DNA of 64,000 bases, from contig CAVXAH010000001.1 of NCBI GenBank assembly GCA_963759775.1, forward strand, positions 336,682 through 400,681, written 5' to 3'. The notes under the pieces are model-generated. The model saw nothing but the letters and a program-made list of their open reading frames with translations. It was not told the DNA's origin and ran no database searches. A program made the position numbers and the translations under genes. Positions within the stretch are counted from its first letter, which is position 1; each line of letters starts with the position of its first letter. Shown piece by piece: positions 1 through 64,000 of the stretch. The DNA comes from an uncultured bacterium. Its GTDB lineage: Bacteria; Patescibacteriota; Minisyncoccia; Phycocordibacterales; Phycocordibacteraceae.

Positions 1-117
1 ACATTCTCCAGGCATTTAAAGAAAAACTGCGCTCGGGACCGCTTCTTGCGAAAGTAGAGAGTGTTTCGGTTTCTTGGTACCCCGCAACTGGTACGTACAA
101 ATCATTCGCTATCGTAT

Positions 118-804
118 ATGGATAAGCCAAATGTGCCTTCGTGTATCGGCATCATCATGGACGGGAACCGTCGGTGGGCAAAAGAGCAGAGTTTGCCGAG
201 TCTTGAAGGACATCGTGCTGGACTTGCGAAACTTAAGGAGGTTGCGCACTGGGGTTTTGATGCGGGAGTAAAAACAGTTTTCTTTTATGCGTTCTCCACG
301 GAAAACTGGAACCGCCCGCCCGAAGAGGTTTCGTATCTCATGCAGCTTTTTGCAAAAACGATTCAGAGTGAGTTAAAAGAATTGCAAGCGGAGGATATTC
401 GTATTCGTTTTATTGGGGACCTTTCGCGACTTGCTGAACCACTTCGTACAGAGGCTCTAAAACTTGAAGAAGAAACGAAAAAGGCGAAGCACGGAACTGT
501 TGTGCTCTGTCTTTCGTATGGAGGTCGTGGTGAAATTGTCGCGGCGGTGAATAACCTTTTGGTGCAAGGCATGGAAACGGTTACCGAAGAAAGCCTTCGT
601 AAAGCGCTCTGGAGCAGTGATTTGCCGGACCCAGATCTCATCATCCGTACGGGTGGCGAGAAGCGACTTTCCAATTTTCTTATGTACCAGGCCGCGTACA
701 GCGAGCTTGCATTCATCGACACCAAGTGGCCCGCGCTTTCAAAAGAAGAGTTTGGTCAGATCTTAGCGGAGTACGCATCACGCGAACGTCGGCACGGAAA
801 GTGA
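118..804 (+). CDS. uppS: Undecaprenyl (isoprenyl) diphosphate synthase
   Basis: ORF 61..804; GIIMDGNRRWA and IRTGGEKRLSNFL motifs typical of cis-prenyltransferases; ATG at 118 preferred over GTG at 61. Confidence 0.9.
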   Translation: MDKPNVPSCIGIIMDGNRRWAKEQSLPSLEGHRAGLAKLKEVAHWGFDAGVKTVFFYAFSTENWNRPPEEVSYLMQLFAKTIQSELKELQAEDIRIRFIGDLSRLAEPLRTEALKLEEETKKAKHGTVVLCLSYGGRGEIVAAVNNLLVQGMETVTEESLRKALWSSDLPDPDLIIRTGGEKRLSNFLMYQAAYSELAFIDTKWPALSKEEFGQILAEYASRERRHGK

Positions 805-817
805 TACTGTGTGCCTT

Positions 818-1558
818 ATGGAACTCCCCATCCTCTACGAGGATACTGATTTAGTAGTTATAGGAAAGCCGGTCGGCGTGATGACACACCCCGACGGCCG
901 CACCAAAGCAGAAACTGTTTCGGACTGGTTTTTAAAAAAATACCCGGAGTCGGGAGCGGTCGGTGAACCTATAACCACACCTGCAGGGGAAGTTATTCCC
1001 CGTCCTGGCGTCGTGCATCGCCTGGACACCGATACTTCGGGCGCGCTCGTGCTTGCGAAAAACGCAGCCACATATACGTTTTTAAAACAGGCATTTGAAA
1101 GTCGCGCGGTGAAAAAGACCTATCTTGCGTTTGCGTATGGTGTGCCGAAACAAAAGAGAGGAGTTATCAATTTTGATATTGGACGATCGCAAAGAGACTT
1201 CCGGCTCCGTTCGGCACAGCCTGGCGCGGGTGGAACGCTCCGAAACGCACTCACGCAGTATGAGGTCGTGAGCGACATCGGCACGCACACTCTCTTTCGT
1301 TTGCAGCCAGAAACAGGGCGCACGCATCAAATCCGTGTGCATCTCAAGGCCATCCATCATCCTGTAGTATGCGACAAACTCTATGCACCAAACCGTGCAT
1401 GTGATTTGGGTTTTAAACGACTTGGACTTCATGCGTATGCGCTTGATTTGCCTGTTCAGGCAGGAGGCCGGAAAGAAGTGGTTGCCCCCATTCCGCCTGA
1501 CCTCGCCTCTGCATTTCTAAAATTCCCAAATACCGATGGTTTCCTGCGCGCCCCGTAA
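818..1558 (+). CDS. RluA-family pseudouridine synthase (no S4 domain)
   Basis: ORF 809..1558; catalytic HRLDTDTSGALVLAK motif, RTHQIRVHL motif; ATG at 818. Confidence 0.85.
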   Translation: MELPILYEDTDLVVIGKPVGVMTHPDGRTKAETVSDWFLKKYPESGAVGEPITTPAGEVIPRPGVVHRLDTDTSGALVLAKNAATYTFLKQAFESRAVKKTYLAFAYGVPKQKRGVINFDIGRSQRDFRLRSAQPGAGGTLRNALTQYEVVSDIGTHTLFRLQPETGRTHQIRVHLKAIHHPVVCDKLYAPNRACDLGFKRLGLHAYALDLPVQAGGRKEVVAPIPPDLASAFLKFPNTDGFLRAP

Positions 1559-1615
1559 CAGCCAAAAACGAGTCGTTTTGCGTTCAAAAAGCGGCTGTGG
1601 TAGAGTGCGCGGGCA

Positions 1616-2083
1616 ATGCATACAGTCATTTCTCCGGTAAACAGTGCGGGGCGCGCGAAACTTGGTATTCGTGCGGGTGATACTGTGCGCGTCATACAAA
1701 ACATCGTTGAGCTCAAAAAGGGCAAGGGCACCGATAAGAAAGAGAAGACGGTGAAAAACGTCCGCAAACAAAATTTTGAGGGTCTCGTACTTGCGGTGAA
1801 ACACGGCACAGAGCCAGGAGCTATGTTTACGGTCCGCACCACCCTCTCGGGCGTTGGCGTGGAGAAAATCTTCCCCCTCTACTCCCCCATGATAGACGCG
1901 ATTGAAATCGTACGTCGCTCAAAAGTTCGCCGCGCAAAGCTTTACTTCATCCGTGAGAAGGCGGCGAAGGAGGTGAAGCGCCAGCTCCGTAATACTCGTT
2001 CCGTAGCGACCGTTCTTAACACAGACGTTACCGTTGAAGCTCCAGCGGAGGAAAAGAAAGAAGAGGTCCCCGCAGCTGCATAA
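1616..2083 (+). CDS. rplS: Ribosomal protein L19 with Lys/Glu-rich C-terminal extension
   Basis: GDTVRV...GVGVEKIFPLYSP...VRRSKVRRAKLYFIR pattern characteristic of L19. Confidence 0.9.
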   Translation: MHTVISPVNSAGRAKLGIRAGDTVRVIQNIVELKKGKGTDKKEKTVKNVRKQNFEGLVLAVKHGTEPGAMFTVRTTLSGVGVEKIFPLYSPMIDAIEIVRRSKVRRAKLYFIREKAAKEVKRQLRNTRSVATVLNTDVTVEAPAEEKKEEVPAAA

Positions 2084-2180
2084 GTTTCAATACGAACCCG
2101 CCGACCGCTTTGCCTGTCACACTGCAGAAGTGTGGTCAGGCTTTGCGGTCGGCGGGTTTTCGTTTATAGTTCCCGAACCT

Positions 2181-2265
2181 GCCCAGGTGGCGAAATTGGT
2201 AGACGTACTACCTTGAGGTGGTAGCGCCTGTAATGGGCATGGAGGTTCGAGTCCTCTCCTGGGCA
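2181..2265 (+). tRNA. tRNA-Leu(GAG), type II with long variable arm, no encoded CCA
   Basis: Acceptor GCCCAGG/CCTGGGC, anticodon stem CTACC/GGTAG with loop TTGAGGT, T-arm GGAGG-TTCGAGT-CCTCT. Confidence 0.9.
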
Positions 2266-2280
2266 CAACGAAAATAAAGG

Positions 2281-2299
2281 CACCCGAAAGGGTGTTTTT
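2281..2299 (+). terminator. Short intrinsic terminator after tRNA-Leu
   Basis: CACCC-GAAA-GGGTG hairpin followed by TTTTT. Confidence 0.5.
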
Positions 2300-2304
2300 A
2301 CGTT

Positions 2305-2455
2305 GTGCCCAGAGCGAAGCAACTGCTTGCTTCGCGTGAGAGGACTCGAAAGCGGTCGAGCGTATGAGCGCGAGCTTGTATTCAAGCGAAGCCGAATGCG
2401 AGACCCGTACCGTCCCCGTAGGGGAAGAGATGCGAAGCGATCCTCTCCTGGGCAC
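2305..2455 (+). ncRNA. Candidate structured RNA of unknown class, ending in a copy of the tRNA-Leu 3' end
   Basis: GTGCCCAG (2305-2312) pairs with CTGGGCAC (2448-2455); GAGAGGA (2338-2344) pairs with TCCTCTC (2441-2447); internal hairpins GCGAAGCAA/TTGCTTCGC, CTCGA/TCGAG, GCTTG/CAAGC; followed by a terminator. Confidence 0.35.
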
Positions 2456-2456
2456 C

Positions 2457-2485
2457 AAAAAACCGGCTTACGCCGGTTTTTGTTT
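2457..2485. terminator. Bidirectional intrinsic terminator (RNA candidate on +, rpsT on -)
   Basis: A-run, ACCGGC-TTAC-GCCGGT hairpin, T-run. Confidence 0.6.
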
Positions 2486-2492
2486 TGGTGCC

Positions 2493-2759
2493 TTACGCTT
2501 TCAACTTAGCGACTGCTTTTGCGAGGCGTGCCTTCTTGCGGGCCGCCGTATTCTTTTTTATGAGACCGTTCTTCGCAGCCTTGTCTATCGCCTGGTACGC
2601 AGCAGAAAGAAGTTTCTCTGCTTCTTTTGGCTGCTTTGCAACAAGTGTCTTCATAAACGCCTTCGTTGCATCCTTAAGCGCGTCGGAGCGGCGTGCATTG
2701 AAAACGCGCTTCCGGAGGGACGCGCGGTAGGCTTTCTTTGCTGAACTGGTGATTGCCAT
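2493..2759 (-). CDS. rpsT: Ribosomal protein S20
   Basis: 88 aa, basic, MAITSSAKKAYRASLRKRVFNARR... typical S20 N-terminus. Confidence 0.85.
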   Translation of the reverse strand: MAITSSAKKAYRASLRKRVFNARRSDALKDATKAFMKTLVAKQPKEAEKLLSAAYQAIDKAAKNGLIKKNTAARKKARLAKAVAKLKA

Positions 2760-2834
2760 GTCGCCGCATCCTAAAGTATTTGTCCTGCATACGCAAGTTT
2801 TCCCTCAACCTCCTCCACGCTGTATGATGAGTTT

Positions 2835-3389
2835 ATGATTCGCTCCGTTTCCGGAAAGGTGCTTCACAAAGGGCTCGGAAGCATCGTTGTTGATGTGGCT
2901 GGTTTTGGGATTGAGGTGCGCACGCCAACGCCTGATGCATTTAGCGAAGGCAAAACTGCAGCTCTTTCTACCCATCTCGCGGTAAAGCAAGACGGGCTTG
3001 AGCTCTATGGTTTTTCTGACCCCGCCGACAGGGACTTTTTTGAACTTACACTTACCGTATCTGGTGTGGGACCAAAGACCGCGCTTGCACTTTTGAAGCG
3101 TTCTCCGCGCGAAGGGCTTGAGAGCGCTATCGCGAGACGTGACATTGTCTACCTCACCCGCGTGGCGGGACTCGGCAAGAAATCTGCGGAAAAAATAGCA
3201 GTGGAGCTTTCAGAAAAGCTTGCGGCAAAAAAAGACGCGGGTGACGGGGGTGATGCTGAAGTATTTGATACGCTCGTCGCACTCGGCTATACCGAGCGCG
3301 AAGCGCGAGGTGCACTCTCGAGTATCCCCGAAGGGGTGTCTGGAAAAGAAGCTCGGCTTCGCGCCGCGCTATCGGGAAGTCGCTCATGA
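2835..3389 (+). CDS. ruvA: Holliday junction helicase subunit RuvA
   Basis: MIRSVSGKV...GFGIEV...LYGF...FELTLTVSGVGPKTALALL pattern; TATGAT box 6 nt upstream of ATG. Confidence 0.9.
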   Translation: MIRSVSGKVLHKGLGSIVVDVAGFGIEVRTPTPDAFSEGKTAALSTHLAVKQDGLELYGFSDPADRDFFELTLTVSGVGPKTALALLKRSPREGLESAIARRDIVYLTRVAGLGKKSAEKIAVELSEKLAAKKDAGDGGDAEVFDTLVALGYTEREARGALSSIPEGVSGKEARLRAALSGSRS

Positions 3390-4615
3390 TCCGCCGCTTG
3401 TACAGAACAATTCTCTCGCCCTATCACTTTGCCTGGGCACTTGGTTCTGCACTGTGGTACGGATTTCCTGCTAAAAAACTCACTGTCATCGGTGTTACGG
3501 GCACCAAAGGAAAATCTTCGGTAACCGAGATGCTGTACTCAGCGCTTACCCATGCTGGACACCCAACGGCAGTGGCGGGAACTATTCGTTTTGCGATAGG
3601 AAATGAATCGCGCCCGAATTTGTACAAGATGACTTTGCCCGGCCGCTTTTTTATTCAAAAATTCCTTGCGGAGGCGGTACAGAAAGGTGCAACACACGCG
3701 GTGATTGAGATTACTTCCGAGGCCGTGCTCCAGCACCGTCACCTCTTTCTCTTTTTGAATGCACTGGTGTTTACGAATCTTCAGAAAGAACACATTGAGT
3801 CACACGGCTCATTTGAAAAATACGCTAAGGCGAAACTTGCGATAGGCAAAGCGCTCGTGCGTTCACCAAAGCGGCCCCGTGCAGTTATTGCGAACGCCGA
3901 CAACCTCCACAGCATTCCTTTTCTTGCGCTTCCGGTAGAAGAGAAAATTCCGTTTTTGTATGGCGATGCCAAAGAAGTAGCGCTCGGGCCCGGTACTGCC
4001 TCATTTGCGTACGGGGATGTGCGCTTTTCGCTTCACCTGCCCGGCAGTTTCAGCGTTATGAACGCGCTTGCGGTTATTAAGACTGCACACTTTCTTGGCG
4101 TCTCGCTTGAAAAAATTCGTGACGCACTTGCTTCGCTCACACGTATTCCAGGGCGCACAGAACGCATTGAAGCCGGCCAAGATTTTGAGGTCGTTGTGGA
4201 CTACGCACACACCCCCGACTCTCTTGCCGCGCTCTACGCGGCATACCCCGTGCGGAAAATTTGCGTGCTTGGAAATACGGGGGGCGGACGCGATAAATGG
4301 AAGCGTCCTGAAATGGGTCGCATCGCAGATGAGCAGTGTGCAGAGGTGATTCTGACGAATGAAGATCCCTATGACGAGAACCCACGAAGTATTGTGGAAG
4401 AAATGGCGGCCGGCATGAAACGAAAGCCACAGATCATTATGGATAGGCGTGAAGCAATTTGCGCGGCGCTACGCGCCGCGCAAAAAGGAGATGCAGTGCT
4501 CATCACCGGCAAAGGAACCGACCCATTCATTATGGAAGCGCGTGGCAAGAAAACGCCGTGGAGCGATGCGCGCGTTGCACGAGAAGAGCTTGAGAAACTC
4601 GCTCGGGTAGCCTAA
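3386..4615 (+). CDS. Mur ligase family protein, MurE-like
   Basis: P-loop VIGVTGTKGKSS, DYAHTPDSL and NEDPYDENP motifs of Mur ligases; specific substrate not assignable by eye. Confidence 0.75.
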   Translation: MIRRLYRTILSPYHFAWALGSALWYGFPAKKLTVIGVTGTKGKSSVTEMLYSALTHAGHPTAVAGTIRFAIGNESRPNLYKMTLPGRFFIQKFLAEAVQKGATHAVIEITSEAVLQHRHLFLFLNALVFTNLQKEHIESHGSFEKYAKAKLAIGKALVRSPKRPRAVIANADNLHSIPFLALPVEEKIPFLYGDAKEVALGPGTASFAYGDVRFSLHLPGSFSVMNALAVIKTAHFLGVSLEKIRDALASLTRIPGRTERIEAGQDFEVVVDYAHTPDSLAALYAAYPVRKICVLGNTGGGRDKWKRPEMGRIADEQCAEVILTNEDPYDENPRSIVEEMAAGMKRKPQIIMDRREAICAALRAAQKGDAVLITGKGTDPFIMEARGKKTPWSDARVAREELEKLARVA

Positions 4616-4620
4616 AGAAA

Positions 4621-4650
4621 AAGAGTCGTTGGGGGTGCCATACGACTCTT
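4621..4650. terminator. Hairpin between convergent genes
   Basis: AAGAGTCGT ... ACGACTCTT 9-bp stem between the Mur ligase stop and the stop of the minus-strand ORF. Confidence 0.5.
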
Positions 4651-4672
4651 TAGTGCCTTTGATGAAAGATTT

Positions 4673-5194
4673 CTATTCTTCGAGTTCTTGCCATTCAACT
4701 TCTTTTGCCGTACCACTCCTCACGGCGGCATGCATTGCCAGAAAATCTCTGCAAATCTCATCAAAAACTTTTCTTTGCTCCGGAACGACCGCCTGAATAC
4801 CTTCTGCGAGGTACATAAGCCACTGAAGCGGAGAAAGATTGGTTCTCGGATTACCGATGTAAAGCTCCTGGAGACTCATTGCGCCTTCAATGGAAAATGG
4901 TTCTTGGGTCGCGCCTGCCAGGTCAATCGACCCGCTTCCAAGCTCTTGAATTCCCCCTTTATCTGACGCAAGAAATTCAATCAGCCGAACCACACTGGCA
5001 CATCCAAGTTCGCCGTAGATGCTTCTGAGTTTCTCCACGTCCACCGTGACATTTTGCTTTCTTTCCCTCCCCGTACGGACAATGCTTTCAAGGATTCCTG
5101 GTTTTCCGTTTGAATTGAATGCCGGACGTATGCGTGCAATTTCTTCAGAAGTTCTTCGTGATGCCATACCGCACCTCCTCAAAGTAAGGGTCAT
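4673..5194 (-). CDS. Hypothetical protein
   Basis: 173-aa ORF with protein-like composition, no recognised motif. Confidence 0.5.
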   Translation of the reverse strand: MTLTLRRCGMASRRTSEEIARIRPAFNSNGKPGILESIVRTGRERKQNVTVDVEKLRSIYGELGCASVVRLIEFLASDKGGIQELGSGSIDLAGATQEPFSIEGAMSLQELYIGNPRTNLSPLQWLMYLAEGIQAVVPEQRKVFDEICRDFLAMHAAVRSGTAKEVEWQELEE

Positions 5195-5286
5195 GTGGCC
5201 TGATGCACTATCTTCCCTCTCGTGACCATTGTCAAACTACGTTGAAACCTTCGCGATAAAGAATCCAAACCTGGTATTATCTTCCT

Positions 5287-6237
5287 ATGCAGCACGACGC
5301 GTGGTTTTTCGTCGGATTCTTTTTCCTCGTCTTCCTTGTTTGGATTGCGACCGGAGGACCGACACACCCCATCTCTTTTACCGGTCCCACACTTGCTCTT
5401 CCGGGGGCACTTGGCGGAGGGACCTACCTTTCACTTCCACGTGCGACCTTTGGAACCAAGCCTGTCGGCGGGTCGGGCGGTACTTCCTCTTCGGGGTTCT
5501 CTTCAAGCGGTGAGCAAGACGTACCGGAAGCGAAAACGCTTGAGGGCGTTTCGTTTGGCGCTCCTTCACCATACCGAGGCAGCATATCCCTCAGTCACTA
5601 TGTCTCTGGCGCTGGCCTAAAATCAACCCAAGAATACGTTCAGTTGTCACTTTCTCGCAACGCGCCCGCTCCGGTCACTATTTCCGGTTGGACACTGTTT
5701 AGCGAAGCAACCAAAGCGGGCGCGGTTATTCCTTACGGCACGGAAGTGCCGCAGTCTGGCGTGGTGAACAGGCAAAATCCGATTGCGCTTTCCCCTGGTG
5801 ACCGTGTACTTATCATCACGGGACGCTCCCCAATTGGGGTTTCGTTCCGTGAAAACAAATGCATCGGATACCTTGGCTCTTTCCAAGCATTTTCACCTGC
5901 ATTTCCAAACTCTTGTCCTCTTCCCGAAAATGACCTTAAAAGTTTCTATGGTTCCGACTATGTTCGCGATGTTGATTGTATAGAGTACGTTGATGATATT
6001 CCGCGCTGTAAGGTGATAACCAGGCCACCAGAGGACCTTTCAGATGCGTGTGTACGCTTCATCGACACTTATCTCCACTACAACGGCTGTGTAGCCGCAC
6101 ATCAAAACGACGACGACTTTAAAGGAGACACGTGGCGTATTTATTTGGGGCGTGTCTCAACCCTGTGGCGAACTAAACATGAGGTGGTGAAACTTCTTGA
6201 TCAGGAGGGCAAAACGGTTGACGCGTTCGCGTACTAG
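5287..6237 (+). CDS. Hypothetical membrane-anchored/secreted protein, possible lamin-tail-like domain
   Basis: N-terminal TM helix; segment EYVQLSLSRNAPAPVTISGWTLFS resembles LTD-domain pattern; TGgTATTAT box 6 nt upstream of ATG. Confidence 0.55.
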   Translation: MQHDAWFFVGFFFLVFLVWIATGGPTHPISFTGPTLALPGALGGGTYLSLPRATFGTKPVGGSGGTSSSGFSSSGEQDVPEAKTLEGVSFGAPSPYRGSISLSHYVSGAGLKSTQEYVQLSLSRNAPAPVTISGWTLFSEATKAGAVIPYGTEVPQSGVVNRQNPIALSPGDRVLIITGRSPIGVSFRENKCIGYLGSFQAFSPAFPNSCPLPENDLKSFYGSDYVRDVDCIEYVDDIPRCKVITRPPEDLSDACVRFIDTYLHYNGCVAAHQNDDDFKGDTWRIYLGRVSTLWRTKHEVVKLLDQEGKTVDAFAY

Positions 6238-6440
6238 CGAGCGAGGTTGTAGGAAGTGGGTGGTAGGTGGTAGAAATACACCTCAACGCGCCCGTATGTA
6301 AGTAGGCTTTCTTCCTACGCTCGCTCGCGAGCATGAAAGCAGACTTTCCTGCTCGCCTCGCTCGCTTGGCAGTAGGCATACGAGCGCTGCGTTCGGCGCA
6401 AGAGAATGCTAGATTACTAACGTTCTCTTGGCCTCACTTC

Positions 6441-6513
6441 GCGCCCGTAGCTCAGTCGGTAGAGCAGCTCCCTTTTAAGGAGATGGTCGTTGGTTCGATT
6501 CCTACCGGGCGCA
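6441..6513 (+). tRNA. tRNA-Lys(TTT), no encoded CCA
   Basis: Acceptor GCGCCCG/CGGGCGC, D-arm GCTCAGTCGGTAGAGC, anticodon loop CTTTTAA, T-loop GGTTCGATTCC. Confidence 0.9.
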
Positions 6514-6544
6514 CAAAAGTTGTATACTAAAGGTAATTAATTTA

Positions 6545-6757
6545 ATGAATATGGGATTTGAAAACGAGAAATTCAACAAACCAAAAGCGGGACCTGAAGA
6601 TGCTCCTGTTTCTGTAGAAGGCCTAGAGGTGGGCGACCTAGAAAAAATGACTCCAACCGAGGCCGCAATGTTAGAAAAAATTGTGCAGGCCCTTAGAAAA
6701 CGAAACCCAAATTCACAGCCGGCCGCAAACGACGAAGATATTCGGAAGGCCGCTTAG
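6545..6757 (+). CDS. Small hypothetical protein (70 aa)
   Basis: ORF only; acidic, no motif; weak AAAGG upstream. Confidence 0.3.
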   Translation: MNMGFENEKFNKPKAGPEDAPVSVEGLEVGDLEKMTPTEAAMLEKIVQALRKRNPNSQPAANDEDIRKAA

Positions 6758-7443
6758 ACAGAGAGCGCAAAACGCTCAAGCGCCTCGGAAAGATCAGTGC
6801 TCGTTCGGCGAGTGTCTTGAAGAAGTTTGATGAGCGCTAAAGAGAGTGCTCGTGCTTCGCTTGGTTTGTAAGCGCGGCTTCCCTTTTCCATCAGATCACG
6901 CGCTTTCCAGTGGAGCAGGCCATGGAGCGCTTCGGGGGCTTCCCCCGCACGAAGTGCACGAACAATTTCTATCCAAAGTTTTTCGCTTGAGCGGGTTCCA
7001 AGTGCGTTTACAAGGCCAGCATTAAAACCGCGCACCTCTTCCCGCTCCCCTGTTTTATCAAACACGTATGCCATCTTGGCTTTTGCGGCAAGCTTCTTCG
7101 CTTTCGCTTGCGAAAGTTTTGGAGCTAGAATGACAATCACATTTTCAGACTCAACAAGCATAGAAAGCTTCTCTTCAAGTACAGTCGCGTCTGATCGGTC
7201 CTCCTCGTCACCCTCTTCGTCGGTTTTTTTTGACACGGCAAACGGGTCATCAATGAGGGTGAGGGTGCGTTTTGCAAAAAGACTCCCTGACGCAGACGCC
7301 TCTTCCAGTACGCTTTCAGTTATCTCCTCTTTCGCGAGGCGCACGTAGGCAAGGTTGGGCTCTTTTGTTTTTGCAGCCGCGACCCACGCAAACGCTTTCG
7401 CGCGCACTTTTTCTACATCGGAGCCGTAAAAGAGATAAATCAT
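6754..7443 (-). CDS. Possible DNA polymerase III delta subunit (HolA-like)
   Basis: 229 aa starting MIYLFYGSD (HolA-like N-terminus), helical C-terminus, located next to polA; weak assignment. Confidence 0.4.
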   Translation of the reverse strand: MIYLFYGSDVEKVRAKAFAWVAAAKTKEPNLAYVRLAKEEITESVLEEASASGSLFAKRTLTLIDDPFAVSKKTDEEGDEEDRSDATVLEEKLSMLVESENVIVILAPKLSQAKAKKLAAKAKMAYVFDKTGEREEVRGFNAGLVNALGTRSSEKLWIEIVRALRAGEAPEALHGLLHWKARDLMEKGSRAYKPSEARALSLALIKLLQDTRRTSTDLSEALERFALSV

Positions 7444-7450
7444 GGTCGGG

Positions 7451-9841
7451 TCATAGTGGTTTCATGTCGCCCCAGTTTGGGCCCATTTTCATTTCTCCCG
7501 TAATAGGGACGCCGTTTGTTTCGGAGGCAGGGACGACTGATTCCATAATACTTTTAATACGTGCCGCGAGCTCAATGTGACGTTCAGTTTTTACTTCGTA
7601 AACCAATTCATCGTGCACCGACAGAAGAAGGTGCGCATCTTTTTCCGCTTTTTGTGCACGGAGCATCTCGTCTACACGAACCATTGCGAGCTTAATGACA
7701 TCTGCGGAAGTCCCTTGAATAGGCGCGTTGATAGCCATGCGTTCCGCTTGAGCACGCACATACGGAAGTGCGGATTTCATTTCTGGAAATTGCCGGCGGC
7801 GACCAAAAAGTGTCTCCGTGTACCCGTTTTTTCTTGCAAAACCCTTGGTGCGCTCCAAATACTCCGCAAGCTCTTTAAACTGACCGAAATATTCTTCGTA
7901 AAATGCGTGGGCTTCTGCGGTTGTGGTGCCAAGCTGTGCGCGTAGCGAGTTAACACCCATACCATAGAGAATGCCGAAGTTAATCACTTTTGCTTTGCGG
8001 CGCATTTCGCTGTCAACTTTTTCTGGCGCCACATGAAACACGTGTGCGGCAACCTCGCGGTGGACATCCCTTCCGTTTCTGAAAATATCGCAAAGCTTTT
8101 CGTCTCCTGAAAGAATGGCGGCAATGCGAAGTTCTATTTGGGAGTAGTCGAGTGCAAGAAGAACGGACCCCTTAGGCGCGACAAAGGCGTGACGGATAGC
8201 GCGTCCTCGTTCCGATTGGATCGGGATGTTCTGCAAATTCGGATTTTGAGAAGCCATGCGCCCGGTCGTGGTGCCCGTTTGGAGAAACTCCGCATGAAGA
8301 CGCTTATCTCCACCCAGAAGCGGCGGAATATTTTCTATGTATGTTCCAAGGAGTTTTCGTATTTCACGAAATTCAAGAATATCGCTCACGATCGGGTTTT
8401 GGTCGCGAATTTTTTCAAGCTCACTCTCGCGGGTTGACCGGTCACCGCCCGCCGTTTTCTTCTGACGTTCGGGCTTGAGCTGGAGTTCATCAAAAAGAAC
8501 TGTGCCGAGCTGTTTTGGCGAACTGACATTAAATTCGTGTCCTGCCTGTTTGTAGATACGCGCCTCAATAGCCCCAATCTCTTTTTGGTAACGCTCCTTT
8601 AGGGTGCTGAAGATGTCGGTATCAATTAACACTCCGTGTTCCTGCATCGCTTGTGCGACGGGAATCAGGGGTTTCTCTATTTTCTCGTACACCTCCTCCA
8701 CGCGACCAAGTTCCGAAAGTTTCTTTTGGAGTACTGCGTACGCGTCTTCAAACTTTTCTTTTTTCGTAAAAGCGAGCACGTCTTCTCGTGAAGGGTTCGT
8801 AAATTCCGAAGAAATGAGCCAGAGCATCACTTTCGCTTCCGCGAGGCGCGTGGGATCAATAATTTCCTCGGCCTCCGGAACGAAGGCCTCCTCACCTTCC
8901 TCTTCTTTTGCCCCAAATGCCGCTTTTGCTCGCTCTTTAAGTGAGCGAAACCCGAGCGCATCAAAGAGCGCGATCACTTTTTTAATGTCAGTGCCGTCCG
9001 GCCAGGAATTTTTCGCGAGCACAAAGGCAATCGGTGCATCAAGTCGTATCGTGGCAATTGATTTTGAAAGGCGCGCGTCTTCCTCGTGTTCTTTGAGGAG
9101 TCCTATCATGCGTGCCTTGATGCCTTTCTTAAGAAACATTTCCTCGTTTTTCTTGAGGACCTTATACATCTCTTCAATCGTGCCGAATTTCGTAATGAGT
9201 TCGGTCGCCGTTTTTTCGCCGATACCGGGAACACCTTTTATGTTGTCCGAGGGGTCACCGCGTAGCCCCTTCCAGTCCGGAATGAGCTCGGGGGGAAAGC
9301 CGTAGCGTGCGAGAACAGCCTTTGCGTCATAGAGAATCGTGTCGTTGATACCTTTTTTAAGCGTGTAGACCTTGACCCGATCGTCATCAACAAGCTGGAG
9401 AGTGTCCATGTCGCCTGAAGCAATAATGACCTCAACATCCTTGTGCTCTTTCATCTCATGCGCGATGGTGCCAAGAAGGTCGTCCGCTTCAAAACCTTCG
9501 CGCTCGTAGAGAGGAATATTGAATGCCTCAAACACTTTTCTTGAAGACTGGAGTTGGGTGACAAGGGCGTCATCTATTTTCACGCGTGTACCTTTGTATC
9601 CTTCGTACGCGGCATGTCGAATCGTTGGCTTTGGAAGGTCGTAACACGCCGCAATAAAATTTGGCTTCAAGTCCACGATGATTTTAAGCAGCATGGAAAC
9701 GAGTCCGTAGAGGGCACCTGTTGGCTCACCTGTGGGAGACGTGAAGTCCGGAAGCGCGTGGTATGCGCGATGAATTATTGCGTGCGAGTCAAGGAGCACC
9801 AGGCGAGTTTTTGGTTTTGAGTTTTTAGTTTTGAGTGACAT
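7451..9841 (-). CDS. polA: DNA polymerase I (5'-3' exonuclease + polymerase domains)
   Basis: N-terminal 5'-nuclease pattern (LLDSHAIIHRAYHAL, GVPGIGEKTA), polymerase motifs DYSQIELRIAA, RRKAKVINFGILYG, SVHDELV. Confidence 0.9.
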   Translation of the reverse strand: MSLKTKNSKPKTRLVLLDSHAIIHRAYHALPDFTSPTGEPTGALYGLVSMLLKIIVDLKPNFIAACYDLPKPTIRHAAYEGYKGTRVKIDDALVTQLQSSRKVFEAFNIPLYEREGFEADDLLGTIAHEMKEHKDVEVIIASGDMDTLQLVDDDRVKVYTLKKGINDTILYDAKAVLARYGFPPELIPDWKGLRGDPSDNIKGVPGIGEKTATELITKFGTIEEMYKVLKKNEEMFLKKGIKARMIGLLKEHEEDARLSKSIATIRLDAPIAFVLAKNSWPDGTDIKKVIALFDALGFRSLKERAKAAFGAKEEEGEEAFVPEAEEIIDPTRLAEAKVMLWLISSEFTNPSREDVLAFTKKEKFEDAYAVLQKKLSELGRVEEVYEKIEKPLIPVAQAMQEHGVLIDTDIFSTLKERYQKEIGAIEARIYKQAGHEFNVSSPKQLGTVLFDELQLKPERQKKTAGGDRSTRESELEKIRDQNPIVSDILEFREIRKLLGTYIENIPPLLGGDKRLHAEFLQTGTTTGRMASQNPNLQNIPIQSERGRAIRHAFVAPKGSVLLALDYSQIELRIAAILSGDEKLCDIFRNGRDVHREVAAHVFHVAPEKVDSEMRRKAKVINFGILYGMGVNSLRAQLGTTTAEAHAFYEEYFGQFKELAEYLERTKGFARKNGYTETLFGRRRQFPEMKSALPYVRAQAERMAINAPIQGTSADVIKLAMVRVDEMLRAQKAEKDAHLLLSVHDELVYEVKTERHIELAARIKSIMESVVPASETNGVPITGEMKMGPNWGDMKPL

Positions 9842-10271
9842 ATGTGAGTTTCCGAGAATTATCAGAAAGGGGTTGTATAGAAATTTTCACCGCGGGTGGA
9901 GGAAGGGCACCTTCGACGCGTTCGGGCCACTCAAGAAATATGAGATTCCCTGTATCTTTCATGCTCTCCTCAAAGGCGAGCGGTGCTAGGTCTTTTCCGG
10001 ATTCAAGCCGATATGCGTCAATGTGAACAAGTCGTCGGAAGAAACCTGTTTGTGGGAGTCCGTATATTTTCTCAAGTACGAAGGTGGGGCTCGTCACGGT
10101 GTCTTCCACTCCAAGCGCCAAAGCTGCCGCTTTGGTAAACGCCGTCTTTCCCGCCCCAAGTTCTCCAGCGAGCGTGACGAGTGTTGCGCCTGAAGCTCGC
10201 GAGCGAAGAGAACGCACAAACGCTTGCGCCTCCGCCTCAAACTCTTTGAGTGTGTGGAGGGTTTTTTCCAT
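9825..10271 (-). CDS. tsaE: tRNA t6A biosynthesis ATPase TsaE
   Basis: GELGAGKTAFTKA P-loop followed by SPTFVL, about 150 aa. Confidence 0.85.
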   Translation of the reverse strand: MEKTLHTLKEFEAEAQAFVRSLRSRASGATLVTLAGELGAGKTAFTKAAALALGVEDTVTSPTFVLEKIYGLPQTGFFRRLVHIDAYRLESGKDLAPLAFEESMKDTGNLIFLEWPERVEGALPPPAVKISIQPLSDNSRKLTYVTQN

Positions 10272-10327
10272 TAGGCTGTATTGTACTCCGAGCGTGTCCT
10301 GACCGCGAAGTGCTATTATTTCTTCAC

Positions 10328-12001
10328 ATGGATTCGCCCTTTGATACCGCGCGTGAGGACAGCCAGCTTTCCGAAATGCGTGAGCGTGAAGAAGAAGACG
10401 TTACGCGGATTTTGTCGGAGAAATACGGCCTTTCCTATGCCGACCTTGGAATGGTTGCGATTGATAACGAGGCACTTCGAACCATCCCCGAGCAAGATGC
10501 GCGTGAAGCAGAGGTTGTTGCATTTGGCCGAATCGCAAAACATCTCTCTCTTGCGGTTAGAAACCCAAACAATCCTGCGCTCTCAAGTGTTCTTGAAGCG
10601 CTCCAAAAGCGCGGTTTTCTCATAAAACAATTCTTGGTTTCAAAACGCAGTCTTGAAAAAGCGTTTGCGCGCTACAGCGACCTTTCGTTTGCGACCGAGA
10701 CAAAAGCGGGCGTGCTGGAGTTCGCTCCTGCCGCTATCGCAGAGCTCGCGAAAACGACCTCCTCGCTTGCGGCCATGCGCAAAGCACTTGAAGCGGCCGC
10801 GGCTTTAAAATCGCTTGATAGGGTGTCGCGCGTTCTTGAAGCAATTTTTGCAGGAGCATTCGCCCTCAAAGCATCCGATATACACTTTGAGCCCGAAGAA
10901 AGGAGCGTCCGCCTCCGCATTCGTTTGGATGGCCTTCTGACTGATGTGTTCTCTTTTGACCCCACACTCCATCACCAAATTAATTCGCGACTCAAGCTTT
11001 TATCGGGAGCGAAGTTGAACATAACAAACCGCGCACAAGACGGCCGCTTCAGCATCAATAAGGGTGATGTTGAGATTGATGTGCGCGCCTCATTCATTCC
11101 GGGGTCAAATGGCGAGGCTCTCGTGTTTCGCCTTCTTGATCCCGCCTCAATACAGGTATCAATTAAAGAGCTCGGCATCCATCCAAAACTCCTCGCGCGG
11201 CTTGAGACAGAAATCCGCCACTCAAACGGCATGTTGCTCACGACAGGCCCAACCGGAAGCGGCAAAACAACAACTCTCTACTCTTTCCTTCGCGAAATCC
11301 ATACGCCGGATATAAAAATTATTACGATTGAAGACCCGGTTGAATACCATTTGGACGGCATTGTGCAAACGCAAGTTGATGCAAAAAAATACACCTTTGC
11401 CGACGGGCTTCGCTCCATCGTGCGCCAAGACCCAGATGTGATCATGGTCGGTGAAATTCGCGATGGAGACACTGCCGGCATCGCTATTGAAGCCGCACTC
11501 ACCGGCCACTTTGTTTTCTCAACACTTCACACCAACAATGCGGCCGGCACCTTTCCCCGCCTTGCTGACCTTGGTGCTGACCCCAAATCATTTGGTTCCG
11601 CGATTACGGTCTCCATGGCGCAACGTCTCATTCGAAAACTGCATCCGGAAAAACGAAAGTCACGTAAGCTTACGGACGCGGAGAAACGAATGGTTGAGCG
11701 CGTACTCTCACCCGTTGCTGACAAAAGTCTTATCCCCGACAACCGCGACACAGTATGGGACCCTGCGCCAGAAAGTGAAGAGGAAACTGGATACAAAGGA
11801 CGAATTGGGCTTTACGAAGCTATTTTTATGGACGACGAGCTCGCCGCCTTTCTTCGTGGGAATCCTTCTGAGAATGAAATTGCCGCAAGGGTGGTGAAGC
11901 AGGGCTATCTCACGATGGCGCAAGACGGCATCATAAAAGCGCTCACCGGAGTAACTTCTCTTGAGGAGGTGGCGCGCATGGTTGATTTGCCCCGAGTGTA
12001 G
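10328..12001 (+). CDS. pilB: Type II/IV secretion ATPase, PilB/GspE family (copy 1)
   Basis: Walker A GPTGSGKTTT, Asp box, Walker B VIMVGEIRD, His box TGHFVFSTLHTN; ATG 10328 (TGcTATTAT box 8 nt upstream) preferred over 10250. Confidence 0.85.
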   Translation: MDSPFDTAREDSQLSEMREREEEDVTRILSEKYGLSYADLGMVAIDNEALRTIPEQDAREAEVVAFGRIAKHLSLAVRNPNNPALSSVLEALQKRGFLIKQFLVSKRSLEKAFARYSDLSFATETKAGVLEFAPAAIAELAKTTSSLAAMRKALEAAAALKSLDRVSRVLEAIFAGAFALKASDIHFEPEERSVRLRIRLDGLLTDVFSFDPTLHHQINSRLKLLSGAKLNITNRAQDGRFSINKGDVEIDVRASFIPGSNGEALVFRLLDPASIQVSIKELGIHPKLLARLETEIRHSNGMLLTTGPTGSGKTTTLYSFLREIHTPDIKIITIEDPVEYHLDGIVQTQVDAKKYTFADGLRSIVRQDPDVIMVGEIRDGDTAGIAIEAALTGHFVFSTLHTNNAAGTFPRLADLGADPKSFGSAITVSMAQRLIRKLHPEKRKSRKLTDAEKRMVERVLSPVADKSLIPDNRDTVWDPAPESEEETGYKGRIGLYEAIFMDDELAAFLRGNPSENEIAARVVKQGYLTMAQDGIIKALTGVTSLEEVARMVDLPRV

Positions 12002-12008
12002 GGTCACT

Positions 12009-12042
12009 AAAAACAGCCCCGACATACGTCGGGGCTGTTTTT
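12009..12042 (+). terminator. Intrinsic terminator after pilB copy 1
   Basis: CAGCCCCGAC ... GTCGGGGCTG 10-bp stem followed by TTTTT. Confidence 0.7.
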
Positions 12043-12133
12043 ACTACCAAGCGAGTCCGAGGCAACAAAAATCTTCTTTTGTTTTTGTGAGGTGAGCGCC
12101 GGGAGAAAGCTTACTTAAATATGGTTCATCGTA

Positions 12134-12280
12134 CGCATGCTCCTCTAGACGGTCCTCGCAATAAAGAGAGGGTGAACGAAACACCTGAGGAAAGTTCCAG
12201 CACTCCACACCGGAGTGTGGCACCAGAAAAACCTTGGGGAGGCGCCCGAAGCCGTCAAGCCTTGCCTAGAGGAGTATGCG
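12134..12280 (+). ncRNA. Candidate structured RNA closed by a 15-bp stem, contains RNase P CR-I-like motif
   Basis: CGCATGCTCCTCTAG (12134-12148) pairs with CTAGAGGAGTATGCG (12266-12280, one G-U); internal hairpin CCACAC-CGGA-GTGTGG; GAGGAAAGTTCC at 12187-12198; TAAATA box at 12116-12121. Confidence 0.35.
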
Positions 12281-12340
12281 CGCGATGAAAAAGAAAAACC
12301 CGTCTGCGGGTGTGCTACAATGCTAGCATAGCTGTATTTT

Positions 12341-13378
12341 ATGTCAAGTCCCTCCAAGCCCACACTGAAGACTTCCGAGGCGGCGGAGCCGTCTATCACG
12401 GAGGTTGTGGGTGGTGCGCTCTCACTTGATTCCGCACTTCGGCCCTCTTCCTGGGACGACTATGTCGGCCAAGGGCAGGTGAAGGCGAATGTTCGTGTCG
12501 TGCTTGATGCCGCCAAGAAGCGCGGCGACATGCCCGAGCATCTTCTTTTTTATGGACCACCAGGTGTTGGAAAAACCACGCTCGCCCACCTCATCGCAGA
12601 GGCGCTTGGCGCACCACTCAAGAGCACTTCGGGTGTTGCAATAGAGCGCGCAGCGGACCTCGCCGCCATTTTGACCAATCTTGAACCAGGGACGGTACTT
12701 TTTATTGATGAAATTCACCAGCTCTCGCCAAAAATAGAAGAGCTCCTCTACCCCGCACTTGAATCAGGCACTTTAGATATTGTGCTTGGTAAGGGTCCCT
12801 CGGCGCGCACGGTGGAACTCTCTCTTCCCTCTTTCACGCTCGTTGGAGCGACGACGCGTGTCGCGCGTCTCTCCGCTCCGCTTCGCTCTCGCTTCGGTGG
12901 CGGCGTGTACCAGCTGGATTTTTACGAGGATGGAGATATTAAACAAATTATTAAGCGCTCCGCGCGCGTGCTTGGTCTTGATGCGCCTTCCGAAGTGGTT
13001 GAAAAGGTTGCGTCCCGTAGCCGTGCCACGCCGCGCGTTGCAAACGCGCTCTTGAAGCGGGTTCGCGATTATGGGCAGGTGCATGAGAAAAAACTTTCGG
13101 GCCCCCTGTGCGATGAGGCGTGCGAATTGTTTGGCATCGATGCGTTTGGTCTTACGAAAGACGATCGCCGCTACCTTGAAACGCTTGAGATGAGCTTCCG
13201 TGGCGGACCCGCCGGCGTGCGAGCCCTTGCGGCCGCTATTCACGAAGACCCTGACACGATGGAGCATGTATACGAGCCGTATCTCCTTCGCCTCGGCTTC
13301 ATTGAGCGCTCCTCTCGCGGCCGCATCTTGACCTCAAAAGGTCGTGCGTATTTAAAGGGGGCTGTAGGAGTATTTTGA
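12341..13378 (+). CDS. ruvB: Holliday junction helicase RuvB
   Basis: AAA+ motifs LLFYGPPGVGKTTLA, VLFIDEIH, sensor and winged-helix C-terminus typical of RuvB. Confidence 0.95.
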   Translation: MSSPSKPTLKTSEAAEPSITEVVGGALSLDSALRPSSWDDYVGQGQVKANVRVVLDAAKKRGDMPEHLLFYGPPGVGKTTLAHLIAEALGAPLKSTSGVAIERAADLAAILTNLEPGTVLFIDEIHQLSPKIEELLYPALESGTLDIVLGKGPSARTVELSLPSFTLVGATTRVARLSAPLRSRFGGGVYQLDFYEDGDIKQIIKRSARVLGLDAPSEVVEKVASRSRATPRVANALLKRVRDYGQVHEKKLSGPLCDEACELFGIDAFGLTKDDRRYLETLEMSFRGGPAGVRALAAAIHEDPDTMEHVYEPYLLRLGFIERSSRGRILTSKGRAYLKGAVGVF

Positions 13379-13388
13379 TTTCACACGC

Positions 13389-13946
13389 ATGGCCGGGCAT
13401 TCAAAATGGGCACAAATTAAGAGACAGAAAGCAGTAACCGACGGCGTAAGGTCGCGTGTATTTTCCCGTTTTGCGCGTCTTATTGCCCTTGAGGCGAAGA
13501 AGGCTGCGGGGAATCTCTCGGCCCCAAATCTCTCAGCAGTTATCGCGCGCGCGAAAGCGGCAAATATGCCGAAAGACAATATTGAACGCGCCATAGCAAA
13601 AGGAACTTCCAAAGACGCGGGTGCTCTAGAACAGGTGGCGTACGAAGCATATGGACCTGGTGGAGCGGCTATTATCATTGACGCTTTGACCGACAGCAAA
13701 AACCGTACGACGCAGGAAATAAAACATCTGCTTTCCGAAAACGGCCTCGAGCTTGGGGCTCCAGGAGCTGCAAGCTGGGCATTTAAAAAATCACCTGATG
13801 GCTCGTATGTTCCAAATGAGCCGCTCGTTGAGGTTGGGGGCGAAGACGAGGCTCGGCTCGGTGAGGTTCTTTCAATTCTCGACGAACACGAGGATGTGCA
13901 AACGGTGTATACGAACGCAAAAGGATATGAGAATACTCGCGATTGA
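13389..13946 (+). CDS. yebC: YebC/PmpR family regulator (short form, 185 aa)
   Basis: MAGHSKWAQIKRQKA N-terminus and EDVQTVYTN C-terminal motif. Confidence 0.8.
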   Translation: MAGHSKWAQIKRQKAVTDGVRSRVFSRFARLIALEAKKAAGNLSAPNLSAVIARAKAANMPKDNIERAIAKGTSKDAGALEQVAYEAYGPGGAAIIIDALTDSKNRTTQEIKHLLSENGLELGAPGAASWAFKKSPDGSYVPNEPLVEVGGEDEARLGEVLSILDEHEDVQTVYTNAKGYENTRD

Positions 13947-14406
13947 TCCCGGCTTTGACCGCCTCGGCATTGCGGTCATTGAGGGCGACCCTTCGCGGCC
14001 GACACATGTGTGGAGCGCGTGCATAGAACCGCCCAAGGGGGCGCGTGAAGTGCGCCTTGCGCATGTATTTTCCGAAATTGAAAAAGCCCTCGCCACCTAC
14101 AAACCGAACATTCTTGCGCTTGAAACTCTTTTTTTTAGTACCAATAAGAAAACGGCAATCGGGGTTGCCGAGGCGCGCGGGGCAATCCTTGCCGCGGCAG
14201 GAAAAGCCAAAATTCCGGTCGCGGAGTATTCCCCTCAGCAGGTGAAGCTTGCGGTGACTGGCTACGGCGCAGCGGACAAAAAAGCGATGGCACAGATGAT
14301 TCCCAAACTTCTCTTGCTTCCCCCAAAACCTCGCCGGCGTGATGATGAACTTGATGCAATAGCGCTTGGTATTGCCGCCCTCGCGTCCCGTATTTCCTTT
14401 ACATAA
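13927..14406 (+). CDS. ruvC: Crossover junction endodeoxyribonuclease RuvC
   Basis: MRILAIDPGFDRLGIAVIE start (catalytic Asp), ...DELDAIALGIA C-terminal motif; overlaps yebC end by 20 nt; longer ORF from 13753 rejected. Confidence 0.85.
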   Translation: MRILAIDPGFDRLGIAVIEGDPSRPTHVWSACIEPPKGAREVRLAHVFSEIEKALATYKPNILALETLFFSTNKKTAIGVAEARGAILAAAGKAKIPVAEYSPQQVKLAVTGYGAADKKAMAQMIPKLLLLPPKPRRRDDELDAIALGIAALASRISFT

Positions 14407-14516
14407 TCTCCACTGTCCACAGACTGCGAGCGGAGGGCTTGCATAAAATGCGGATTTTGTTCAAATAGAGTCGTTCACTGATTATTCAAACTCTTTATAG
14501 TACAAATCCATTGGAT

Positions 14517-14636
14517 ATGGACTGGCACAAAGAACGAGACGAGGAAGAAAAGGACGGGGCTCTCGCAGAGATGAGCGGGGATCCTGAGGAAGAAGAGGAT
14601 GAAGTCGAGATAGGAGAGGAAGAAGAGGAGAATTAG
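14517..14636 (+). CDS. Possible tiny acidic protein (39 aa)
   Basis: ATG-to-TAG ORF MDWHKERDEEEKDG...EEEEEN, below the ORF-track cutoff; no SD; followed by a 15-bp hairpin. Confidence 0.2.
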   Translation: MDWHKERDEEEKDGALAEMSGDPEEEEDEVEIGEEEEEN

Positions 14637-14706
14637 CTCTCTTCTTACATCGCTCGCACGGGCGCGAAGGTCTTAAAACCTTCGCGCCCGTGTTAGCATT
14701 CCCGTC

Positions 14707-16911
14707 ATGCCCATGATGCGCTCCGTAAAAGCTTTTCTCAAAAAAACCCGTCGATGGGCCTTAGGTAGGCGCCCGCACGTAAAGCACGACGTGCTATTTG
14801 CCTTTATGGCACTCGCAGGCCTCGGGTTTCTGATTGTGGGAGGAGTGCTTCTTGCGGTTGCCTTTGCCCCAACCCCCGCCATTGAAACCTTTGCCTCGCG
14901 TGAAATACAACAGTCCACCAAGATTTATGATCGCACCGGCCAAGTTCTTCTCTATGACTACAATCGAGACGCACGCCGTGAGGTGGTTCCTCTTGCGCAC
15001 ATTTCGGAGCAGGCGATTAATGCAACGATTGCGATTGAGGACTCTAGTTTTTATAAGCATGGGGGTATTCGCATCACCTCAATCATTCGCGCAATGCTCG
15101 CCGACGTCCTTGGGGGCTCACTCTCCCAGGGCGGCTCAACCATTACGCAACAGGTGGTTAAAAACACCCTGCTGACGAACCGGAAAAGTGTCATCCGTAA
15201 GATCCAGGAGTGGGTGCTCGCGATGAAGCTTGAGCAGGTGTATACCAAAAACCAAATTCTTGAGGCCTATTTGAACACCGTACCGTATGGAGGAACCCTC
15301 TACGGCATAGAAGCCGCAAGCGAAGTGTATTTCCGAGTTTCCGCAAAAGATCTCTCCACCGCCCAGTCGGCATATTTGGCGGCGATGCTTCCTGCGCCAA
15401 CATACTATTCACCGTACGGCTCTCACCGAGACAGGCTTGAGGAGCGAAAAAATGTGGTCTTGCAGCGAATGAAAGAGCTTGGCTTCCTAACTTCAGAAGA
15501 GTACGGAGCGGCAGCAAAAGAAGAGGTTACGTTTGCACCAGGAACACAAAATACTATTGTTGCACCGCACTTTGTTTTCTATATTCTCAACTATCTGGAA
15601 GAAAAGTATGGAATCTCCGCGCTCACGACTGGTATTAAGGTGACCACGACGCTTGATGTTGAGCTTGAGACGGAGGCGGAGAAGATTGTAAGCGAGTATG
15701 CGCTAGAGAATGTGAAGAAATTTAAAGCTTCAAACGCATCTCTCGTCGCCCTTGACCCTTCGTCGGGCCAAATCCTTGCTATGGTGGGCTCGCGCGACTT
15801 TTTCGATACCGAGATTGATGGGCAGTACAACGCCACCCTTGCGCTTCGGCAACCAGGCTCAACCATGAAGCCATTTGTGTACGCCCACGCCCTACTCAAT
15901 GGATATACTCGCAATACGGTTATCTTTGACGCGCCGACCCAATTTTCAACTGCTTGCAGGCCAGACGAAGTCACCAACAACAAGTCTCCTTGCTACGCCC
16001 CACAAAACTACGACGAGGCGTTCCGTGGACCAATGACATTTGAGACTGCGCTTGCGCAGTCCATCAACATCCCCGCAATCAAGGTTCTGTATTTGGTCGG
16101 CGTCCAAAACGCCATAAATCTTGCGAAGGCTTTTGGTCTTACCACCCTTGGGGATCCAAACCAGTACGGGCTCACTTTGGTGCTTGGAGGTGGCGAGGTG
16201 CGTCTCTTGGATATGGTGAGTGCCTACGGCACATTTGGAAACAGTGGGGTGCGAAATGCGCCGACCGGCATACTTGAGGTGGTGGGTGGTGACGGGACAG
16301 TGCTTGAGGAATTCTCTCCGCAGTCCTCTTTTGTCCTTCCCGAGCGTATCGCGAATGATGTGAATGCGATGCTTTCTGACAACCCGGCGCGTGTCCCGTC
16401 ATACTCCCTCAATTCCCCACTCTTCTTTCCTGGGTACGACGTTGCCGCAAAAACGGGTACCACAAACGATACGCGCGATGCGTGGGTTATGGGCTACACC
16501 CCTTCAATTGCCGTTGGTGTGTGGGTAGGAAACAACGACAACTCGGTTATGGTGAAGTCCACCTCAGGTTTTATTGCCGCCCCTATGTGGAACAAGGTGA
16601 TGTCTTATGCGCTTTCAAAATACCCAAAGCGGTATTTCGGCGAGCCAAGCCCTATCTCTTCTTCACTCCCCCCTCTGCTTCGCGGAAATTGGATGGTGCC
16701 AGATGGAGATGGGGCGGTTGTTCCCCACAGCCTTCTGTATTGGACCAATAAAAAAGACCCTCGGGGCGCCCCTCCAGGAAATCCATCAGACGATTCGCAG
16801 TATTCGTACTGGGAATACGGTATACAGTCGTGGTACTACTCTCGTCCTGGACTCTTTGCTGAAAACCCACCCCTCTTTGCTCCGTTGTCGTTCGGTCAAA
16901 CCGAGCGCTAG
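14707..16911 (+). CDS. Class A penicillin-binding protein (PBP1A-type transglycosylase/transpeptidase)
   Basis: GT51 motifs IAIEDSSFYKHGG, GGSTITQQ; transpeptidase STMKP, SxN region, KTGTT; N-terminal TM. Confidence 0.9.
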   Translation: MPMMRSVKAFLKKTRRWALGRRPHVKHDVLFAFMALAGLGFLIVGGVLLAVAFAPTPAIETFASREIQQSTKIYDRTGQVLLYDYNRDARREVVPLAHISEQAINATIAIEDSSFYKHGGIRITSIIRAMLADVLGGSLSQGGSTITQQVVKNTLLTNRKSVIRKIQEWVLAMKLEQVYTKNQILEAYLNTVPYGGTLYGIEAASEVYFRVSAKDLSTAQSAYLAAMLPAPTYYSPYGSHRDRLEERKNVVLQRMKELGFLTSEEYGAAAKEEVTFAPGTQNTIVAPHFVFYILNYLEEKYGISALTTGIKVTTTLDVELETEAEKIVSEYALENVKKFKASNASLVALDPSSGQILAMVGSRDFFDTEIDGQYNATLALRQPGSTMKPFVYAHALLNGYTRNTVIFDAPTQFSTACRPDEVTNNKSPCYAPQNYDEAFRGPMTFETALAQSINIPAIKVLYLVGVQNAINLAKAFGLTTLGDPNQYGLTLVLGGGEVRLLDMVSAYGTFGNSGVRNAPTGILEVVGGDGTVLEEFSPQSSFVLPERIANDVNAMLSDNPARVPSYSLNSPLFFPGYDVAAKTGTTNDTRDAWVMGYTPSIAVGVWVGNNDNSVMVKSTSGFIAAPMWNKVMSYALSKYPKRYFGEPSPISSSLPPLLRGNWMVPDGDGAVVPHSLLYWTNKKDPRGAPPGNPSDDSQYSYWEYGIQSWYYSRPGLFAENPPLFAPLSFGQTER

Positions 16912-16919
16912 CTAGTCTT

Positions 16920-18020
16920 TCACTGGTTCATTGGAGAAACAAGGTACAGGAGGCTTGTGTCTCCAACTCCTTTTGCAATAAGTGGGCGACCAATGCCGCT
17001 CGCAGAAAGCGTAAGGTGTTCGGTTGAGGTGAGTGGAAGTATTGCTGAAAGATAGCGGTGGTTAAACGAGAGTTCGAGTGGGTTTCCTTCTATTTTTGCA
17101 GAAATACGCTCCGTTGATTCCCCGACTTCTGTGTTTCTCGAAAAAAGTTCGAGGGTTTTTGTTTTTGGATCAAAATTGAGGCGGATCTTTTGAAATGAGT
17201 CAGAAAAAACCGCGACTCGTTTTAATGCGGTCTCAAAATCTCTTCGGTGTACTGTCGCCACAACCACAGATTCCTTAGGGATGATTTGGTGGTAGTCGGG
17301 GTAAACCGCGGAGGTGAGGCGTGAAACAAGAGTTCCACCATCCCAAATAAATGCGCATTGGTGTTCATCGAAAGAAACAATAACATCTTCGTCTGGAAGC
17401 GCTTGGGCGATATCGAGTGCGTTTTTTGCAGGAATGAGTATTTTGCTTTGTGAGGTTTTTGTTTTGAGTGGAGTTTTTTTCTCTACCAGTCGGAATGAGT
17501 CTGTGGCTACTAAGGTAAGTATTCCTCCTTCAATAAAAAGATAGATGCTTGAGAGTTCGGGGCGGACGGTAGAGGTTGATGCGCAGCTCGCCACCGAGGT
17601 AATAAGTGTACGTAGTTGCCCACCAGGAAGAATGAATCTGTTTTTTGGGTTCTCAGGAAAGGGTATAGAGGGGAAGTCGTCGTAGGGTGTTGTTTTTATT
17701 GAGCTTTTTGCCGAACCACTCTTCACCACCACAATGTCTCCTGTGTGTTCAAGAGAGACTGTTCCCTCTCCTGTAAGAGTGGAGGCGATGTTTTTAAGTA
17801 TGTGAGCAGGAATAGCAACAACCCCATCTCCTTTTTTCTCCCCAGACACCTTAAGATCAACCCCTGTTTCAAGGTTGGTGGCGCGGAACTTAATCCCATC
17901 GTCCCCTGCAATAATAAGAATTGAAGAAAGTGCAGGGAGTGCCGCGGTGTTATGTTGTGCAAAACGTGACGCTGTGGATATCGCGTCTATGAATTTCTTC
18001 TTTTCTAAAGAAATAATCAT
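16920..18020 (-). CDS. dnaN: DNA polymerase III beta sliding clamp
   Basis: 366 aa, three-domain clamp-like pattern, immediately downstream of dnaA. Confidence 0.9.
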   Translation of the reverse strand: MIISLEKKKFIDAISTASRFAQHNTAALPALSSILIIAGDDGIKFRATNLETGVDLKVSGEKKGDGVVAIPAHILKNIASTLTGEGTVSLEHTGDIVVVKSGSAKSSIKTTPYDDFPSIPFPENPKNRFILPGGQLRTLITSVASCASTSTVRPELSSIYLFIEGGILTLVATDSFRLVEKKTPLKTKTSQSKILIPAKNALDIAQALPDEDVIVSFDEHQCAFIWDGGTLVSRLTSAVYPDYHQIIPKESVVVATVHRRDFETALKRVAVFSDSFQKIRLNFDPKTKTLELFSRNTEVGESTERISAKIEGNPLELSFNHRYLSAILPLTSTEHLTLSASGIGRPLIAKGVGDTSLLYLVSPMNQ

Positions 18021-18326
18021 ATGAATACTATTAGGGGTGGGTATAAGTGGAAAAGATGAAAAAAGGATGAAATATATAGTTGGTTTTTAAGAGTGATTTA
18101 TAAGAAGGTGTTGAAAAACAAACTTTGCGAACAGGGGATAAGAAATTTTTATGTACGAGGTGTGGAGAACTTTGGTTTTTTAAGGACATTATCCCCATCA
18201 AGTTCGTGTGTTTTTCATTTTTTACCAACATCATACCCACCACACTATCCACACAAACAGTTTTTTGTTTACCAAATTGCCAGAACAACCCCACACAACC
18301 CTCTTTGTTTGATGTAGTGTGACGGG
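18021..18326. other. Candidate oriC segment (dnaA-dnaN intergenic, AT-rich with DnaA-box-like 9-mers)
   Basis: TGTGGAGAA 18161-18169, TTATCCCCA 18189-18197, CTATCCACA 18245-18253, GGGGATAA 18134-18141; the same TGTGGAGAA recurs at 19737-19745 upstream of dnaA. Confidence 0.5.
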
Positions 18327-19685
18327 TCATACCAACAATGTTCGAATATTTTGGATGTCTTTTGCGAGGTCCATATTATCAACCACCTCTCTTTTTATTT
18401 TCTCACAAGAGTGAATGACGGTAGTGTGATCGCGCCCCCCAAGCTTCGTCCCAATAGTCGGGTAGGAGACACTAAAGTCTTCTCGGAGAAGATACATGAT
18501 GATTTGGCGTGGGCGTACCACCTCCCTTCGGCGCGTCTTCTCATAAATACTGTCTTCATCAATGCCGTAAAACTCTGCAACCTTAGAAACAATATGTTTT
18601 ACCGAAACGGTCTTCTGGGGCCGAGCAAAAGAGCGAAGCGACTGGCGTACTTCGGCAATGTCTGGCGGAGACCCCTTAACTTGAGCGTGACAGACGATGT
18701 TATTTATCATCCCCTCAAGCTCACGAATAGACCCAGAAACCGAGGTAGATACATGCTCAATTACCTCAGGAGAGAGCAAAATACCATGTGAAGCGGCCTT
18801 CCTTCGGATAATGGCCATACGGGACTCATGGTCAGGTTCACCAATATCAACGGTCATACCGCTTCCAAGCCGGCCACGGAGTCGCTCAGCGATGTCGGGG
18901 ATAGCTGCAGGAGGCCTGTCGCTTGAGAAAATGATTTGTTTATTGTTGTCGTAGAGCGCGTTGAAGAGATGAAAGAGTTCTTCTTGCGATTTCTCCATTT
19001 TCGCGAAGAATTGAACGTCATCCATGATAAGGAGGTCGTGCTGGCGGTACTTGTCTTTGAAATTCTTAAAATGATGTGCTGCCCCTCCTTGCACCGCGTC
19101 GGTGTAGTCGATCACAAACTTCTCTGAGGTCACATAAAATATCTTTCGAGTCGGGTACAGCTTCTTAAATTGGTTTCCTATCGCTTGCACAAGGTGTGTT
19201 TTGCCCCGCCCAGTCTCTCCGTACACAAAAAGTGGGTTGTAGGTGATGCCGGGACGAGCGATAACCGCTTGTGAGGCTGCGTGAGCGAGTTCATTGAAAG
19301 GTCCGACCACAAACGTATCAAAGGTGTACTTCGGATTGAGGTTATCGCTCTTGTTTACATAGAACTCATCAAGCGGAAGTTCTATGTTGGGGCGCTCAAT
19401 ACGAATTTCTTTCGGAACTTTTCGACGCGCGTCCTTTACGATTTGATATTCAATGTTGCGGAACTCGTGCGAGACCCCACGGACGATCTTAAGGAGGAGG
19501 GTGTGGAACTTTTTGAGGTACCAGTCCTTGAAAAACTGACTTGGAACACCCACATGAACCATCCCATCATCTATTTTTACTATGAAACTGTCTTGGAACC
19601 AGGTATTAAAATTTGCGGGGGAGATAGAAAGCTCAACTTGCGTCAGAATGTATTCCCAAAGCTCACGCGAATTCGTTCGGTCCAT
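18327..19685 (-). CDS. dnaA: Chromosomal replication initiator DnaA
   Basis: AAA+ motifs NPLFVYGETGRGKTHL, LLIMDDVQF, and C-terminal DNA-binding domain (GGRDHTTVIHSCEKI). Confidence 0.95.
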   Translation of the reverse strand: MDRTNSRELWEYILTQVELSISPANFNTWFQDSFIVKIDDGMVHVGVPSQFFKDWYLKKFHTLLLKIVRGVSHEFRNIEYQIVKDARRKVPKEIRIERPNIELPLDEFYVNKSDNLNPKYTFDTFVVGPFNELAHAASQAVIARPGITYNPLFVYGETGRGKTHLVQAIGNQFKKLYPTRKIFYVTSEKFVIDYTDAVQGGAAHHFKNFKDKYRQHDLLIMDDVQFFAKMEKSQEELFHLFNALYDNNKQIIFSSDRPPAAIPDIAERLRGRLGSGMTVDIGEPDHESRMAIIRRKAASHGILLSPEVIEHVSTSVSGSIRELEGMINNIVCHAQVKGSPPDIAEVRQSLRSFARPQKTVSVKHIVSKVAEFYGIDEDSIYEKTRRREVVRPRQIIMYLLREDFSVSYPTIGTKLGGRDHTTVIHSCEKIKREVVDNMDLAKDIQNIRTLLV

Positions 19686-19799
19686 AAGGTGTCGCTAGTA
19701 TACGCGCCTTTTCATTTCCGTCTAATGCTCGCGTTTTGTGGAGAACCTGTTAATATGCTGTGTACAACTTATTTCGTTAAATTCTGCTAAAAACACTGT

Positions 19800-19937
19800 A
19801 TGGCAAAACGAACATTCCAACCAAAAAAACGTAAGCGCGCGAAAACACACGGCTTTAGAAAGCGCATGAAGTCGAGTTCTGGTCGTGCAATCGTGCAAAG
19901 ACGTCGTCGTATGGGTAGAAAGCGCCTCTCGAGGTAA
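19800..19937 (+). CDS. rpmH: Ribosomal protein L34
   Basis: 45-aa [26 protein letters not shown]..., below ORF-track cutoff, found by reading the sequence. Confidence 0.9.
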
Positions 19938-20257
19938 TGTTCCCCCGTTCTCGCCGCCTGTCTCGAACAGACTTCTCTCGAAGTAGTGTTTCTCGCGGCG
20001 AACGGCGATCCTCGTCGCATTTTTCTGTCGTTATCCCGCACGAAGGACAGGGATATGCGGTCGTGATTTCTAAAAAGACAGTTAAACTCTCCGTAAAGCG
20101 GCATCTTTTGAAGCGCCGTATACTCTCGGCACTCAGAAAGCTTGATCTCCCGCCTTCACTCATCGTATATCCGAAGGCGGGATCACTCACACTGCCCTTT
20201 AAGGAGCTTACGGAACAACTTAAGACGACAATAGGACGAAAGACACTCTCACGATAG
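19937..20257 (+). CDS. rnpA: RNase P protein component
   Basis: Basic 106-aa protein directly after rpmH (TAATG overlap), conserved rpmH-rnpA-yidC order. Confidence 0.8.
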   Translation: MFPRSRRLSRTDFSRSSVSRGERRSSSHFSVVIPHEGQGYAVVISKKTVKLSVKRHLLKRRILSALRKLDLPPSLIVYPKAGSLTLPFKELTEQLKTTIGRKTLSR

Positions 20258-20278
20258 AATACAAGCCCGCTCCGGCTT

Positions 20279-21019
20279 ATGATTTCAAATTTCTTTCACA
20301 CCGCGTTTTACGACCCAATCTACAACGCGCTCGTTGCGCTTGTTTCCTTGATACCGGGAGGCGACATCGGGCTTGCGGTGGTGGTGCTCACTATCATTAT
20401 TCGTCTCGCCCTTCTCCCCTTCTCGCTTAAAGCGGCACGCACCCAGCGTGCAATGAAGGAGCTTGAGCCACAACTCAAAGAATTGAAGGAGAAGCACAAA
20501 GGAAACAAAGAAACAGAAGCGCGTGCGACCTTCGCGCTCTACAAAGAAGCCCGCGTAAATCCTTTTGCGAGTATTCTTATCGTTTTTATTCAAATCCCCG
20601 TGCTCCTTGCGCTTTACCTTGTGTTCTTTCGTGAAGCGCTCTCTACCATTGATCCGGCCCGCCTTTACTCCTTTACACCAGTTCCAGAAATAACCTCACT
20701 TCTTTTCCTAGGGATTGTCGCGGTTTCAGGAAAAAGTATTGTGCTGGCAATACTTGCAGGTATTACGCAGTTCTTTCAGGCGCACGTTGCCCTCTCGGGT
20801 ACCATGAAGCCTTCGGGAACAGGAATGCAGGCTGATTTTCAGAAAGCAATGGGTATGCAGTTACGCTATGTTTTTCCTTTTCTTATCGCGACGATTTCAT
20901 ACACCACCTCAAGCGCCATCGCGCTCTACTTCATTACGACCAATATCGTGGGCGTCCTGCAAGAACAATACGTGAAGCACAAAGTTCACAAACAACCCGT
21001 AGACTCGAACAAAGTTTAG
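20279..21019 (+). CDS. yidC: Membrane protein insertase YidC (short form)
   Basis: Multi-TM 246 aa with IIRLALLPFSLKAARTQRAMKELEPQLKELKEK pattern of the YidC/Oxa1 family. Confidence 0.85.
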   Translation: MISNFFHTAFYDPIYNALVALVSLIPGGDIGLAVVVLTIIIRLALLPFSLKAARTQRAMKELEPQLKELKEKHKGNKETEARATFALYKEARVNPFASILIVFIQIPVLLALYLVFFREALSTIDPARLYSFTPVPEITSLLFLGIVAVSGKSIVLAILAGITQFFQAHVALSGTMKPSGTGMQADFQKAMGMQLRYVFPFLIATISYTTSSAIALYFITTNIVGVLQEQYVKHKVHKQPVDSNKV

Positions 21020-22212
21020 AGCTGATAGCTCCAGAGAGAACCATCATTCTTGTTTATAAAGACGAGCACGCGTCCTTTGGGATCAAGGGTGAGCGCCGTA
21101 GCATCAAGCGCGACCTCGGTTTCGGCCGAGAAATCAAGGGTGAGCTGAGCGAAGCGTGCAGAGACATCAATTTTCCAGATGCGGTCACTGAAGTGAACGG
21201 CACCTTGGTACCAATCATCTGGGTACGTAGCGTTTTGAGGAGATGCTGGCACACCACAATAAACCGCAGACTCGTCTGTTGTCCACGCACACTTGTCCGC
21301 AATAGTTCCAATAGGAAGTGGCGTAACCTCGCGAGTGGAAGCATTAACAAGCTCCATTTTCATAGTCCCTCCTGAAACAAAACTTACGAGTACCCATTTC
21401 CCCGAAGGGCTTGAAAGTGCGACAAGCCCAGGGTGGGGACCCGAAACGCGCGCAAAAGATCCTTTACTATTCACCAAAAATGCATACCCATCTTCTTTTG
21501 ACGAAGGTTTGGTAAACACCAGGTACTGACTTTTCCCTGCAAACGAAGCGCGTATTGAAGAAAGCGGTGTCGTGAAGACTTGCACCGCACCTGTTCCATT
21601 TGCGCGCATGGTGGTGCCGATAGAACCATTCACTCCCGACGCAACCACAAGGACGCTTGAGGAAGCGGTGGCAACACTTGAGAGGTTTTGTGCAAGAAAC
21701 GAGCCAGGGCTACCGTCTTTAGTGAGCGCATAGGTGTTAATGGTGGAGAAATCAGCTCCAGAGAGATATCGTACAAGTGAAACTGATGCATCCGAAAGCC
21801 ATGAAGCTTCTTGGATACCCGGAACAGTTCGATTACTCGTGCGAGTGAGTGCTCCCGAAGGACGCGCGTATGAAAAGACGTTGCCACTCTGGCGTTCAAT
21901 GAAGAAGATTTCTACCTCGCTTCCCGCAGGAGACGTGGAAGCATTAGCGGAGACCGCCACCATTCCGGGAACGACGGGGCCGGCGCTTATTTTTGCGAGA
22001 CGAAGCGCGGTTGGTTGCGCGGAAGAAGTTTCTCCTAGGGTGACGTCGGTAGTTGTATCGCCTGTTTCAGTGGGGGTGGTGTCACCAGAGACAGGAAGTG
22101 TTGGGTTTGGCGTCACGATTACCCCCGCCTTTTTCGGAATCAAAAAATACGCAACAACGCCAAGTCCGATGAGGACGACGAGAGTACTGACGATGATAAG
22201 TGTACGACGCAT
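21016..22212 (-). CDS. Hypothetical membrane-anchored protein, beta-rich ectodomain
   Basis: N-terminal TM (LIIVSTLVVLIGLGVVAYFLI), Thr/Ser-rich linker, last gene of the T4SS-like minus-strand block. Confidence 0.55.
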   Translation of the reverse strand: MRRTLIIVSTLVVLIGLGVVAYFLIPKKAGVIVTPNPTLPVSGDTTPTETGDTTTDVTLGETSSAQPTALRLAKISAGPVVPGMVAVSANASTSPAGSEVEIFFIERQSGNVFSYARPSGALTRTSNRTVPGIQEASWLSDASVSLVRYLSGADFSTINTYALTKDGSPGSFLAQNLSSVATASSSVLVVASGVNGSIGTTMRANGTGAVQVFTTPLSSIRASFAGKSQYLVFTKPSSKEDGYAFLVNSKGSFARVSGPHPGLVALSSPSGKWVLVSFVSGGTMKMELVNASTREVTPLPIGTIADKCAWTTDESAVYCGVPASPQNATYPDDWYQGAVHFSDRIWKIDVSARFAQLTLDFSAETEVALDATALTLDPKGRVLVFINKNDGSLWSYQL

Positions 22213-22215
22213 AGA

Positions 22216-23433
22216 TTATTGGAATGGTGTCCAGCTCGGACTTTTAGAACACTTACCGGTGCCAATAAAGGAAGATGCTCGGCACGATAGGATTTCCGTG
22301 TAGCACGTTGCAGGACTTGGCGCATCTGCTGGCAAGGTGCTTTTTGGTAATGGCGCACAGGTGTGTGAAATCGTATATGAAGGATCGTCGCTTATGCAGG
22401 TTTCCCACCCGCTACCCCCACAAATACTTGCGAATTGTATCGCATCAGATCCATTGGTTTGGTAAACGGTGTCAGACCCATTGATTCGGGAATTTGATGC
22501 AATAGCCAAAGGCTGTAGTCGGGCCATTGGACCAGTGAATGCAGATGATGTGTGGACGTCTATAAATTCAAATTTATTTGATCGGGTACAACTTAGTCTA
22601 TTTATTGCTGGTGTCCCGTCGGCGTTTTTCGTTATCGGAGTAATTTCCGATAGAATTCCTTTCGAACAGCCCTGACCCCACTTTTGTGCCGCGACACCGG
22701 AGGGACAAATTGCAATTTGTAGAATGTTACTGTCACCAGTGACCGAACACCCCGTTGTTTCATCGACCGCATTTTGAGAACTCGAACCACCACGCCACCC
22801 TCCACTTTTTGTATCAAGCCCAGGCAAAGAGACCGAGAGATTCAGAATGCTTGGATTGATGATAGAGAAGACAATGACGGGAGAAAGTACTAGGAGGAGA
22901 CCAAAAAGTGCCTCCATAATGTGTTTTTTCCCATCCGCATGTTTGTAGACACTTTCGGTTGAGATTTCAAGACCGCCGCGGATGATTTGGATAACTGCGA
23001 GAACGGCGGCAAGTCCGATAAGGTATTTGTAGAGGTTGTTAAAGAATGCCGCGAGGTTTTTGGATTCAGCAACCGTGCCATCTGTAAGTCCGGGAATTGG
23101 AGCAAGTGCTTTGAAAGTAGCCGGACCAGGACTGCTGTTTGAGTTAGTTGAATTGAAGCCGCTGTTAACGCATGTTTGCGATACGGTGTCGCACACTTGT
23201 CCCGACGAACAGGCAGGGTTGCATGTTACGGGAGCATTCGGGTCAGCAACACACGTTCCATAATTTGGGCCACCGGGAGAGGTATCGCATGTGTAGCCAG
23301 CATTACACGCGGTTACGGGGTTATATGGATTAGTGGGGTCACAGACACCGCCCGCCCCCACAGCGAAGACGGTCGAAGGAGTTCCGACAGCACCAAGAAA
23401 GACAAGCGCGAAGACAAAAAAAGTTTTTTTCAT
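22216..23433 (-). CDS. Secreted Cys-rich protein with a TrbC/VirB2-pilin-like double-TM core
   Basis: Signal peptide MKKTFFVFALVFLGAVG; central segment LIGLAAVLAVIQIIRGGLEI...EALFGLLLVLSPVIVFSII resembles T4SS pilin hairpin; flanked by Cys-rich domains. Confidence 0.45.
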   Translation of the reverse strand: MKKTFFVFALVFLGAVGTPSTVFAVGAGGVCDPTNPYNPVTACNAGYTCDTSPGGPNYGTCVADPNAPVTCNPACSSGQVCDTVSQTCVNSGFNSTNSNSSPGPATFKALAPIPGLTDGTVAESKNLAAFFNNLYKYLIGLAAVLAVIQIIRGGLEISTESVYKHADGKKHIMEALFGLLLVLSPVIVFSIINPSILNLSVSLPGLDTKSGGWRGGSSSQNAVDETTGCSVTGDSNILQIAICPSGVAAQKWGQGCSKGILSEITPITKNADGTPAINRLSCTRSNKFEFIDVHTSSAFTGPMARLQPLAIASNSRINGSDTVYQTNGSDAIQFASICGGSGWETCISDDPSYTISHTCAPLPKSTLPADAPSPATCYTEILSCRASSFIGTGKCSKSPSWTPFQ

Positions 23434-24422
23434 AGGCCAAAGAGTCCTCCGCTGGAGGATTTACCAAAAGAAATAATAAGTGCTGAAGTTGCGTTTTCAG
23501 ACGCTGAAGACTTGCTTGCAGAGAACGAAACAGAGGCGGTTCCTTGGCCTGCGCCTTGTGGGCGGAGTGTAAGGATCTGTCCCGACTGTGCCGCCGAGCC
23601 ATTCAAGAGCCACGACATGCTTGGCGAGCCGCCCCCGTTCCCAAAAGAATACGGAACGCCAAAGAACGAAACCTCGCTGCCGGCGAGCGTAAAGGTTCCG
23701 GAAAGAGCACGTTCAAAGCGGGGACCAAGCAAGGGATCGTTTTCATAAAGACGAATGGAAGGCTCGCTTCCGGAGATGCGTACGGTTTTTTCTCCTATTT
23801 GTGTGCCGTCTACCGTTTTTACCACCACCGAAACAGTGCGTGAGCGATATTGGAGCGGTACTGAAGCGACAACGGAGTCTTTTCCAAGTCCGGAATAGTT
23901 TTGAAAGACCGCATCATCAATCGTCCATGTGTAAGAAAGTCCGGAAGGACTGATGCGCACGCCTGCGGCGGTTCTAAAATCTGTCACCGCAACAACACGC
24001 ACATTTCCGGAGAGTGGAACCAAGGGCTTCCCCGGGTAAAGCGGAGGAGCGGAGGACTGTGGTTCAACAATAAGCGCCACGTCGCCGGGAACAAAAACCA
24101 GATTCTGGGTGTATTTTTTTGGACCCGAGGTAATAACCACGCTCACCGTTGTTTTTGCTCCGGGCGCTCCGAGTGTAACTGAAAAAGGCTGCACATTTCC
24201 CTCGTAGGTCTTAGCGCCATTCACAGAGGCGACCATTGTACTTATGGAGAGGTCAAGCACAGTGCTTGTAGTCGTGATGACCGCCGTTTCATACGGCGCG
24301 GGATTCGTAGGATTTGTCGAAAGTGAGACGGCGGGAACTCCTTGGGCGAAAGCGACGCTTCCCTCGAAAAGCAAAGCGGCCAAGATGGCTACGAGGGAAC
24401 CAAGAACAAAGCGGGATACCAT
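23430..24422 (-). CDS. Secreted hypothetical protein (beta-rich)
   Basis: Signal peptide, repetitive Ig-like beta-strand composition; within T4SS-like block. Confidence 0.5.
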   Translation of the reverse strand: MVSRFVLGSLVAILAALLFEGSVAFAQGVPAVSLSTNPTNPAPYETAVITTTSTVLDLSISTMVASVNGAKTYEGNVQPFSVTLGAPGAKTTVSVVITSGPKKYTQNLVFVPGDVALIVEPQSSAPPLYPGKPLVPLSGNVRVVAVTDFRTAAGVRISPSGLSYTWTIDDAVFQNYSGLGKDSVVASVPLQYRSRTVSVVVKTVDGTQIGEKTVRISGSEPSIRLYENDPLLGPRFERALSGTFTLAGSEVSFFGVPYSFGNGGGSPSMSWLLNGSAAQSGQILTLRPQGAGQGTASVSFSASKSSASENATSALIISFGKSSSGGLFGL

Positions 24423-24454
24423 GTTCTTAACAGTATATACGGTCTCTAGGTCCC

Positions 24455-25177
24455 CTATGCCGCTTGCTGAATGGATTCGGGGATTATGTTTTCGTTTGCA
24501 GCGTCAGACCCTTTCAAATTTTCGGCCTCTTGAGCGCTTGTTTCGAGCGCTAACTCTGCCTCGTACTCAGCATCGTTTGCCGCCCCCGCGAGGGCCAATT
24601 GTCGTTGTTGCAATTCATTTTGTTCCTGTTGCAAGAGCCCAGCTCGTTGTGCTGTATTTTGCTTCTTCCATTTCTTAAGCCTCTCCTTATCATCTCTGCG
24701 CGCACTAAGTACAATGTGCGAAATTGAAACGGTGAAAGTCGGGAGAGCCCCCACAAAAGGCACCTCGCTCGTAATCCAGCCGGCCAGTATCGCAATTAGA
24801 CGCGAGCTTTTGAAGAGAGGGACGCCAGAAAAAAGAAACCAGGTGAGGAAGAACATCCAGCCGAAAAGCGCGACCGCCATACCAAGTACAATGCCGAGCA
24901 CCATATATACTGGCGCTCCCCAAACACCCGTTCCAACACCAACAAGGGCTCCCGCGGCAACACCAAGGTCCGCAGCCCGTTCCCCAAGGAGCCCTCCAGC
25001 CTTTGATTCCACCCACGTCGCCGCGGCGAAACCAGCAAGGACTGGACCAAGAAAAATGAAAATAGAACAACCAAACTTGAGCGCATCAAAGAAAGCCGCG
25101 AGGGAAATCGCAATTACCGTCTTTGAAAGAGGCATGTGCGGCTTTGGTTCTTGAAGCAGAGAATCTGCGCGTGCCAT
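24455..25177 (-). CDS. Polytopic membrane protein with Gln-rich coiled C-terminus
   Basis: At least 4 predicted TM helices; directly downstream of the VirB4-like gene (position of VirB6-like components in Gram-positive T4SS); weak. Confidence 0.45.
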   Translation of the reverse strand: MARADSLLQEPKPHMPLSKTVIAISLAAFFDALKFGCSIFIFLGPVLAGFAAATWVESKAGGLLGERAADLGVAAGALVGVGTGVWGAPVYMVLGIVLGMAVALFGWMFFLTWFLFSGVPLFKSSRLIAILAGWITSEVPFVGALPTFTVSISHIVLSARRDDKERLKKWKKQNTAQRAGLLQQEQNELQQRQLALAGAANDAEYEAELALETSAQEAENLKGSDAANENIIPESIQQAA

Positions 25178-25196
25178 CCTCTACAGTATCGCACGA

Positions 25197-27682
25197 CTAT
25201 ACAGGTGCTGATGGGTTGCCTGGGTTTTGTGCATTCGCAAAACGCTCTTTTTCTTGCTTGATGGAGAGGAGCTGAGACGGATCTGAAGTGATGATCTGAT
25301 CTTCGGTGTAGGAAGCCACTATTTTTATAGCGACATGCTTCAGGCCTGCGAAAAAGAGCCCCTCGCCTACCCCCGCCTCAAGGAGGAGGTATTTCTCCTG
25401 GTCGGTAAGGTTGAACGTTTTCTGAAGCACATCTATAGAAGTCGCAGATTGCTTAAGGAGAATTTGGATTGATGAGTTTGCGAGAATAGGTTTTCCATAC
25501 GGAGAACGAAGGAAGTCCTCAACGTCTTGAGTGATCGTGCACACGCCGAGATAGTATTTGCGGCCGCGTTTTGCGAGTGAATACAAGAAGGACGCGGTGT
25601 CTTCGGATTTCATCATTGACCACGCCTCGTCGACCACAAGGAGTCGTTTCTTAATGTCGTGGCGCACGGCATTCCAGATGAAGTGGGTAACGATGTACAT
25701 GGCGACAGGCTTGAGCTCGTCTTCCATGTCTCGTATCGAGAAAATCACGAGCTGTTGATTGATGTTCACATTGCTTGGCTGGTTCAAAAAGCCTGCCCAG
25801 GTACCCCTCGTGTATTTTGAAAGGCGCTCCACCAAAGACTCGCTTCCTTCCATGCCGGAGAGGACCTGTTCGAAGTCAGAGAGCAGTGGCGGCTCGTGCA
25901 CCGGTGAAGTCTGCTGTCGCCCGTGATGTCTTTAAGTGCGTAGGTTTCGGAAATCGCGCGGTCAACAATAGCGTCTTCTTCAGCGGTAAGCCCGCCAAGC
26001 ATGATGCGGAACAAACCAACGAGGTTAATGATGTTTGATCGTAGGATGTCTTTAGGGTCTTCGTCTGCCTTCACGGGCGGGAGATCAAACGGGTTGATGT
26101 GGTGTTCGGATGAAAGTGAAATATGGAACGAGCGTCCACCGGTTGCTTCCGCAAGCTGGTCGTATTCGCGTTCTGGGTCGATCACAATGACGTCGGTGCC
26201 AAACATCAGGGAGCGCAGAATTTCGAGCTTGGTCGCGTAGCTTTTACCGGAACCTGATTTTGCGAAGATAACGGAGTTGTAGTTTTCAAGTGAGAATCGA
26301 TCAAAAAGAATGAGTGAGGAGTTGTGGCGGTTGATACCGTAGAGGATGCCGCGATCGGACGTGAGGTCAAAGGAAACGAACGGGAACATTGAAGAAAGCG
26401 GTGAGGAATTGAATTTGGAATTAACGAGCAAGCTCGTCGGTTCCAAGGGGAAGGCATGAGCGGAAGCCCTGTTCCTGCTGGAAGAGAGCCGGTTTGGTGT
26501 AGACGAGTTTTGAATCAAGAATTCCGCGGATGTCGCCTTCCGTTTTGTCGATCTCTTCTTTTGAATCCCCATAAAGCGAAATGTAGAGGCCCACGTCAAA
26601 GAGTTTTTCTTGCGCCTGCTGGAGAGAGTCGCGGAGTGTCCTCAATGTCTTGATACCCCGTATCAAGAAGTGGATCGCGCACGAGACCCTCTCGCCTCGC
26701 GCTCATTGATCTGGCTTTGCACCTCAGCTACTTTTTTCTGGAGCGAACGGAGTGCGTCTCCGGTATCAATAGGATGAATGAAAATAGAAGCATCAAGCAC
26801 TTTATCGAGATTGATGACAGGGGCGAACCAGCCGTCTGCGAGAAAGCGTGGGTATGAAATGGTATAGAACGCGCGCGCAAATTTTTCACCAAGCTGTATT
26901 TCGCGCGAGCCAATGGAGAGCGCGGCAGGGGCAATAGTGTCAATGAGATCAAGTGCACCTTGGCGGTAAATATCTTTTGGCAAGACCGGTACAACCGATC
27001 CCTCTTCTTTCTTTTTTCTGCTTAGAAAATCAAGTAGTGCCATAATTTAGGATTCGAGGCGGATAGGGTTTTCAAGCTCTCCAGGGTTGAAAGAGCGGTA
27101 GAGGAGCTCAATAATTTCCTCTGTACCGAGCGGCACCGCACGCACACCCGTTCCCGCGATTCCTCCCGCAACGATAGCGAGGCGTTGCTCAAGCTGGGCG
27201 CGGTCGTGTTCAAACTGGTCTGCCGCACCCGCCTGCGGACCTCCTCCCCCACGGAGCATGCTGAGCGATTTTGAAATCTGCGCAGTGCCCGCGGAGGCGT
27301 ACGGGACAATGATGTAAAACGTTTTCGTCATGATGTTTGAACGCTCAGAAAAGGAGCGGACGAACTCAATGTATTCGCGCAGCTGTATGCGCATGAGCTC
27401 CGTTTTTTGCTCCGGCTCTTTTCCGGCAAGGAGTGTGAGATATGGACGCAAATCCATCTTGCGAGAATTGACGACGATTTGGATAGAAAAATCGAGCGTA
27501 TTCAAAAAGTTTTGAAAACCTTCGGTGATAGCACTCTGTTCGTCAGCAGACTTGAGTCCGAAGTTGACCGAGGAGCAGATAAGAACACCGCGATAGCCGC
27601 CACCCTTAAGGACAATGACGCCGTTTCGGATTTCTTTTACCGGAACAAATGCTTGTGTGGGTGCGGAGCGTTTGGGAGGCAT
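25197..27682 (-). pseudogene. VirB4/ConE/Tn916-Orf16-type T4SS ATPase, disrupted (1 in-frame TAA + about 4 frameshifts)
   Basis: Five collinear fragments (27047-27682, 26663-27043, 26421-26666, 25784-26599, 25197-25901) sum to about 828 codons; Walker A FAKSGSGKSY, Walker B LLVVDEAWSMM; in-frame TAA at 27047-27049; frame changes near 26687, 26636, 26423 and 25903. Confidence 0.8.
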
Positions 27683-27689
27683 ACTATTT

Positions 27690-28163
27690 TTAGTTTGCGT
27701 TTGGTTTTGCGCCGCCGCCGACCTCGCGTTCGTGGTTTTGCACATCAAGCGACCAGGCAAGTTCTGAGAGTTTTCCACTCGTGAGGCGCGGTTCGGCACG
27801 AGACGTTGGCTCTGCGGAGCGCATCTCATCTCTCACCTGCTGTGCGGTCTCCTCTTTTCCCGGCACATGCTTTTTCCAGAGGAAGAATTTAGAACCGATG
27901 TAGTAGTTGAAGCCAGCTTCAAGCATGGTAATGAGCGGCTTGCCGTTTATTTTGTAAAAAGCGAGAGAAATGCCGAGCGCGGCGACTGGTGCGGAACACA
28001 AAAACGCAAAAAGAATCGGAAGATATATGAAAAACGTTACGCACATGCCCGCACTGCCGGCAAGATAAATGAATTGCTTCAACGTGAGCGGTCCGACGAC
28101 CTTACTCTCTATCTCAATGAACTGCGGTACCTGATATTCCATTCCCCACAGTATAACAGCCAC
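27690..28163 (-). CDS. PrgI/Tn916-Orf17-like (VirB3-like) small membrane protein
   Basis: MEYQVPQFIEIESKVVGPLTLKQFIYL pattern followed by two TM helices, immediately upstream of the VirB4-like gene. Confidence 0.65.
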   Translation of the reverse strand: MAVILWGMEYQVPQFIEIESKVVGPLTLKQFIYLAGSAGMCVTFFIYLPILFAFLCSAPVAALGISLAFYKINGKPLITMLEAGFNYYIGSKFFLWKKHVPGKEETAQQVRDEMRSAEPTSRAEPRLTSGKLSELAWSLDVQNHEREVGGGAKPNAN

Positions 28164-28282
28164 TTCTTGCGAAAAACGGTCTTTTATTCACTAGTGTTGA
28201 GTTCCACGAGGCACGGACAGGGAGTGAAACGGCGTATAAGGTGTCGTACGCATGAAAAACGTAGGTTGGTATACTTCACCGT

Positions 28283-29179
28283 ATGAACGTAGAAGTGGCT
28301 AAGCGACAATTTTTGGAATACATCGAGATAGAGCGCGGCCGCGCGGTGAAGACCGTGGAAAACTACGACCACTACCTCACTCGTTTTTTCGCGCAAACGA
28401 ACATTAAAGATACGAAAGACATCACAGAAGAGGGTATCCGCGAGTTTCGTTTGTGGCTGAACCGCCAAGAAGGAGTTGATGGCTCAATGAAACGCCGCAC
28501 GCAAAACTACTATTTGATTGCGCTCCGGGCATTTCTCAAATTCCTTCGCAAGCGTGAAATAGAATGTATCTCGCCAGAACGTATTGAGCTTGCAAAGGTC
28601 TCGGAGCGCTCGCTTGATCTCATTTCAAGCACGGAGCTTGAGCGTTTGCTGAAAGCAGCAGAAGGTGCGGACGAAAAAACACTTCGCGACAAGGCCATTT
28701 TGGAACTTCTCTTTTCAACAGGTCTTCGTGTCTCGGAGCTCTGCTCGCTTGATTCGGATCTAGACATCACCCGCGACGAATTTTCCGTCCGTGGCAAAGG
28801 AGACAAAGTGCGCGTCGTCTTTCTCTCCCCTGCCGCAAAACAAGCGGTCGCCGCGTATATGAAAGTCCGCAAAGATATGGGTGAAGCACTCTTTGTAAAC
28901 ACTGCAAAAAACCGTGAGCGCGGTGAGCGGCTCACTCCCCGCTCCATCCAGCATTTGATAAAGAGGTACGCCGCTAAAGCAGGTATTACAAAAAAAGTCA
29001 CCCCGCATGTACTCCGCCACTCTTTCGCCACCGACCTCCTTTCAAACGGCGCTGACATCCGCTCGGTCCAACAACTCCTCGGTCACGCCTCTATAAACAC
29101 GACGCAAATCTACACGCACGTGACCGACTCCCACCTCCGCGACATTCATAAGAAATTCCACTCAAAGGGCCGCTCATAA
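28283..29179 (+). CDS. Tyrosine site-specific recombinase, XerC/XerD-like
   Basis: C-terminal catalytic pattern HVLRHSFATDLLSNGADIRSVQQLLGHASINTTQIYTHV; TATACT box 7 nt upstream of ATG. Confidence 0.85.
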   Translation: MNVEVAKRQFLEYIEIERGRAVKTVENYDHYLTRFFAQTNIKDTKDITEEGIREFRLWLNRQEGVDGSMKRRTQNYYLIALRAFLKFLRKREIECISPERIELAKVSERSLDLISSTELERLLKAAEGADEKTLRDKAILELLFSTGLRVSELCSLDSDLDITRDEFSVRGKGDKVRVVFLSPAAKQAVAAYMKVRKDMGEALFVNTAKNRERGERLTPRSIQHLIKRYAAKAGITKKVTPHVLRHSFATDLLSNGADIRSVQQLLGHASINTTQIYTHVTDSHLRDIHKKFHSKGRS

Positions 29180-29187
29180 AAACAAAA

Positions 29188-29220
29188 CCGCCCGAACAGA
29201 GACAATTTCTGTTGGGGCGG
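29188..29220. terminator. Hairpin between xer-like gene and convergent small ORF
   Basis: CCGCCCGAACAGA ... TCTGTTGGGGCGG 13-bp stem (1 mismatch), A-run on the + side gives a T-run for the minus transcript. Confidence 0.5.
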
Positions 29221-29235
29221 CTAGATGCCGGAATA

Positions 29236-29442
29236 TTAGGCAACTGTCCGGCGACTGCGTCGTATATTTGCCCATGCGGCACGCTGCTCGTTTCGGATTC
29301 TTTCGATGGCGGGAGCTACGCGCTTCTGAATATCTTGCATTGCTAGACAAGATTCTTCTTCGGTCAGGGTGTACTCTTTGCAATTGCCCATCGTGACCTC
29401 GAGTATGATTTCCCCGAGGGTTCGCACTCGTTGCGTAGCCAT
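29236..29442 (-). CDS. Small hypothetical protein (68 aa)
   Basis: ORF preceded by a canonical AAGGAG 5 nt upstream of ATG and followed by a terminator hairpin. Confidence 0.5.
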   Translation of the reverse strand: MATQRVRTLGEIILEVTMGNCKEYTLTEEESCLAMQDIQKRVAPAIERIRNEQRAAWANIRRSRRTVA

Positions 29443-29523
29443 ACGGCTCCTTATTTAGGATGTCCAAATTAACCCTATCAAAGATTTCGTAGTTGCACTA
29501 ACTACGTACGATACAATGTGCGC

Positions 29524-30288
29524 ATGCGAATCATCTCCTGGAACGTAAATGGCCTGCGGTCACTTGGGAAAAATGGCCTATGGGAGGCATTTTTGAAAAG
29601 CGCAAAGCCGGATATTTTTTGTTTGCAGGAAACAAAAGCAAATCCGGAACAGCTTCCGGATAATCTACGTGAGGTCGGAGGGTTTTCGTCTTTTTTCTCT
29701 TCCTGCAAAATCAAAAAAGGTTATAGCGGTGTCGCGCTCTACTCAAAAATAGAACCACTCTCGGTTATATACGGAATGGGGATACCGGAATTTGATGACG
29801 AAGGAAGATTTATTGGTGCAGAGTACGAAGACTTCTGGCTTTTGAATGTGTATTTCCCCAACGGCGGCCAAGGTCCACATCGGCTTGACTACAAACTCCG
29901 TTTTTATGATGCCTTCCTCTCTTTTGCCGAAAAATTACGAAAACAAAAGCCCGTTATTTTTTGCGGGGACGTAAACACGGCGCACGAAGAAATTGACCTC
30001 GCTCGCCCCAAAGAAAACCAGGAAACCACAGGGTTTTTACCGGAAGAGCGCGCTTGGATTGATGAAATTGTGGCCGCAGGGTATGTGGATATCTATAGGC
30101 AGAGTAATCCACACCGCACCGGAGCCTACACCTATTGGGATTTGATGACGCGTGCGCGCGACCGGAATGTCGGCTGGCGCATTGACTACTTTTTTGTTTC
30201 CCCAGAGCTCGTGAAGCGCATTAAAAAAGCAGAAATCTTTCCGGACATTTACGGCTCCGACCACTGCCCTGTTTCCGTAACCCTTTGA
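29524..30288 (+). CDS. xthA: Exodeoxyribonuclease III (AP endonuclease)
   Basis: MRIISWNVNGLRS, CLQETK, GDVNTAHEEIDL, SDHCPV motifs. Confidence 0.9.
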   Translation: MRIISWNVNGLRSLGKNGLWEAFLKSAKPDIFCLQETKANPEQLPDNLREVGGFSSFFSSCKIKKGYSGVALYSKIEPLSVIYGMGIPEFDDEGRFIGAEYEDFWLLNVYFPNGGQGPHRLDYKLRFYDAFLSFAEKLRKQKPVIFCGDVNTAHEEIDLARPKENQETTGFLPEERAWIDEIVAAGYVDIYRQSNPHRTGAYTYWDLMTRARDRNVGWRIDYFFVSPELVKRIKKAEIFPDIYGSDHCPVSVTL

Positions 30289-30623
30289 GAGCGTTCTATC
30301 GGACACGTTGTCCACAGTCTGTCCTTTACATTGTCCTTTATATCTATAGTATTCATAAAGGACGGTAGCTCCTTGTGTGTTCTTTCTCATCAGAGCGTTT
30401 CGTGCGCTCCCTGCCTACGGTCTCGCGGCGATCCGCGTTTATTTCTAGGGTATGGGTTTCGCGTGAAAACGCCAACAATCTTAAGAGCCCCGCTTTTCTC
30501 CTGGAGGCCACCAATCAATGCCCGCTCCTTTTCGGTCTCCGAACAAGGGGCTCTTTTGTTTCCCGTGTAACAAAATGTTGGCTCGCACCCGCATTCCTGC
30601 GGAAGGGCGAAAACTGCTCCAGC

Positions 30624-30660
30624 GCAGAACCTGTGAAGGTCTGACCTTCACAGGTTCTGC
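30624..30660. terminator. 17-bp perfect hairpin downstream of cca
   Basis: GCAGAACCTGTGAAGGT-CTG-ACCTTCACAGGTTCTGC, 22 nt beyond the cca stop on the minus strand. Confidence 0.6.
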
Positions 30661-30681
30661 TAAACGTTTCGCGTGCAACAG

Positions 30682-32146
30682 CTAGCAAACGTGGTGCCTT
30701 TCCATTATTTTTTGGATTTCTTCGTCTTCCCTTTCCTCACGCTTCTTTTTTCCTGATTCACCAAGCGTTTTAAGCTCAGACTCCGGCATTTCGAGCAGCT
30801 CAGATGTCCTTTTATCAAGGTATTCCTCAGTATTTAGCTTTGGATCCTCAAGGACTTCCTCAAGAAGAGCGTTCAAAGTCCACCCTATCTTGGGTCCTGG
30901 TTTCGCGTGAAACTTCTCCATAATTCGGCTACCATCGGTCTTTAGCATCCCGACAGATATAGGGTCGCGAAGCGCTTGATCTACCATCGCCATATACTTT
31001 CTAAGCCTAAAAGGCTGCTCTTTTGGCCTTCCCGTACCTATACGGTCACATACCCGGAGATTGAGCAGGTCCATAATATTTTCCTGACCGACGTTCGTAA
31101 TGACCCGGCGGACCGCCGACAGAGTTACTACTTCAGGATCAGAGAAGAACATGTGCCAACGAACCAGTTTGGAGGTCTTCTCTATTGTTTCACGTGAAAA
31201 TCGGAGATCCTCTAGTGCCTTCCGTGTTACACGTGAACCCACTACGTCATGGCCATGGAAAGTCCAGTCTTTCTTCTCGTCAGACCACCGTCTTGTTTCA
31301 GGCTTAGATACGTCATGAAATAGCGCTGCCAGGCGTATATCAAAGGCCCAGTTCTTATCGGCAGCGTGTTGCATGCTTCGCATAAGGTGCCCAAAGACGT
31401 CGTACGAGTGAGCCTGGTTCTGGTCAACGCCAATACCGCGAGTCAGATCCGGAGCAATAAACTGCAAAAGATCGAGCTGCTGTGCGAGTACGAGCGCCAG
31501 CCATTGGCTGAGTGGACATGAGTATTCTAATAAGCTCATCCCGTACTCTTTCACGTGAAACATGGCCTAAATGCTTGCTATTTTCCTTAATAGCAGCAGC
31601 GGTTTCTGAGTCTATGGCAAACTCAAGCTCAGCAACCAATCGGACAGCACGCATCATGCGAAGCGCGTCTTCACTGAACCTATCCGATGCATTTCCAACC
31701 GCACGAAGCACTTTGTCCTTGATATCTTTTTGTCCTTTAAATGGATCAACAAGATGTCCTTTAGATTCGTCGTACGCGATTGCGTTTACCGTGAAGTCGC
31801 GCCGTGCAAGATCGTCCTCAAGTGAGACTCCAAATTCAACTTTGTCGGGACGACGTTTGTCAGAGTAGCCAGATTCTTTTCTATACGGAGTTACTTCAAC
31901 AATTGCGAGAGTCGCATCCTCTCCGCCAGTTTTTATACCCACCGTTCCGTAGTCATTTTCGTAGAACGAATCAGTGAAAATAGCTTGTATTTCCTCAGGT
32001 TTTGCGTTTGTGGTAACATCCCAGTCTTTGGGCTTTTTGTTGAGGAGAAGATCGCGTACACAGCCACCGACAAGATAGGCTTCAAAACCTTTTAGACGGA
32101 GACCTTCGGTAATGAGAGTGATTTCACGTGGAACAAGATGCCGCAT
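30682..32146 (-). CDS. cca: CCA-adding enzyme (class II nucleotidyltransferase + HD domain), frameshifted as assembled
   Basis: N part 31424..32146 (GGCVRDLLL, DWDVTT motifs) and C part 30682..about 31500 (HD motif AALFHDVSKP) are collinear but in different frames; switch near 31488-31503. Confidence 0.75.
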
Positions 32147-32214
32147 TTGCGAATCGTAGCATATGAAGGATATATGCTCGTATCTTGGCTCGCTTGGTAG
32201 TACTATGCGAAGAC

Positions 32215-32286
32215 GCCCCTGTAGTGAAACGGATCTCACAACAGTCTTCGGAACTGTTATTCCGGGTTCGACTCCTGGCGGGGGCA
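32215..32286 (+). tRNA. tRNA-Arg(TCG), no encoded CCA
   Basis: Acceptor GCCCCTG/CGGGGGC, anticodon stem ACAGT/ACTGT loop CTTCGGA, T-arm CCGGG-TTCGACT-CCTGG; TACTAT box 8 nt upstream. Confidence 0.85.
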
Positions 32287-32343
32287 CAAGAAAAATTAAA
32301 AAGTGGAAAGGTAAGCGAAGCGCATGTTATGATTGCGCGCGTA

Positions 32344-32417
32344 GCGGGCATGGTTCAGTGGTAGAACGCGTCCTTGCCAAGGACGAGACGGGATTTCGAT
32401 TATCCCTGCCCGCACCA
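32344..32417 (+). tRNA. tRNA-Gly(GCC), the only tRNA here with genomically encoded CCA
   Basis: Acceptor GCGGGCA/TGCCCGC, anticodon loop TTGCCAA, T-loop TTCGATT, then A-CCA (32414-32417). Confidence 0.9.
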
Positions 32418-32426
32418 AAGAGGAAG

Positions 32427-32468
32427 AACGCAAAAACGGCTTCACAGAGCCGTTTTTGCGTTATTTTT
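32427..32468 (+). terminator. Intrinsic terminator after tRNA-Gly
   Basis: AACGCAAAAACGGCT ... AGCCGTTTTTGCGTT 15-bp stem followed by T-rich tract. Confidence 0.65.
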
Positions 32469-32595
32469 GAAGTGTGTCGGAAAGGGGATATCTCTGTGGA
32501 CACTGGGGATAAAGGACATTTTTGTGAATTCTGTGTATGTCCGAATAAAAACGAGTTTCTGTGCGCTATTCTTATTGGTCATGGAGGTACATTCA

Positions 32596-32976
32596 ATGAC
32601 GAAAAAGGAGGTCGGAGCCCTTGGGGAGGCAATCGCAGAGGAGTATTTGAAGCGACACGGCTTCAAAATTGAGGGAAGAAATGTAGCACGCAAGACCGGG
32701 GAGCTTGATCGTATAGCTTCAAAGGGCGATACGCTCCACTTCATTGAAGTAAAGACGATGGTTCGGGATGAATTCCCAAAAATGGATGACGCCGCGGACA
32801 ATTATGACCCATCAGTCAATTTGCACGAATATAAAATCAGAAAAGTGGCACGAACGGCAGAGTGGTATGTGGCCGAAAGGGATTGGGAAGGGGAGTGGCA
32901 GGTGGACGGCATCCTGGTGTGGATTCGTGGCAGAGACGGCATGGCTAAAGTTCGCTACCTGCCACAAATTGTGTGA
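32596..32976 (+). CDS. yraN: YraN family (UPF0102) endonuclease-like protein
   Basis: GEAIAEEYLKRHGFKI...GELDRIA...LHFIEVKT pattern; GGAGG 9 nt upstream of ATG 32596; longer ORF from 32374 rejected. Confidence 0.75.
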   Translation: MTKKEVGALGEAIAEEYLKRHGFKIEGRNVARKTGELDRIASKGDTLHFIEVKTMVRDEFPKMDDAADNYDPSVNLHEYKIRKVARTAEWYVAERDWEGEWQVDGILVWIRGRDGMAKVRYLPQIV

Positions 32977-33030
32977 ACCTGGTAGGATAGTGCGACATGT
33001 GCGGGGCATTCTCGCCCCGCCAGAAGATAC

Positions 33031-33101
33031 CGGGGCGTCGTATACCGGTAGTACGCTTGGTTTGGGACCAAGATGACCGGGTTCGATTCCCGGCGCCCCG
33101 A
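33031..33101 (+). tRNA. tRNA-Pro(TGG), no encoded CCA
   Basis: Acceptor CGGGGCG/CGCCCCG, anticodon stem CTTGG/CCAAG loop TTTGGGA, T-arm CCGGG-TTCGATT-CCCGG. Confidence 0.85.
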
Positions 33102-33107
33102 CAAAGT

Positions 33108-33136
33108 AAAACGTCCTGCCTAGAGCAGGACGTTTT
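33108..33136 (+). terminator. Intrinsic terminator after tRNA-Pro
   Basis: AAAACGTCCTGC-CTAGA-GCAGGACGTTTT. Confidence 0.65.
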
Positions 33137-33228
33137 ACGTAAGGAGGGCGAGAACGTTCTAGTTCAAGTTTTCCGTAATAAGGATTACTCCCTTCGCTTG
33201 CCTCGGACGAACGAATCAGATTCGTTCG

Positions 33229-34446
33229 TCACTCAGCTAGCTTGGTAGTGAGAATTGCTTCAAGTACCGGAATGCGCGGAGCAAAGTTTTCTATTGAGGT
33301 TTTTATCGGTTGTGTAAGAAAAGAATCAAGACTCTGTCCCGTTTCATTTGCAAAATCTCTGCGCATATACGAAGCGGTGATGGCGTTTATGTTGCGTGAG
33401 GAAAAATCTCCCTCGGTTGTGCTTGTCGTGATGGTTCCAATAAGTATGCCAAGCGTGTTTATAATTCCCCCACCGGAAGAACCTTCTTGTGCGGCCTCTG
33501 ATCCGCCAAGTGAAATTACATCCACACTCGTTTTTTCAAACGTAAACAATTTCTTTATAGATCCCGCCACAATGGTTGCATAAAGCGATGAATCTATCTG
33601 GTCTGCGTCGAGAAGTTGAGCAGGGTATGCGCCGATAGTGATTTCATCACTGGCCTTGGGCGCGAGTTTTGCAAGCGGCACAAAGGAGAACCCGCTGGGA
33701 AGCGGATCCCGCGTAAGGCTCCCCGTGACGGCAAGAAGGGCAAAATCATGCTCACCCGTTCCCGAAGGAGTCTCAGCAAGAAGTATGTCCGCATTCGCCT
33801 TTACCCAGGCGCTGGAAACGAAAATGGGCGCAGCCGTATATGCGGTTTTTGCAGGGCTTCCCGTACGTATTTTGCAAGTGACGCCTAGGTCTGCGAGAAG
33901 AAAATGCTGAGCAATGTGTGAGTTAGTGAGAATAATGCCTTTGTGGTCTATCATCACCCCGCTTCCCGAAGTGGAGTGCACACCTGCACTTTTTGGGGCG
34001 AAGCAGATGATATTGACGAGGGCAAGACGCAGGTTTGCGGCAACATTGTTAAGTGGTGGCTCAACCGTTGTAACGGTTGCAACCACGGTCGTAGTTGAAA
34101 TCGGTGGGGGAGTCGGAGCTGGTCCTGGAGGTGGTTGAGGCGAAGCGGGTTTTGGCTCCGGCTTCGGAGTCGTGTTTGTTGGAGTTTTTTCGGTTGAGGT
34201 AGCGGGCGTGGGAGCCACAATCGGCTCCACAAAAAGAGGAAGGGTTGGAAGAACTGGAGGCAGGGAGGCGGGAACGACGGCGAGCGAGGTGGTTGCGACT
34301 GGTTCTGCGACCGAGACACTTTTCGTTTCAGGACCGTTGTGTACGAGAATGGTAAGTGTACCGACAGCAAACACAACCGCGAGGAACTTGAGGTAGAAAA
34401 AGGGGGACACGTATAGAACGGTAGCGCAAAACGAGCAAAAAGACAC
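33229..34446 (-). CDS. Membrane-anchored trypsin-like serine protease (S1 family)
   Basis: N-terminal TM, Pro/Thr-rich linker, GSGVMIDHKGIILTNSHI (His region) and GSSGGGIIN (Ser region); start codon uncertain (GTG 34446 or internal GTG). Confidence 0.75.
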   Translation of the reverse strand: MSFCSFCATVLYVSPFFYLKFLAVVFAVGTLTILVHNGPETKSVSVAEPVATTSLAVVPASLPPVLPTLPLFVEPIVAPTPATSTEKTPTNTTPKPEPKPASPQPPPGPAPTPPPISTTTVVATVTTVEPPLNNVAANLRLALVNIICFAPKSAGVHSTSGSGVMIDHKGIILTNSHIAQHFLLADLGVTCKIRTGSPAKTAYTAAPIFVSSAWVKANADILLAETPSGTGEHDFALLAVTGSLTRDPLPSGFSFVPLAKLAPKASDEITIGAYPAQLLDADQIDSSLYATIVAGSIKKLFTFEKTSVDVISLGGSEAAQEGSSGGGIINTLGILIGTITTSTTEGDFSSRNINAITASYMRRDFANETGQSLDSFLTQPIKTSIENFAPRIPVLEAILTTKLAE

Positions 34447-34490
34447 GTGGGCGGCAGGAGCCGCCCACGTGTGGTATTCTCGCTCCTACA

Positions 34491-34561
34491 GCGGGATTAG
34501 TTTAATGGTAAAACATCAGTTTTCCAAACTGATGACACCGGTTCGATTCCGGTATCCCGCA
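34491..34561 (+). tRNA. tRNA-Gly(TCC), no encoded CCA
   Basis: Acceptor GCGGGAT/ATCCCGC, anticodon stem TCAGT/ACTGA loop TTTCCAA, T-arm ACCGG-TTCGATT-CCGGT. Confidence 0.9.
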
Positions 34562-34644
34562 CAAATAAAAGGTTCGGCCAGTCTCTTGCTATTTTAATTT
34601 TTGCGTGTTATTATAAAGGTCAAAGTTCTTTGGGAGTAACAGTC

Positions 34645-35178
34645 ATGAATCGGTTGACGCTATTGCGGTTGCTTGATGAGAGGCGCAAGAAGCATGAAGC
34701 AATGGTCAGCAACGGCCATGAAGCAATGATTCCTTCCGTAAAAGCGGACGAACTTCTCATCAATCGGGTGAGGGAAATGCCAAACTACGTTCCCGGCTTC
34801 TGCGCCATCTGTGAAGGAGAACTTCTTGATCAGCGTGTTCGCGGACTGGCTATAGACTGTGTGCCTTGCGTTGAGGGAACCGACAGCGAGCAGCATATGC
34901 TGCTTCCTGAGCGGCGTCGAAGCCTTGTCGCGGAATTCGTTCGCGAAAGCAACCCTGCACGAGCACAACGTTTGTGGTCTCTGATTATTGATGATTACAT
35001 CAAACGCGTCGGTACAGAAGATCTCGCAGCTCGGTGGGGGAAACTTTCCTTCGCTGAGCAAGAGACAATCGTTTTTGCCGAGATTCCAGAGATTTCTTAC
35101 GGAGTTCTTCGGCAGAGTATCCACCGCGACGTTGAGGAGGCACTCTCTCGTATCACGCCGATAGAGGCACCCAGCTAA
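34645..35178 (+). CDS. Hypothetical protein with CxxC...CxxC zinc-ribbon-like pair
   Basis: ORF 34630..35178, ATG at 34645; CAICEGE and CVPCVEG; no family recognised. Confidence 0.45.
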   Translation: MNRLTLLRLLDERRKKHEAMVSNGHEAMIPSVKADELLINRVREMPNYVPGFCAICEGELLDQRVRGLAIDCVPCVEGTDSEQHMLLPERRRSLVAEFVRESNPARAQRLWSLIIDDYIKRVGTEDLAARWGKLSFAEQETIVFAEIPEISYGVLRQSIHRDVEEALSRITPIEAPS

Positions 35179-35185
35179 ACAATCA

Positions 35186-35887
35186 CTATTGCAGCGTTCC
35201 TCCCGGGACGCTGTTTTCTTTTTCATCTCCTCGGTGCGGGAAAATCGCTCGATAAATGTGTGAGGGAGAAACCTTGTCAGTACCCGCCTCCCTTTCTTCC
35301 TCAGTGAGAAGGTTTTCAGGAAACATGGTTCGCGGCGCGCGAATGAGCACGAACCCAATATCTTCGGGAATAACCTCTCCTTCAACAGCAACGACAGCGG
35401 GAACCGCCCGCAGGTCTCCCTCACGCCTGGCAACAGTGCCTATCGAAACAGCTTCCCGCGGAAATCCGTAGACAACCGAGAACCCTTTTCCATGATGGCC
35501 CCATCCGAAGGCGGCCTCAATACCTTCCTTGGAAGCGACACAAGCATTTCCATCCTCAGATTTCTTAATTGCAATCGGTGCGTGCTCAAAAAGAGCATTG
35601 ATGAGCGCATCAGGATTCTCATTACGGACCAGAAATCCTGGTCGAGTAAGACGACCCCATGGTGGATCGATGGGAGCAACGCGAAAACCAGCACGTTCGC
35701 TCTCTTTGAGAAAATCACGGACAAGGTGCTCCACCGCCTCTTTTGCTTCTGTGGCGATACTGCGCGCCTCGCTCTTTGCTCCTCTCGTCTTGGCTAATGC
35801 TCGAATCTCTTCCCATATCTCTTTAAGATTTTCCGCCGGGGGAGGTGGAGGTTCTTTCGGATAGGTATAGTGCATAGACTCTTTCAT
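35186..35887 (-). CDS. Hypothetical protein
   Basis: ORF 35186..35950 trimmed to ATG 35887 because the hup terminator lies at 35911-35938; no motif recognised. Confidence 0.45.
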   Translation of the reverse strand: MKESMHYTYPKEPPPPPAENLKEIWEEIRALAKTRGAKSEARSIATEAKEAVEHLVRDFLKESERAGFRVAPIDPPWGRLTRPGFLVRNENPDALINALFEHAPIAIKKSEDGNACVASKEGIEAAFGWGHHGKGFSVVYGFPREAVSIGTVARREGDLRAVPAVVAVEGEVIPEDIGFVLIRAPRTMFPENLLTEEEREAGTDKVSPSHIYRAIFPHRGDEKENSVPGGTLQ

Positions 35888-35910
35888 AGCCTTAACTATA
35901 ACCTGCAAAT

Positions 35911-35938
35911 AAAAAAGCCGCCTAGGGGCGGCTTTTTT
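35911..35938. terminator. Intrinsic terminator after hup
   Basis: A6-GCCGCC-TAGG-GGCGGC-T6. Confidence 0.7.
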
Positions 35939-35956
35939 ATCAGAACCCAATACGTT

Positions 35957-36229
35957 TTATTTAACCGCGTCCTTAAGTGCCTTTGCGGGGCGGAATTTTG
36001 CCGTGCGAGTAGCGTTGATGTGAATCGTCTCACCCGTGCGAGGATTGCGTCCTTCGCGTGCTGGGCGTGCCTTCGTGACGAAGATGCCAAGACCTGCGAC
36101 CGAGACCTCCTCACCCTTTGAGAGCGCCTTGGTGATGCTTTCAATAACAGTCTCAACTGCGCGTTCTGCATCGGCCTTGGTCGAACCGAGCGTCTCCTGA
36201 ACCTTTCCTGCGATGTCTGCCTTGTTCAT
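35957..36229 (-). CDS. hup: HU/IHF family DNA-binding protein
   Basis: MNKADIAGKV...GLGIFVTKARPAREGRNPRTGETIHI pattern; ATG 36229. Confidence 0.9.
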   Translation of the reverse strand: MNKADIAGKVQETLGSTKADAERAVETVIESITKALSKGEEVSVAGLGIFVTKARPAREGRNPRTGETIHINATRTAKFRPAKALKDAVK

Positions 36230-36342
36230 AAGGTTTCTCTTAGTTGTTAATCCCACGGCCGATACGGGAGCGGGGATGGGGGAAAGTATAGGAAATGCCC
36301 CGTTTTATGCAACCCTCGTAAAACCAAGGGCTTTTCTCATTG

Positions 36343-37851
36343 TTATCTAGCAAATTCAACAACGCGGTTCTCGCGGATGATGTTTACTTTGATTTCGCCC
36401 GGATATTTGAGCTCTTCCTGGACGCGGGTCGCGATATCACGCGCCATTTTGTGCATCGCGAGGTCGGAAACCTTTCCTGGGTTCACGAAAATACGTATTT
36501 CGCGCCCCGCAGAGATGGCATAGGTCTTCTCAACACCCTCAAAACTCATCGCAATGCGCTCAAGGTCGCCAAGACGCTCAAGATAGCGCTCAATCGTGTC
36601 GCGACGCGCACCTGGGCGACCGCCCGAGATCGCGTCTGCCACCTGCACAATCACCGATTCAGGCGTTTCGTACGGGTATTCCTCGTGGTGCGACTGCATC
36701 GCGTGGATGACTTTCTTATCAACAGCAAATTTTTCAAGGATGCGTCGACCAATTTCTACGTGCGTGCCCTGTACCTCATGGTCGACCGCTTTGCCGATGT
36801 CATGGAGAAGGGCACCGGTACGTGCGACCTTCGGATCCGCTCCAAGCTCAGTCGCGAGCATGCCCGCAATGTGCGCCATCTCAACTGAGTGCTGAAGCAC
36901 ATTTTGGCCATAGCTCGTGCGGAAGTTGAGCCGCCCTAAAAGTGCTACGAGCTTCGGATCAAGTCCAACGACCCCCGCCTCAAAGGTTGCTTCCTCGCCC
37001 TTCTTTTTCACGATCTCGTTGACCTCTGCTTTCGTTTTCTCAACTATCTCCTCAATTTTTGCAGGCTGGATACGACCGTCAACAATAAGTTTCTCAAGAG
37101 CCATCTTTGCGATGGTGCGGCGAAGCGGATCGAACGAGGATAGGGTGATTTTATCAGGAGCATCGTCAATGAGCACATCCACGCCCGTCGCTCGCTCAAA
37201 AGCCTTGATATTGCGACCTTCTTTGCCGATTATTTTTCCTTTCATTTCTTCCGAAGGAAGGGCAACCGCAAGCGACATAGCCTCAGTATTGACCGCGTTT
37301 CCAAGTCGGTGAATGGCGGCGAGCAAAATGTTCTTTGCTTTGCCTTCAAGTCGTTCACGGCCGTTCGCGTCAAGTTTTTGGATACGAAGAAGGATTGATT
37401 CTTCGTGGGCGTCTTCTATTTCTTTGAAGAGTGCTTCACGCGCCTTGTCTTCAGAGAGATGCGCAATGCGCGAAAGGGTCTTCGTGCGCTCCTCAACAAG
37501 ATTGTCCGCCTCCGCTTCACGTCTTTTCACGTCCTCAGCGGTAGCATCCAAATCCCTCTGGCGCTGATCAATAAATTCTTCCTTTTTTGTAAGGCGTTCT
37601 TCCGTTTTCACGAGCTTCTCTTCCCGCTCTTCGAGAGGTCCAAGGCGTTCGGTTTCAAGCACCTCGCTTCGGTACTCGGCGTCAGCAATTATCTTTGCGG
37701 CAGCCTCTTTTGCCTGCAGTTGTTTTTGCTTGATTTCAAGCTCAAGAGAGCCACGCTGACCAAGCGCAATAAGCCAACGAAGCACGTACCCAAGCACAAT
37801 GCCTACTACACCCGAAAGTGCGAGCAGTATTAATATAATTTTAAGTGACAT
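36343..37851 (-). CDS. rny: Ribonuclease Y
   Basis: N-terminal TM, coiled region, KH domain (GKIIGKEGRNIKAFE) and HD domain (LLHDIGKAVDHE). Confidence 0.9.
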   Translation of the reverse strand: MSLKIILILLALSGVVGIVLGYVLRWLIALGQRGSLELEIKQKQLQAKEAAAKIIADAEYRSEVLETERLGPLEEREEKLVKTEERLTKKEEFIDQRQRDLDATAEDVKRREAEADNLVEERTKTLSRIAHLSEDKAREALFKEIEDAHEESILLRIQKLDANGRERLEGKAKNILLAAIHRLGNAVNTEAMSLAVALPSEEMKGKIIGKEGRNIKAFERATGVDVLIDDAPDKITLSSFDPLRRTIAKMALEKLIVDGRIQPAKIEEIVEKTKAEVNEIVKKKGEEATFEAGVVGLDPKLVALLGRLNFRTSYGQNVLQHSVEMAHIAGMLATELGADPKVARTGALLHDIGKAVDHEVQGTHVEIGRRILEKFAVDKKVIHAMQSHHEEYPYETPESVIVQVADAISGGRPGARRDTIERYLERLGDLERIAMSFEGVEKTYAISAGREIRIFVNPGKVSDLAMHKMARDIATRVQEELKYPGEIKVNIIRENRVVEFAR

Positions 37852-38079
37852 AAGTGGGGAGCATGTCCAAAATCCTCATCTGCTTCGTTACTCGCTCCGC
37901 TTCTCGCTCGCCGTATGTTCAATACGGCTCGCTCACTGCTCACTCGCGCCTCGCATATGAGAGATTTTTGACACGCTCTGTAAATCCAATAGTTCAATGG
38001 GAGGTGCGGTGGAGCGGTCGAAGCAGGAGGCGCGGAGGAGCAGTACAGGGGGACTGTATCACTTCGGGCAATTCAGAGC

Positions 38080-38104
38080 AAAACCCGCCACGAGGCGGGT
38101 TTTG
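38080..38104. terminator. Intrinsic terminator after clpP
   Basis: AAA-ACCCGCC-ACGA-GGCGGGT-TTT. Confidence 0.6.
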
Positions 38105-38134
38105 TAATTCCTACAAGCTACTACCTACCACCTA

Positions 38135-38746
38135 CTAGCTGCCTTTATATACCAGGTCTACAATCCCGTATTTCTTTGCCTCGTCCGCAGTCATGAAGAA
38201 GTCGCGGTCAACGTCGTGCGCCACTTTTTCAAGCGGTTGTCCGGCCGCTTTGGCAAGAATTTTGTTGAGGCGATCGCGGAGCGAGAGAATGCGCTTCGCA
38301 CTTATTTCAATATCCGCCGCTTGGCCCTCTGCGCCACCATGGGGCTGGTGGATCATCACATCCGCATTTGGGAGCGCGAAGCGCTTTCCTTTTTTCCCTG
38401 ACGCAAGAATGATGGAGGCCATAGAGGCGGCCATACCCACACACACCGTGGAGACGTCGGGCTTCACATGGTTCATTGCGTCAACGATGGCGAGACCCGA
38501 ATGCACGTGTCCGCCTGGAGAATTGATGTAGAGGTGAATGTCTTTCTTTGGATCTTCAGATTCCAAGAAGAGAAGCTGGGCGATGACGAGGTTCGCGATG
38601 TCGTCATCAATGCCGCCACCAATAAAGATGACGCGGTCTTTAAGAAGGCGTGAGTAAATGTCGTACGAGCGTTCACCAAACTGTGATTTCTCAAGCACGA
38701 TAGGCACCAGCATTGAACTCTTCGGGAACTTGGTTTCGGTAATCAT
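38135..38746 (-). CDS. clpP: ATP-dependent Clp protease proteolytic subunit
   Basis: [25 protein letters not shown] (Ser), MIHQP (His) motifs. Confidence 0.95.
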
Positions 38747-38816
38747 GAGGGCATAGTACCAAAACTAATGGGAAATAGGCAAAAGTTCCTCCACTAGCTA
38801 GAGGATGTTCGAACTG

Positions 38817-39041
38817 CTAATACGTTTCGGTCGTAGTGGTGGTTTGGAGTTGAAGAGCGCGCTCTTCAGCGATGCGCTTGCCCCAGGTGTAAAAAGCACC
38901 AATGACAATCATAAATACAATGATAATGATGGACGCCATTGCACCCCACGACTGCTGTTTTGGAGTTGGAGCAGCAAACGCTGGCGGCGGCAAGACCGAG
39001 GGAGCTGGCGTATCAGTTTTGTGAGGAGGAAGGAGTTCCAT
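38817..39041 (-). CDS. Small Pro-rich single-TM protein (74 aa)
   Basis: ORF trimmed to ATG 39041, which lies 7 nt after a TATACT box and downstream of the ppa terminator; TM IIIIVFMIVIGAFY. Confidence 0.45.
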   Translation of the reverse strand: MELLPPHKTDTPAPSVLPPPAFAAPTPKQQSWGAMASIIIIVFMIVIGAFYTWGKRIAEERALQLQTTTTTETY

Positions 39042-39056
39042 GCCGGGGAGTATAGC

Positions 39057-39087
39057 AAAAACCCCGCGACTTTGTCGCGGGGTTTTT
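39057..39087. terminator. Intrinsic terminator after ppa
   Basis: ACCCCGCGAC-TTT-GTCGCGGGGT 10-bp stem flanked by A- and T-runs. Confidence 0.7.
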
Positions 39088-39090
39088 GCT

Positions 39091-39615
39091 TTATTTCCCG
39101 TTCTTTTCTTTGTAGAGCTTTTGGGCGCGTTCAAAAGCGGCCTCAGCATCTTTACGTCCCTTAAATTCCCCTACCGTGACCTCTTTCTTTTGAAGTTGTT
39201 TGTAGGTCACGAAAAAGTGAGAAATTTCTTTCAGGGTGTGTTTGTTGACGTCTTCCAAATCTTTAATATCTGCAAAACGCGGATCATCTGCGGGAACGGC
39301 GATTATTTTCTCATCTGCCTCGCCACTGTCTACCATAGGAAGGATGGCAACCGGTCGTGCGCGAACCAGAATTCCCGGCGCAAGTGGAACGGTGGTAAGC
39401 ACCACCACATCAAGTGCGTCCCCATCGTCCCAGAGCGTTTGTGGCACAAATCCGTAGTCAAAGGGATAGCTTTGTGCCGTGTGAAGCACGCGGTCAAGCG
39501 CAATAAGCCCGGTCTTTTTGTCTATTTCGTACTTGTTTTGTGAACCACGTGGAATCTCAATGATGACGTTCATTTCATCTTTCGTTCCCGGATCAATATC
39601 GTGAAGAAGATTCAT
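39091..39615 (-). CDS. ppa: Inorganic pyrophosphatase (family I)
   Basis: IIEIPRGSQNKYEIDK, YPFDYGFVPQTLWDDGDALDV motifs. Confidence 0.95.
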   Translation of the reverse strand: MNLLHDIDPGTKDEMNVIIEIPRGSQNKYEIDKKTGLIALDRVLHTAQSYPFDYGFVPQTLWDDGDALDVVVLTTVPLAPGILVRARPVAILPMVDSGEADEKIIAVPADDPRFADIKDLEDVNKHTLKEISHFFVTYKQLQKKEVTVGEFKGRKDAEAAFERAQKLYKEKNGK

Positions 39616-39640
39616 AGAGAGAGTTTAACAATACAATACT

Positions 39641-41029
39641 TTATTCGTCCTTGGCCTTGTCGCGGTCTTCTGATTTGTCCGCAGCAGTTTCGTCTGAAGC
39701 AGGTAGAGCAGTGAGCTCTTCTTCAGCAGGAAGAATAGTCTTTTCTTTCTTGTCTTCGGTGATTATTTCGGAGCTTTCGGTCGGCATAAGGCCTGCCTCA
39801 ACAGAAGGCGCAGGAGCCGCAACACTCTCGGGAGTGATATCTACCGACTCACCATCAGACTCTGCGACGTTTACTCCGCCGGCAGAAACGATGTCAATAT
39901 TCCAGCCCGTGAGTTTTGCGGCGAGGCGAACATTTTGCCCACCGCGGCCAATCGCAAGTGACTGCTCATCTTCAGACACCGTAACGGTTGCGCGATGTGC
40001 TGCTTCATCAAGTACGACCGAGACTGGGCTTGCAGGAGAAAGTGCTTCCTTAATAAACGCTGAGGCATCTGCTGACCACTCAATGATGTCAATGCGCTCA
40101 CCGCCAAGTTCGCTCATCACGGTTGAGACGCGCACGCCGCGCTGACCAACCAAAGAGCCAACCGGGTCCACGTGTGGGTCAAGGGAGGCGAGTGCGATTT
40201 TCGTGCGGCTTCCCGGCTCGCGGGCAAGACCCTTCACTTCAATGCTTCCCGCAGCAAGCTCTGGAGCTTCCGACTCAAACAGCTTCACCACAAATTTCGG
40301 ATGCGCGCGTGAAAGGCGAAGATAGACGCCACGAAAACCTTCGTCAACGGCGTAGAGGTACGCGCGGATGCGCTCCCCGGGGCGGTAACGCTCCCCTGGA
40401 ATCTGCTCCTCGTAAGGGATGATGCCGGTTGCGCGACCGAGGTCAATGAAGAGCGCTCCGCGTTCCATGCGCTGGACAATGCCGCCCACAATTTCTCCTT
40501 TCTTACTGCCAAATTCCGCAAGCATAGAGAGTTTCTCCGCCTCGCGCACTTTTTGGATCACTACCTGCTTTGCAGTTTGCGCCGCAATGCGACCAAAATC
40601 GTCTTGTGGCTCAAGTGGGAAAATAATTTCTTCGCCAAGTGCCGCCCCGCGCTTGATGCGCTTCGCGTCATCAAGAAGAATGTGCTTCTCGCTCTCAAAG
40701 CGAGGGAGCTCGCCCTCGGCGAGATGCTCTTCTTCGGCATGGGAGTGGTGTCCGTGATGCGCATGACGCTCCTCCGGTACATCCTCTCCTTCGGTAGGGA
40801 ATCGGACCAGGGTGTCGTCAACGACCAACTTCACTTGTTCAAAAGAAACCGTGCCGGTATTGAGGTCGAGCTTCGCGCGTACCACCTGGCCGCGCTTCCC
40901 GTACTCCTTTTTATAGGCGGTAGCCATCGCGGTCTCAATAGCACCAATCATGGTGTCGCGTGTAATGCCGCGTTCTTCAAATTCCCCGAGCACTGAGTTG
41001 ATTGTTTTGAGGTCTATCATACCCGTCAC
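39641..41029 (-). CDS. nusA: Transcription termination/antitermination factor NusA with His-rich insertion and acidic C-terminal tail
   Basis: N-terminal domain, S1 (GGIVQRMERGALFIDLG), two KH domains (GQRGVRV, GRGGQNVRLA). Confidence 0.9.
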   Translation of the reverse strand: MTGMIDLKTINSVLGEFEERGITRDTMIGAIETAMATAYKKEYGKRGQVVRAKLDLNTGTVSFEQVKLVVDDTLVRFPTEGEDVPEERHAHHGHHSHAEEEHLAEGELPRFESEKHILLDDAKRIKRGAALGEEIIFPLEPQDDFGRIAAQTAKQVVIQKVREAEKLSMLAEFGSKKGEIVGGIVQRMERGALFIDLGRATGIIPYEEQIPGERYRPGERIRAYLYAVDEGFRGVYLRLSRAHPKFVVKLFESEAPELAAGSIEVKGLAREPGSRTKIALASLDPHVDPVGSLVGQRGVRVSTVMSELGGERIDIIEWSADASAFIKEALSPASPVSVVLDEAAHRATVTVSEDEQSLAIGRGGQNVRLAAKLTGWNIDIVSAGGVNVAESDGESVDITPESVAAPAPSVEAGLMPTESSEIITEDKKEKTILPAEEELTALPASDETAADKSEDRDKAKDE

Positions 41030-41420
41030 ACTAAAAGGCGTTGTTCGCCTGTAGGTTATTAAATTGTAGCCTGAGGTGTGTTACAGGCAGTGTTTCGAAT
41101 GTTTCTATAGTGTGTCGGGTCATATGGGTTGTGTATGTGTCGTTCTTTGAAAATCGTAGCCTGCTTCGTTACAGGGCCCCGCGATTCCCTCCGTCGTACC
41201 TTTGTACGCCTCTGGAAATCGCTTTCCCCGTGCCTCGCATACTATCGATTTTCAAGGAACTTTTCGCACTTTTCTAAAAATAAATGCCCGCGCACGCGGA
41301 CATCCAATAACCACCAAGATATCAAAAACTGCGTGTTGCGTCAATGAAGCCCTCAGGTTCTTGGCGAGTTATTCATGGAGCGGTTATTCCATAGCCCCTC
41401 GCATACGCTATTATTGGCGC

Positions 41421-43169
41421 ATGCACGTTTCAGAAAGCGAACTAAAAGAATTCATTCTTGACTCAGGGCTCGTGGCCAAAAAGGAAATTGACGCAGCATC
41501 AGCCGATGCGAAGACACGCGGCCAATCGCTTGGTGACATTCTTGTCTCACGCGGAGCACTCACCGAAGACGCGCTCCGCAGGATCCAGGCTTACGTGCTT
41601 GGCATCCCATTCGTTAATCTAAAAGACCGACGCATTCCTCCTGACGTGCTCGTGCTTATCCCAGAGCCAATCGCGCGTACCCACAACCTCATTGCGTACA
41701 AAAAGGAGGGAGAAACGCTTGAAGTTGCCATGCTTGATGTTGAAGATCTCGCATCTATCGACTTCGTGCGTAAAAAGACAGGACTCAAGATTTTGCCGCG
41801 GCTCACCGACACGGAATCTATCAAACACTCGCTTCTTCAGTACCAGAAGTCTCTCAAGGACGAGTTCGGAGACATTATTTCAACGGAAGCGGGAAAGCTG
41901 AAGGTGGTGAAAGCGGGCGATGCGGATCTTTCCCACGATGATCTCAAAAAAATGGCAGAGGACCTGCCGATTGTGCGCATCGTTGACACACTCCTTCGCC
42001 ATGCCATCACGCAAGATGCATCTGACATACATATTGAACCCATGGAGCAGGAAGTGTTGGTCCGGTATCGCATTGACGGCATTTTGCACGACGCGATGAT
42101 GCTTCCGCGAGCCGCAGCAGCCGGGCTTGCTGCCCGCATCAAGGTGCTCGCAACGCTCAAGCTTGATGAAAAACGCTTGCCGCAAGACGGTCGCTTCAAG
42201 ATGGAGACGGAAGCGGATCGGGTGTCGTTTCGTGTTTCGGTGCTCCCCACTTTTTTCGGAGAAAAAATTGTGATGCGTCTTCTCCGAGAGACCGGCGAAG
42301 GATTTACTCTTGACGCTCTTGGGTTCCACGGCGAAAACCTGGAGCGCATCCACAAGGCACTGAAGCAGACTACCGGCATTGTGCTCGTTTCCGGCCCCAC
42401 GGGAAGCGGAAAAACGACGACGCTGTACACCATGCTCGATATTTTGAATACGCCGGATGTCAACATTTCAACCATTGAAGACCCGATTGAGTATCAAATG
42501 AAGCGGGTAAACCAAACGCAGGTGAACTCACAAATTGGATTCACTTTTTCTTCAGGACTCCGCTCTCTCGTTCGCCAGGACCCAGACATCATCATGGTCG
42601 GCGAAATTCGAGACAGCGAAACCGCGAGCCTTGCTATCAATGCCGCACTCACCGGTCACCTCGTGCTCTCAACCATCCACACCAACTCCGCGGCGGGCGC
42701 TATTCCGCGCCTTCTTGATATGGGAGTTGAGCCGTTTCTTCTCGCATCGACCATACGCGTCGTCATAGGTCAGCGCCTGGTGAGAAAACTCTGTGACGGC
42801 AAAGAGGAGTATTCACTTTCCGCCACCGAGCGAGCGAAGGTTTCGTCCGACCAGTCGTTTAACGCCGCCCTTAAAGCGTTACGTGCAGAAAAACTTGTAA
42901 AAGAGAATGCCGGACTCGACAGCCTTTCGTTCTATCACCCCAAGCCTTCCTCGGAATGTGAAGACGGCTACAAGAGCCGTATTGGTATCCATGAAGTAAT
43001 GGCGGTGTCTCCTGCGATTCGTGAGATCATGCTTCACGAGACCACGACCGATACGCTTGAAGCACAGGCGAAAAAAGAGGGTATGCTCACCATGCTTGAA
43101 GACGGTATCTACAAGGCTTCCCGCGGCGTGACCTCGCTTGAAGAGGTACTTCGCGCCGTGAGCGAATAA
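41421..43169 (+). CDS. pilB: Type IV pilus assembly ATPase PilB/GspE (copy 2)
   Basis: T2SSE N-domain, Walker A SGPTGSGKTTT, IIMVGEIRD, TGHLVLSTIHTN; ATG 41421 lies 6 nt after TATTAT; longer ORF from 41202 rejected. Confidence 0.9.
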   Translation: MHVSESELKEFILDSGLVAKKEIDAASADAKTRGQSLGDILVSRGALTEDALRRIQAYVLGIPFVNLKDRRIPPDVLVLIPEPIARTHNLIAYKKEGETLEVAMLDVEDLASIDFVRKKTGLKILPRLTDTESIKHSLLQYQKSLKDEFGDIISTEAGKLKVVKAGDADLSHDDLKKMAEDLPIVRIVDTLLRHAITQDASDIHIEPMEQEVLVRYRIDGILHDAMMLPRAAAAGLAARIKVLATLKLDEKRLPQDGRFKMETEADRVSFRVSVLPTFFGEKIVMRLLRETGEGFTLDALGFHGENLERIHKALKQTTGIVLVSGPTGSGKTTTLYTMLDILNTPDVNISTIEDPIEYQMKRVNQTQVNSQIGFTFSSGLRSLVRQDPDIIMVGEIRDSETASLAINAALTGHLVLSTIHTNSAAGAIPRLLDMGVEPFLLASTIRVVIGQRLVRKLCDGKEEYSLSATERAKVSSDQSFNAALKALRAEKLVKENAGLDSLSFYHPKPSSECEDGYKSRIGIHEVMAVSPAIREIMLHETTTDTLEAQAKKEGMLTMLEDGIYKASRGVTSLEEVLRAVSE

Positions 43170-43174
43170 CAAAC

Positions 43175-44389
43175 ATGAAATTCACTGTCACTATCCGAAA
43201 AGGAGATGCGCAAAACGAGACGCGGGTCCTTGAGGCGCCTTCGCGTTTTGCGGTGTATGAAATGGTTGAAAAGGAAGGCGGTACGGTTGTCACTCTCAAA
43301 GAGGGTGGCGGGGCGGGAGGGCGTCCGGCATGGATGGATATAAGCTTTGGCACGGGTATCAAACAGATAGAGGTCATCACGCTCACCAAGAATTTGTCCG
43401 CCATGCTCACCGCAGGACTTTCTCTTTCGCGAGCGCTTTCGGTTATTGAACGACAGTCAAGTAACAAAAGTCTTAAGAAGCTGGTAGTCGCACTCGGCGA
43501 TTCGGTAAAAAAGGGCTCTTCCTTTCATGATGCACTCGCCGAGCACAAAAAAATATTTTCAAGTCTTTACATAGCCATGGCGAGAGCAGGAGAGGAGTCT
43601 GGTTCGCTTGCGCCCTCACTCTCAATTGTCGGTCTTCAGATGGAGAGGACCTACGCACTCATCCGCAAACTCAAAGGAGCCATGATTTATCCGGTGGTGG
43701 TTATCACCGCTATTTTTATCGTGGGAATCCTCATGCTTATTTACGTAGTGCCGACACTCACGGCGACATTCACCTCCCTTAACGTAGAACTTCCGCTTGC
43801 AACAAGAGTGATTGTCGCGCTTTCTAATTTCATGGTGGACCATGTGGTGATCGTCGCCCTCCTTATCATCTTTTCCATAGGTGGCATGATATTTTTCATA
43901 CGCTCAAACGTAGGCTCGGCGATTATCCTCCGAATTGCTCTCCATCTTCCTATCATCGGCGACCTTGTGCGCGAAACGTATGCCGCACGCACCGCCCGCA
44001 CGCTCTCCTCACTTCTTTCTTCTGCCGTTCCCGTTCTTGAGGCTCTTTCCATTACGGCAGAAGTCGTTCATGCGCCACTTTTTGCACGCGTCATTGAGGA
44101 AGCGGAAGTGAAGGTGAAGAAGGGCGAGCCGCTCTCCACCGCATTTATTGAGAATCCGAAACTCTACCCGATATTGATGGGAGACATGCTTGCCGTAGGC
44201 GAAGAAACAGGAAAAGTGGATGAAATGCTCCGGCGCACCGCAGAATTTTACGAAGAAGACGTCTCGGAAAGAACGAAAGACCTCTCAACAGTCATAGAAC
44301 CAGTGCTCATTCTCCTTATCGGTCTTTTTGTCGGTGTCTTTGCGGTCGCCATGATCGCCCCTATCTACTCGCTCTCCTCGGCGATCTAA
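43175..44389 (+). CDS. pilC: Type IV pilus platform protein PilC/GspF
   Basis: 404 aa, two GspF repeats, three TM segments, adjacent to pilB. Confidence 0.9.
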   Translation: MKFTVTIRKGDAQNETRVLEAPSRFAVYEMVEKEGGTVVTLKEGGGAGGRPAWMDISFGTGIKQIEVITLTKNLSAMLTAGLSLSRALSVIERQSSNKSLKKLVVALGDSVKKGSSFHDALAEHKKIFSSLYIAMARAGEESGSLAPSLSIVGLQMERTYALIRKLKGAMIYPVVVITAIFIVGILMLIYVVPTLTATFTSLNVELPLATRVIVALSNFMVDHVVIVALLIIFSIGGMIFFIRSNVGSAIILRIALHLPIIGDLVRETYAARTARTLSSLLSSAVPVLEALSITAEVVHAPLFARVIEEAEVKVKKGEPLSTAFIENPKLYPILMGDMLAVGEETGKVDEMLRRTAEFYEEDVSERTKDLSTVIEPVLILLIGLFVGVFAVAMIAPIYSLSSAI

Positions 44390-44540
44390 GTTTTCGTAAA
44401 TTCCGAAACTCTTTCTTGGTACACGTTTTTGATAGACACACATAAAAGTCTGCTGACTTTTTGCTACGCCAGGGCTCCGATCAGCCTGCGCGATGTCTCT
44501 CAAAAACGGCACCTGCGACGAGTTTCGTAATTAAATAGTT

Positions 44541-45833
44541 TTAGGGAACAATCACGTAGGAGCCGCGATTGATGGCCCATGCGCCTCCTGGGCCACTGGT
44601 GAAGCTCGCGCTTTGAAGCCCGCTTACGTAGGTGAGGTGCACTTGGTTACCCAAAACAAGCTGACGTGCCGTGACTTGGTTTGCGGAAGAGTTGTTTCCC
44701 ATGGTAATCGTGCCGTCAGGCGCGTAAAGAAGAACGCCCGTTGAACCGTTGTTCATGACGATAGAGTTTGAACCCGTGTTCATGGAAATCACGAGCGGAT
44801 AGCTGGTGGGACTCCCGTTTCCGGCAATTGACACATTGTTTGAGAGGTCCACGACGCCTTTCACAGCGCGGTTTGCCGGATCGTCGGCTATGAGGACGGC
44901 GCTTTGCGAACCCGTTGACCCAGCGGTATAAAAGAAGGAGTTGTTGCCAAACGTGATATTGCCCTTGACCCACACTGGTCCCGACAAGTAGAGCGTTGCT
45001 CCAATACCGATGGTAAGGTTGCCATTGATTTTGAAGCGACCAAGTGTTTGAGTACCGGTAAGCGTGTAGTTGCCCTCAAAAACTCCCCCCGCCTCAGCAG
45101 TTGCTTCCCACTCTGCTATCTGTTCGTCTGAAATAGGCATAGCGAGCTCGGGCGCCTCCGGGTAGTTCGGGGTTGTGGAAAGTGCCGTGCAGGAACTGTA
45201 GGTGGAGAAATATTTTGCGCTTCCACCAATGGTGCAGTTCTCCATCGAGTACGCCTGGGCATCTCCCGAGATACTTATTCTTTGAGTAAACGAGTCACCC
45301 GAAATTTCCGAAGTACGCGCCGCAACTACCGTGCCGGTTATTGTTCCTCTTCCCGTCACCGAACCGTTTGCATACACATTTCCGACAATCGTAGAACCTG
45401 GTCCCATGGAAAGACCCCCGTTTCCAAGCTGAACACCGTAATTAAAAGCAATCAGAGTTGTATCTACACTCACGGTTGCGGTGATGGTGCGCCTCGCGAT
45501 TGGATTTGCACTTGAGGGAATATATCCCGTTACGGTTACGCGCCGAGTGTTCGTGTCCACCAGGCTTACCACCGTTGAAAATGTTCCGGTGCCAAGCGAG
45601 GTGTTGGTTTCTCCAAGATAGAGCGGGGACTGGTTAAGCTCATAGACTGCTTTGTCCATACCCGCCTCCGCGAGCGCAAGCGCCTCGGTAGTCGTGCGTG
45701 TGTAGTGTTGTACGCGTACGGAGGTCACTACATAACTGGTGAGTCCGGTCACAACGGTAAAGATGGCGGCACTTATAACGAGCGCAAGAAGAAGCACATA
45801 TCCGCGACTATACGCAGAGCGAGGGGGCATCAT
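44541..45833 (-). CDS. Large pilus-associated protein with PilX-N-like hydrophobic N-terminus and beta-helix-like repeats
   Basis: RGYVLLLALVISAAIFTVV N-terminus; Gly/Asn/Thr-rich repeats; last gene of the pilin operon. Confidence 0.5.
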   Translation of the reverse strand: MMPPRSAYSRGYVLLLALVISAAIFTVVTGLTSYVVTSVRVQHYTRTTTEALALAEAGMDKAVYELNQSPLYLGETNTSLGTGTFSTVVSLVDTNTRRVTVTGYIPSSANPIARRTITATVSVDTTLIAFNYGVQLGNGGLSMGPGSTIVGNVYANGSVTGRGTITGTVVAARTSEISGDSFTQRISISGDAQAYSMENCTIGGSAKYFSTYSSCTALSTTPNYPEAPELAMPISDEQIAEWEATAEAGGVFEGNYTLTGTQTLGRFKINGNLTIGIGATLYLSGPVWVKGNITFGNNSFFYTAGSTGSQSAVLIADDPANRAVKGVVDLSNNVSIAGNGSPTSYPLVISMNTGSNSIVMNNGSTGVLLYAPDGTITMGNNSSANQVTARQLVLGNQVHLTYVSGLQSASFTSGPGGAWAINRGSYVIVP

Positions 45834-46507
45834 AAGTTTCGAAGATACACGTGCGCTCGGACATGCGCACCGAGTGCTTGCCCATGAGCTGATGTGGTAG
45901 TGGTAGCGTCAACGTAAAGACTGGTGGCCGCGGTCACGTCTACATTGTCGTAGGTAAACAAGAGACTGTCGAGCACGCTCGTTAACTTCTTACTCCCCGA
46001 AGTGCGGCTACTTGCGGGAGCGGCGTCTATCAGCCGATACGCATCGGTCCCAGAAGCGTAAATGCCTATGTAATCATAGGACCCAGAAATGGTGGCACCG
46101 GCGCTCGTAATCGCAGGGAGCTCAAACACTGCCGTCGTGCTCCCAGAGGTATACGTAGTTCCGGAAAACGCATGCGAGGCGAGGATATGGGTCGCTTGAA
46201 GTGCCGCCTCACGCGTCTCGTCAACGATTTGACTGCCGCCACTGGTTACGGCGATGGAGGACTCAACATACGGAAATGTGCGACTAAACCCAACATATAC
46301 ATAGGACAGGGCCAGCATAAGCATCACGGTAAGCGCGGTAGTGATGAGGACCTCAATAAGTGTAAAGCCACGGACGGCTTTGCTCCCCGCGCTCGCTTCG
46401 GACGATCGCATGAGGATGTGCGATCGTCGCTCAGCTCGCTTGGTAGTAAAACCTCGGCAGAAAGGTTGGAGGTTGGAGGTTGGAGGTTGGGAGAACATAT
46501 GGGACAT
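45830..46507 (-). CDS. Type IV pilin-like protein 1 (prepilin), start uncertain
   Basis: Prepilin motif G|FTLIEVLITTAL; possible starts ATG 46507 (2 nt after the upstream pilin stop), 46498 or 46411, all in frame. Confidence 0.8.
   Translation of the reverse strand: MSHMFSQPPTSNLQPFCRGFTTKRAERRSHILMRSSEASAGSKAVRGFTLIEVLITTALTVMLMLALSYVYVGFSRTFPYVESSIAVTSGGSQIVDETREAALQATHILASHAFSGTTYTSGSTTAVFELPAITSAGATISGSYDYIGIYASGTDAYRLIDAAPASSRTSGSKKLTSVLDSLLFTYDNVDVTAATSLYVDATTTTSAHGQALGAHVRAHVYLRNL
46463..46490. repeat. Heptanucleotide tandem repeat (AGGTTGG)x4, CCAACCT on the pilin strand
   Basis: Four perfect 7-nt units read directly from sequence, inside the long-leader reading frame of pilin 1. 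Confidence 0.95.
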
Positions 46508-46509
46508 GC

Positions 46510-46980
46510 TTAAAGGCCACCAACTTCGGTGACAAGCGTGGTGAGTGACACGTACCGCGAACTGCCGGTTGATGCTACCCACGCGACGCCGACGACAACC
46601 TTTTTGGTCTTCGTGTTGTAAGTGGAGACGCTGGTACTCGCAGAGGCAGACGGGATAGAGGCAAGCAGTGGATCACTAAAGATGCCGCTCGGAGGGAGCG
46701 CCGCATATCCGAGCGCACGGAGTTCATCAAGTTTGGTATGAGCGACACGAAGGGCGGTGTGTTCAAAGCGAATTTCGGCAGCGTTTTTAAGTAGCGTACC
46801 GACTACGCTAAAGAGAGTAATCGAAACACCCACAATAAAAACAGCGACCAGAGTTTCAATGAGCGTAAACCCTCGGAAGGTTTTTCTCCCTGCGCTCGCC
46901 GCAGACAAACGCATGGGGACATGCGCTTGTCGTTCGGCTCGTTTGGTAGTAAAACCTCGGCGAGAGACCCTCTGAATCAT
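46510..46980 (-). CDS. Type IV pilin-like protein 2 (prepilin), start uncertain
   Basis: Prepilin motif G|FTLIETLVAVFIVG; in-frame starts ATG 46980 (6 nt after a TATACT box) or ATG 46914. Confidence 0.8.
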   Translation of the reverse strand: MIQRVSRRGFTTKRAERQAHVPMRLSAASAGRKTFRGFTLIETLVAVFIVGVSITLFSVVGTLLKNAAEIRFEHTALRVAHTKLDELRALGYAALPPSGIFSDPLLASIPSASASTSVSTYNTKTKKVVVGVAWVASTGSSRYVSLTTLVTEVGGL

Positions 46981-46987
46981 GGATGCA

Positions 46988-47034
46988 GTATACCCCCACA
47001 CGAACTTCTCCAGACAGTTCGTGTGGGGGTATAC
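46988..47034. promoter_or_regulatory. 18-bp perfect palindrome carrying two divergent TATACT boxes (pilin 2 / tpiA)
   Basis: GTATACCCCCACACGAAC-11 nt-GTTCGTGTGGGGGTATAC; each outer end plus one T reads TATACT, 6 nt from ATG 47042 (tpiA) and ATG 46980 (pilin 2). Confidence 0.5.
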
Positions 47035-47041
47035 TTGCGGA

Positions 47042-47785
47042 ATGCTTATGGTCGCCAACTGGAAAGCGTATGTGGGGACGGCCGAAGAGGCACGAAAGCT
47101 TTTTTCAGTCGCAAAGCGTCTTGCATCCAAAACCCGTGTGCGCATAGTGCTTCTCCCACCGGCCCCACTTTTCGGACTCCTCGCGCCAAAAAATAAGTCA
47201 CGAGTTTCTTTTGGCGTACAAGACGTTTCAACAAAAATGAGCGGCGCACATACGGGCGAGGTGACTGCCGAGACGGTCGCCGGCCTGGGGGCGAAGTATG
47301 TGATTGTTGGTCATTCCGAGCGCCGTGCCGCGGGCGAGTCGCTCCCACAGATTACCGAGAAGCTCCGCCGCGTGCTCGTGGAAGACCTCACGCCTGTTTT
47401 GTGTGTCGGTGAAAGCGAGCGCGACTCCGATGGTCGCTATCTCGCATACGTGCGCGAAGAAATTACTTCAGCACTTCTTCCGCTCTCACCGAGAGACCGC
47501 TCCCGCGTCGTCATTGCGTACGAACCTATTTGGGCAATTGGAAAAACCGCCGCTGACGCTCTCTCTGCGTCCGATCTTGCTGAAATGGTTTTGTATATCA
47601 GAAAAGTGCTTGCCGAAATTCTCCCCGGCAAATCAAGTGCACGAACCAAAGTGCTCTACGGCGGTTCGGTTGAGTCCGAAAATGCACGTGCACTTGCGGG
47701 CGGGACGCAAATAGACGGGTTCTTGGTCGGCCATGCGTCTACGGACCCGGTTACTTTTTCAAAACTCGTGCACGCAATCTCGTAA
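47042..47785 (+). CDS. tpiA: Triosephosphate isomerase
   Basis: MLMVANWKAY start, VIVGHSERR, AYEPIWAIGTG-like (AYEPIWAIGKT), YGGSV motifs. Confidence 0.9.
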   Translation: MLMVANWKAYVGTAEEARKLFSVAKRLASKTRVRIVLLPPAPLFGLLAPKNKSRVSFGVQDVSTKMSGAHTGEVTAETVAGLGAKYVIVGHSERRAAGESLPQITEKLRRVLVEDLTPVLCVGESERDSDGRYLAYVREEITSALLPLSPRDRSRVVIAYEPIWAIGKTAADALSASDLAEMVLYIRKVLAEILPGKSSARTKVLYGGSVESENARALAGGTQIDGFLVGHASTDPVTFSKLVHAIS

Positions 47786-47792
47786 CCATGAG

Positions 47793-47909
47793 TCCCGTTA
47801 GAAATCGCGGACGCTATAATGAGCATCACGGTATGCACGATATTTTTATGAGCTCTAATCAAGTAGGGGGCGGCGCTATTGAAGCGTTCGCGTCCTATTT
47901 CTAACGGGA
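47793..47909. mobile_element. MITE-like 117-bp TIR element in the pgk start codon (copy A)
   Basis: TIRs TCCCGTTAGAAAT 47793-47805 / ATTTCTAACGGGA 47897-47909; direct TGAG at 47789-47792 and 47910-47913. Confidence 0.6.
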
Positions 47910-49057
47910 TGAGACCGGTACAGGACATTCCGGTATTCAAAAACATTCCCGTTCTCGTGCGCACGGAAATGAATGTGCCCATTGAAAATGGGGTGGTGGC
48001 TAATGACTATCGCCTGAGGAGAGCTCTGCCAACCATAACGTACCTCGCAGAGCGCGGAGCGCGCGTGATTCTCGTGAGTCATATTGGGGAAAAAGGAACC
48101 GAAACACTTCTCCCGGTTGCGGAGGCACTCAAAACCCTCATAGCTAAAGTTTCTTTTTGTTCCACAACAATAGGTACGGAGGCACGAAGCGCTATACGTG
48201 CGCTCTTACCAGGTGGCGTGCTCGTTCTTGAAAACGTGCGGCGCAATCGCGGGGAAGTGATGAATGATCCGGCATTTGCAAAAGAACTCGCGACACTCGC
48301 AGACGTTTTTGTTGAAGACAGTTTTGACACTTGCCACCGCGCTCACGCATCCATTGTCGGAGTGCCCACACTCCTCCCAAGCTACGCAGGTCTTTTGCTT
48401 CAAGAAGAAATGAAAGAGCTTGGTAAAGCGGGGCATCCAAAAAAACCTGCAATTGCGATTATTGGAGGAGCAAAATTTTCCACAAAAGAACCGGTATTGA
48501 AATCCCTCCTCACTACCTACGACCAGGTATATGTAGGAGGAGCACTCGCGAACGACTTCCTTAAAGCGTCGGGTAACTCTGTAGGAGCATCTCTTGTCTC
48601 TGGCGCTTCACCCGACGAAATTGCTCCGCTTCTAGAGAATAAAAAATTAATCCTTCCCAAGGATGTAGTGGTAATTCCAAAAGAGGCGCAGGGCGCAGAC
48701 GATGTGCGTATGCATTCTCGCGTGAGGGCGGTGAACGCAGTGAAGGATGACGAAATTATTCTTGATATGGGTCCCGACTCCAGCACCCGACTTGCACACG
48801 CGGCACGAGCGGCAAAGACTATTCTCTGGAACGGTCCGCTTGGAAATTACGAACACGGGTTTACTGATGCCACAAACATGCTTGCAAAAGCGATAGCGGA
48901 AAGTGGGGCGCATTCGGTGGTCGGTGGTGGCGACACGGTTGCCGCCATAGAAATGCTCGGCATTCTCCATCGTTTTTCTTTCGTTTCAACCGGCGGTGGC
49001 GCCATGCTTGACCTCATAGCCAAGGGTACGCTCCCAGGTATTGACGTATTGAAGTAA
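47909..49057 (+). CDS. pgk: Phosphoglycerate kinase
   Basis: VLVRTEMNVP, hinge and C-terminal GGGDT / STGGGA motifs; ATG 47909 formed by the last A of the TIR plus TG of the direct repeat. Confidence 0.9.
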   Translation: MRPVQDIPVFKNIPVLVRTEMNVPIENGVVANDYRLRRALPTITYLAERGARVILVSHIGEKGTETLLPVAEALKTLIAKVSFCSTTIGTEARSAIRALLPGGVLVLENVRRNRGEVMNDPAFAKELATLADVFVEDSFDTCHRAHASIVGVPTLLPSYAGLLLQEEMKELGKAGHPKKPAIAIIGGAKFSTKEPVLKSLLTTYDQVYVGGALANDFLKASGNSVGASLVSGASPDEIAPLLENKKLILPKDVVVIPKEAQGADDVRMHSRVRAVNAVKDDEIILDMGPDSSTRLAHAARAAKTILWNGPLGNYEHGFTDATNMLAKAIAESGAHSVVGGGDTVAAIEMLGILHRFSFVSTGGGAMLDLIAKGTLPGIDVLK

Positions 49058-49356
49058 GGGTGGTATACTAATATTAGTAGTACTGAAGGCGACCATTTTG
49101 GTTCGCTCGGAGCTCTTCTCATGATCCCCACATTGACCGCTGTTTTTTCTCTCGCCATGCTCGCACTGGTCATCCGGCGCCGCGCTCGGAATCGCCTCCA
49201 GGCAATTCCCAACAAGGTTGACCGTCGGCAGGCCGTGCCGCTTTAACTGGGCGCAGGGCAAAAACAAAACGCCAGTTCTCGAAAGAGACTGGCGTTTTTC
49301 TTTTAAATAGCGTAAATCACAAAACTCGTCGCAGGTGCCGTTTTTGTGATTTACGC

Positions 49357-49785
49357 TTAAGTAAGCGCGTCGCGAATACTTTTTGCGATTTTTTCTTTTT
49401 CACCTTCAGCGTAGCTTTTCTCGGGCCAAAAGTGGAACTCGTTCCGGTCATGACGGGGAATGATATGGAAATGAAGATGAAAGACAATTTGTCCGGCAGC
49501 TGCCTCATGATTTGAGTTGATATGCACACCGCTCGCACCAACTGCGTCCCGCACGGCGGGTGCGATTTTACGTACGGTGCGCATTACTGCGGCAAGCGTT
49601 GCATCATCAGTATCGAAAATATTTCTCACAGACTTTTTTGGAATCACGAGTGTGTGTCCAGGAACATTGGGACGAATATCAAGAAAGGCAAGTGTCTCGG
49701 CATCCTCGTACACAATGTCAGCTGGGATCTCCCGACGAATGATTTTTGCAAAAGGAGTGTCTTCCACCCCGTTAGAAGTTTTCAT
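49357..49785 (-). CDS. HIT family hydrolase
   Basis: Histidine triad HLHFHIIP; start is either in-element ATG 49785 or GTG 49767 at the element junction. Confidence 0.85.
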   Translation of the reverse strand: MKTSNGVEDTPFAKIIRREIPADIVYEDAETLAFLDIRPNVPGHTLVIPKKSVRNIFDTDDATLAAVMRTVRKIAPAVRDAVGASGVHINSNHEAAAGQIVFHLHFHIIPRHDRNEFHFWPEKSYAEGEKEKIAKSIRDALT

Positions 49786-49868
49786 ACCGTTATTTTTCCG
49801 AAGAAATAAATTTAGAAAAAGAAAGTTCGTTTGAACGAATACTCAAATGGGTTGAACTTCTAACGGGG
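49767..49868. mobile_element. MITE-like 102-bp TIR element in the HIT gene start codon (copy C)
   Basis: TIRs CCCCGTTAGAAGTT 49767-49780 / AACTTCTAACGGGG 49855-49868; direct TCCA at 49763-49766 and 49869-49872. Confidence 0.6.
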
Positions 49869-49897
49869 TCCATGCCGGTCATAGTATCATTCGGGGA

Positions 49898-51622
49898 ATG
49901 CTCCGAGCTCCTATTGATGAAAGCGTTCGTGAGCAACTCTCGTCGTACGACGATCTCACCGCAGGTTTACTCTCGCGTCGTGGCATCACGACCAAAGAGA
50001 GTGCTGTGGCATTTTTAAATCCTTCATACACTGATCACCTCCACGATCCGCTCCTCATGAAAAATATGAAGGAAGCGGCAGAGAGGTTTGCGGAAGCCAT
50101 AACATCTCGCGAACGGATCGTCGTGTGGGGTGACTACGACTGCGACGGTATTCCGGGCGGGGTCATACTCCATGATTTTCTGAAAAAAGTGGGCGCCGAT
50201 TTTGAAAATTATATTCCGCATCGGCATGAAGAGGGATATGGCGTGAATGAGGCGGGCGTAGAGAAACTCGCTCTTCGCGGTACAAAACTTATGGTGACGG
50301 TAGATTCAGGAATTACCGACGTCGTGCCTATCAAGCGCGCACGCGAACTCGGCATAGAAGTGATTGTGACCGACCACCATCTTCCAGGTGCACAACTTCC
50401 GGACGCCATTGTAGTTGATCCAAAGGCGCACAAAGATGAAACGTATCCGTTCCTTGAGCTGTGTGGAGCAGGACTCGCATGGAAACTCGTTGTTGCAACG
50501 CTTTCCGTTTCCCCTGCACTTCGTGCGCAAGTGGGAGAAGGGTGGGAAAAATGGCTTCTTGATATGGCGGGACTCGCTACTATTGCAGACATGGTGCCGC
50601 TTGTGGGCGAGAATCGGATTCTCGCAAAGTACGGACTCCTCGTTATGCGGAAGTCGCCACGCGTAGGCCTCCAAAAATTGTGTCGAGCGGTGCGCATGGA
50701 CCAGTCTTCAATAGCAGAAGACGATGTGGGTTTTATGATTGCGCCGCGCGTGAACGCAGCATCTCGTATGGGAGATGCGAGAGACGCTTTTGAGTTATTC
50801 ACCACGACGGATGAGACACGTGCGGAAGCACTCGCGAAAAAATTGGAAAAACTCAATCGCGAACGCAAAGCATCTGCGGGCGCGATTACTCGCGCAGTGC
50901 GCGAACGCCTCGCCGAGCGCGAGGAACTCAAAAGTGTCATTGTGCTTGGGGACCCTTCATGGAGGCCGTCTTTACTTGGTCTTGTCGCAAACGGAATAGC
51001 CGAGGAGTATGAGCGTCCGGTCTTTTTGTGGGGGCGAGAAGCAAATCAGATTATTAAAGGCTCGTGCCGTGCGGGTATTCCAACGGCGCATGTCGTAGAG
51101 ATTATGGAAGCAGCACGGAATTCATTTATTGAATTTGGTGGCCATGCTCAGTCTGCCGGGTTTGCCGTAAAAGAAGAAGCTATTTTTTCACTTGAAGACG
51201 AGCTTGCCCGCGCGTACGAGAGCATACGGGAAGGTGGGGTGAGAGTTGAGGACAAAGAAGAGAAGCGCGCCGACGGCGAGTTGTCGTTTTATGAAGTTGC
51301 CGCGCCGCTTCTTATAAAACTAGAACAGATTTCTCCTTTTGGAGAGAAAAATCCAAAACCCGTGTTTCTCCTTCGCGATGTCATCGTAAAAGAAATCTCA
51401 CGTTTCGGAAAAGGAAGTGAACATCTAAAAATAAAAATTGCGATTCCGGAGAGTGCGCGAAGCGTTACGGGCATCGCCTTTTTTGCGAAAGGAGCACTCG
51501 CAAAAAAAGTAAACACGCTTACGCCGGGGAACCGACTCCATGTCTTTGCGCACGTAGAACGCGATTCGTTTTCGCGTGCGTACCCAGTGCGTCTTAGGCT
51601 TCTTGATATAGTGCTTGCATGA
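49898..51622 (+). CDS. recJ: Single-stranded-DNA-specific exonuclease RecJ
   Basis: DHH motifs (GDYDCDGI, VTVDSG, VTDHH) and DHHA1 region; TATCAT box 7 nt upstream of ATG. Confidence 0.9.
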   Translation: MLRAPIDESVREQLSSYDDLTAGLLSRRGITTKESAVAFLNPSYTDHLHDPLLMKNMKEAAERFAEAITSRERIVVWGDYDCDGIPGGVILHDFLKKVGADFENYIPHRHEEGYGVNEAGVEKLALRGTKLMVTVDSGITDVVPIKRARELGIEVIVTDHHLPGAQLPDAIVVDPKAHKDETYPFLELCGAGLAWKLVVATLSVSPALRAQVGEGWEKWLLDMAGLATIADMVPLVGENRILAKYGLLVMRKSPRVGLQKLCRAVRMDQSSIAEDDVGFMIAPRVNAASRMGDARDAFELFTTTDETRAEALAKKLEKLNRERKASAGAITRAVRERLAEREELKSVIVLGDPSWRPSLLGLVANGIAEEYERPVFLWGREANQIIKGSCRAGIPTAHVVEIMEAARNSFIEFGGHAQSAGFAVKEEAIFSLEDELARAYESIREGGVRVEDKEEKRADGELSFYEVAAPLLIKLEQISPFGEKNPKPVFLLRDVIVKEISRFGKGSEHLKIKIAIPESARSVTGIAFFAKGALAKKVNTLTPGNRLHVFAHVERDSFSRAYPVRLRLLDIVLA

Positions 51623-52044
51623 CATTCACCATTCACGCTGATGGCGGTGCGCGCGGAAACCCAGGACCCGCGGGCGCAGGAGCCGTGATACGAGATGAAA
51701 ATGGAAATTCTGTTGCGGCAGTTTCTGCCTTTCTTGGGCACCGCACCAACAATTTCGCTGAATACGAAGCAGTGATTCTTGCTTTTGCCGAACTTTCAAA
51801 ACTGGTACGCGAAGGAAAGCACGGGGAAACTGATGTGGTGGTAAAAATGGACAGCGAACTTGTTGTACGCCAAATGCAGGGAGTCTATAAAGTGAAACAT
51901 CCTGTGTTAAAAGAACAGCACGCACGCCTTGCACAGCTGGCCGGCGCATTTAAATCAGTATCTTTTATGCACATCCCGCGTGAACAGAATGGGGATGCCG
52001 ATGCACTCGCAAACGAAGCAATGGACCAAGCGTTTGACAAATAG
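51619..52044 (+). CDS. rnhA: Ribonuclease HI
   Basis: ADGGARGNPGPAG, NNFAEYEA, GDADALAN pattern of RNase H type 1. Confidence 0.85.
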   Translation: MTFTIHADGGARGNPGPAGAGAVIRDENGNSVAAVSAFLGHRTNNFAEYEAVILAFAELSKLVREGKHGETDVVVKMDSELVVRQMQGVYKVKHPVLKEQHARLAQLAGAFKSVSFMHIPREQNGDADALANEAMDQAFDK

Positions 52045-52097
52045 CATTTTCGTGGAGTATACTAGTTATCGTTCATTGATATCAAAAGGAGTAACCC

Positions 52098-52583
52098 ATG
52101 CTCGTAAGCATTGATTGCGACAAGATGCTGGTGCCGAACGGTTTCAAAATCAAACCTCACCGAAGAAAAGAGGTCCTCACGTTGGATCCGATGCAAATCG
52201 ATCTTTACCTCACGGCCGCGCAAAAGAGCGGCCAGAGAACCAAAACAAGCGAGGTCCTCAAGGAGCTTCAAAACAAGCCAGTGCTGAACGCCTGCGTATT
52301 TGACCACTGGGATAAAAATCCAGATTCCATTCCTGAAAAAGTGATGGAAGGTAGAGGGACCGAGATTCGCTACCTTTTCTGGGATCCGATTTTCAGCAGT
52401 TCAAACGACGAAGAGTATATTCTTTGTGTGGGCTGGGACGGCAATACGTTGCGTTCGGAAACCCGGTGGCTTGGCTACGACCTAGGTAGCAATCACATGG
52501 CTCTGCTCCGCACGCAAGCGATTCCGCGCAATCGCCCACGAAGTTGGTACTCGAGGCTTATAAACTCTGGTCTTGTCGACTGA
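52098..52583 (+). CDS. Hypothetical protein
   Basis: 161-aa ORF followed by a terminator (CCCGCG/CGCGGG + T-run at 52596-52624); no motif recognised. Confidence 0.5.
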   Translation: MLVSIDCDKMLVPNGFKIKPHRRKEVLTLDPMQIDLYLTAAQKSGQRTKTSEVLKELQNKPVLNACVFDHWDKNPDSIPEKVMEGRGTEIRYLFWDPIFSSSNDEEYILCVGWDGNTLRSETRWLGYDLGSNHMALLRTQAIPRNRPRSWYSRLINSGLVD

Positions 52584-52645
52584 AAAAGAGATTCAACCCC
52601 GCGTCTGTATGGCGCGGGTTTTTATTTCTTTGATATTCTACAAAC

Positions 52646-54154
52646 GTGGCGCCGCTCCTCGCACTTACGCTCGGTTTTGCGAGCGGAATATTTTTTCGCT
52701 CGTTTTTTGTATTAGGAATATCGGCACTCATTTTTCTCGGAGTACTCGTTCTCATCTTCGTAAGCGCGTGGCTTCATAAGGGTCGCACTACATACCTCGT
52801 GCTTGCTCTATTTTTCTTTGCGAGTATGTTCGGTGTTTTTCGGACCGACATTGCCGACACACCGCCGCCGGAACCGTTTATGTTCCACGTGGGAGAAAGC
52901 GTTTCATACGAGGGCGTGGTGGTGAAAGACCCAGACCTTCGCGACAGTAGTCAGCGCGTAACGCTCCGCGTTCACGAAGAAGGCGTTTCAACAAAAATAC
53001 TAGTGGTTACTTCTCGCACGAAGCAGGTGCAGGTTGGAGAGCGTGTGCGAGTCTACGGGAAACTTACCCTACCAGAACCATTTGAGAGTGAGGGAGGACG
53101 GACATTTCGGTACGACAGGTATCTCGCAAAAGACGGCGTGCGCTTTATGATGGAATACGCATCACTCTCGCAGGTCACCCCCGCTCCAAATTGGTCAATC
53201 GCCGCTCTTTTTGCGCGAGTGAAACATACGTTTGTCTCTGGCATATCACTCGCCCTTCCGGAGCCCTATGCCGCGCTCGGGAGCGGCATGGTCATTGGCG
53301 GCAAACAAGGGCTCGGGTCCGAACTTCTCGCTCTGTTTACGATTGCGGGCATCGTGCACATCGTTGTTCTTTCGGGGTACAACGTCATGATTATTGCGGA
53401 AGGAATCATGGCGGGACTATCGCGGTTTCGTATTTCAAGAAAAGGTGCCGGTGTTGCCGGTGCGATAGCCATAGTTGTATTCGTATGTATTGTCGGCGGT
53501 GGGTCTGCGACATTTCGTGCGGCACTCATGGCGATGATTGCGCTTTATGCACGCGCAAGCGGTCGCACCTACGCCGCAAGTCGTGCGCTTCTTGTGGTCG
53601 TGCTTCTCATGCTTGTATGGAATCCATTACTTCTCGTATTTGACCCCGGTTTTGATTTGTCGGTCGTCGCGACCGCGGGGCTTATCTTTTTGGCGCCACT
53701 TCTTGAGATGCGTTTCACGCGCGTCAAGAATCTTTTTTTGAAAAACATCATGGCGACGACACTCGCTGCGCAAATTGCGGTACTTCCGCTCCTCTTGTAC
53801 CAAACGGGAAATCTTTCTTTAGTAGCTATTCCCGCGAACTTGCTCGTGCTTCCGGTGATGCCGCTCGCGATGGCGTTCTCAGCGATAGCCGGTTTCGCAG
53901 GCGTCCTCTTCAGTCAGTGGGCATTCCCACTAACACTTCTTCTTTCTTTCCCCGCGTATCTCATAAATGCATACATTGTCTCTGTTGCGCGTTTTGCCGC
54001 AGAGATTCCCTTTGCCGCGTTCACCCTCCCCGCATTTCCATTTTTTCTTGTAGTGGTTGCGTACGCGCTTTTGATATGGAAAACGAAACGGGAGTACACA
54101 AAAAACGCTATGACATCGCGCCCGCAAGTCGACCTTCTACCACTCTCCAATTAA
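52646..54154 (+). CDS. comEC: ComEC/Rec2 DNA-uptake channel, membrane part only
   Basis: N-terminal OB-like region plus polytopic competence domain; lacks the C-terminal metallo-beta-lactamase domain. Confidence 0.8.
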   Translation: MAPLLALTLGFASGIFFRSFFVLGISALIFLGVLVLIFVSAWLHKGRTTYLVLALFFFASMFGVFRTDIADTPPPEPFMFHVGESVSYEGVVVKDPDLRDSSQRVTLRVHEEGVSTKILVVTSRTKQVQVGERVRVYGKLTLPEPFESEGGRTFRYDRYLAKDGVRFMMEYASLSQVTPAPNWSIAALFARVKHTFVSGISLALPEPYAALGSGMVIGGKQGLGSELLALFTIAGIVHIVVLSGYNVMIIAEGIMAGLSRFRISRKGAGVAGAIAIVVFVCIVGGGSATFRAALMAMIALYARASGRTYAASRALLVVVLLMLVWNPLLLVFDPGFDLSVVATAGLIFLAPLLEMRFTRVKNLFLKNIMATTLAAQIAVLPLLLYQTGNLSLVAIPANLLVLPVMPLAMAFSAIAGFAGVLFSQWAFPLTLLLSFPAYLINAYIVSVARFAAEIPFAAFTLPAFPFFLVVVAYALLIWKTKREYTKNAMTSRPQVDLLPLSN

Positions 54155-54701
54155 GATTCGCAAAAAAGGCTTCAATATAATTTTTCTTGTCGGCAGGCAC
54201 ATAGTCAACCATGTACGCGTGTTCCCAGAGATCAAGTGCAAGAATGATGGGGAGCCCTGCGAGTTGTCCGAGCTCATGATCTGCCACAAAGGTTGTGTGG
54301 AGCGTTCCTTCCATTCCGTCAAAATACACGACGACCCATCCGATGCCGCGCGTTCCCGCAACTTCCTGCGCGTGCGCGGCAAGCCCCTTTGATCCATATT
54401 TCTCTTCGGCCATTTTCGCGAGAGCTCCCTTTGTGCTCAAAGCTGTTGGTCCACCCTCAAGTTGGGAGAAGTAATACTCATGCATACGCATGCCATCAAA
54501 CTCAAAAGCAAATCGGCGCCGAAGTTCTGCAGCAATATAAGGGTCAAGCTCAATTTTTCCTTCACGCGCCGCTGCGAGTTTCTCGGCGATAAGGTTCACG
54601 TGTTTTACGTATCCTTCGTAGAGGCCAAGGTGTACTTTGACTTGTTTTTCCGAAAGTCCCTTCAGGTCAGGAAGAATAAATGTTTTTGCGGTGTATGCCA
54701 T
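54108..54701 (-). CDS. Fe/Mn superoxide dismutase family protein (divergent N-domain)
   Basis: C-terminal DLWEHAYMVDY and NLNW motifs; N-domain has VHLGLYEGYV instead of the usual HHxKHH; ATG 54701. Confidence 0.6.
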   Translation of the reverse strand: MAYTAKTFILPDLKGLSEKQVKVHLGLYEGYVKHVNLIAEKLAAAREGKIELDPYIAAELRRRFAFEFDGMRMHEYYFSQLEGGPTALSTKGALAKMAEEKYGSKGLAAHAQEVAGTRGIGWVVVYFDGMEGTLHTTFVADHELGQLAGLPIILALDLWEHAYMVDYVPADKKNYIEAFFANLNWRVVEGRLAGAMS

Positions 54702-54741
54702 GGCGCTTACTCTAACATCCCTCAATGAGGTTTTTCGGAAG

Positions 54742-54785
54742 CCTGCCCCGTAGCCAACCGCGTCCGCGCGGTTGTGGTATCGGGG
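54742..54785 (+). repeat. Conserved imperfect hairpin motif, copy 1
   Basis: CCTGCCCCGTAGCCAACCGCG-TCCG-CGCGGTTGTGGTATCGGGG; second copy at 56290-56334. Confidence 0.4.
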
Positions 54786-54891
54786 TGGATAAGTGCTTGC
54801 ACAGTGGGATGGCCAGGAGTATGGTTTCTTGCGGAGTGTGGCTGGTCTTCGCGTGGGGTGAGGATCCCATCTCCGTGCATATGGGGGATTC

Positions 54892-55092
54892 ATGAAACAA
54901 CAAGGTAGTAAAAATCAGCAGCAACAGCAGCAGCAACAGCAGCAATCGGAGAGTGTCGGGTCGCGCTTGCACATGACGATCGGGCGGGACGGCAATCGCT
55001 ACTATGGGCTGACTGCCCTCGATTCGTTCGAGGCATCCCAGAAAGGCTGTAAACGCTCGCGAGTATCTGTTGCACCTTCACTTCGCGACTAG
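54892..55092 (+). CDS. Small protein with 10-residue poly-Gln tract (66 aa)
   Basis: GGGGGA 4 nt upstream of ATG, (CAG/CAA)x10 at 54916-54945, own terminator at 55108-55136. Confidence 0.45.
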   Translation: MKQQGSKNQQQQQQQQQQSESVGSRLHMTIGRDGNRYYGLTALDSFEASQKGCKRSRVSVAPSLRD

Positions 55093-55107
55093 GAAATCGC
55101 GAAAACT

Positions 55108-55136
55108 AAAAGCGGACGCATGCGTCCGCTTTTTTA
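55108..55136 (+). terminator. Intrinsic terminator after the poly-Gln ORF
   Basis: AAAAGCGGACGCA/TGCGTCCGCTTTT palindrome followed by T-run. Confidence 0.7.
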
Positions 55137-55161
55137 ATTTCCATTTATACTTGCCATACGT

Positions 55162-56022
55162 ATGCAGAGTTATTTGTTTGCTGGGTCGAGAAGGTCGCAT
55201 CTCGTTGTCTTTCTCGGAGTGCTTACCGCGCTGAATATTTTTATATTTCATACACTTCAAAAGCCGGCAGAGCTCACCGTTTCATTTTTAAACGTCGGGG
55301 ATGGAGAAGCGGTGCTTGTGCAAACCCCCTCCGGTGGAATCGTACTTATTGGTGGGGGACCGGACGCTGGCATTCTTCGGGAACTGGGAACCACACTCCC
55401 TTTTTGGGAGCGCCGTATTGACGCGGTGATTCAAACAGACTCGGCGAGAAGCGCGATTGGAGGACTTGCGCACGTTTTGGAGCGCTATCAGATTTCAAGT
55501 TTTGTGAAGCCGGGCGAAGAAGGAGATACGGCGACCGCTGCGGCGCTTACTGCAGCTGTTTCTGCTCGTCCGGACACGAAAATAGTCGTCGCGCATCAAG
55601 GTACGCGCCTTCACTTTGGCGGCGGGGTGTATATAGAGGTGTTGTACCAAGATCCTCAAAGCGTAGAAGGAGATTCACTCGTGCTCAAACTCGTGTATGG
55701 AGCGACCTCGTTTCTTATTTCTGGAGATATTTTATCCTCCGCTCGCGCACGGCTTACCGCGCACTACGAGAAAAGCGGCTATTTGAAATCAGATGTGCTT
55801 TTCGTTCCACACCAAGGCAAAAAGGGGTCAATTGATGAAAAGTGGCTCCACATAGTCAAGCCAAACGTAGCGGTGATGTCGGTCGGTGAGGACAATCGTT
55901 ATGACTATCCGGAACAAGAGACAATTTCTCTATTAGAAAATGAAGGAGTGGAAGTATTTCGTACCGACAGAGACGGACGAGTCACCCTCGTCTCGGACGG
56001 GGCATCCGTGCGGCTTAAATGA
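55162..56022 (+). CDS. Membrane-anchored metallo-beta-lactamase domain protein (ComEC C-terminal domain as a separate gene)
   Basis: N-terminal TM, LNVGDGEAVLVQTPSGG..., PHQGKKGS patterns as in the ComEC MBL domain. Confidence 0.7.
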   Translation: MQSYLFAGSRRSHLVVFLGVLTALNIFIFHTLQKPAELTVSFLNVGDGEAVLVQTPSGGIVLIGGGPDAGILRELGTTLPFWERRIDAVIQTDSARSAIGGLAHVLERYQISSFVKPGEEGDTATAAALTAAVSARPDTKIVVAHQGTRLHFGGGVYIEVLYQDPQSVEGDSLVLKLVYGATSFLISGDILSSARARLTAHYEKSGYLKSDVLFVPHQGKKGSIDEKWLHIVKPNVAVMSVGEDNRYDYPEQETISLLENEGVEVFRTDRDGRVTLVSDGASVRLK

Positions 56023-56257
56023 TTTTTGCTTTCTTGAAAGCGGCGTAGGCACCAAGCTTCTTAATGTGGCGGAGTCCTTTCACCGAGACGTCAACGATGA
56101 CGGTTTTGTTGAGTTCCGGAACGAAAATGCGGCGGCGTTGGAGGTTTGCCTTGCGGCGTACCTTCCCAGTTGGGTTGAACTGAGTAGCACGGGTACGGTT
56201 TGAGTACCGCCCGCCAATTTGCGTGCTTTTACCCGTAATTTCACATTGTCTTGCCAT
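56015..56257 (-). CDS. rpmB: Ribosomal protein L28
   Basis: MARQCEITGKSTQIGG... basic 80-aa protein. Confidence 0.85.
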   Translation of the reverse strand: MARQCEITGKSTQIGGRYSNRTRATQFNPTGKVRRKANLQRRRIFVPELNKTVIVDVSVKGLRHIKKLGAYAAFKKAKII

Positions 56258-56289
56258 AAAATTAAATATAGATACCTCGCATTAGGAGA

Positions 56290-56334
56290 CCTGCCCCGTA
56301 GCCAGCCGAACGAAGTGAGGCTGTGGTACTGGGG
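56290..56334 (+). repeat. Conserved imperfect hairpin motif, copy 2
   Basis: CCTGCCCCGTAGCCAGCC-GAACGAAGTGA-GGCTGTGGTACTGGGG; shares 18 of the first 19 nt with copy 1. Confidence 0.4.
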
Positions 56335-56337
56335 CGC

Positions 56338-56992
56338 ATGGTAGCATGGGATTTACGTAACGCAAACATGGGTCTCGCTCTCACTCTTATCGTTCTTCTC
56401 GGTTATTGCCCACGAAGTAGCTCACGGCTATGCGGCAAACGCGCTTGGCGACCCCACTGCGAAACTCGCGGGACGTCTCACCATAAACCCGCTCCCTCAC
56501 ATTGACCCCGTCGGCTCCGTCCTGATCCCCCTTCTTCTTGTTACGACGGGCTCCGGCATTTTGTTTGGCTGGGCAAAGCCCGTTCCGTACAACCCGTACA
56601 ACCTGAAGAATCAGCGGTGGGGTGAGGCTATCGTTGCGGTCGCGGGCTCCGCGACGAACATACTTCTCGCACTCATCTTTGCCGTTTTCGTGCACCTCTC
56701 TGCCGCGGGCATACTGCCTGTCTCTGCAGGCACGTTCGCAGGTTCGGTCGTATTTGTAAACTTGTTCCTTGGCATCTTCAATCTCCTCCCCATTCCTCCC
56801 ATGGACGGTTACACCGTGCTTCGCGGGCTTCTCCCGTATCGCCTTTCATACGGCCTTCACGCATTTGAGAATCGTATGCGGGGAATGGGTGCTGCGGGCA
56901 TCATTATCGTCCTTCTTGCATTCACTTTTGTCTTTTCGGCACCCTTTTTCTACTTTGTTTCGTGGATATTCAAATTCTTAGTAGGAGGCTAA
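56338..56992 (+). CDS. M50 (site-2 protease) family metallopeptidase, 5' end frameshifted or non-canonically initiated
   Basis: HEVAHGY zinc motif at 56411-56431 lies in a frame open from 56345 that has no ATG/GTG/TTG before 56561; the ATGs at 56338 and 56368 are in another frame. Confidence 0.65.
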
Positions 56993-57052
56993 CACTTCAT
57001 TTCGCCCGCCAGAGTATTGGGTTTTATACGCCAAAACACTTGCCCCGGCAGA

Positions 57053-57166
57053 CACTTTGGCATCGTGCCACGTCGTGCATCGAGAATGTTTCAAATCAAA
57101 ATTAATCTGTGTAATTTTATTTTCTTCGTGAACGTGCGGTGGCACGAGCACGACAATGCCAAAGTG
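57053..57166 (+). promoter_or_regulatory. Structured leader upstream of rpsO
   Basis: CACTTTGGCAT (57053-57063) pairs with ATGCCAAAGTG (57156-57166); CGTGCCAC (57064-57071) pairs with GTGGCACG (57139-57146); alternative pairing GTCGTGC/GCACGAC. Confidence 0.35.
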
Positions 57167-57215
57167 TTCGACAGGGCTTGCGTTCAATGTCAAGGTATGG
57201 TACAGTAGCTAGGTA

Positions 57216-57482
57216 ATGCTTACCGCTAGGAAAAAGACGGCCGTGGTCAAGGAAATTGGCCGAAACGAGTCTGACACCGGATCGCCTGAAGTACAGGTGG
57301 CTCTTTTGACTTCGCGTATTGAGGAACTCACTAAACACCTCAAGAAAAATGCGAAGGATTTTCACTCGCGCCGAGGCCTCCTCCAGATGGTTGCGAACCG
57401 TCGCTCGCATCTTCGCTATCTTGAAACCAACGACAAGCGCCGTTACTCGGCACTTATCAAAAAGCTTGGTTTGAAGAAGTAA
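57216..57482 (+). CDS. rpsO: Ribosomal protein S15
   Basis: [35 protein letters not shown] pattern. Confidence 0.9.
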
Positions 57483-57597
57483 GCCACTTTCTCAGGGTGG
57501 TAGTATTACTAAGCGGTCTCAACCGCAGATTTTAATAGGTTTATCTTTTGTTTGTACTTTCTATAAACTAGAAACTGCAAACTTCTAATTATTTTTT

Positions 57598-58113
57598 ATG
57601 GCAGTTATTAAACATTCAGCTCAGCGTGTGGGCGTATTCATTGACACGCAAAATCTCTATCACAGTGCGAAACATCTCTACAAGGCGCGCGTGAACTTCG
57701 CGAAAGTTCTTGAAGAAGCAGTAGGCGGTCGCGTGCTTGTGCGCGCCATCGCGTACGTCATCAAAACAGATAGCGGTGAAGAATCCGCCTTTTTTGATGC
57801 GCTTACTAAGATCGGCATTGAAACCAAAGTCAAAGACTTGCAGGTGTTTGCCGATGGAGCAAAAAAGGCCGACTGGGACGTAGGTCTTGCAATTGATGCG
57901 GTGAAACTTTCACCAAAACTGGACACCGTTATTCTCGCTACGGGCGACGGCGACTACGTACCGCTTATTGAATATCTTGATATGCACACGGGATGTCAGG
58001 TGGAAGTCATTTCCTTTGGAAGGTCTTCTTCGGCAAAATTAAAAGAGGCCGCGCACGCCTTTACCGACATGGGTGAGGACCCTAAAAAGTTCACTATCGG
58101 ACCAAGAGGGTAA
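57598..58113 (+). CDS. NYN/LabA-like domain protein
   Basis: RVGVFIDTQNLYHS...ATGDGDYVPLI pattern of LabA/NYN nucleases. Confidence 0.7.
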   Translation: MAVIKHSAQRVGVFIDTQNLYHSAKHLYKARVNFAKVLEEAVGGRVLVRAIAYVIKTDSGEESAFFDALTKIGIETKVKDLQVFADGAKKADWDVGLAIDAVKLSPKLDTVILATGDGDYVPLIEYLDMHTGCQVEVISFGRSSSAKLKEAAHAFTDMGEDPKKFTIGPRG

Positions 58114-58222
58114 CCCCTTACCACTTTGAGAGTTTGGCCACACCATCTCTCGTATGAACCGCGAGGTTACCTCGCGGTTCATGTTTGTACACCCTTGGGT
58201 ATCTCTCAAAGTGGTAAGGGGT
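58113..58222. repeat. Nested perfect inverted repeats (20-bp outer, 14-bp inner)
   Basis: ACCCCTTACCACTTTGAGAG 58113-58132 / CTCTCAAAGTGGTAAGGGGT 58203-58222; inner palindrome ATGAACCGCGAGGT-T-ACCTCGCGGTTCAT 58154-58182. Confidence 0.85.
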
Positions 58223-58249
58223 GCGCTACTATTGTAAGTACGTCATGAG

Positions 58250-58360
58250 CCCCGTTAGAAATTCAGCGAGCCTCCGTACTTTTCTCACGCTAATGCGCGA
58301 ACTCGCCTCACGGCTCCCTCATACTACCTATATACGTTATGGATAAAATTTCTAACGGGG
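58250..58360. mobile_element. MITE-like 111-bp TIR element in a start codon (copy B)
   Basis: TIRs CCCCGTTAGAAATT 58250-58263 / AATTTCTAACGGGG 58347-58360; direct TGAG at 58246-58249 and 58361-58364. Confidence 0.6.
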
Positions 58361-60039
58361 TGAGCGACCAAAACCAGAGCGAGCCGAACATTGATTCAGG
58401 TGAAATAAAAAAATACATCCGCACGTTTCAAAGCGATGCGGCGGCTCTTCAAAGTGGGACTCATCCGGACCTTGCTCCGCTTGCGCCTTCTCCTGTCACA
58501 CCAGCTCCGCAAACCCCGCCTCCCGCGCGCCCTACTCCAAGATCGCTACCACCAATTCCATATCCGAAGCCATATGATGCTCCTCCATCACCACCACCCC
58601 CGAAAGCTGAACCAAGGAAAATAGCTGAAGTGAGGAGGGTAGTGGACCCCGCCGCCTCTGCAATTGCAGAGATTGAGGCATATGAGAGAGATCTTGAGGC
58701 AGCAGAAAGAGTCGCCCCGCCCCCACCTCATCCAAAAATTTCTGTACCACCTCTCTCGAGAGCATCTCTAGGGGATTCGCGCGAAGTGATTCTTGCGAGA
58801 CTCCGCGCACGAGCAGGCGGAGCGGTCGTACCAGCTGCACCAATCGTAAAATCACCACCTTCGTCTATACCGCCACAACCAAAAGTCATTTCGCCACCCC
58901 CACAAACACTACGTGTAGATAATTCTGAAGAAGCGAAGGCTCTTGCCGAACTTAAGGAACGTCGAGAACATGCTCGCCACCTTGTTGAAGCGCGTCTCAC
59001 TGCCGCAGGGGAAGCTTCGCCACAAATGCCCGGAGCTATCCCTTCCTCACCGAGCCTCCAAAGCCCAAGCGAGCGTCTTATCGGAGGATCTCCTTTTATA
59101 GGAGCACCAGAAACGTCCGCTCCACCTCCACCGTTTATGTTTAAACCACCAGCATCTCCATCGTTGGATACTGCCGCGCCGCTCCATACCTATGAAAGTG
59201 ATTTTTCTGTACGTGTTCAGGAAACGAAAGCTTCAAAAGCAACCATTCTCGCCGCCGAAGGGGACCATGGAGTATCACAGCCGCAAGAAAAAAGTGAAGA
59301 CCCCCGCACACGTCTCCGAAATAGAATCTATATAGCCCTCGGCGCAGTTTTTCTTTTTGGAACCATAGGAAGTGCGTACCTCGTTACTACGTATTATAGA
59401 AATAATCCCGAGACCGTAGCGCCAGCGAAAGTAGTACAAACGCCAATTTTTGTTGACGACCGCGTGCAAGTGAGCGGCACAGGTCGAGAGCTCGCCGCCG
59501 CCCTGTGGCAGGCGGTTACTGCACCTTTGCCGGAAAGTAATGTACGTCTTCTGTACACCGGAAGTGGCACCACTACCAAAACCAACCTCCTGGGGGACTT
59601 AGGTCTTCCGGTGCCTGATGTGGTGCTCCGCAATATATATGCCGAGGGCAGTATGGTAGGAGCGATACATGCAGGTGACGAACAAAGTCCGTTCTTCATT
59701 CTCGCAGTCGCCTCCTATCGCGACACCTTTGCGGGAATGTTTTCTTGGGAGTCGCGCATAACACAAGATCTCGCAGAACTTTTCCCTACATACGAAACGT
59801 CAACCGCTCCGCCGTCCACTAGTGGGACAACGACGCCGGGAGCTCAGCCCACTTTTTTACTCCTTGGTTTTCATGATGAGGTCATTGCAAATCACGACAC
59901 GCGCGTGTACCGCGATGGGAGCGGGCGAAGCATTCTCTTGTATGGATATTGGAATCCGCAAACGCTCATTATTGCTCGAAATGAAGCAGCATTTGCTGAA
60001 ATTATTTCCCGATTCGGCACCTCTCGCACGGCGCAATAA
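58339..60039 (+). CDS. Proline-rich single-pass membrane protein, hypothetical
   Basis: Pro-rich N-half, TM IYIALGAVFLFGTIGSAYLV, globular C-half; start is in-element ATG 58339 or junction GTG 58360. Confidence 0.6.
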   Translation: MDKISNGVSDQNQSEPNIDSGEIKKYIRTFQSDAAALQSGTHPDLAPLAPSPVTPAPQTPPPARPTPRSLPPIPYPKPYDAPPSPPPPKAEPRKIAEVRRVVDPAASAIAEIEAYERDLEAAERVAPPPPHPKISVPPLSRASLGDSREVILARLRARAGGAVVPAAPIVKSPPSSIPPQPKVISPPPQTLRVDNSEEAKALAELKERREHARHLVEARLTAAGEASPQMPGAIPSSPSLQSPSERLIGGSPFIGAPETSAPPPPFMFKPPASPSLDTAAPLHTYESDFSVRVQETKASKATILAAEGDHGVSQPQEKSEDPRTRLRNRIYIALGAVFLFGTIGSAYLVTTYYRNNPETVAPAKVVQTPIFVDDRVQVSGTGRELAAALWQAVTAPLPESNVRLLYTGSGTTTKTNLLGDLGLPVPDVVLRNIYAEGSMVGAIHAGDEQSPFFILAVASYRDTFAGMFSWESRITQDLAELFPTYETSTAPPSTSGTTTPGAQPTFLLLGFHDEVIANHDTRVYRDGSGRSILLYGYWNPQTLIIARNEAAFAEIISRFGTSRTAQ

Positions 60040-60175
60040 AAAACTTATTTCAAAAGTAAAACGAACGAGGTATTTGTAAAAAACGGGCTCGCACAGGGAG
60101 CGTTTTGGTTGCCTCAACCAAAACGTGTCGCGCTCTGGCGACACGCAAGCACTGGTCCGACGAGTCTTCGAGTCG

Positions 60176-60235
60176 GTTGCGCGTACGAGCGTGAGCGCGC
60201 CGCCCGGCTGGGGCGGCGACGCGTACCGTTTTTTT
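60176..60235 (+). terminator. Composite GC-rich hairpin plus T7 run
   Basis: GCCGCCC-GGCTG-GGGCGGC inner stem inside CGGT..CGCGT/ACGCG..ACCG outer stem, then TTTTTTT (60229-60235). Confidence 0.5.
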
Positions 60236-60281
60236 GCAAATGCGGAGTGAGTTTCTACACCTTGTGGTATCATTTACTCCA

Positions 60282-60638
60282 ATGAATACAGAGGCATTTG
60301 CAAAGCGTCTGACCGAGGAAAAAGCTCGCCTTGAGAAAGAGCTTGCCGGCATTGGACGTAGAAACCCATCAAATCCTTCGGATTGGGAACCCATTCCTCC
60401 TGCCGAAACTACTACTGAAGCGGACCCTATAGATGCCGCTGACTACTCCACAAGTTTCGATACAAACGCATCTATCGTTGCAGACCTTGAGGCACGTTAC
60501 AACGATGTGCTCGCCGCGCTCGCGCGCATTCTCGACGGTTCTTACGGTACGTGTACCGTTTCTGGTGAAAAGATTGAGAAGGCGCGGCTTGAAGCAGACC
60601 CCGCCGCACACACGTGCACGAAGCATTTGAACGGGTAA
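60282..60638 (+). CDS. DksA/TraR family C4 zinc-finger protein
   Basis: C-terminal GTCTVSGEKIEKARLEADPAAHTC pattern; TGgTATCAT box 8 nt upstream of ATG 60282. Confidence 0.7.
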   Translation: MNTEAFAKRLTEEKARLEKELAGIGRRNPSNPSDWEPIPPAETTTEADPIDAADYSTSFDTNASIVADLEARYNDVLAALARILDGSYGTCTVSGEKIEKARLEADPAAHTCTKHLNG

Positions 60639-60696
60639 TATCCCCGCGACGCAAAATTGCAAAGAGCATTTGATTTTGGTGTCGTACAATGCGTGA

Positions 60697-62259
60697 GTGA
60701 CTGTGGTTGAACCGAAAACAAAACCGAAATCTTCTGACACTGAAAAGCGCGGCTACGCGAAGACGCTCGCCGCGCAACCAATCGGTGCCACCGCGAAGCT
60801 CGTTGCGGTTGAAGCCGATCTCACGCGCGGACTTCACGCATTTGCGGTCGTTGGCCTCGCTGACAAAGCGGTTGAGGAAGCGCGCGACCGTATTTCCGCA
60901 GCGATACGCCACTCTGGTTTTAAGTCGCCAAAAAAACAAAACAAACGCATTGTCCTTGCACTTTCTCCCGCCGACCTTAAGAAAGAGGGGTCGCACTTTG
61001 ATGTGCCACTCGCGCTTGCGTATCTCGTCGCCGCAGGTGAGCTTCCGGCACCTACCGAGCGCATCTTGTTTGCCGGGGAACTTGCTCTTGATGGAACCAT
61101 ACGAAGTGTGCGCGGCGTTTTGCCGCAAGTACTCGCCGCACTTCACGAGGGAATTACCACGGTATTTGTTCCACCGGGGAATGCGCGTGAAGCTCTTCTT
61201 GCAAAAAAGATGACGGTGTATGCGCCCTCAACACTTGCTGAAGTCGTCGCACACTTGAAAGGTGAGAAGCGTCTGCCAAAACTCGTGAGGGAGCGTGCAA
61301 TTCCAGATGCGCAACCCTCCGTAGATTTGCGCGACATCAAAGGACAAGAAAGCGCGAAGCGAGCCCTTGAAATCGCTGCTGCGGGGAGACACAACATTGT
61401 TTTTTATGGACCGCCCGGAACGGGGAAGACCATGCTCGCAAGAGCGCTTCCGGGAATTTTGCCGCCACTCACTGATGACGACATGCTTGAAGTGACCGCC
61501 ATTCACTCAACGGCAGGACTTCTTGAGGGTGGTGAGGCGGTTCGGTGGCCGCCCTTCCGCGCACCACACCACAGCATTTCTCATGTTGCCGTTGTGGGCG
61601 GAGGAGCATTTCCCAAAGCAGGCGAAGTTACGCTCGCGCATAAAGGAGTTCTCTTTCTTGATGAGCTTCCTGAGTTTGAGTCCCGTGCGCTTGAAGCTCT
61701 TCGCCAACCTCTTGAGGACCGTATCGTCACCGTCTCGCGTGCAAAAGCGACCGTCACTTTTCCTGCCGACTGCATGATTGTTGCGGCGATGAACCCGGCA
61801 GATACCTTAAGTGCGGATGCGTATGTTGCGGTGCGTGCGGCCTTGAAACAATCGCGAAAGATTTCTCGCCCAATTGTGGATCGTCTTGATCTGTGGATTC
61901 CCGTGCCTTTGATACCGCACGAAACCCTTTCAAAGCTTGCGGCGGGAGAGTCTTCCGAGATTGTGCGTGTGCGCGTAGAAAATGCCCGCCGAAAAGCATT
62001 CGCGCGAAGCAAGAAACCAAACATGGTAAATGCGCACCTTTCTTCTCGCGACCTGGATGAAAAAAGCGGTATCACCGAGGAAGCAAAACAGGCACTCACC
62101 ACTGCGGCGTCCCGCCTAGAGTTATCGCCGAGGGCGTATCACCGCACCATGCGCGTCGCGCGCACTATTGCCGACCTCGCAGGAAGCGACAAGGTTCTTC
62201 CTCCGCATATGCACGAAGCACTTCAGTATCGTCCAAAGGGATTGCTTGGGTTTGAATAG
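60697..62259 (+). CDS. comM: YifB/ComM family Mg-chelatase-like AAA+ ATPase
   Basis: N-terminal Lon-like domain ([22 protein letters not shown]), Walker [22 protein letters not shown]. Confidence 0.85.
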
Positions 62260-62288
62260 AGGCTCGCTCGCTAAACACGCTACGGGCT

Positions 62289-63353
62289 TTATTTTACGAA
62301 CGGATTCTTTGCTCCGCGCACTTCGAAGTGGAGGTGAGGTCCAGTTGCTTTTCCCGTTGCACCAATACCACCAATATTTTGTCCTTGCACGACGCTCTGT
62401 CCTGCCTGCACGAATACCGTTGAAAGGTGGGAGTAGAGTGTCTGCGTGCCATTTGCGTGTGAGATTACGATGTAGTTTCCGTAACCACCATTCCATCCAC
62501 CATTTGTTTTTGCAATGATGACCATGCCATCTGCCGACGCAAGTACTGCAGTGCCTTTTGGTCCGCCAAGGTCGACACCATTCCATCCGTGAATTCCTTG
62601 GGTAACGCGTGTTCCCGGTGCAGGATGCGCAAAGTAGCCAGGAATAAGAACACCACCGCCACCGCGATAAACAGCCGTCGTTCCTGTTCGGACGGGTGCG
62701 ACGACGGGAATTTCTCCACCAGGAATGATGATAGTCGTACCAACCGCAAGCGAGGCGTCCGCATCAAGACCGTTGTAGTCTGCAATTTCTTTCGCGTCCG
62801 CGCCATACTTTTTCGCGAGAGATTTCAAGGTATCGTCTTTTACAATCGTGCGCTCGATGCCAGAAACCGGGAGAATAATAAGTGTCTGGCCTGCACGAAT
62901 CACATCATTCTTCAAATTGTTCGCCCATCTGATGGTGTTTACCGAGACGCCGTGCATTTTTGCAATATCAGAAAGAGTATCTGGGTTATCAGGGTTGTCG
63001 CGAACGACGTACACGGAAATTTGATCCGCAGACGGAACGGAACTGGAGACGCTTGCGATGGTGCCTGCGGGTCCAGCTTCTGCAAGAAGCGCGGAGTCAC
63101 TAATGACCGTCTCCCGAGCGTCCGCTTTTATCGGATCAGGGTTTTGGTTGGTAGCCGCCGCAAGCATGCCAATCGTTGCATCGTGAATAAGTGGGGCCGG
63201 AAGAGCGGCACTTGCTGGTTTTGAGGTAAAGGGCCAAAAGGCTTGGGCGAGCTCTGGGAAGATCACGAGAGCCGGCAAAACGAGAAGAGCCGTAGACAAA
63301 AGTACGGCTAAAATAGGGGAGGCCCTGTATGCGTTCCGGGAGTGAATGTTCAC
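62289..63353 (-). CDS. LysM-domain M23 family peptidoglycan endopeptidase
   Basis: N-terminal TM, two LysM-like repeats (DTLSDIAKMHGVSV, DTLKSLAKKYGADA), M23 motifs HGWNGVDL and HLHFEV. Confidence 0.85.
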   Translation of the reverse strand: MNIHSRNAYRASPILAVLLSTALLVLPALVIFPELAQAFWPFTSKPASAALPAPLIHDATIGMLAAATNQNPDPIKADARETVISDSALLAEAGPAGTIASVSSSVPSADQISVYVVRDNPDNPDTLSDIAKMHGVSVNTIRWANNLKNDVIRAGQTLIILPVSGIERTIVKDDTLKSLAKKYGADAKEIADYNGLDADASLAVGTTIIIPGGEIPVVAPVRTGTTAVYRGGGGVLIPGYFAHPAPGTRVTQGIHGWNGVDLGGPKGTAVLASADGMVIIAKTNGGWNGGYGNYIVISHANGTQTLYSHLSTVFVQAGQSVVQGQNIGGIGATGKATGPHLHFEVRGAKNPFVK

Positions 63354-63665
63354 TCGGGATAGTCCGGAAAGATGCTGATTGGGTTCTATAGGGAAAGGGG
63401 GTAGCGAGGTCGGGCTTCCAGGTACAAAAATGGCTTAGATACGCCATTTCTTTCGGATGTTCGGGTCAGTCGATACTTCTACTCTATCTCATGAAGAGAG
63501 GATGAGCAACCCCATTTTGGCTATCTGGGGACAGTGGTTTTTAGGGTAGAGTACGCAAGTGAAATACCCCGGGGGACAACATGGCATCGCGGCTTTTGTT
63601 TTTTCGTTGTTTCTAGACCAGAATCTAGCGATTTTTACTAGAACGGACGATTATTGCAGTAAATA

Positions 63666-64000
63666 ATGGAGCCGCGCATAAAAAACAATGCCATGTTGTA
63701 CCACAGGGAATACCTCGAAAAGCTCAATGCAGCGCAAAAAGAAGCAGTTCTCGCAACCGACGGCCCGGTTTCAGTTTTGGCGGGTGCGGGATCAGGAAAA
63801 ACGCGGGTTTTGACGACCCGCATCTACCACCTTATTCGGCAGGGTGTCCCGGCGGACAAAATCTTGGCGGTGACGTTCACTAACAAAGCAGCCAGGGAGA
63901 TGCGCGAGCGGGTAAGGGTTATGCTCGGGGAAGAAGACAATGCACATTCCTCCCCACTTCCGTTTGTCTCAACTTTTCATGGGCTTGGTCGTGAACTCTT
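63666..64000 (+). CDS. UvrD/PcrA/Rep family helicase, 5' partial (runs off window)
   Basis: LNAAQKEAV...[17 protein letters not shown]...[16 protein letters not shown] read from sequence; not in ORF track because no stop occurs in the window. Confidence 0.85.

Follow-up and report, generated by a model that had tools for sequence, protein, structure and literature searches.

The design closest to the one described here is that of the E. coli RtT (RttR) RNA, family RF00391, to which the present element is not homologous. That rttR is an RNA of the tyrT operon is known from experiment, and processing of the tRNA-operon transcript releases it as a separate molecule (PMC3318445, citing Bösl & Kersten 1991; bioRxiv 10.1101/2024.07.17.603846). 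Within the E. coli tyrV-rttR repeats, a 19-nt copy of the tRNA-Tyr tail is located at the end, and an inverted 10-mer closes the RttR fold. The window analysed here, a 64-kb (64,000-nt) stretch of the genome of a Kaiserbacteria (CPR) bacterium, has a comparable arrangement, a 151-nt unit (2305-2455, + strand) co-oriented with, and starting 38 nt past the end of, a tRNA-Leu gene. Both elements are positioned directly behind a tRNA in the same orientation (rttR 7 nt after tyrV, the window unit 38 nt after tRNA-Leu), both end in a direct copy of the tRNA 3′-terminus (19 nt in E. coli, 15 nt in the window) and in both an inverted copy about 100 nt upstream (10 nt and 21 nt, respectively) closes a GC-rich fold of ~110-150 nt. 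GCGAAGC-type mini-hairpins are present internally in both and an Arg-rich ORF overlaps both, tpr in E. coli and a mechanically called ORF at 2303-2509 in the window, where no ORF is supported in the 174 nt between the 15-mer repeats. The differences are nevertheless substantial. The window unit is a single copy whereas E. coli has tandem repeats of 178 bp, in the window the tRNA and the unit have a terminator hairpin between them, and the inverted arm of the window unit is longer (21 nt), includes a complement of the T loop and is split by a hairpin. The Kaiserbacteria family is, furthermore, found behind several different tRNAs with the arms re-matched at each. The RF00391 model scores 133-138 bits on the E. 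coli sequences and has no match in the window at the gathering threshold or at E <= 10, and R2, the covariance model of the armed units described below, scores <= 4.3 bits on the E. coli locus.

Table 1. Features of the tRNA-Leu locus, numbered from the first nucleotide of the window
Feature	Position	Strand	Evidence or remark
rplS (ribosomal protein L19), upstream neighbour	1616..2083	+	ORF; homologues carry PF01245
rplS terminator hairpin T0	2100..2165	+	Inverted repeat I2, 2100-2116/2137-2153, then T-run; orthologous in L094
tRNA-Leu(GAG), CCA not encoded (…GGGCA-CAA)	2181..2266	+	ARAGORN; Rfam RF00005, 50.3 bits
Copy A, last 21 nt of the tRNA: T loop, T-stem 3′ strand, acceptor 3′ strand, discriminator + C	2246..2266	+	
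Trailer with terminator T1	2267..2304	.	Hairpin 2281-2294, T5 on +, T-rich tail on -
Arm B1, reverse complement of acceptor 3′ strand + AC	2305..2312	+	Pairs with 2448-2455 (P1a, 8 bp)
P2, 25-nt insert, perfect 9-bp hairpin, CTGC loop	2313..2337	+	Inverted repeat I9
Arm B2, reverse complement of T-stem 3′ strand + T-loop complement	2338..2350	+	Inverted repeat I3
Interior, divergent shortened family module	2351..2440	+	Fold; weak profile match
Copy C, direct 15-nt copy of the tRNA tail	2441..2455	+	Followed by CA, giving …GGGCA-CCA
Terminator T2, bidirectional, common to the unit side and rpsT	2451..2492	.	Stem 2458-2481; I6, I8
rpsT (ribosomal protein S20), convergent neighbour	2493..2759	-	ORF; PF01649 on identical protein

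The duplication of the 15-mer TCCTCTCCTGGGCAC, at 2252-2266 in the end of tRNA-Leu and again at 2441-2455, was reported in the initial annotation and is confirmed with all of its coordinates, as are the pairing of GTGCCCAG (2305-2312) and GAGAGGA (2338-2344) with the second copy to form a 15-bp helix, the perfect 9-bp hairpin GCGAAGCAA/TTGCTTCGC (2314-2322/2327-2335) that splits the 5′ arm, and the two terminators, T1 and T2, that flank the unit (Table 1). Arm B (21 nt, split by P2) thus pairs with copy C (15 nt) in a helix that has the sequence of the tRNA acceptor/T-stem stack, ends …GGGCA-CCA and encloses the interior of ~90 nt; the stem part of B2 (2338-2344) pairs with 2441-2447 (P1b, 7 bp). 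P2 is inserted at the acceptor/T-stem junction of arm B, the position that it also occupies, with the same loop type, in the type-2 relatives. Together, 2305-2312 and 2338-2350 match, without exception, the reverse complement of the final 21 nt of tRNA-Leu, T loop included, and all 36 arm positions (21 in B and 15 in C) are intact. The T-loop complement in B2, ACTCGAA, tracks the T-loop variant of this tRNA and shares 1 nt with the stem complement. Complementarity extends beyond the tRNA end into the trailer (15/16 between 2259-2274 and 2297-2312), so that the tRNA end, T1 and the 5′ arm constitute a single long palindrome. Arm B also includes copies of the T loop and of the genomic trailer, neither of which is needed by the B:C helix, and this counts against the RtT-like reading proposed below. 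The T2 palindrome extends into copy C (GGCACCAAAA/TTTTGGTGCC), and the T2 layout matches the tRNA-Arg(CCG)-terminator-rpsT arrangement of relatives. The 5′ flank pairs with the ACCA end, through TGGT in relatives and GT in the window, a pairing atypical for RNase P substrates.

Within the interior are the motif AGCGG..GAGCG-TATGA-GCGCGAGC, a CCCC/GGGG hairpin and a terminal GCGAAGC mini-hairpin that precedes TCC. Three GCGAAGC copies had been counted in the unit and are indeed present on the + strand, but a fourth, on the - strand, had been missed; this copy and one of the + copies are the two arms of P2, and the motif is common in the window as a whole (33 observed versus 17.5 expected). The likeness that had been pointed out between the 5′ ends of the unit and of the tRNA is likewise there, but is a trivial consequence of the unit 5′ end being the complement of the tRNA acceptor 3′ strand.

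Only two exact copies of TCCTCTCCTGGGCAC are present in the window, and relaxed matching adds three matches with 3 mismatches. By simple arithmetic, about 2 exact 15-mer repeat pairs are expected somewhere in 64 kb, but the expectation for this particular 15-mer repeating within 400 nt is about 4e-7 and, with the ordered inverted copy added, chance is negligible. The unit folds on the + strand with -72.4 kcal/mol (z = -6.1; none of 200 shuffles as good), and this strand is favoured over its complement both for the unit (z = -6.1 versus -3.5) and for the interior (-1.75 versus -0.15), although the interior alone is weakly structured and barely above shuffles in stability. When the tRNA is included (2181-2455), the minimum free energy structure pairs B with A, and C with the tRNA 5′ strands; the B:A and B:C folds of such a read-through transcript have energies of -138.3 and -121.5 kcal/mol, respectively, and this preference of the energy model for pairing B with the tRNA's own tail also counts against the RtT-like reading. 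A scan of the locus, of a kind that does not cover CPR promoters, found no promoter-like site.

The comparison set consisted of 80 related (ruvA) loci. The same layout is present after tRNA-Arg(GCG), tRNA-Arg(CCG) and tRNA-Ser, with arms that match the local tRNA, at L018, L027, L032, L042, L043, L044, L057, L066, L067 and L075. B is the reverse complement of A at 19-23 of 21-23 positions in these relatives, and at 20 or more in most units (in the window, 21/21 for B and 15/15 for C), and the inverted arm follows the tRNA more faithfully than does the direct copy C. C has decayed in several relatives in which B is still perfect, and the B:C closing helix is therefore not universally maintained. 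All 121 P2 pairs over 14 units are Watson-Crick and the arms plus P2 are 100% Watson-Crick with no G·U, which fits DNA-level palindromes as well as it fits RNA helices. The armed architecture, with P2 at the acceptor/T junction, recurs in two interior subtypes, and units behind the same tRNA look orthologous across genomes. A covariance model (R2) seeded with five armed units, the window excluded, recovers 2305-2455 (+) at full length with 39.7 bits and an E-value of about 2.5e-8, the sole significant match in the 64 kb, and a sequence profile without the window in its seed has a weak match at 2312-2394 (E = 0.025). A first nhmmer type-2 profile had matched the window with E = 1e-16, a circular value as the seed contained the window, and was withdrawn. 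A joint type-1 and type-2 model was also dropped because MAFFT set the P2 strands in different registers.

Many relatives have a related, arm-less module of ~90 nt with strong covariation and a near-invariant G·U. Model R1 describes this simple tRNA-trailer module, M1+M2, with a two-hairpin interior, the conserved junction GSCGNAGCG…CGCGAGSC, GGGGTCGCG…YGTGACC and the G·U pair. The simple arm-less forms are the commonest family members and lie at a fixed 38-43 nt behind the tRNA, the family in general, in Kaiserbacteria/Paceibacterota, at 40-80 nt, and 33 of the 34 modules are located behind a co-oriented tRNA. The 34 members pair in 94.1% of cells, against 69% for shuffles and about 35% for slid controls; double changes are present at 30 of 32 pairs, and at one pair G·U is found in 25 of 31. 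In the interiors of the relatives, 25 of 32 pairs have compensatory changes. These data mark the interior of the family as a genuine structured single strand that is read in the tRNA direction and is clearly under structural selection. The window interior is not recognised by R1 (4.6 bits on 2327-2390); only a short-M1-like motif, GAGCG-TATGA-GCGCGAG, is apparent in it by eye, as in L001. The window interior is a divergent, weakly structured version of the family module and, being missed by R1 and barely above shuffles, this copy could be decaying. Rfam searches at gathering and permissive thresholds with the window, better-preserved relatives and L004 returned tRNAs and noise only; the RNA family is previously undescribed and is absent from Rfam 15.

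We tentatively read 2305-2455 (+) as a divergent, armed member of this tRNA-trailing structured-RNA family, RtT-like with a tRNA-end mimic, and give this a probability of roughly 45%. By analogy with RtT, the element would be transcribed in the tRNA direction, either by read-through of a leaky T1 or from a start of its own; with T1 (hairpin and T5) between the tRNA and the unit, co-transcription needs read-through. The tRNA-like minihelix would give the element tRNA-type ends, RNase P, 3′ trimming and CCA addition would trim or protect it, and a stable RNA of ~150 nt would be released. The arms presumably originate from DNA-level templated copying across the palindromic terminator, from A to B and then from B to C, and such copying would keep them identical to the upstream tRNA. 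Among the possibilities raised initially, a tRNA-derived structured sRNA is the closest to this reading, as the arms do copy the tRNA tail, the family follows co-oriented tRNAs and the interiors of relatives covary, but the tRNA derivation is confined to the arms, with an unrelated module as the interior, and the RNA itself is predicted from sequence.

Minihelix ends that resemble tRNA serve as processing and stability signals in the tRNA-like domain of tmRNA, viral tRNA-like structures and mascRNA-type 3′ ends. The unit resembles these in having an acceptor/T-stem-like coaxial helix, with a discriminator and CCA, on a non-tRNA body. It differs from them in having the complement of a T loop rather than a T loop, the body occupying the T-loop place, and in that the helix is copied from the adjoining tRNA and is not an independent mimic. 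We know of no defining motif, partner gene or Rfam match that would assign the unit to the hammerhead, twister or other ribozymes, to SRP, 6S or RNase P RNA, to integron attC sites, IS200/IS605 ends and omega RNA or IS110 bridge RNA, or to retron ncRNAs, group I/II guide pairings or archaeal-type tRNA introns.

No unit is present behind tRNA-Leu in any of the sampled relatives, including L085, L092/93, L094 and L097-99, all with tRNA-Leu(GAG); the close relatives P0002, P0004, P0007 and P0010 were left out, contigs that end at rplS or in the tRNA being among them. The downstream flanks differ in the unit-less relatives, so there is no clean empty site, and the rplS-tRNA-Leu/rpsT junction of the window is unique among the 80 ruvA loci. 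Absence from close relatives with otherwise identical flanks had been proposed as grounds for rejecting the feature. The absence is observed for tRNA-Leu. None of the relatives, however, matches the window in both flanks, and at other tRNAs the family is conserved; the comparison does not, therefore, dismiss the feature.

This isolated occurrence is also what would be expected if the unit were a non-functional by-product, its arms and P2 being scars of template switching at palindromic terminators (quasi-palindrome extension or correction). A rearrangement would have joined rplS-tRNA-Leu-T1 to an old, decaying trailer module upstream of rpsT, with the arms formed afterwards and nothing in the window copy selected today. 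The absence of units behind tRNA-Leu in relatives, the unique junction, the weakly structured interior that R1 fails to recognise, the strictly Watson-Crick arms and P2, the superfluous copying of the T loop and trailer in B and the decay of C in relatives are all consistent with this explanation. It has, however, to accommodate the recurrence of exactly this architecture with two interior subtypes and at three further tRNA species, the 36/36 intact arm positions, the + strand preference of the fold and the clear structural selection on family interiors. A continuum of terminator palindromes reaching into tRNA ends, as palindrome extension predicts, is also unsupported, matches of 4-5 nt being as frequent as in the control. 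We consider the by-product explanation unlikely, though it is the rival that deserves most weight.

The pairing of B with A suggests a different role, as a cis-acting switch on read-through transcripts. B is antisense to the last 21 nt of the pre-tRNA and to its trailer and, after read-through of T1, would capture the tRNA tail; C would compete for B, freeing the tRNA, or complete the acceptor and T stems, and T1 read-through would so be coupled to tRNA maturation or quality control. B matches the trailer of the gene rather than a CCA end, it stays closer to A than C does, the local T-loop variant that it contains is unpaired in the B:C fold and could serve as a toehold, and the B:A pairing is the energetically preferred one. 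The case is, however, purely thermodynamic, co-transcriptional folding would make the tRNA first, and a tRNA with its T loop buried in a helix would be non-functional. Arm-less simple forms are, moreover, the commonest, and the module does not, therefore, need arms. A switch of this kind seems improbable to us. A related and more speculative suggestion, to which we attach little probability, is that the arms are a self-retargeting address, with the antisense arm and the decoy C sensing or controlling the maturation of a specific pre-tRNA. CPR-specific small structured RNAs would then attach to the upstream tRNA by templated copying of its tail, with the T-loop complement as the toehold. If true, such self-retargeting arms would be a tRNA-specific cis or trans regulator without a described counterpart.

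Direct repeats of the T-stem-to-3′-end block, the typical target of tRNA-targeting integrases, around a short insert that is patchily distributed among relatives are reminiscent of relic att sites and cis-mobilisable remnants. The unit could be a miniature mobile or integrative element, or the relic attL/attR pair proposed initially, in the 3′ end of tRNA-Leu, with the target duplicated by an integrase acting in trans or with the element as a single-stranded fold-back substrate. Copy C with T2 does resemble an intact tRNA end and terminator and, in another lineage, two 98.5%-identical loci differ by an insertion of 235 nt that contains a 21-nt copy of the tRNA tail. The locus L094, with 84% L19 identity and the same uppS-rluD-rplS-tRNA-Leu synteny, argues against this. 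It has an identical tRNA end and an identical T1 terminator core (CACCCGAAAGGGTGTTTTT), followed by unrelated sequence and no unit; copy A and T1 are, therefore, native and not element-borne, and in both the window and L094 the native terminator follows the proximal copy A and not the distal repeat. An integrative-element model in which A and T1 were element-borne and C was the displaced end was suggested by the flanks, is contradicted by L094 and was rejected. No integrase, cargo or island was found at the locus, and the A-to-C spacing is always 140-215 nt in the 80 loci, with no distant tail copies or large islands found beyond 215 nt. Scans of viral contigs for the unit returned chance matches only. 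Within a genome there are no near-identical copies (the L042a and L042b units are ~65% identical, by reading of the alignment), and units behind the same tRNA appear orthologous across genomes. An att model also leaves unexplained the inverted arm and its following the tRNA more closely than the direct repeat, and the unit further differs from relic att sites in the RNA-type covariation of the interior in relatives. Mobility is, on this evidence, a poor explanation of the unit, and the attL/attR proposal is unsupported.

That the unit is a degenerate tRNA or tRNA-like pseudogene, also proposed initially, is very improbable because, despite the acceptor-like and T-stem-like helix ending in ACCA, ARAGORN and the Rfam tRNA model (to E <= 10) find nothing in 2267-2455, the D and anticodon arms are absent and the 5′ arm, with its AC and T-loop complements, is the reverse complement of the 3′ strand and does not copy the 5′ strand (GAGAGG, where the tRNA has TGGAGG).

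Bacteria of the Candidate Phyla Radiation have tiny genomes with little non-coding DNA and, to our knowledge, almost no small RNAs have been characterised in them. The modules, 34 in about 0.57 Mb of sequence from Kaiserbacteria loci and 33 of them linked to a tRNA, constitute a multi-copy RNA family with covariation support. The units also show, as a clean case from nature, repeats that remain matched to an adjoining functional gene. If the window unit is no more than a scar, its main value is as a record of a mutational process that acts at palindromic terminators. The remote, independent occurrence of the RtT design suggests that closing a trailer RNA with a tRNA-end mimic is a recurrent solution, with processing, stability or tRNA-linked regulation as candidate roles, and the Kaiserbacteria family provides a second system in which to study this type of design.

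Immediately 3′ of tRNA-Leu(GAG), in the gene order uppS, rluD-like, rplS, tRNA-Leu, unit, rpsT (−), ruvA, Mur ligase, the window contains a folded unit built around copies of the tRNA tail. The initial annotation reported that the last 15 nt of the tRNA, TCCTCTCCTGGGCAC, recur downstream, that this second copy is paired by GTGCCCAG and GAGAGGA on either side of a perfect 9-bp hairpin, and that the unit is bracketed by two terminators; all of this is confirmed, the 15-mer copies being exact and the only two in the window. Two points were overlooked initially: 2305-2312 joined to 2338-2350 is complementary, without a mismatch, to the 3′-terminal 21 nt of tRNA-Leu, T loop included, and the complementarity extends into the tRNA trailer (2259-2274 versus 2297-2312). 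The inverted 21-nt arm, the direct repeat and the tRNA itself therefore provide three tail copies, with A, T1 and B forming one long palindrome, and B, the interior and C forming the unit. The predicted fold energy is −72.4 kcal/mol (z = −6.1; 0 of 200 shuffles as low), a significance due mostly to the arms and P2, the interior alone being marginally structured (z = −1.75 on the + strand and −0.15 on the − strand). Separately, GCGAAGC, a potential very stable mini-hairpin, occurs at 33 sites in the window, ~2-fold the 17.5 ± 4.6 expected (1 of 100 shuffles as high), and GAGCGAAGCGA is found repeatedly at helix tips of relatives' units.

Features of the unit and its surroundings, and of loci from other genomes (L numbers)
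Feature	Locus	Position	Strand	Remarks
tRNA-Leu(GAG)	window	2181-2266		ARAGORN, Rfam
Copy A	window	2246-2266 (15-mer 2252-2266)		tRNA-Leu's own tail
T1	window	2281-2294		terminator hairpin, then T-run
Unit	window	2305-2455	+	151 nt
Copy B	window	2305-2312 and 2338-2350		inverted; interrupted by P2; GTGCCCAG at 2305-2312, GAGAGGA at 2338-2344
P2	window	2314-2322/2327-2335		9-bp hairpin; 25-nt insert
Copy C	window	2441-2455		direct
T2	window	2458-2481		terminator common to unit side and convergent rpsT
ORF	window	2303-2509	+	mechanical, 68 aa, Arg-rich, TTG start, overlaps unit; probably a by-product of the GC content of the helices
tRNA-Lys	window	6441-6514
GCGAAGC, examples	window	484, 3298, 5702, 32315, 62004
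Simple module	L002	7791-7884
Simple module	L004	7018-7111
Simple module	L006	3347-3440
Simple module	L023	3428-3521
Simple modules	L027	3252-3346, 6916-7010
Tandem modules	L004	7018-7261
Tandem modules	L001	3908-4117
Tandem modules	L005	7186-7334
Tandem modules	L043	6811-6880 onward	−
Armed type-1 unit	L021	~610-726
Armed type-1 unit	L065	~25-141
Membrane-protein ORF	L001	~150-500		small, predicted
Membrane-protein ORF	L066	~2740-3080		small, predicted
Membrane-protein ORF	L067	~3180-3520		small, predicted
Long hairpin CCGGAGGCGGGTCCGCCTCCGG	L006	~2100-2600
Long hairpin CCGGAGGCGGGTCCGCCTCCGG	L011	~2320-2810
235-nt insertion	L084	3024-3258		corresponds to L083 3024-3025

Checking every tRNA in the related loci for downstream recurrence of its own tail revealed the same layout behind tRNA-Arg(GCG) (L018, L043, L066, L067, L057, L075, L032), tRNA-Arg(CCG) (L042, L027) and tRNA-Ser (L044). 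In order, the parts are a trailer hairpin, a segment complementary to the acceptor 3′ strand, the GC hairpin P2 (missing in the Ser-linked unit), a segment complementary to the T-stem 3′ strand and T loop, a conserved interior and a direct tail copy, which takes in CCA if the tRNA gene itself carries it. Arm sequences agree with the local tRNA in each case, and in most units B is complementary to A at 20-23 of 21-23 positions. There are two subtypes of interior; a third form, simple and without arms, is the most frequent. The armed type-1 units of L021 and L065 are preceded by a gene with the terminus …CCGGGGCACCA or …GGGGGCAC, which is recognized by neither ARAGORN nor Rfam and is possibly an atypical or decayed tRNA-Arg(GCG). 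In L001, L066 and L067, the small predicted membrane-protein ORF directly follows the unit, between two tRNA-Arg genes. The long hairpin in L006 and L011 lies within tRNA-like sequences, at least one of which ARAGORN apparently overlooks.

A covariance model of the armed form (R2), seeded with five type-2 units behind tRNA-Arg and excluding the window, with pairs annotated only for the arm helices and P2, was run on both strands of the 64 kb. Its sole significant match is 2305-2455 (+) at full length (39.7 bits, E ~2.5e-8), and by this model the architecture clearly places the unit in the armed family. The interior sequence would relate it to the family only weakly: the model of the simple module (R1) scores it at 4.6 bits, and a type-2 sequence profile, also built without the window, matches best at 2312-2394 (+) with E = 0.025. 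By eye, the window and armed relatives have in common the CTGC loop of P2, a short-M1 form (TCGAA-AG…GAGCG…GCGCGAG) resembles L001, and a terminal GCGAAGC mini-hairpin precedes TCC, as in L065. We conclude that the window's unit is a divergent member of the armed family.

Family interiors are under selection at the RNA level. In the simple form, tRNA…GCAC is followed by a palindromic terminator, GTGC and a ~90-nt two-hairpin module, with compensatory changes at 25 of 32 predicted pairs. An R1 search of the related loci found 34 modules, every one on the tRNA's strand, and in their alignment 94.1% of cells are paired (69% in shuffles, ~35% in slid controls), 30 of 32 pairs have double changes and covariation scores 0.496 against 0.143, with 0 of 500 shuffles as high. 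At one of the pairs, 25 of 31 sequences have G·U, which would be C·A if read from the other strand. Of the 34 modules, 33 follow a tRNA in the same orientation (15 Arg-GCG, 15 Lys, 2 Arg-CCG, 1 Ser), and the simple forms keep a fixed distance of 38-43 nt. The window's own tRNA-Lys has no simple module, although one is present in L002 (78% RuvA identity). Rfam 15 has no match to the family, and literature searches on tRNA-linked structured RNAs in Patescibacteria/CPR listed no description of such elements. Some loci have tandem modules, in places with a separate palindromic terminator for each, and each of these modules ends in …CCAC, like the …GCAC ends of tRNA genes.

In the arms, B carries the local T-loop variant, ACTCGAA in the window and AATCGAA behind tRNA-Arg, and copies the genomic trailer rather than the CCA end; neither T loop nor trailer is required by the B:C helix. 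A is matched better by B than by C, and decay of C (6-11 of 15-16 positions) in L075, L032 and L057 contrasts with a near-perfect B. P2 is Watson-Crick at 121 of 121 pairs across 12 different stems, as are all complete arms. This copying, fidelity and pairing point to copying of DNA over simple RNA-helix covariation, and the simplest origin would be for A to have served as template for B across the terminator palindrome and B, in turn, for C across the interior. No continuum of palindromes extending into tRNA tails was detected, and armed units are therefore a distinct class. The loop motif YCTGCR, repeated in post-tRNA terminator hairpins (L002, L005, L006, L027, L050, L054 and others), is also present in P2 of type-2 armed units (window 2323-2326), which suggests that P2 arose by capturing a copy of one of these hairpins. 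It is unlikely, though not negligibly so, that palindrome dynamics on a decaying module left the unit as a non-functional scar.

A cis-acting switch in a read-through transcript, in which B would pair with the tRNA's own tail and C would complete the tRNA stems, is improbable, even with the energy model favouring the B:tRNA-tail fold (−138.3 versus −121.5 kcal/mol). Slightly less probable is a miniature mobile element or the attL/attR relic initially suggested. In its favour, after C come CA and a palindromic terminator extending back into C, like the intact tRNA-Arg(CCG)-terminator-rpsT arrangement of relatives. However, L094 (84% L19 identity, with uppS-rluD-rplS-tRNA-Leu synteny) has an identical tRNA tail and then the same terminator core, CACCCGAAAGGGTGTTTTT, followed by unrelated sequence; A and T1 are therefore native, with the junction immediately after T1. 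The unit is absent from every relative with rplS-tRNA-Leu (L085, L092/93, L094, L097-99), and no integrase, cargo, distant repeat copy or viral copy was found. In 80 loci encoding RuvA relatives (56-80% identity; all Kaiserbacteria/Paceibacterota MAGs), the tRNA upstream of rpsT is Ser(TGA), Arg(GCG) or Arg(CCG), never Leu, and the window's rplS-tRNA-Leu/rpsT junction is therefore a lineage-specific rearrangement. The degenerate tRNA-like gene also initially proposed is not upheld, a pseudo-tRNA being very improbable. In an unrelated lineage, L083 and L084 have 98.5%-identical flanks and differ by a structured insertion between tRNA-Val(TAC) and tRNA-Phe, in which, beside a palindromic hairpin, 21 nt of the tRNA-Val tail are repeated away from the insertion's end; tRNA tails are therefore sites of gain and loss, although this interior is unlike that of the window's unit.

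The nearest known design is E. coli RtT/RttR (RF00391). Behind tyrV, three 178-bp repeats each close with a 19-nt copy of the tRNA-Tyr tail, and an inverted 10-mer ~100 nt upstream of that copy closes the annotated sRNA, RttR. As in the window, a tail copy and an inverted copy close a fold behind a tRNA, and the repeat overlaps an annotated 'protamine-like' tpr ORF as the unit overlaps its Arg-rich ORF. The two are not one family, since RF00391 scores ~135 bits on E. coli with no match on the window and the E. coli locus reaches at most 4.3 bits with R2. PMC3318445, citing Bösl & Kersten 1991, describes rttR as an RNA that experiments have shown to come from the repeats of the tyrT operon, and according to bioRxiv 10.1101/2024.07.17.603846 it takes part in processing of the tyrT transcript and perhaps in the stringent response.

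By analogy, we tentatively read the window's unit as an RtT-like tRNA-trailer RNA (probability about 0.45). Its transcription would run the same way as that of the tRNA. The B:C helix recreates the acceptor/T-stem stack of the neighbouring tRNA, terminating in GGGCA-CCA, and such tRNA-type ends would allow trimming and stability. The tRNA-derived small RNA of the initial annotation is thus retained in part: the anatomy, the membership of the family, the preference for one strand and RNA-level selection on family interiors are demonstrated, whereas transcription, processing and the source of the arms we infer. The window's copy is itself divergent, and the significance therefore lies mainly in the family around it, in which the RtT design is found, with arms re-matched to different tRNAs, in a non-homologous CPR family.

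Follow-up and report, generated by a model that had tools for sequence, protein, structure and literature searches.

What is encoded in the short gap between a pilB-type ATPase gene and ruvB in the window (the whole 64-kb stretch of DNA analyzed here)? By Pfam, the gene order around it is polA (minus), tsaE (minus), pilB/T2SSE (plus), the element itself (minus), ruvB (plus), yebC (plus), ruvC (plus), and a class-A PBP (plus). A first-pass annotation had placed a stem-closed RNA candidate in this gap, on the plus strand, and had read it as either an extremely reduced RNase P RNA or an unrelated sRNA, possibly a 6S-like rod. We conclude with high confidence that the stretch is a noncoding RNA gene of approximately 160 nt on the minus strand and that it is not RNase P RNA. 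As a real and conserved element the candidate stands; its strand, its promoter, and its boundaries were wrong. The RNA core and its neighbor are:

12127..12287, minus strand (read 12287 to 12127): structured RNA core, 161 nt, 148 bits with covariance model R1, 59 homologues
12341-13375, plus strand: ruvB, the divergent neighbor of the RNA

The letters reported earlier are all there. The 15-bp helix pairs 12134-12148 with 12266-12280 (one G-T on the plus strand), and the hairpin CCACAC-CGGA-GTGTGG is found at 12205-12220. The strings that had been likened to CR-I (GAGGAAAGTTCC) and CR-V (ACCAGAAAAACC) of RNase P RNA occur on the plus strand at 12188-12199 and 12221-12232, respectively. The TAAATA box taken for an upstream element is also present (12116-12121), but it sits 3′ of the RNA in a non-conserved stretch. 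In relatives, a terminator hairpin abuts the RNA at this place.

The RuvB protein has its closest relatives in Patescibacteria MAGs labeled Paceibacterota, Kaiserbacteria, Parcubacteria, UBA2103, and Wolfebacteria. With nhmmer, the element was found directly upstream of ruvB in 44 related genomes, at E-values down to 5e-39. A search of metagenome contigs with the most conserved block, GGCAARGYYTGACGGCT, returned 120 pattern matches, of which 16 fit the covariance model and approximately 100 are chance occurrences. One of the 16 is cut by a contig end and 15 metagenome contigs were used, for 59 homologues in total (alignment A3). Their cores range from 126 to 171 nt. There is one copy in the window and one at each homologous locus examined. 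No copy was found within ±4 kb of ruvB in Patescibacteria with approximately 50-55% RuvB identity, nor in other phyla. As far as seen, the family appears limited to one Paceibacteria lineage (Kaiserbacteria, Wolfebacteria, UBA2103). A phage or mobile origin was also considered and rejected, as the pattern matched 64 viral contigs but none of them fit the covariance model.

Which strand is transcribed? Taken alone, the window sequence folds to a minimum free energy of -65.2 kcal/mol on the plus strand (z = -4.6 against dinucleotide shuffles) and -64.9 kcal/mol on the minus strand (z = -3.6). None of 200 shuffles folded as well on either strand. Since both strands of this copy fold well, the single sequence points to a real stem-closed element and leaves its strand undecidable. 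The alignment decides it. RNAalifold gave -53.9 kcal/mol for the minus strand vs -30.8 kcal/mol for the plus strand, and a run on the tool's own alignment gave -58.2 kcal/mol (minus strand). When read on the minus strand, 55 pairs in 58 distinct homologues contain 495 G·U cells and 48 A·C cells. With model R1, the window reaches 148 bits (E 3e-38) when read on the minus strand and 27.9 bits when read on the plus strand. Many positions hold a conserved U·G or G·U on the minus strand, alternating with C-G or U-A, and would read as A·C mismatches on the plus strand. Examples in alignment A1 are columns 19-176 (UG 26, CG 17), 78-108 (UG 41), and 79-107 (GU 43). These three lines of evidence (the 495:48 ratio, the RNAalifold energies, and the R1 scores) rule out a plus-strand RNA and overturn the earlier assumption of one. 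The helix had looked cleaner on the plus strand because the window copy has two C·A mismatches in the outer part of its closing stem when read on the minus strand.

The asymmetry of the G·U pairing between the strands means that selection acts at the level of RNA. It therefore also bears on the reading that the stretch holds a small protein-coding ORF or is an inverted repeat acting as DNA, to which we give practically no weight. Two ORFs do exist in the window, one on the plus strand (12121-12288, 55 aa) and one on the minus strand (12145-12399, 84 aa). However, 34 of the 59 homologues lack any open frame on the plus strand, and 31 of 59 lack one on the minus strand. Homologue lengths are spread over all three residues modulo 3, without codon periodicity, and neither ORF matches Pfam. 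The minus-strand ORF, which had already been called spurious, is not conserved.

Covariation analysis in relatives, which the first-pass annotation had proposed as a check, strongly supports a set of nested helices (P1 to P6, all read on the minus strand):

12287-12264 with 12150-12127, minus strand: P1, the closing stem, 22 pairs, 17 of 22 changed on both sides
12262-12258 with 12253-12249, minus strand: P2, a tiny, near-invariant junction hairpin, AGGCU-UGAC-GGCUU, with the loop UGAC
12246-12232 with 12190-12174, minus strand: P3, three short segments split by invariant loops
12228-12222 with 12201-12195, minus strand: P4, with a covarying lower part and a top formed by a conserved UGGU/GCUG wobble motif
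12220-12216 with 12209-12205, minus strand: P5, a variable capping hairpin with a variable loop, all pairs covarying
12171-12166 with 12159-12154, minus strand: P6, a variable hairpin with a variable loop, 6 of 6 pairs covarying

In A3 (59 sequences), 94.7% of the cells at paired columns are standard pairs, and compensatory changes on both sides are seen in 32 of 50 pairs. The number of doubly changed cells is 429, vs 114±11 in column shuffles. When the partners were slid by 1-3 columns as a control, only 47-83 doubly changed cells were left. The first RNAalifold structure gave a similar picture, with 34 of 54 predicted pairs compensatory.

The 15-bp helix described earlier as the closing stem is only the inner part of the 22-pair P1, whose 3′ strand (12127..12150) includes the 12134-12148 arm. 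The top 11 pairs of P1 are also conserved in sequence; here the 5′ strand reads ACUCCUCUAGGC in the window and ACCCUCUAGGC in the family consensus. Within the P2 region (12249..12262) lies GGCAAGGCUUGACGGCUU, which is conserved better than any other block of the RNA. The rare changes in P2 (G·U to A-U, and C-G to or from U·G) keep the pairing on the minus strand only. The 5′ strand of P3 (12232..12246) reads GGCG...CCCCAAGG and carries invariant internal-loop bases. Its 3′ strand (12174..12190) reads CCUCAGG.G...CGUUC, and the antisense of this strand holds the start of the GAGGA motif noted at first pass. The loops of P3 include a 2×2 CA/CA internal loop. P5 is the CCACAC-CGGA-GTGTGG hairpin. 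Conservation clusters at the top of P1, the junction, P2, the loops of P3, and the top of P4, and there is no such constraint on the apical loops of P5 and P6. P6 is missing from around 8 short forms.

A mutual-information scan extends P3 to the junction (A3 columns 47-131, 48-130, and 52-125), and the first RNAalifold run suggests two more junction pairs, 12246-12174 and 12245-12175. As these added P3 pairs reach the junction, the center is a tight four-way junction with linkers of 0-3 nt. The derived model shows closing stem P1 joined to three arms, namely P2, the stack P3-P4-P5, and P6. A pseudoknot between the P2 loop (GACGG) and UCGUY was considered and rejected, as the covariation at columns 47-131 and 48-130 favors a nested P3a.

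The next question is whether the RNA has a transcription unit of its own. The elements around the core are:

12347-12320, minus strand: predicted RNA promoter, with TTGACA (12347-12342), a 16-nt spacer, and TGc-TAGCAT (12328-12320)
12288..12313, minus strand: leader, with the hairpin ACCCG-CAGA-CGGGU (12311-12298) followed by a U-rich tract, UUUUUCUUUUU (12297-12288), that abuts P1
12014..12042, both strands: predicted bidirectional intrinsic terminator, AAAAACAGCCCCGAC-GUAU-GUCGGGGCUGUUUUU, common to pilB (plus) and the RNA (minus)
12313..12321, plus strand: predicted extended -10 of ruvB, TGCTACAAT, inside the palindrome ATGCTAGCAT and overlapping the -10 of the RNA

The predicted promoter is near consensus and was also flagged by a consensus scan of the window. 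TTGACA, a spacer of 16-18 nt ending in TGn, and TAnnnT lie upstream of the RNA in 56 of the 59 homologues. Transcription is predicted to start near 12313. The distance from the predicted start to P1 is 8-121 nt across homologues. In 11 members the leader is just 8-12 nt long (for example, ATAGTTTTCTT), so that the RNA is expressed directly from the upstream promoter. We also considered, and dropped, an additional promoter lying between the U tract and P1; the -10-like hexamers found there (TTACAT and TATCAT) are the tail of the U-rich tract of the leader.

The leader hairpin itself is optional and variable in length, and members with longer leaders carry one or two inserted hairpins. The last of these precedes the U-rich tract (UUUUUCUUU), which is present in most members and abuts P1. 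In many relatives, the leader hairpin and the U tract together resemble an intrinsic terminator placed before the RNA. This arrangement may serve RNA attenuation, 5′-end protection, or processing. At the 3′ side, a hairpin with A-/U-rich arms and a U-rich tail follows the RNA in 31 of 43 relatives, usually within 20 nt. It would serve the RNA and the convergent gene alike, as a terminator that works in both directions. In the window, the terminator lies 85 nt beyond P1.

The -35 of the RNA overlaps the start codon of ruvB (12341). Relatives carry conserved TGTGCTAGAAT blocks as the counterpart of the extended -10 of ruvB. The RNA and ruvB would thus start back to back from overlapping -10 elements within the palindrome. 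This arrangement raises the alternative of a local role in cis, in which the main purpose of the strong divergent promoter and its stable transcript would be to modulate ruvB-yebC-ruvC transcription through promoter competition or through insulation from pilB read-through. Wherever the flank suffices, the element is bordered by a pilB-type ATPase gene that converges on it and by a ruvB that diverges from it. A few genomes have another gene on the pilB side; the ruvB side is constant. The RNA is divergent from ruvB wherever this can be checked, even where the other neighbor has changed, and this strict linkage to the ruvB promoter, together with the overlap of the promoter elements, could point to a local role. 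However, a 160-nt RNA with invariant loops and 50 or more selected pairs is not required for promoter competition, and the linkage may be mere conserved gene order within one lineage. We consider a local role in cis distinctly unlikely.

Could the element nevertheless be an RNase P RNA? Bacterial RNase P RNA has catalytic and specificity domains of approximately 300-400 nt, or approximately 200 nt in the smallest known forms. The proposal was a catalytic core only, extremely reduced, working with the RnpA protein encoded at 19937. This gene is real (PF00825, 45 bits) and is followed by yidC. It lies 7.7 kb from the RNA, and its presence says nothing about the RNA locus near ruvB. The likeness to RNase P RNA (RF00010/RF00011) is confined to short strings, namely GAGGAAAGUUCC on the antisense strand and CGGCUU on the sense strand, the latter being what we take to be the consensus 3′ strand of P4. 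Besides rnpA, the case for the proposal consists of GAGGAAAGTTCC and ACCAGAAAAACC on the plus strand, CGGCUU on the minus strand, and the lack of any RNase P RNA in the 64-kb window.

The two plus-strand strings are on the strand that is not transcribed. CR-I (GAGGAAAGUCC) is expected to be conserved on the transcribed strand, whereas the string here is antisense to the RNA. Neither of the two strings is conserved as such; in GAGGAAAGTTCC, conservation is confined to GAGGA (antisense to UCCUC), with free variation over the five bases that follow (43-59 homologues). Pairing of the P4 type could not be built at first pass, and we find the same; RNAalifold, pair counts, and mutual information give only nested, local helices and no P4 pseudoknot. 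With 126-171 nt and six helices, the RNA has no specificity domain and is less than half minimal size. The Infernal check proposed at first pass, against the RNase P, 6S, SRP, and tmRNA models, gave no match to the element at E≤10. For RNase P, this result covers both scans of the element (501 nt and 206 nt) as well as 11 homologous loci. In the 64-kb window, no RNase P, 6S, SRP, or tmRNA was found at E≤1, and only six tRNAs reached gathering scores. This window is a small part of the genome. Among 35 circular CPR genomes, every RNase P RNA is a diverged type-A form, and 10 of the 35 were detected only with a lowered RF00010 threshold (PMC8172020). CPR genomes studied so far thus have recognizable type-A RNAs, and this genome should accordingly carry a more canonical rnpB at another locus. 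We give the reduced RNase P reading hardly any credence. The case carries a caution for readings made from one sequence, as the motif of a famous family may appear by chance on the wrong strand of a symmetric stem-loop region.

Is the RNA a member of another known family? No Rfam 15 family was matched at E≤10, whether by the element (scanned as 501 nt and as 206 nt) or by the 11 homologous loci, and a scan of the 126-nt short form (L042) gave nothing beyond chance. The best fragments on the 206-nt element, CRISPR-DR11 (15 bits, E 2.2) and Glutamine-II (8.9 bits, E 7), are at chance level. Several resemblances to strings of known RNAs were checked against the alignment, namely the T-box UGGUACCGCG, the twister CCCAAGCC...GGAGGG, the SRP strings CCAAGG and UCAGG, the glutamine riboswitch CGUUCACC, the CsrA site CAAGGA, and the P4-like CGGCUU. 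In each case the bases are unconserved or stand in the wrong order or topology, and no model supports them. With SRP RNA (4.5S, RF00169) the RNA shares the form of a stem-closed, stable RNA transcribed with a 5′ leader. It differs in that its apical loops (P5 and P6) are not uniform among members in either length or sequence and show no conserved GNRA tetraloop, in that the symmetric/asymmetric loop pattern of helix 8 is missing, and in that the SRP model finds no match.

The RNA also resembles the orphan structured bacterial noncoding RNAs that comparative genomics has brought to light and whose function is unknown (for example, raiA motif, ROOL, GOLLD, OLE), which are likewise lineage-restricted and intergenic, with strong covariation, many invariant junction bases, and no obviously regulated neighboring gene. 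It is much smaller than ROOL, GOLLD, and OLE, and its fold is different. The surveys of orphan noncoding RNAs that we checked do not cover Patescibacteria (PMC11109978). Full-text literature searches found no published description of the RNA. It matches no described family or fold and is a new, well-supported structured RNA family.

Two further ways of acting have to be weighed against the structure. The first is base-pairing, in which the fold is a mere scaffold and a single-stranded stretch pairs with target mRNAs. The independent gene with its own promoter and terminator would suit such an sRNA, and so would its conserved unpaired stretches and the U-rich single strand beside the stem; candidate pairing stretches are the 5′ U-rich tract, CCCCAAGGA, and UCCUCAGG. 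In the alignment, however, no single seed holds the conservation, which extends across the junction and internal loops of a rigid, strongly covarying fold. The conserved bases that count as "unpaired" lie opposite one another in the internal loops. A base-pairing sRNA is improbable on this evidence.

The second is an orphan riboswitch-like aptamer or a ribozyme, which might control terminator read-through into antisense pilB. The cores of such RNAs do look similar to this compact four-way junction, in which many bases of the junction and the loops are invariant, and in many relatives a terminator follows 1-20 nt downstream. In the window, though, the terminator is 85 nt away. The gene downstream, pilB, is convergent both here and in the homologues with a pilB match, so that no gene on the same strand follows. 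A P1 of 22 pairs is probably far too stable to serve as a switching helix, and no family is matched (Glutamine-II, as given above, is at chance). We judge a ligand-sensing or catalytic RNA to be very unlikely.

What, then, might the RNA do? The explanation that we favor as a whole, and hold to be reasonably probable, is a stand-alone RNA gene on the minus strand whose product binds protein in trans, with the outline of 6S RNA the closest known. Transcription would start near 12313 from the near-consensus sigma-70 promoter (12347-12320), back to back with the ruvB promoter. It would run through a short leader (optional hairpin, U-rich tract) and the 161-nt core and end at the terminator shared with pilB (12042-12014). 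The 22 pairs of P1 lock the 5′ and 3′ ends of the RNA together. The product would be a stable, long-lived RNA that, to judge from its promoter, is probably abundant, and it would work in trans through recognition of its shape, most probably by a protein. To this partner it would present the invariant bases of its junction and internal loops, serving as the subunit of an RNP or as a decoy. It would act neither by seed base-pairing nor by ligand sensing in cis. We put the part of this explanation that concerns a trans-acting, protein-binding RNA at about an even chance.

Among known mechanisms, the RNA-polymerase-binding 6S type fits the outline best and is our leading guess. Canonical 6S RNA is approximately 150-200 nt long, has a large central bubble, binds the sigma-70 holoenzyme, and templates a product RNA. 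The RNA here is of similar size (126-171 nt): its two ends pair in a long, interrupted closing helix, its central region is conserved and asymmetric, and its apical arm is likewise long and interrupted. As with 6S RNA (ssrS, RF00013), the gene stands alone, is present in a single copy, and has a strong sigma-70 promoter and a terminator of its own. In contrast to 6S RNA, the element gives no RF00013 match at E≤10 (the element, 11 loci, and L042). Most members have a closed four-way junction with an invariant P2 and not an open bubble, which argues against a simple mimic of an open promoter. In the approximately 8 short forms that lack P6, what is left is a closing stem, a central asymmetric loop, and an apical arm; this looks bubble-like and makes the resemblance to 6S RNA stronger. 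A canonical 6S RNA may lie elsewhere in the genome, the Rfam scans having covered the 64-kb window. That the RNA is specifically 6S-like appears rather unlikely. The suggestion of an unrelated sRNA with a 6S-like rod, offered earlier as a fallback, was essentially right, as the locus holds a real, conserved, stem-closed noncoding RNA.

Patescibacteria (CPR) have genomes of approximately 0.6-1 Mb, with little room for dispensable genes, and to our knowledge their noncoding RNA repertoire is almost unexplored. In this RNA, over 50 selected base pairs and approximately 30 invariant bases occur together with a near-consensus promoter. Given also that it is kept at one locus across the whole lineage, the RNA very likely does something important. 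Should it prove to be the 6S equivalent of these bacteria, it would illustrate the extent to which members of that family can diverge; otherwise it represents a new class of RNA or RNP in organisms that still resist growth in pure culture. With the alignment of 59 sequences and the covariance model, the RNA can be tested directly in metatranscriptomes and in vitro.

That the RNA is an undescribed class with a biochemical role of its own, and not a diverged 6S, SRP, or RNase P RNA, is a serious possibility that we place somewhat below even; it could be the RNA subunit of an as yet unknown RNP specific to this Paceibacteria lineage. The functional surface of such a class would be formed by the invariant four-way junction, the CA/CA internal loop, and the UGGU/GCUG wobble motif. 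That the UGG-type motif contacts the 3′-CCA ends of tRNA is pure speculation. In L042, which lacks P5 in addition to P6, UGGU/GCUG closes a UUAC loop by three wobble pairs, which suggests that the motif is a specialized surface rather than a plain helix.

The region between ruvB and the divergently transcribed RNA, a 161-nt structured noncoding RNA on the minus strand, appears to be a bidirectional promoter common to both (window 12313-12347, with matching blocks in the related loci L001-L043). It holds a conserved palindrome (ATGCTAGCAT / TGCTAGCATTCTAGCA), which provides one extended -10 per strand in the window and in L001-L043:

within 12313-12347, plus strand: extended -10 on the ruvB side, TGCTACAAT
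within 12313-12347, minus strand: extended -10 on the RNA side, TGCTAGCAT

The -35 element of the RNA (TTGACA) overlaps the ATG of ruvB. The spacing in two relatives (L040 and L041) points to a leaderless ruvB mRNA. The 16-bp palindrome might in addition serve as an operator, perhaps an SOS-type box.

On the RNA side of this apparent bidirectional promoter, the leader that separates the promoter from P1, the closing helix, is a variable module of 8-121 nt (window 12288-12313; L007, L009, L020, L024, L028, L029, and others). Many relatives carry two hairpins followed by a U tract here, and in many of them the hairpins have a possible alternative pairing (ACGAGG/CCUUGU versus GGCCUUGUGAG/CUCACGGGGCU). 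A string resembling ACCUUC is recurrent in the module. The leader is just 8-12 nt long and has no hairpin in 11 homologues. In appearance, the module resembles an attenuator or else a very small RNA of its own.

The structured RNA also occurs in short forms (126-141 nt) from which the variable hairpin P6 is missing (L042, L040, L041, L083, L015, L022, L043, and L002); in L042 (3773-3898), P5 is absent as well. The minimal conserved core marked by these forms is P1, the mini-hairpin P2, P3, and P4 with UGGU/GCUG at its top.

In L005 (3691-3899), the RNA is interrupted by a stretch of N together with sequence that looks foreign, which reflects either a gap in the assembly or an artefact of scaffolding. 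L005 was excluded from alignments of the RNA. The weak match of the covariance model in the metagenome contig L195 (2092-2228, minus strand; 19.6 bits, E 0.004, 70% GC) scores outside the usual range of the family and is probably a false positive. MAGs bearing the locus are often labelled 'Candidatus Saccharibacteria' and even 'Bacillota' (L002, L004, L005, L009, L012, and others). MAGs so labelled contain the same RNA, and their RuvB shares 75-84% identity with RuvB from genomes of Paceibacteria and Kaiserbacteria. Their taxonomic labels look unreliable.

The gene order ruvB-yebC-ruvC is kept. As mechanically listed, the two downstream ORFs have around 190 nt in common:

window 13389-13946: yebC ORF
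window 13753-14406: ruvC ORF

The RuvC domain begins at residue 61 of its ORF, so the actual start of ruvC probably lies downstream of the listed one.

A search of the whole window for other Rfam families (E≤1) gave no match beyond chance-level fragments. The window holds six tRNA genes (2181-2265, 6441-6513, 32215-32414, 33031-33101, 34491-34561), four of which are clustered at 32.2-34.6 kb.

Follow-up and report, generated by a model that had tools for sequence, protein, structure and literature searches.

Two prepilin genes, pilin 2 and pilin 1, lie one behind the other on the minus strand of the window, by which we mean the whole 64,000-nt stretch of DNA analyzed here (Table 1). A motif scan identified G|FTLIE in both, beginning at 46872 in pilin 2 and at 46369 in pilin 1 and followed in each case by a hydrophobic helix, and the PF07963 (N_methyl) model matched the long forms with 24.9 and 23.8 bits (cut-off 21.2). 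The first-pass annotation had placed in-frame start codons far upstream of this motif, and both are indeed present: ATG 46980 of pilin 2 lies 6 nt past a TATACT box and ATG 46507 of pilin 1 lies 2 nt past the pilin 2 stop (TAA 46512–46510), giving leaders of 37 and 47 aa, respectively, that contain the segment RGFTTKRAER. The public gene call P0001 likewise starts at ATG 46980, its orthologues align, and the orthologue at locus L045 shows the arrangement TATACT-7 nt-ATG. Shine-Dalgarno-like sites are nearly missing from the genome (2 of 60 genes), while a −10-like box 4–8 nt 5' of the ATG was found for 10 with a strict pattern and for more by eye, at slightly longer spacing; judged from these features, the pilin 2 mRNA likely has a leaderless start. 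Further in-frame ATGs occur internally at 46914 (pilin 2) and 46411 (pilin 1), with neither a Shine-Dalgarno site nor a −10 box upstream of them.

The two genes share a conserved block, as had been noted before; it measures about 107 nt, extending from GCCGAGGTTTT (46961 in pilin 2, 46458 in pilin 1) into the GFTLIE codons, with about 90 nt upstream of the Gly codon; directly past the block the pilin bodies diverge. A 22-nt probe taken from it matched the window twice, at the two pilin sites only (0 expected). The previous attribution of this conservation to paralogy of the two prepilins does not hold, however, as the block is a dispersed repeat that has three more copies in the window outside pilin genes, making five copies per 64 kb. 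The repeat element consists of a 5' box (ACUACCAAGCGAG), a variable 12-bp hairpin (HP1), a 3' box (GCGCAGGGAG), a second hairpin (HP2) of the form AAANCC-loop-GGNUUU and a final AC, its unit length being about 84 nt in the window and about 70–96 nt in the family as a whole. Each of the canonical GFTLIE pilins in the window carries one copy. Pilin 2 thus reads as native leader MIQRVSRR-GFT, 28-codon element insert and G|FTLIETL..., and pilin 1 as native leader MSHMFSQPPTSNLQPFCR-GFT, 28-codon element insert and G|FTLIEVL...; in pilin 2, a native leader that is canonical in itself (MIQRVSRR-G) has been parted from the cleavage site by the insert. Copy A follows the native GGT TTT AC (46956–46949), and the 3' arm of its HP2 constitutes the Gly-Phe codons of the cleavage site, although this HP2 is absent from the single-copy fold.

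Table 1. Coordinates of the pilin genes, the element copies and their parts in the window.
Feature	Position	Strand	Remarks
Pilin 2 gene, long form	46510–46980	−	156 aa; ORF; Pfam N_methyl at aa 33–55
Pilin 1 gene, long form	45830–46507	−	225 aa; ORF; Pfam N_methyl at aa 43–67
−10-like box TATACT	46987–46992	−	6 nt 5' of ATG 46980
Element copy A	46865–46948	−	84 nt, TACC...GGGTTTAC; covariance-model match 46865–46958, 84.6 bits, E 1e-17
Copy A, 5' box ACUACCAAACGAG	46938–46950	−	(near-)invariant columns, alignment A4
Copy A, HP1	46904–46931	−	hairpin of the first-pass annotation; in-frame AUG 46914 at edge of loop and 3' arm
Copy A, 3' box GCGAGCGCAGGGAG	46886–46899	−	(near-)invariant columns
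Copy A, HP2 AAACCU-UCCGA-GGGUUU	46867–46883	−	register by eye; AC at 46866–46865
Element copy B	46362–46445	−	84 nt; covariance-model match 46362–46455, 97.6 bits, E 8e-21
Copy B, 5' box	46435–46447	−	
Copy B, HP1	46401–46428	−	
Copy B, 3' box	46383–46396	−	
Copy B, HP2 AAAGCC/GGCUUU	46381–46376/46369–46364	−	AC at 46363–46362
Non-pilin copy	33175–33257	−	covariance-model match, 50.4 bits, E 2e-9; encodes last 6 codons and TGA of a trypsin-like peptidase ORF (Pfam Trypsin_2); adjoins tRNA 33031–33101
Intergenic copy	6298–6381	−	covariance-model match, 48.2 bits; adjoins tRNA 6441–6513
Intergenic copy	12035–12114	+	covariance-model match, 45.3 bits; begins right behind terminator hairpin and T-run of T2SSE ATPase gene 10328–12001 (Pfam)
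Lone 5' box ACTACCAAGCGAG, remnant	32189–32201	−	about 40 nt 5' of a minus-strand gene start

Pattern scanning combined with a covariance model yielded 69 matches, 58 of them distinct, from Paceibacterota, Nomurabacteria, 'Saccharibacteria', other Patescibacteria MAGs and groundwater metagenomes; loci L021, L023, L034 and L039 stem from the Hainich groundwater time series. The element is MITE-like in being small, non-coding by itself and multi-copy, with several copies per MAG at non-homologous loci. Among 46 full-length copies, 31 are pilin-linked and 15 are not, which places about two thirds of them in pilin leaders. Even between diverged genomes, the boxes hardly vary. Tandem arrays of 76–77-nt units exist, and pilin leaders carry one (L032), two (L034, L038) or three (L027) units; one and the same pilin gene was seen with either one or two units, amounting to an 84-nt indel (L032 versus L034), and internally deleted derivatives that remain in frame were also found. 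At L002, four of six pilins are devoid of the element, the L045 orthologue has a different palindromic insert at the same site, whose family found no match in any other fetched locus, and L046 has a shorter insert there. These presence/absence contrasts derive from diverged genomes and from metagenome assemblies, where repeats of 80–100 nt can cause chimeras or collapses. No copies were found in phage records or viral contigs. Rfam returned only tRNAs at the gathering threshold and only chance microRNA-like hairpins at E ≤ 10, and a protein profile search with the leader alone against 5.8 billion sequences gave 53 word-sharing candidates, none of them at E ≤ 10. A Xenococcus match and its metagenome twin (L013, L030) were discarded as chance pattern matches, scoring 15 bits with the covariance model.

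The 10-bp hairpins described earlier at 46428–46401 (GACGAUCGCA/UGCGAUCGUC) and 46931–46904 (GACAAGCGCA/UGCGUUUGUC) correspond to HP1 and were reproduced together with their two differences, namely the replacement of G-C by A-U at pair 4 and that of U-A by G-U at pair 6. Both fold far better than shuffled sequences (z of −4.3 and −5.5). Covariation beyond these two copies, on which the earlier proposal had been made to depend, is extensive, since all 12 HP1 pairs are double-changed among the 58 distinct copies. Across the family, 92.8% of cells are paired versus 78.3% in shuffles, with slid controls reaching at most 62%, and the covariation score of 0.346 (0.121 in shuffles) was attained by none of 500 shuffles and did not change on an unfitted MAFFT alignment. 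The G-U pair had been noted to work in the sense RNA only; in the family there is a mild bias towards the sense strand (55 G-U versus 24 A-C). In HP2, the N-N pair of AAANCC/GGNUUU occurs as GC (16), CG (15), AU (11) and UA (4), that is, in all four Watson-Crick types, so that the downstream Gly codon must be counted as part of the element. The wobble base of this Gly codon hence covaries with an upstream base, a warning that an embedded element can bring about synonymous-site conservation in leaders. The 3' box can also pair with the 5' box (CU.CC/GG.AG and GCG/CGC), but these pairs are invariant and give no covariation signal. Three other structural candidates were dropped: a long 'outer stem' from the single-sequence fold (upstream GGUUUU with AAAACC), because AAANCC covaries with the downstream rather than the upstream GGN; a hammerhead core in copy B (CUGAGCGA...CGAA), rejected by eye and without conservation in other copies; and CsrA-type GGA loops on the antisense strand, the AU-rich hairpin class having GAA loops instead.

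All 31 full-length pilin-linked units tabulated are multiples of 3 in length (81, 84, 87 or 96 nt), stops number 0/31 in the pilin frame versus 15 and 13 in the other two, and the encoded peptides always carry a positive net charge (mean +3.8); in 31/31 cases, the host ORF stays open across the insert and gains a peptide from it, as seen with Rickettsia palindromic elements (RPEs). Of the copies elsewhere, 6/15 are multiples of 3 and 7/15 contain stops. An in-frame ATG internal to the element is present in 13/31 pilin-linked copies and absent from 18/31, and 7/31 lack any ATG, GTG or TTG within the element, which requires read-through from the native start in these seven. Orthologous pilins free of the element have leaders of 8–11 aa (M-x6-8-GFT) that align with MIQRVSRR-GFT. 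Frame, start-codon and orthologue data, along with the scarcity of Shine-Dalgarno sites and the −10-like boxes close to ATGs, thus strengthen the earlier case for translation from the upstream ATGs, which are the better-supported starts. Selection on the peptide RGFTTKRAER is not supported: different pilins use two frames for the 3' box, one class reading it as SAGRK and the other as ERREQ (ASAGRKTFRGFT versus ANERREQTRLCGFT), and its conservation is therefore at the nucleotide level. The same nucleotides also turn up between genes, with stops in frame, and in tandem arrays. The synonymous third-position differences previously taken as a sign of translation are uninformative between two copies of a repeat.

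We consider it most likely, going by the sequence, that the element is translated, to be removed afterwards along with the leader peptide. Translation of pilin 2 would start at the native ATG 46980, probably on a leaderless mRNA, and that of pilin 1 at 46507, coupled to the pilin 2 stop; the ribosome would read the element as 28 basic, hydrophilic residues, and prepilin peptidase would remove the entire 37–47-aa leader and leave the mature pilin unchanged. A tblastn search with the A24 peptidase of L002 found no prepilin peptidase in the 64-kb window; at L002, the A24 gene adjoins an element-bearing pilin. The two pilins resemble proteins with class III signal peptides, including those with long type IVb leaders, in their G|FTLIE motif, hydrophobic helix and basic leader. 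Type IV prepilin leaders usually measure 5–30 aa, whereas those described here have 37–47 aa, with relatives reaching about 95 aa, and owe their extra length to a repeat element rather than to an evolved leader domain.

In pilin genes, the element directly follows the native Gly-Phe-Thr codons (GGN TTY AC|) and ends in its own GGN TTT AC, which restores the G|FTLIE site for prepilin peptidase on the downstream side, while the native short leader and a pseudo-site (RGFTTKRAE) are left upstream. All copies end in TTAC on the right, and most have T(T/C)AC as their left flank, a pattern compatible either with a 4–5-bp duplication or with duplication-free insertion 3' of TTAC; as the upstream and downstream GGN differ, the 8-mer has not been duplicated. 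Several intergenic copies begin directly behind a terminator hairpin plus T-run, a configuration similar to HP2 with TTTAC behind it. Clear terminal inverted repeats were not recognized, TACCAAGCGAG... and ...GGNTTTAC not being reverse complements by eye; imperfect pairing is confined to the subterminal 5' and 3' boxes. No transposase, TnpA (Y1) included, came to light in the analysis, which scanned genomes and metagenomes for the element pattern, and a full-length parent element was not evident among the lone boxes in 47 loci.

Taken together, we favor the reading, with a probability of roughly two in three, that the shared 'leader' is a palindromic repeat of Patescibacteria, present here twice, which is dispersed, non-autonomous and probably mobile and for which the pilin leader is a safe site. 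A cleavable leader would tolerate the insert, and only stop-free, frame-preserving copies would survive there. Hairpins and boxes would then most likely serve propagation of the element, any effect on pilin expression being secondary. Several considerations weigh against this reading: neither a transposase nor a parent came to light; clear terminal inverted repeats are lacking; the presence/absence contrasts come from metagenome assemblies; the window has no gene for a prepilin peptidase; a target of 4–5 nt alone does not predict the excess of copies in pilin leaders; this excess could equally mean host use in pilin mRNAs; and conserved boxes with maintained hairpins are also expected of a functional RNA.

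RPEs and other MITE-like intragenic repeats such as ERIC and BOX are short palindromic, non-autonomous multi-copy repeats, a large share of which lie in frame within genes and are translated without destroying the protein (PMC10969869). The present element is likewise short, palindromic, non-autonomous and found in frame within coding genes. RPEs, however, measure about 100–150 bp, occupy many unrelated genes and add residues to the mature protein, whereas this element resides at one codon-defined site in prepilins, the Gly-Phe-Thr codons, where as many as three units follow one another; it carries the cleavage motif along and would, by prediction, be lost together with the leader. As to a possible route of mobility, IS608 inserts 3' of TTAC without gain or loss of DNA and has subterminal hairpins instead of terminal inverted repeats, with the left cleavage site 19 nt 5' of the hairpin foot and the right cleavage site 10 nt from the hairpin (PMC3201880). 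In line with the single-strand transposons of the IS200/IS605 group, IS608 in particular, and their palindrome-associated non-autonomous derivatives, our element has mostly T(T/C)AC on the left and always TTAC on the right and lacks clear terminal inverted repeats, its HP1 begins 16–17 nt past the left TTAC, and its copies stack in tandem and follow hairpin-plus-T-run sites; it differs in that HP2 abuts the right end and in that the hairpin sequences vary freely. Single-strand, hairpin-recognizing insertion 3' of T(T/C)AC, as for IS608, may thus be envisaged, and we treat the resemblance as a lead rather than as a test. Tentatively, one may go further and envisage a site-specific, TTAC-targeting non-autonomous transposon mobilized by an enzyme of the HUH/Y1 type, which has become leader-compatible (frame-neutral, stop-free, basic) and carries its own Gly-Phe-Thr codons in a terminal hairpin; it would colonize the cleavage-site codons of prepilin genes and stack there without harm to the mature pilin, and the host might tune or phase-vary pilin production via copy number (1–3) and the hairpins. 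We regard this elaborated scenario as possible, though unlikely in its entirety.

A domesticated cis-acting RNA module, with hairpins kept in pilin mRNAs for a job and intergenic copies as by-products, would account for the enrichment in pilin leaders (31/46) and the presence of one copy in both GFTLIE pilins of the window, for the covarying structure with its excess of G-U over A-C on the sense strand, and for boxes that stay nearly invariant across diverged genomes. HP1 or the 3' box might control mRNA stability or translation rate and HP2 might mask the Gly-Phe codons; acting together, they might set the pace of translation to suit membrane targeting or adjust how much pilin is made. The element does resemble mRNA leaders of the Rfam type, in that two hairpins that covary and boxes that are conserved and single-stranded lie in the 5' part of an mRNA, but it is situated within the ORF, is also found away from pilin genes and differs in copy number. 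Most orthologous pilins, like the majority of those at L002, manage without it, units differ in number and may be internally deleted, unrelated palindromic inserts take the same site, copies are located behind terminators and beside tRNAs, and Rfam gave no match; moreover, covariation in a repeat can stem from selection on the element's own propagation. On balance, we think a domesticated module improbable.

The model built on the first-pass annotation combines a long leader conserved at the protein level (RGFTTKRAER...) with a hairpin that gates an internal AUG and thereby selects between long and short precursors. Both pilin-linked copies of the window do have an in-frame AUG at the HP1 loop edge, as do 13/31 pilin-linked copies, where the hairpin would occlude it, and initiation there would give a canonical 14-aa leader (MRSSEASAGSKAVRG). 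The majority of pilin-linked copies without this AUG, the seven without any start codon, the 3' box being read in two frames, the intergenic copies with in-frame TAA or TGA and the missing initiation signals upstream of 46914 and 46411 all speak against it. As the AU-rich hairpin class has no internal AUG, gating of this codon is not what the hairpin is there for, and as a general explanation the model is largely refuted, leaving it highly unlikely. Likewise very unlikely is the idea that the 84-nt blocks at the 5' ends of several pilin genes act mainly as recombination substrates, through which pilin bodies and promoters would undergo gene conversion, deletion or shuffling and so generate pilin variation. 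L015, L021 and L005 join the same upstream gene and first element to different pilin bodies, and the ends of the L032/L034 84-nt indel fall inside repeated AACCC arms. Yet such rearrangements may be assembly chimeras at repeats, they are an expected side effect of any dispersed repeat, and covarying hairpins, intergenic copies and tandem arrays would be left unexplained. Removal of the insert by RNA excision or translational bypass between the matched GGN UUU AC codons, which flank the structured 84-nt gap like 'take-off' and 'landing' sites (cf. T4 gene 60 and mitochondrial byp elements), was rejected on the frame and stop statistics and retains next to no probability: an insert removed in this way could afford to lose the frame, yet the pilin-linked copies are all in frame, stop-free and basic, which the non-pilin copies are not; in addition, no stop codon follows the first GFT.

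The repeat reading has consequences for annotation: the element explains puzzlingly long pilin 'leaders' and inconsistent start calls in Patescibacteria, exemplified by L002, where one element-bearing pilin is called from its native start and another from an internal ATG. In broader terms, the locus exemplifies how selfish DNA, which may have been domesticated, can use a cleavable signal or leader peptide as a tolerated site, the insert rebuilding the peptidase motif that it interrupts; our literature searches found no description of an insert of this kind. If such leaders are indeed processed, basic leaders of 40–95 residues would be acceptable to prepilin peptidase and to membrane targeting, a property of use in engineering pilins. 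Both the episymbiotic lifestyle of these ultra-small bacteria and their uptake of DNA center on type IV pili, and a repeat family that clusters at the 5' ends of pilin genes could drive pilin rearrangement or variation in pilin expression.

The block common to both pilin genes of the window extends from GCCGAGGTTTT to the GFTLIE codons, is conserved far above the pilin bodies, and agrees with the first-pass annotation in all coordinates and bases. Both 10-bp hairpins are real (fold z = -4.3 and -5.5); between the two copies, one G-C pair is replaced by A-U and one U-A pair by G-U. Its interpretation as a leader specific to two paralogous prepilins was not borne out: the block is a repeat element, also found outside pilins. 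A 22-nt probe from the block matches only the two pilin sites; a covariance model trained on 37 element copies returned 69 matches, 58 of them distinct, and added three further window copies, none inside a pilin gene. Scanning GTDB species genomes and JGI metagenomes with a DNA pattern of two boxes and a free gap gave 16 and 24 loci, respectively, almost all from Patescibacteria. The stretch GFTTKRAE...SAGRKTFRGFTLIE also recurs in a small number of pilins whose bodies are unrelated (P0008, P0040, P0041), and pilin 2 homologues are mostly called with leaders of 8–11 aa. One window copy has remodelled the 3' end of a trypsin-like peptidase gene, whose last six codons (TTKLAE) and TGA come from the element (33229-33257). 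A solitary 5' box, ACTACCAAGCGAGCC, lacking all other parts of the element, is located ~40 nt 5' of the ATG of a minus-strand gene. At two loci, a second conserved sequence of ~45 nt, GCCCCGTCCGCTTTGCG..GGGAATGGCGAGACGGACTGTTTT, lies 5' of the element and may be another repeat family or part of a composite element. Both element-bearing leaders belong to a minor-pilin operon. By its protein hits, the organism falls in Patescibacteria (candidate phyla radiation), near MAGs labelled Paceibacterota or Kaiserbacteria.

Coordinates of the element copies and associated features (positions in the window, or in fetched loci where prefixed by L)
Feature	Location	Strand	Remark
Element copy	33175-33257	minus	adjoins tRNA gene; forms 3' end of peptidase ORF
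Element copy	6298-6381	minus	adjoins tRNA gene
Element copy	12035-12114	plus	directly 3' of terminator hairpin and T-run
Trypsin-like peptidase ORF	33229-33954	minus	
Lone 5' box	32189-32201	minus	adjoins tRNA cluster 32215-32414
Pilin 2 ORF	end 46510	minus	
Pilin 1 ORF	end 45830	minus	
PilX-like protein, 430 aa	44541-45833	minus	same operon
pilB / pilC	41202-43169 / 43175-44389	plus	one flank of pilin operon
tpiA/pgk		plus	other flank of pilin operon
CCAACCT tandem repeat	46463-46490		unit given for mRNA strand
Inverted repeat	~46993-47028	minus	ends at TATACT box
GCCCCGTCCGCTTTGCG..GGGAATGGCGAGACGGACTGTTTT sequence	L024:120-260; L026:2890-2945	minus (L024)	5' of element
Internally deleted mini-derivatives	L012:4232, L042:3998, L015:5126, L021:1689, L035:1867		pilin leaders
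Differing pilin bodies behind one element	L015:5480-5800, L021:2040-2260, L005:5440-5560		
Unrelated 120-nt insert	L045:205-335		orthologue P0002
45-nt insert	L046:3066-3115		syntenic Kaiserbacteria locus

The element starts behind a left flank T(T/C)AC with the 5' box ACUACCAAGCGAG; the remainder of this box and a short spacer place hairpin 1 (HP1) 16–17 nt from the left TTAC. HP1 has 12 bp and a pyrimidine-rich tetraloop and occurs in two classes, one AU-rich and the other, found in the window, GC-rich. The 3' box, GAGCGCAGGGAG, is able to pair with the 5' box, these pairs being uninformative because they are invariant. Hairpin 2 (HP2) has the form AAANCC-loop-GGNUUU and is followed by AC; the right end reads TTAC in every copy. 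The hairpin covariation that had been claimed from two copies extends beyond the window: changes on both sides were found for 12 of 12 HP1 and 5 of 6 HP2 pairs, the observed score was reached by none of 500 shuffles, and 92.8% of cells were paired (shuffles, 78.3%; slid partners, no more than 62%). An unfitted MAFFT alignment gave the same picture. The N-N pair of HP2 is GC in 16, CG in 15, AU in 11 and UA in 4 cases; the wobble base of the cleavage-site Gly codon thus covaries with a base 10–30 nt upstream, and the downstream GGN TTT AC consequently belongs to the element. A long outer stem seen in single-sequence folds is not supported, as no covariation involves the upstream GGN. G-U outnumber A-C pairs in HP1 (55 versus 24), a modest sense-strand bias that is partly expected from model fitting.

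Conservation acts at the nucleotide level, as the 3' box reads ...ASAGRKTFRGFT in the GC-rich class and the same bases ...ANERREQTRLCGFT in the AU-rich class, where two compensating indels bring the total back to 84 nt. Non-pilin copies include in-frame TAA or TGA codons and tandem 76–77-nt units (loci L016, L010), and often begin directly 3' of a terminator-like hairpin and T-run. The pilin-linked copies are, judging from their coding pattern, almost certainly translated: unit length is a multiple of three in 31/31 (81, 84, 87 or 96 nt) versus 6/15 copies not linked to pilins, stops in the pilin frame occur in 0/31 (the two remaining frames have 15 and 13) versus 7/15, and the encoded peptide is positively charged in all 31 (mean net charge +3.8). 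Eighteen of the 31 lack an in-frame ATG inside the element and seven lack ATG, GTG and TTG altogether, which in these seven leaves the native start as the only entry point for ribosomes. In every tabulated case, the residues 5' of the element are a short prepilin leader of canonical type (e.g., MIQRVSRR-GF, MANRASHG-GF, MRTF-GF, MSMKR-F...) and align with the complete leaders of insert-free orthologues.

Of 60 gene starts (window ORFs of at least 120 aa), only 2 have a Shine-Dalgarno-like motif in front; a TATAAT-like -10 box lies 4–8 nt 5' of the ATG in 10 under a strict pattern, and inspection by eye shows more at a somewhat greater distance. This points to a genome in which many mRNAs are leaderless or nearly so. 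The pilin 2 start fits the pattern (TATACT, 6 nt, ATG 46980), and an orthologue (L045) has TATACT, 7 nt and an ATG opening MAREIHRRGFT. The pilin 1 ATG (46507) lies 2 nt 3' of the pilin 2 stop, as is usual where translation is coupled. The internal AUGs (46914, 46411) have no -10 box and no Shine-Dalgarno site in front of them; they are by-products of a CAUG palindrome atop the GC-rich HP1. A perfect tandem repeat (7 nt x 4.0, CCAACCT) lies in pilin 1 between ATG 46507 and the element, in the region coding for the native leader. Since the unit length is not divisible by three, gain or loss of one unit would shift the frame; the repeat could act as a phase switch by strand slippage, and ATG 46411 might conceivably serve as a rescue start. 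The divergent tpiA/pilin 2 intergenic region holds an inverted repeat with a 13-bp stem, CCCCCACACGAAC-(11 nt)-GTTCGTGTGGGGG, that could be an operator or promoter structure and gave only chance microRNA-like matches in Rfam.

Leaders carry one, two (L034/L038, L015) or three (L027) tandem units, all in frame and reaching ~95 aa. One pilin gene has one unit at L032 and two at L034 and L038, an 84-nt indel. These and all other signs given here that the family is dynamic come from metagenome assemblies, where 80–100-nt repeats can create chimeras. In-frame internal deletion derivatives (GFTTKRAVRGFTLIE, VTAERAARGFTLIE, GFTTKRGFTLIE) look like footprints of partial element loss. A third subfamily of the same architecture and different sequence occurs at L015, L018 and L021. 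One upstream gene with its first element is joined to differing pilin bodies, sometimes across an extra unit, reflecting either recombination between elements or assembly chimeras at repeats. At the same codon position, L045 carries an unrelated, near-perfect long hairpin, CCCGTTAGAAGTC...GACTTCTAACGGGG, ending in GGGTTCAC (fold z = -6.0), of a family not seen in the other fetched loci, and L046 another insert. Given these unrelated inserts, the GFT codons seem to be a place where hairpin-forming inserts in general land or are tolerated.

On the best-supported reading, a non-autonomous palindromic element would insert 3' of T(T/C)AC, often at such motifs behind a hairpin that ends in a T-run. 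This target resembles the element's own right end, which would also explain tandem stacking. Insertion would be harmful in most coding DNA; in a prepilin gene, the target would be the TTT AC of the Gly-Phe-Thr codons, located 5' of where the peptidase cuts, and since the element brings a fresh G-F-T, the mature pilin would remain unchanged. All that selection would then have to maintain is the insert's frame, its freedom from stops and its basic character. A host-level role in pilin mRNA, for which the strong bias of copies to pilins and the near-invariant boxes would speak, seems unlikely to us. The element's architecture recalls single-strand transposition of the IS608 type: IS608 inserts 3' of TTAC and has subterminal hairpins, no terminal inverted repeats and 19 nt between left cleavage site and hairpin (PMC3201880). 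The right-end geometry, however, differs, no transposase emerged from the element-centred scans, and mobilisation of this type is an inference. Among translated in-frame palindromic repeats, the Rickettsia palindromic elements are the nearest precedent (PMC10969869).

No Rfam family matched the element, and our literature search brought up no account of repeat elements in the pilin leaders of Patescibacteria. Small in-frame palindromic repeats as a kind are already known; new to our knowledge is a variant that has a codon-defined prepilin-leader site, restores the cleavage motif inside a covarying hairpin and, by stacking, builds very long leaders. That a cleavable leader serves as a tolerated insertion site is a directly testable idea.
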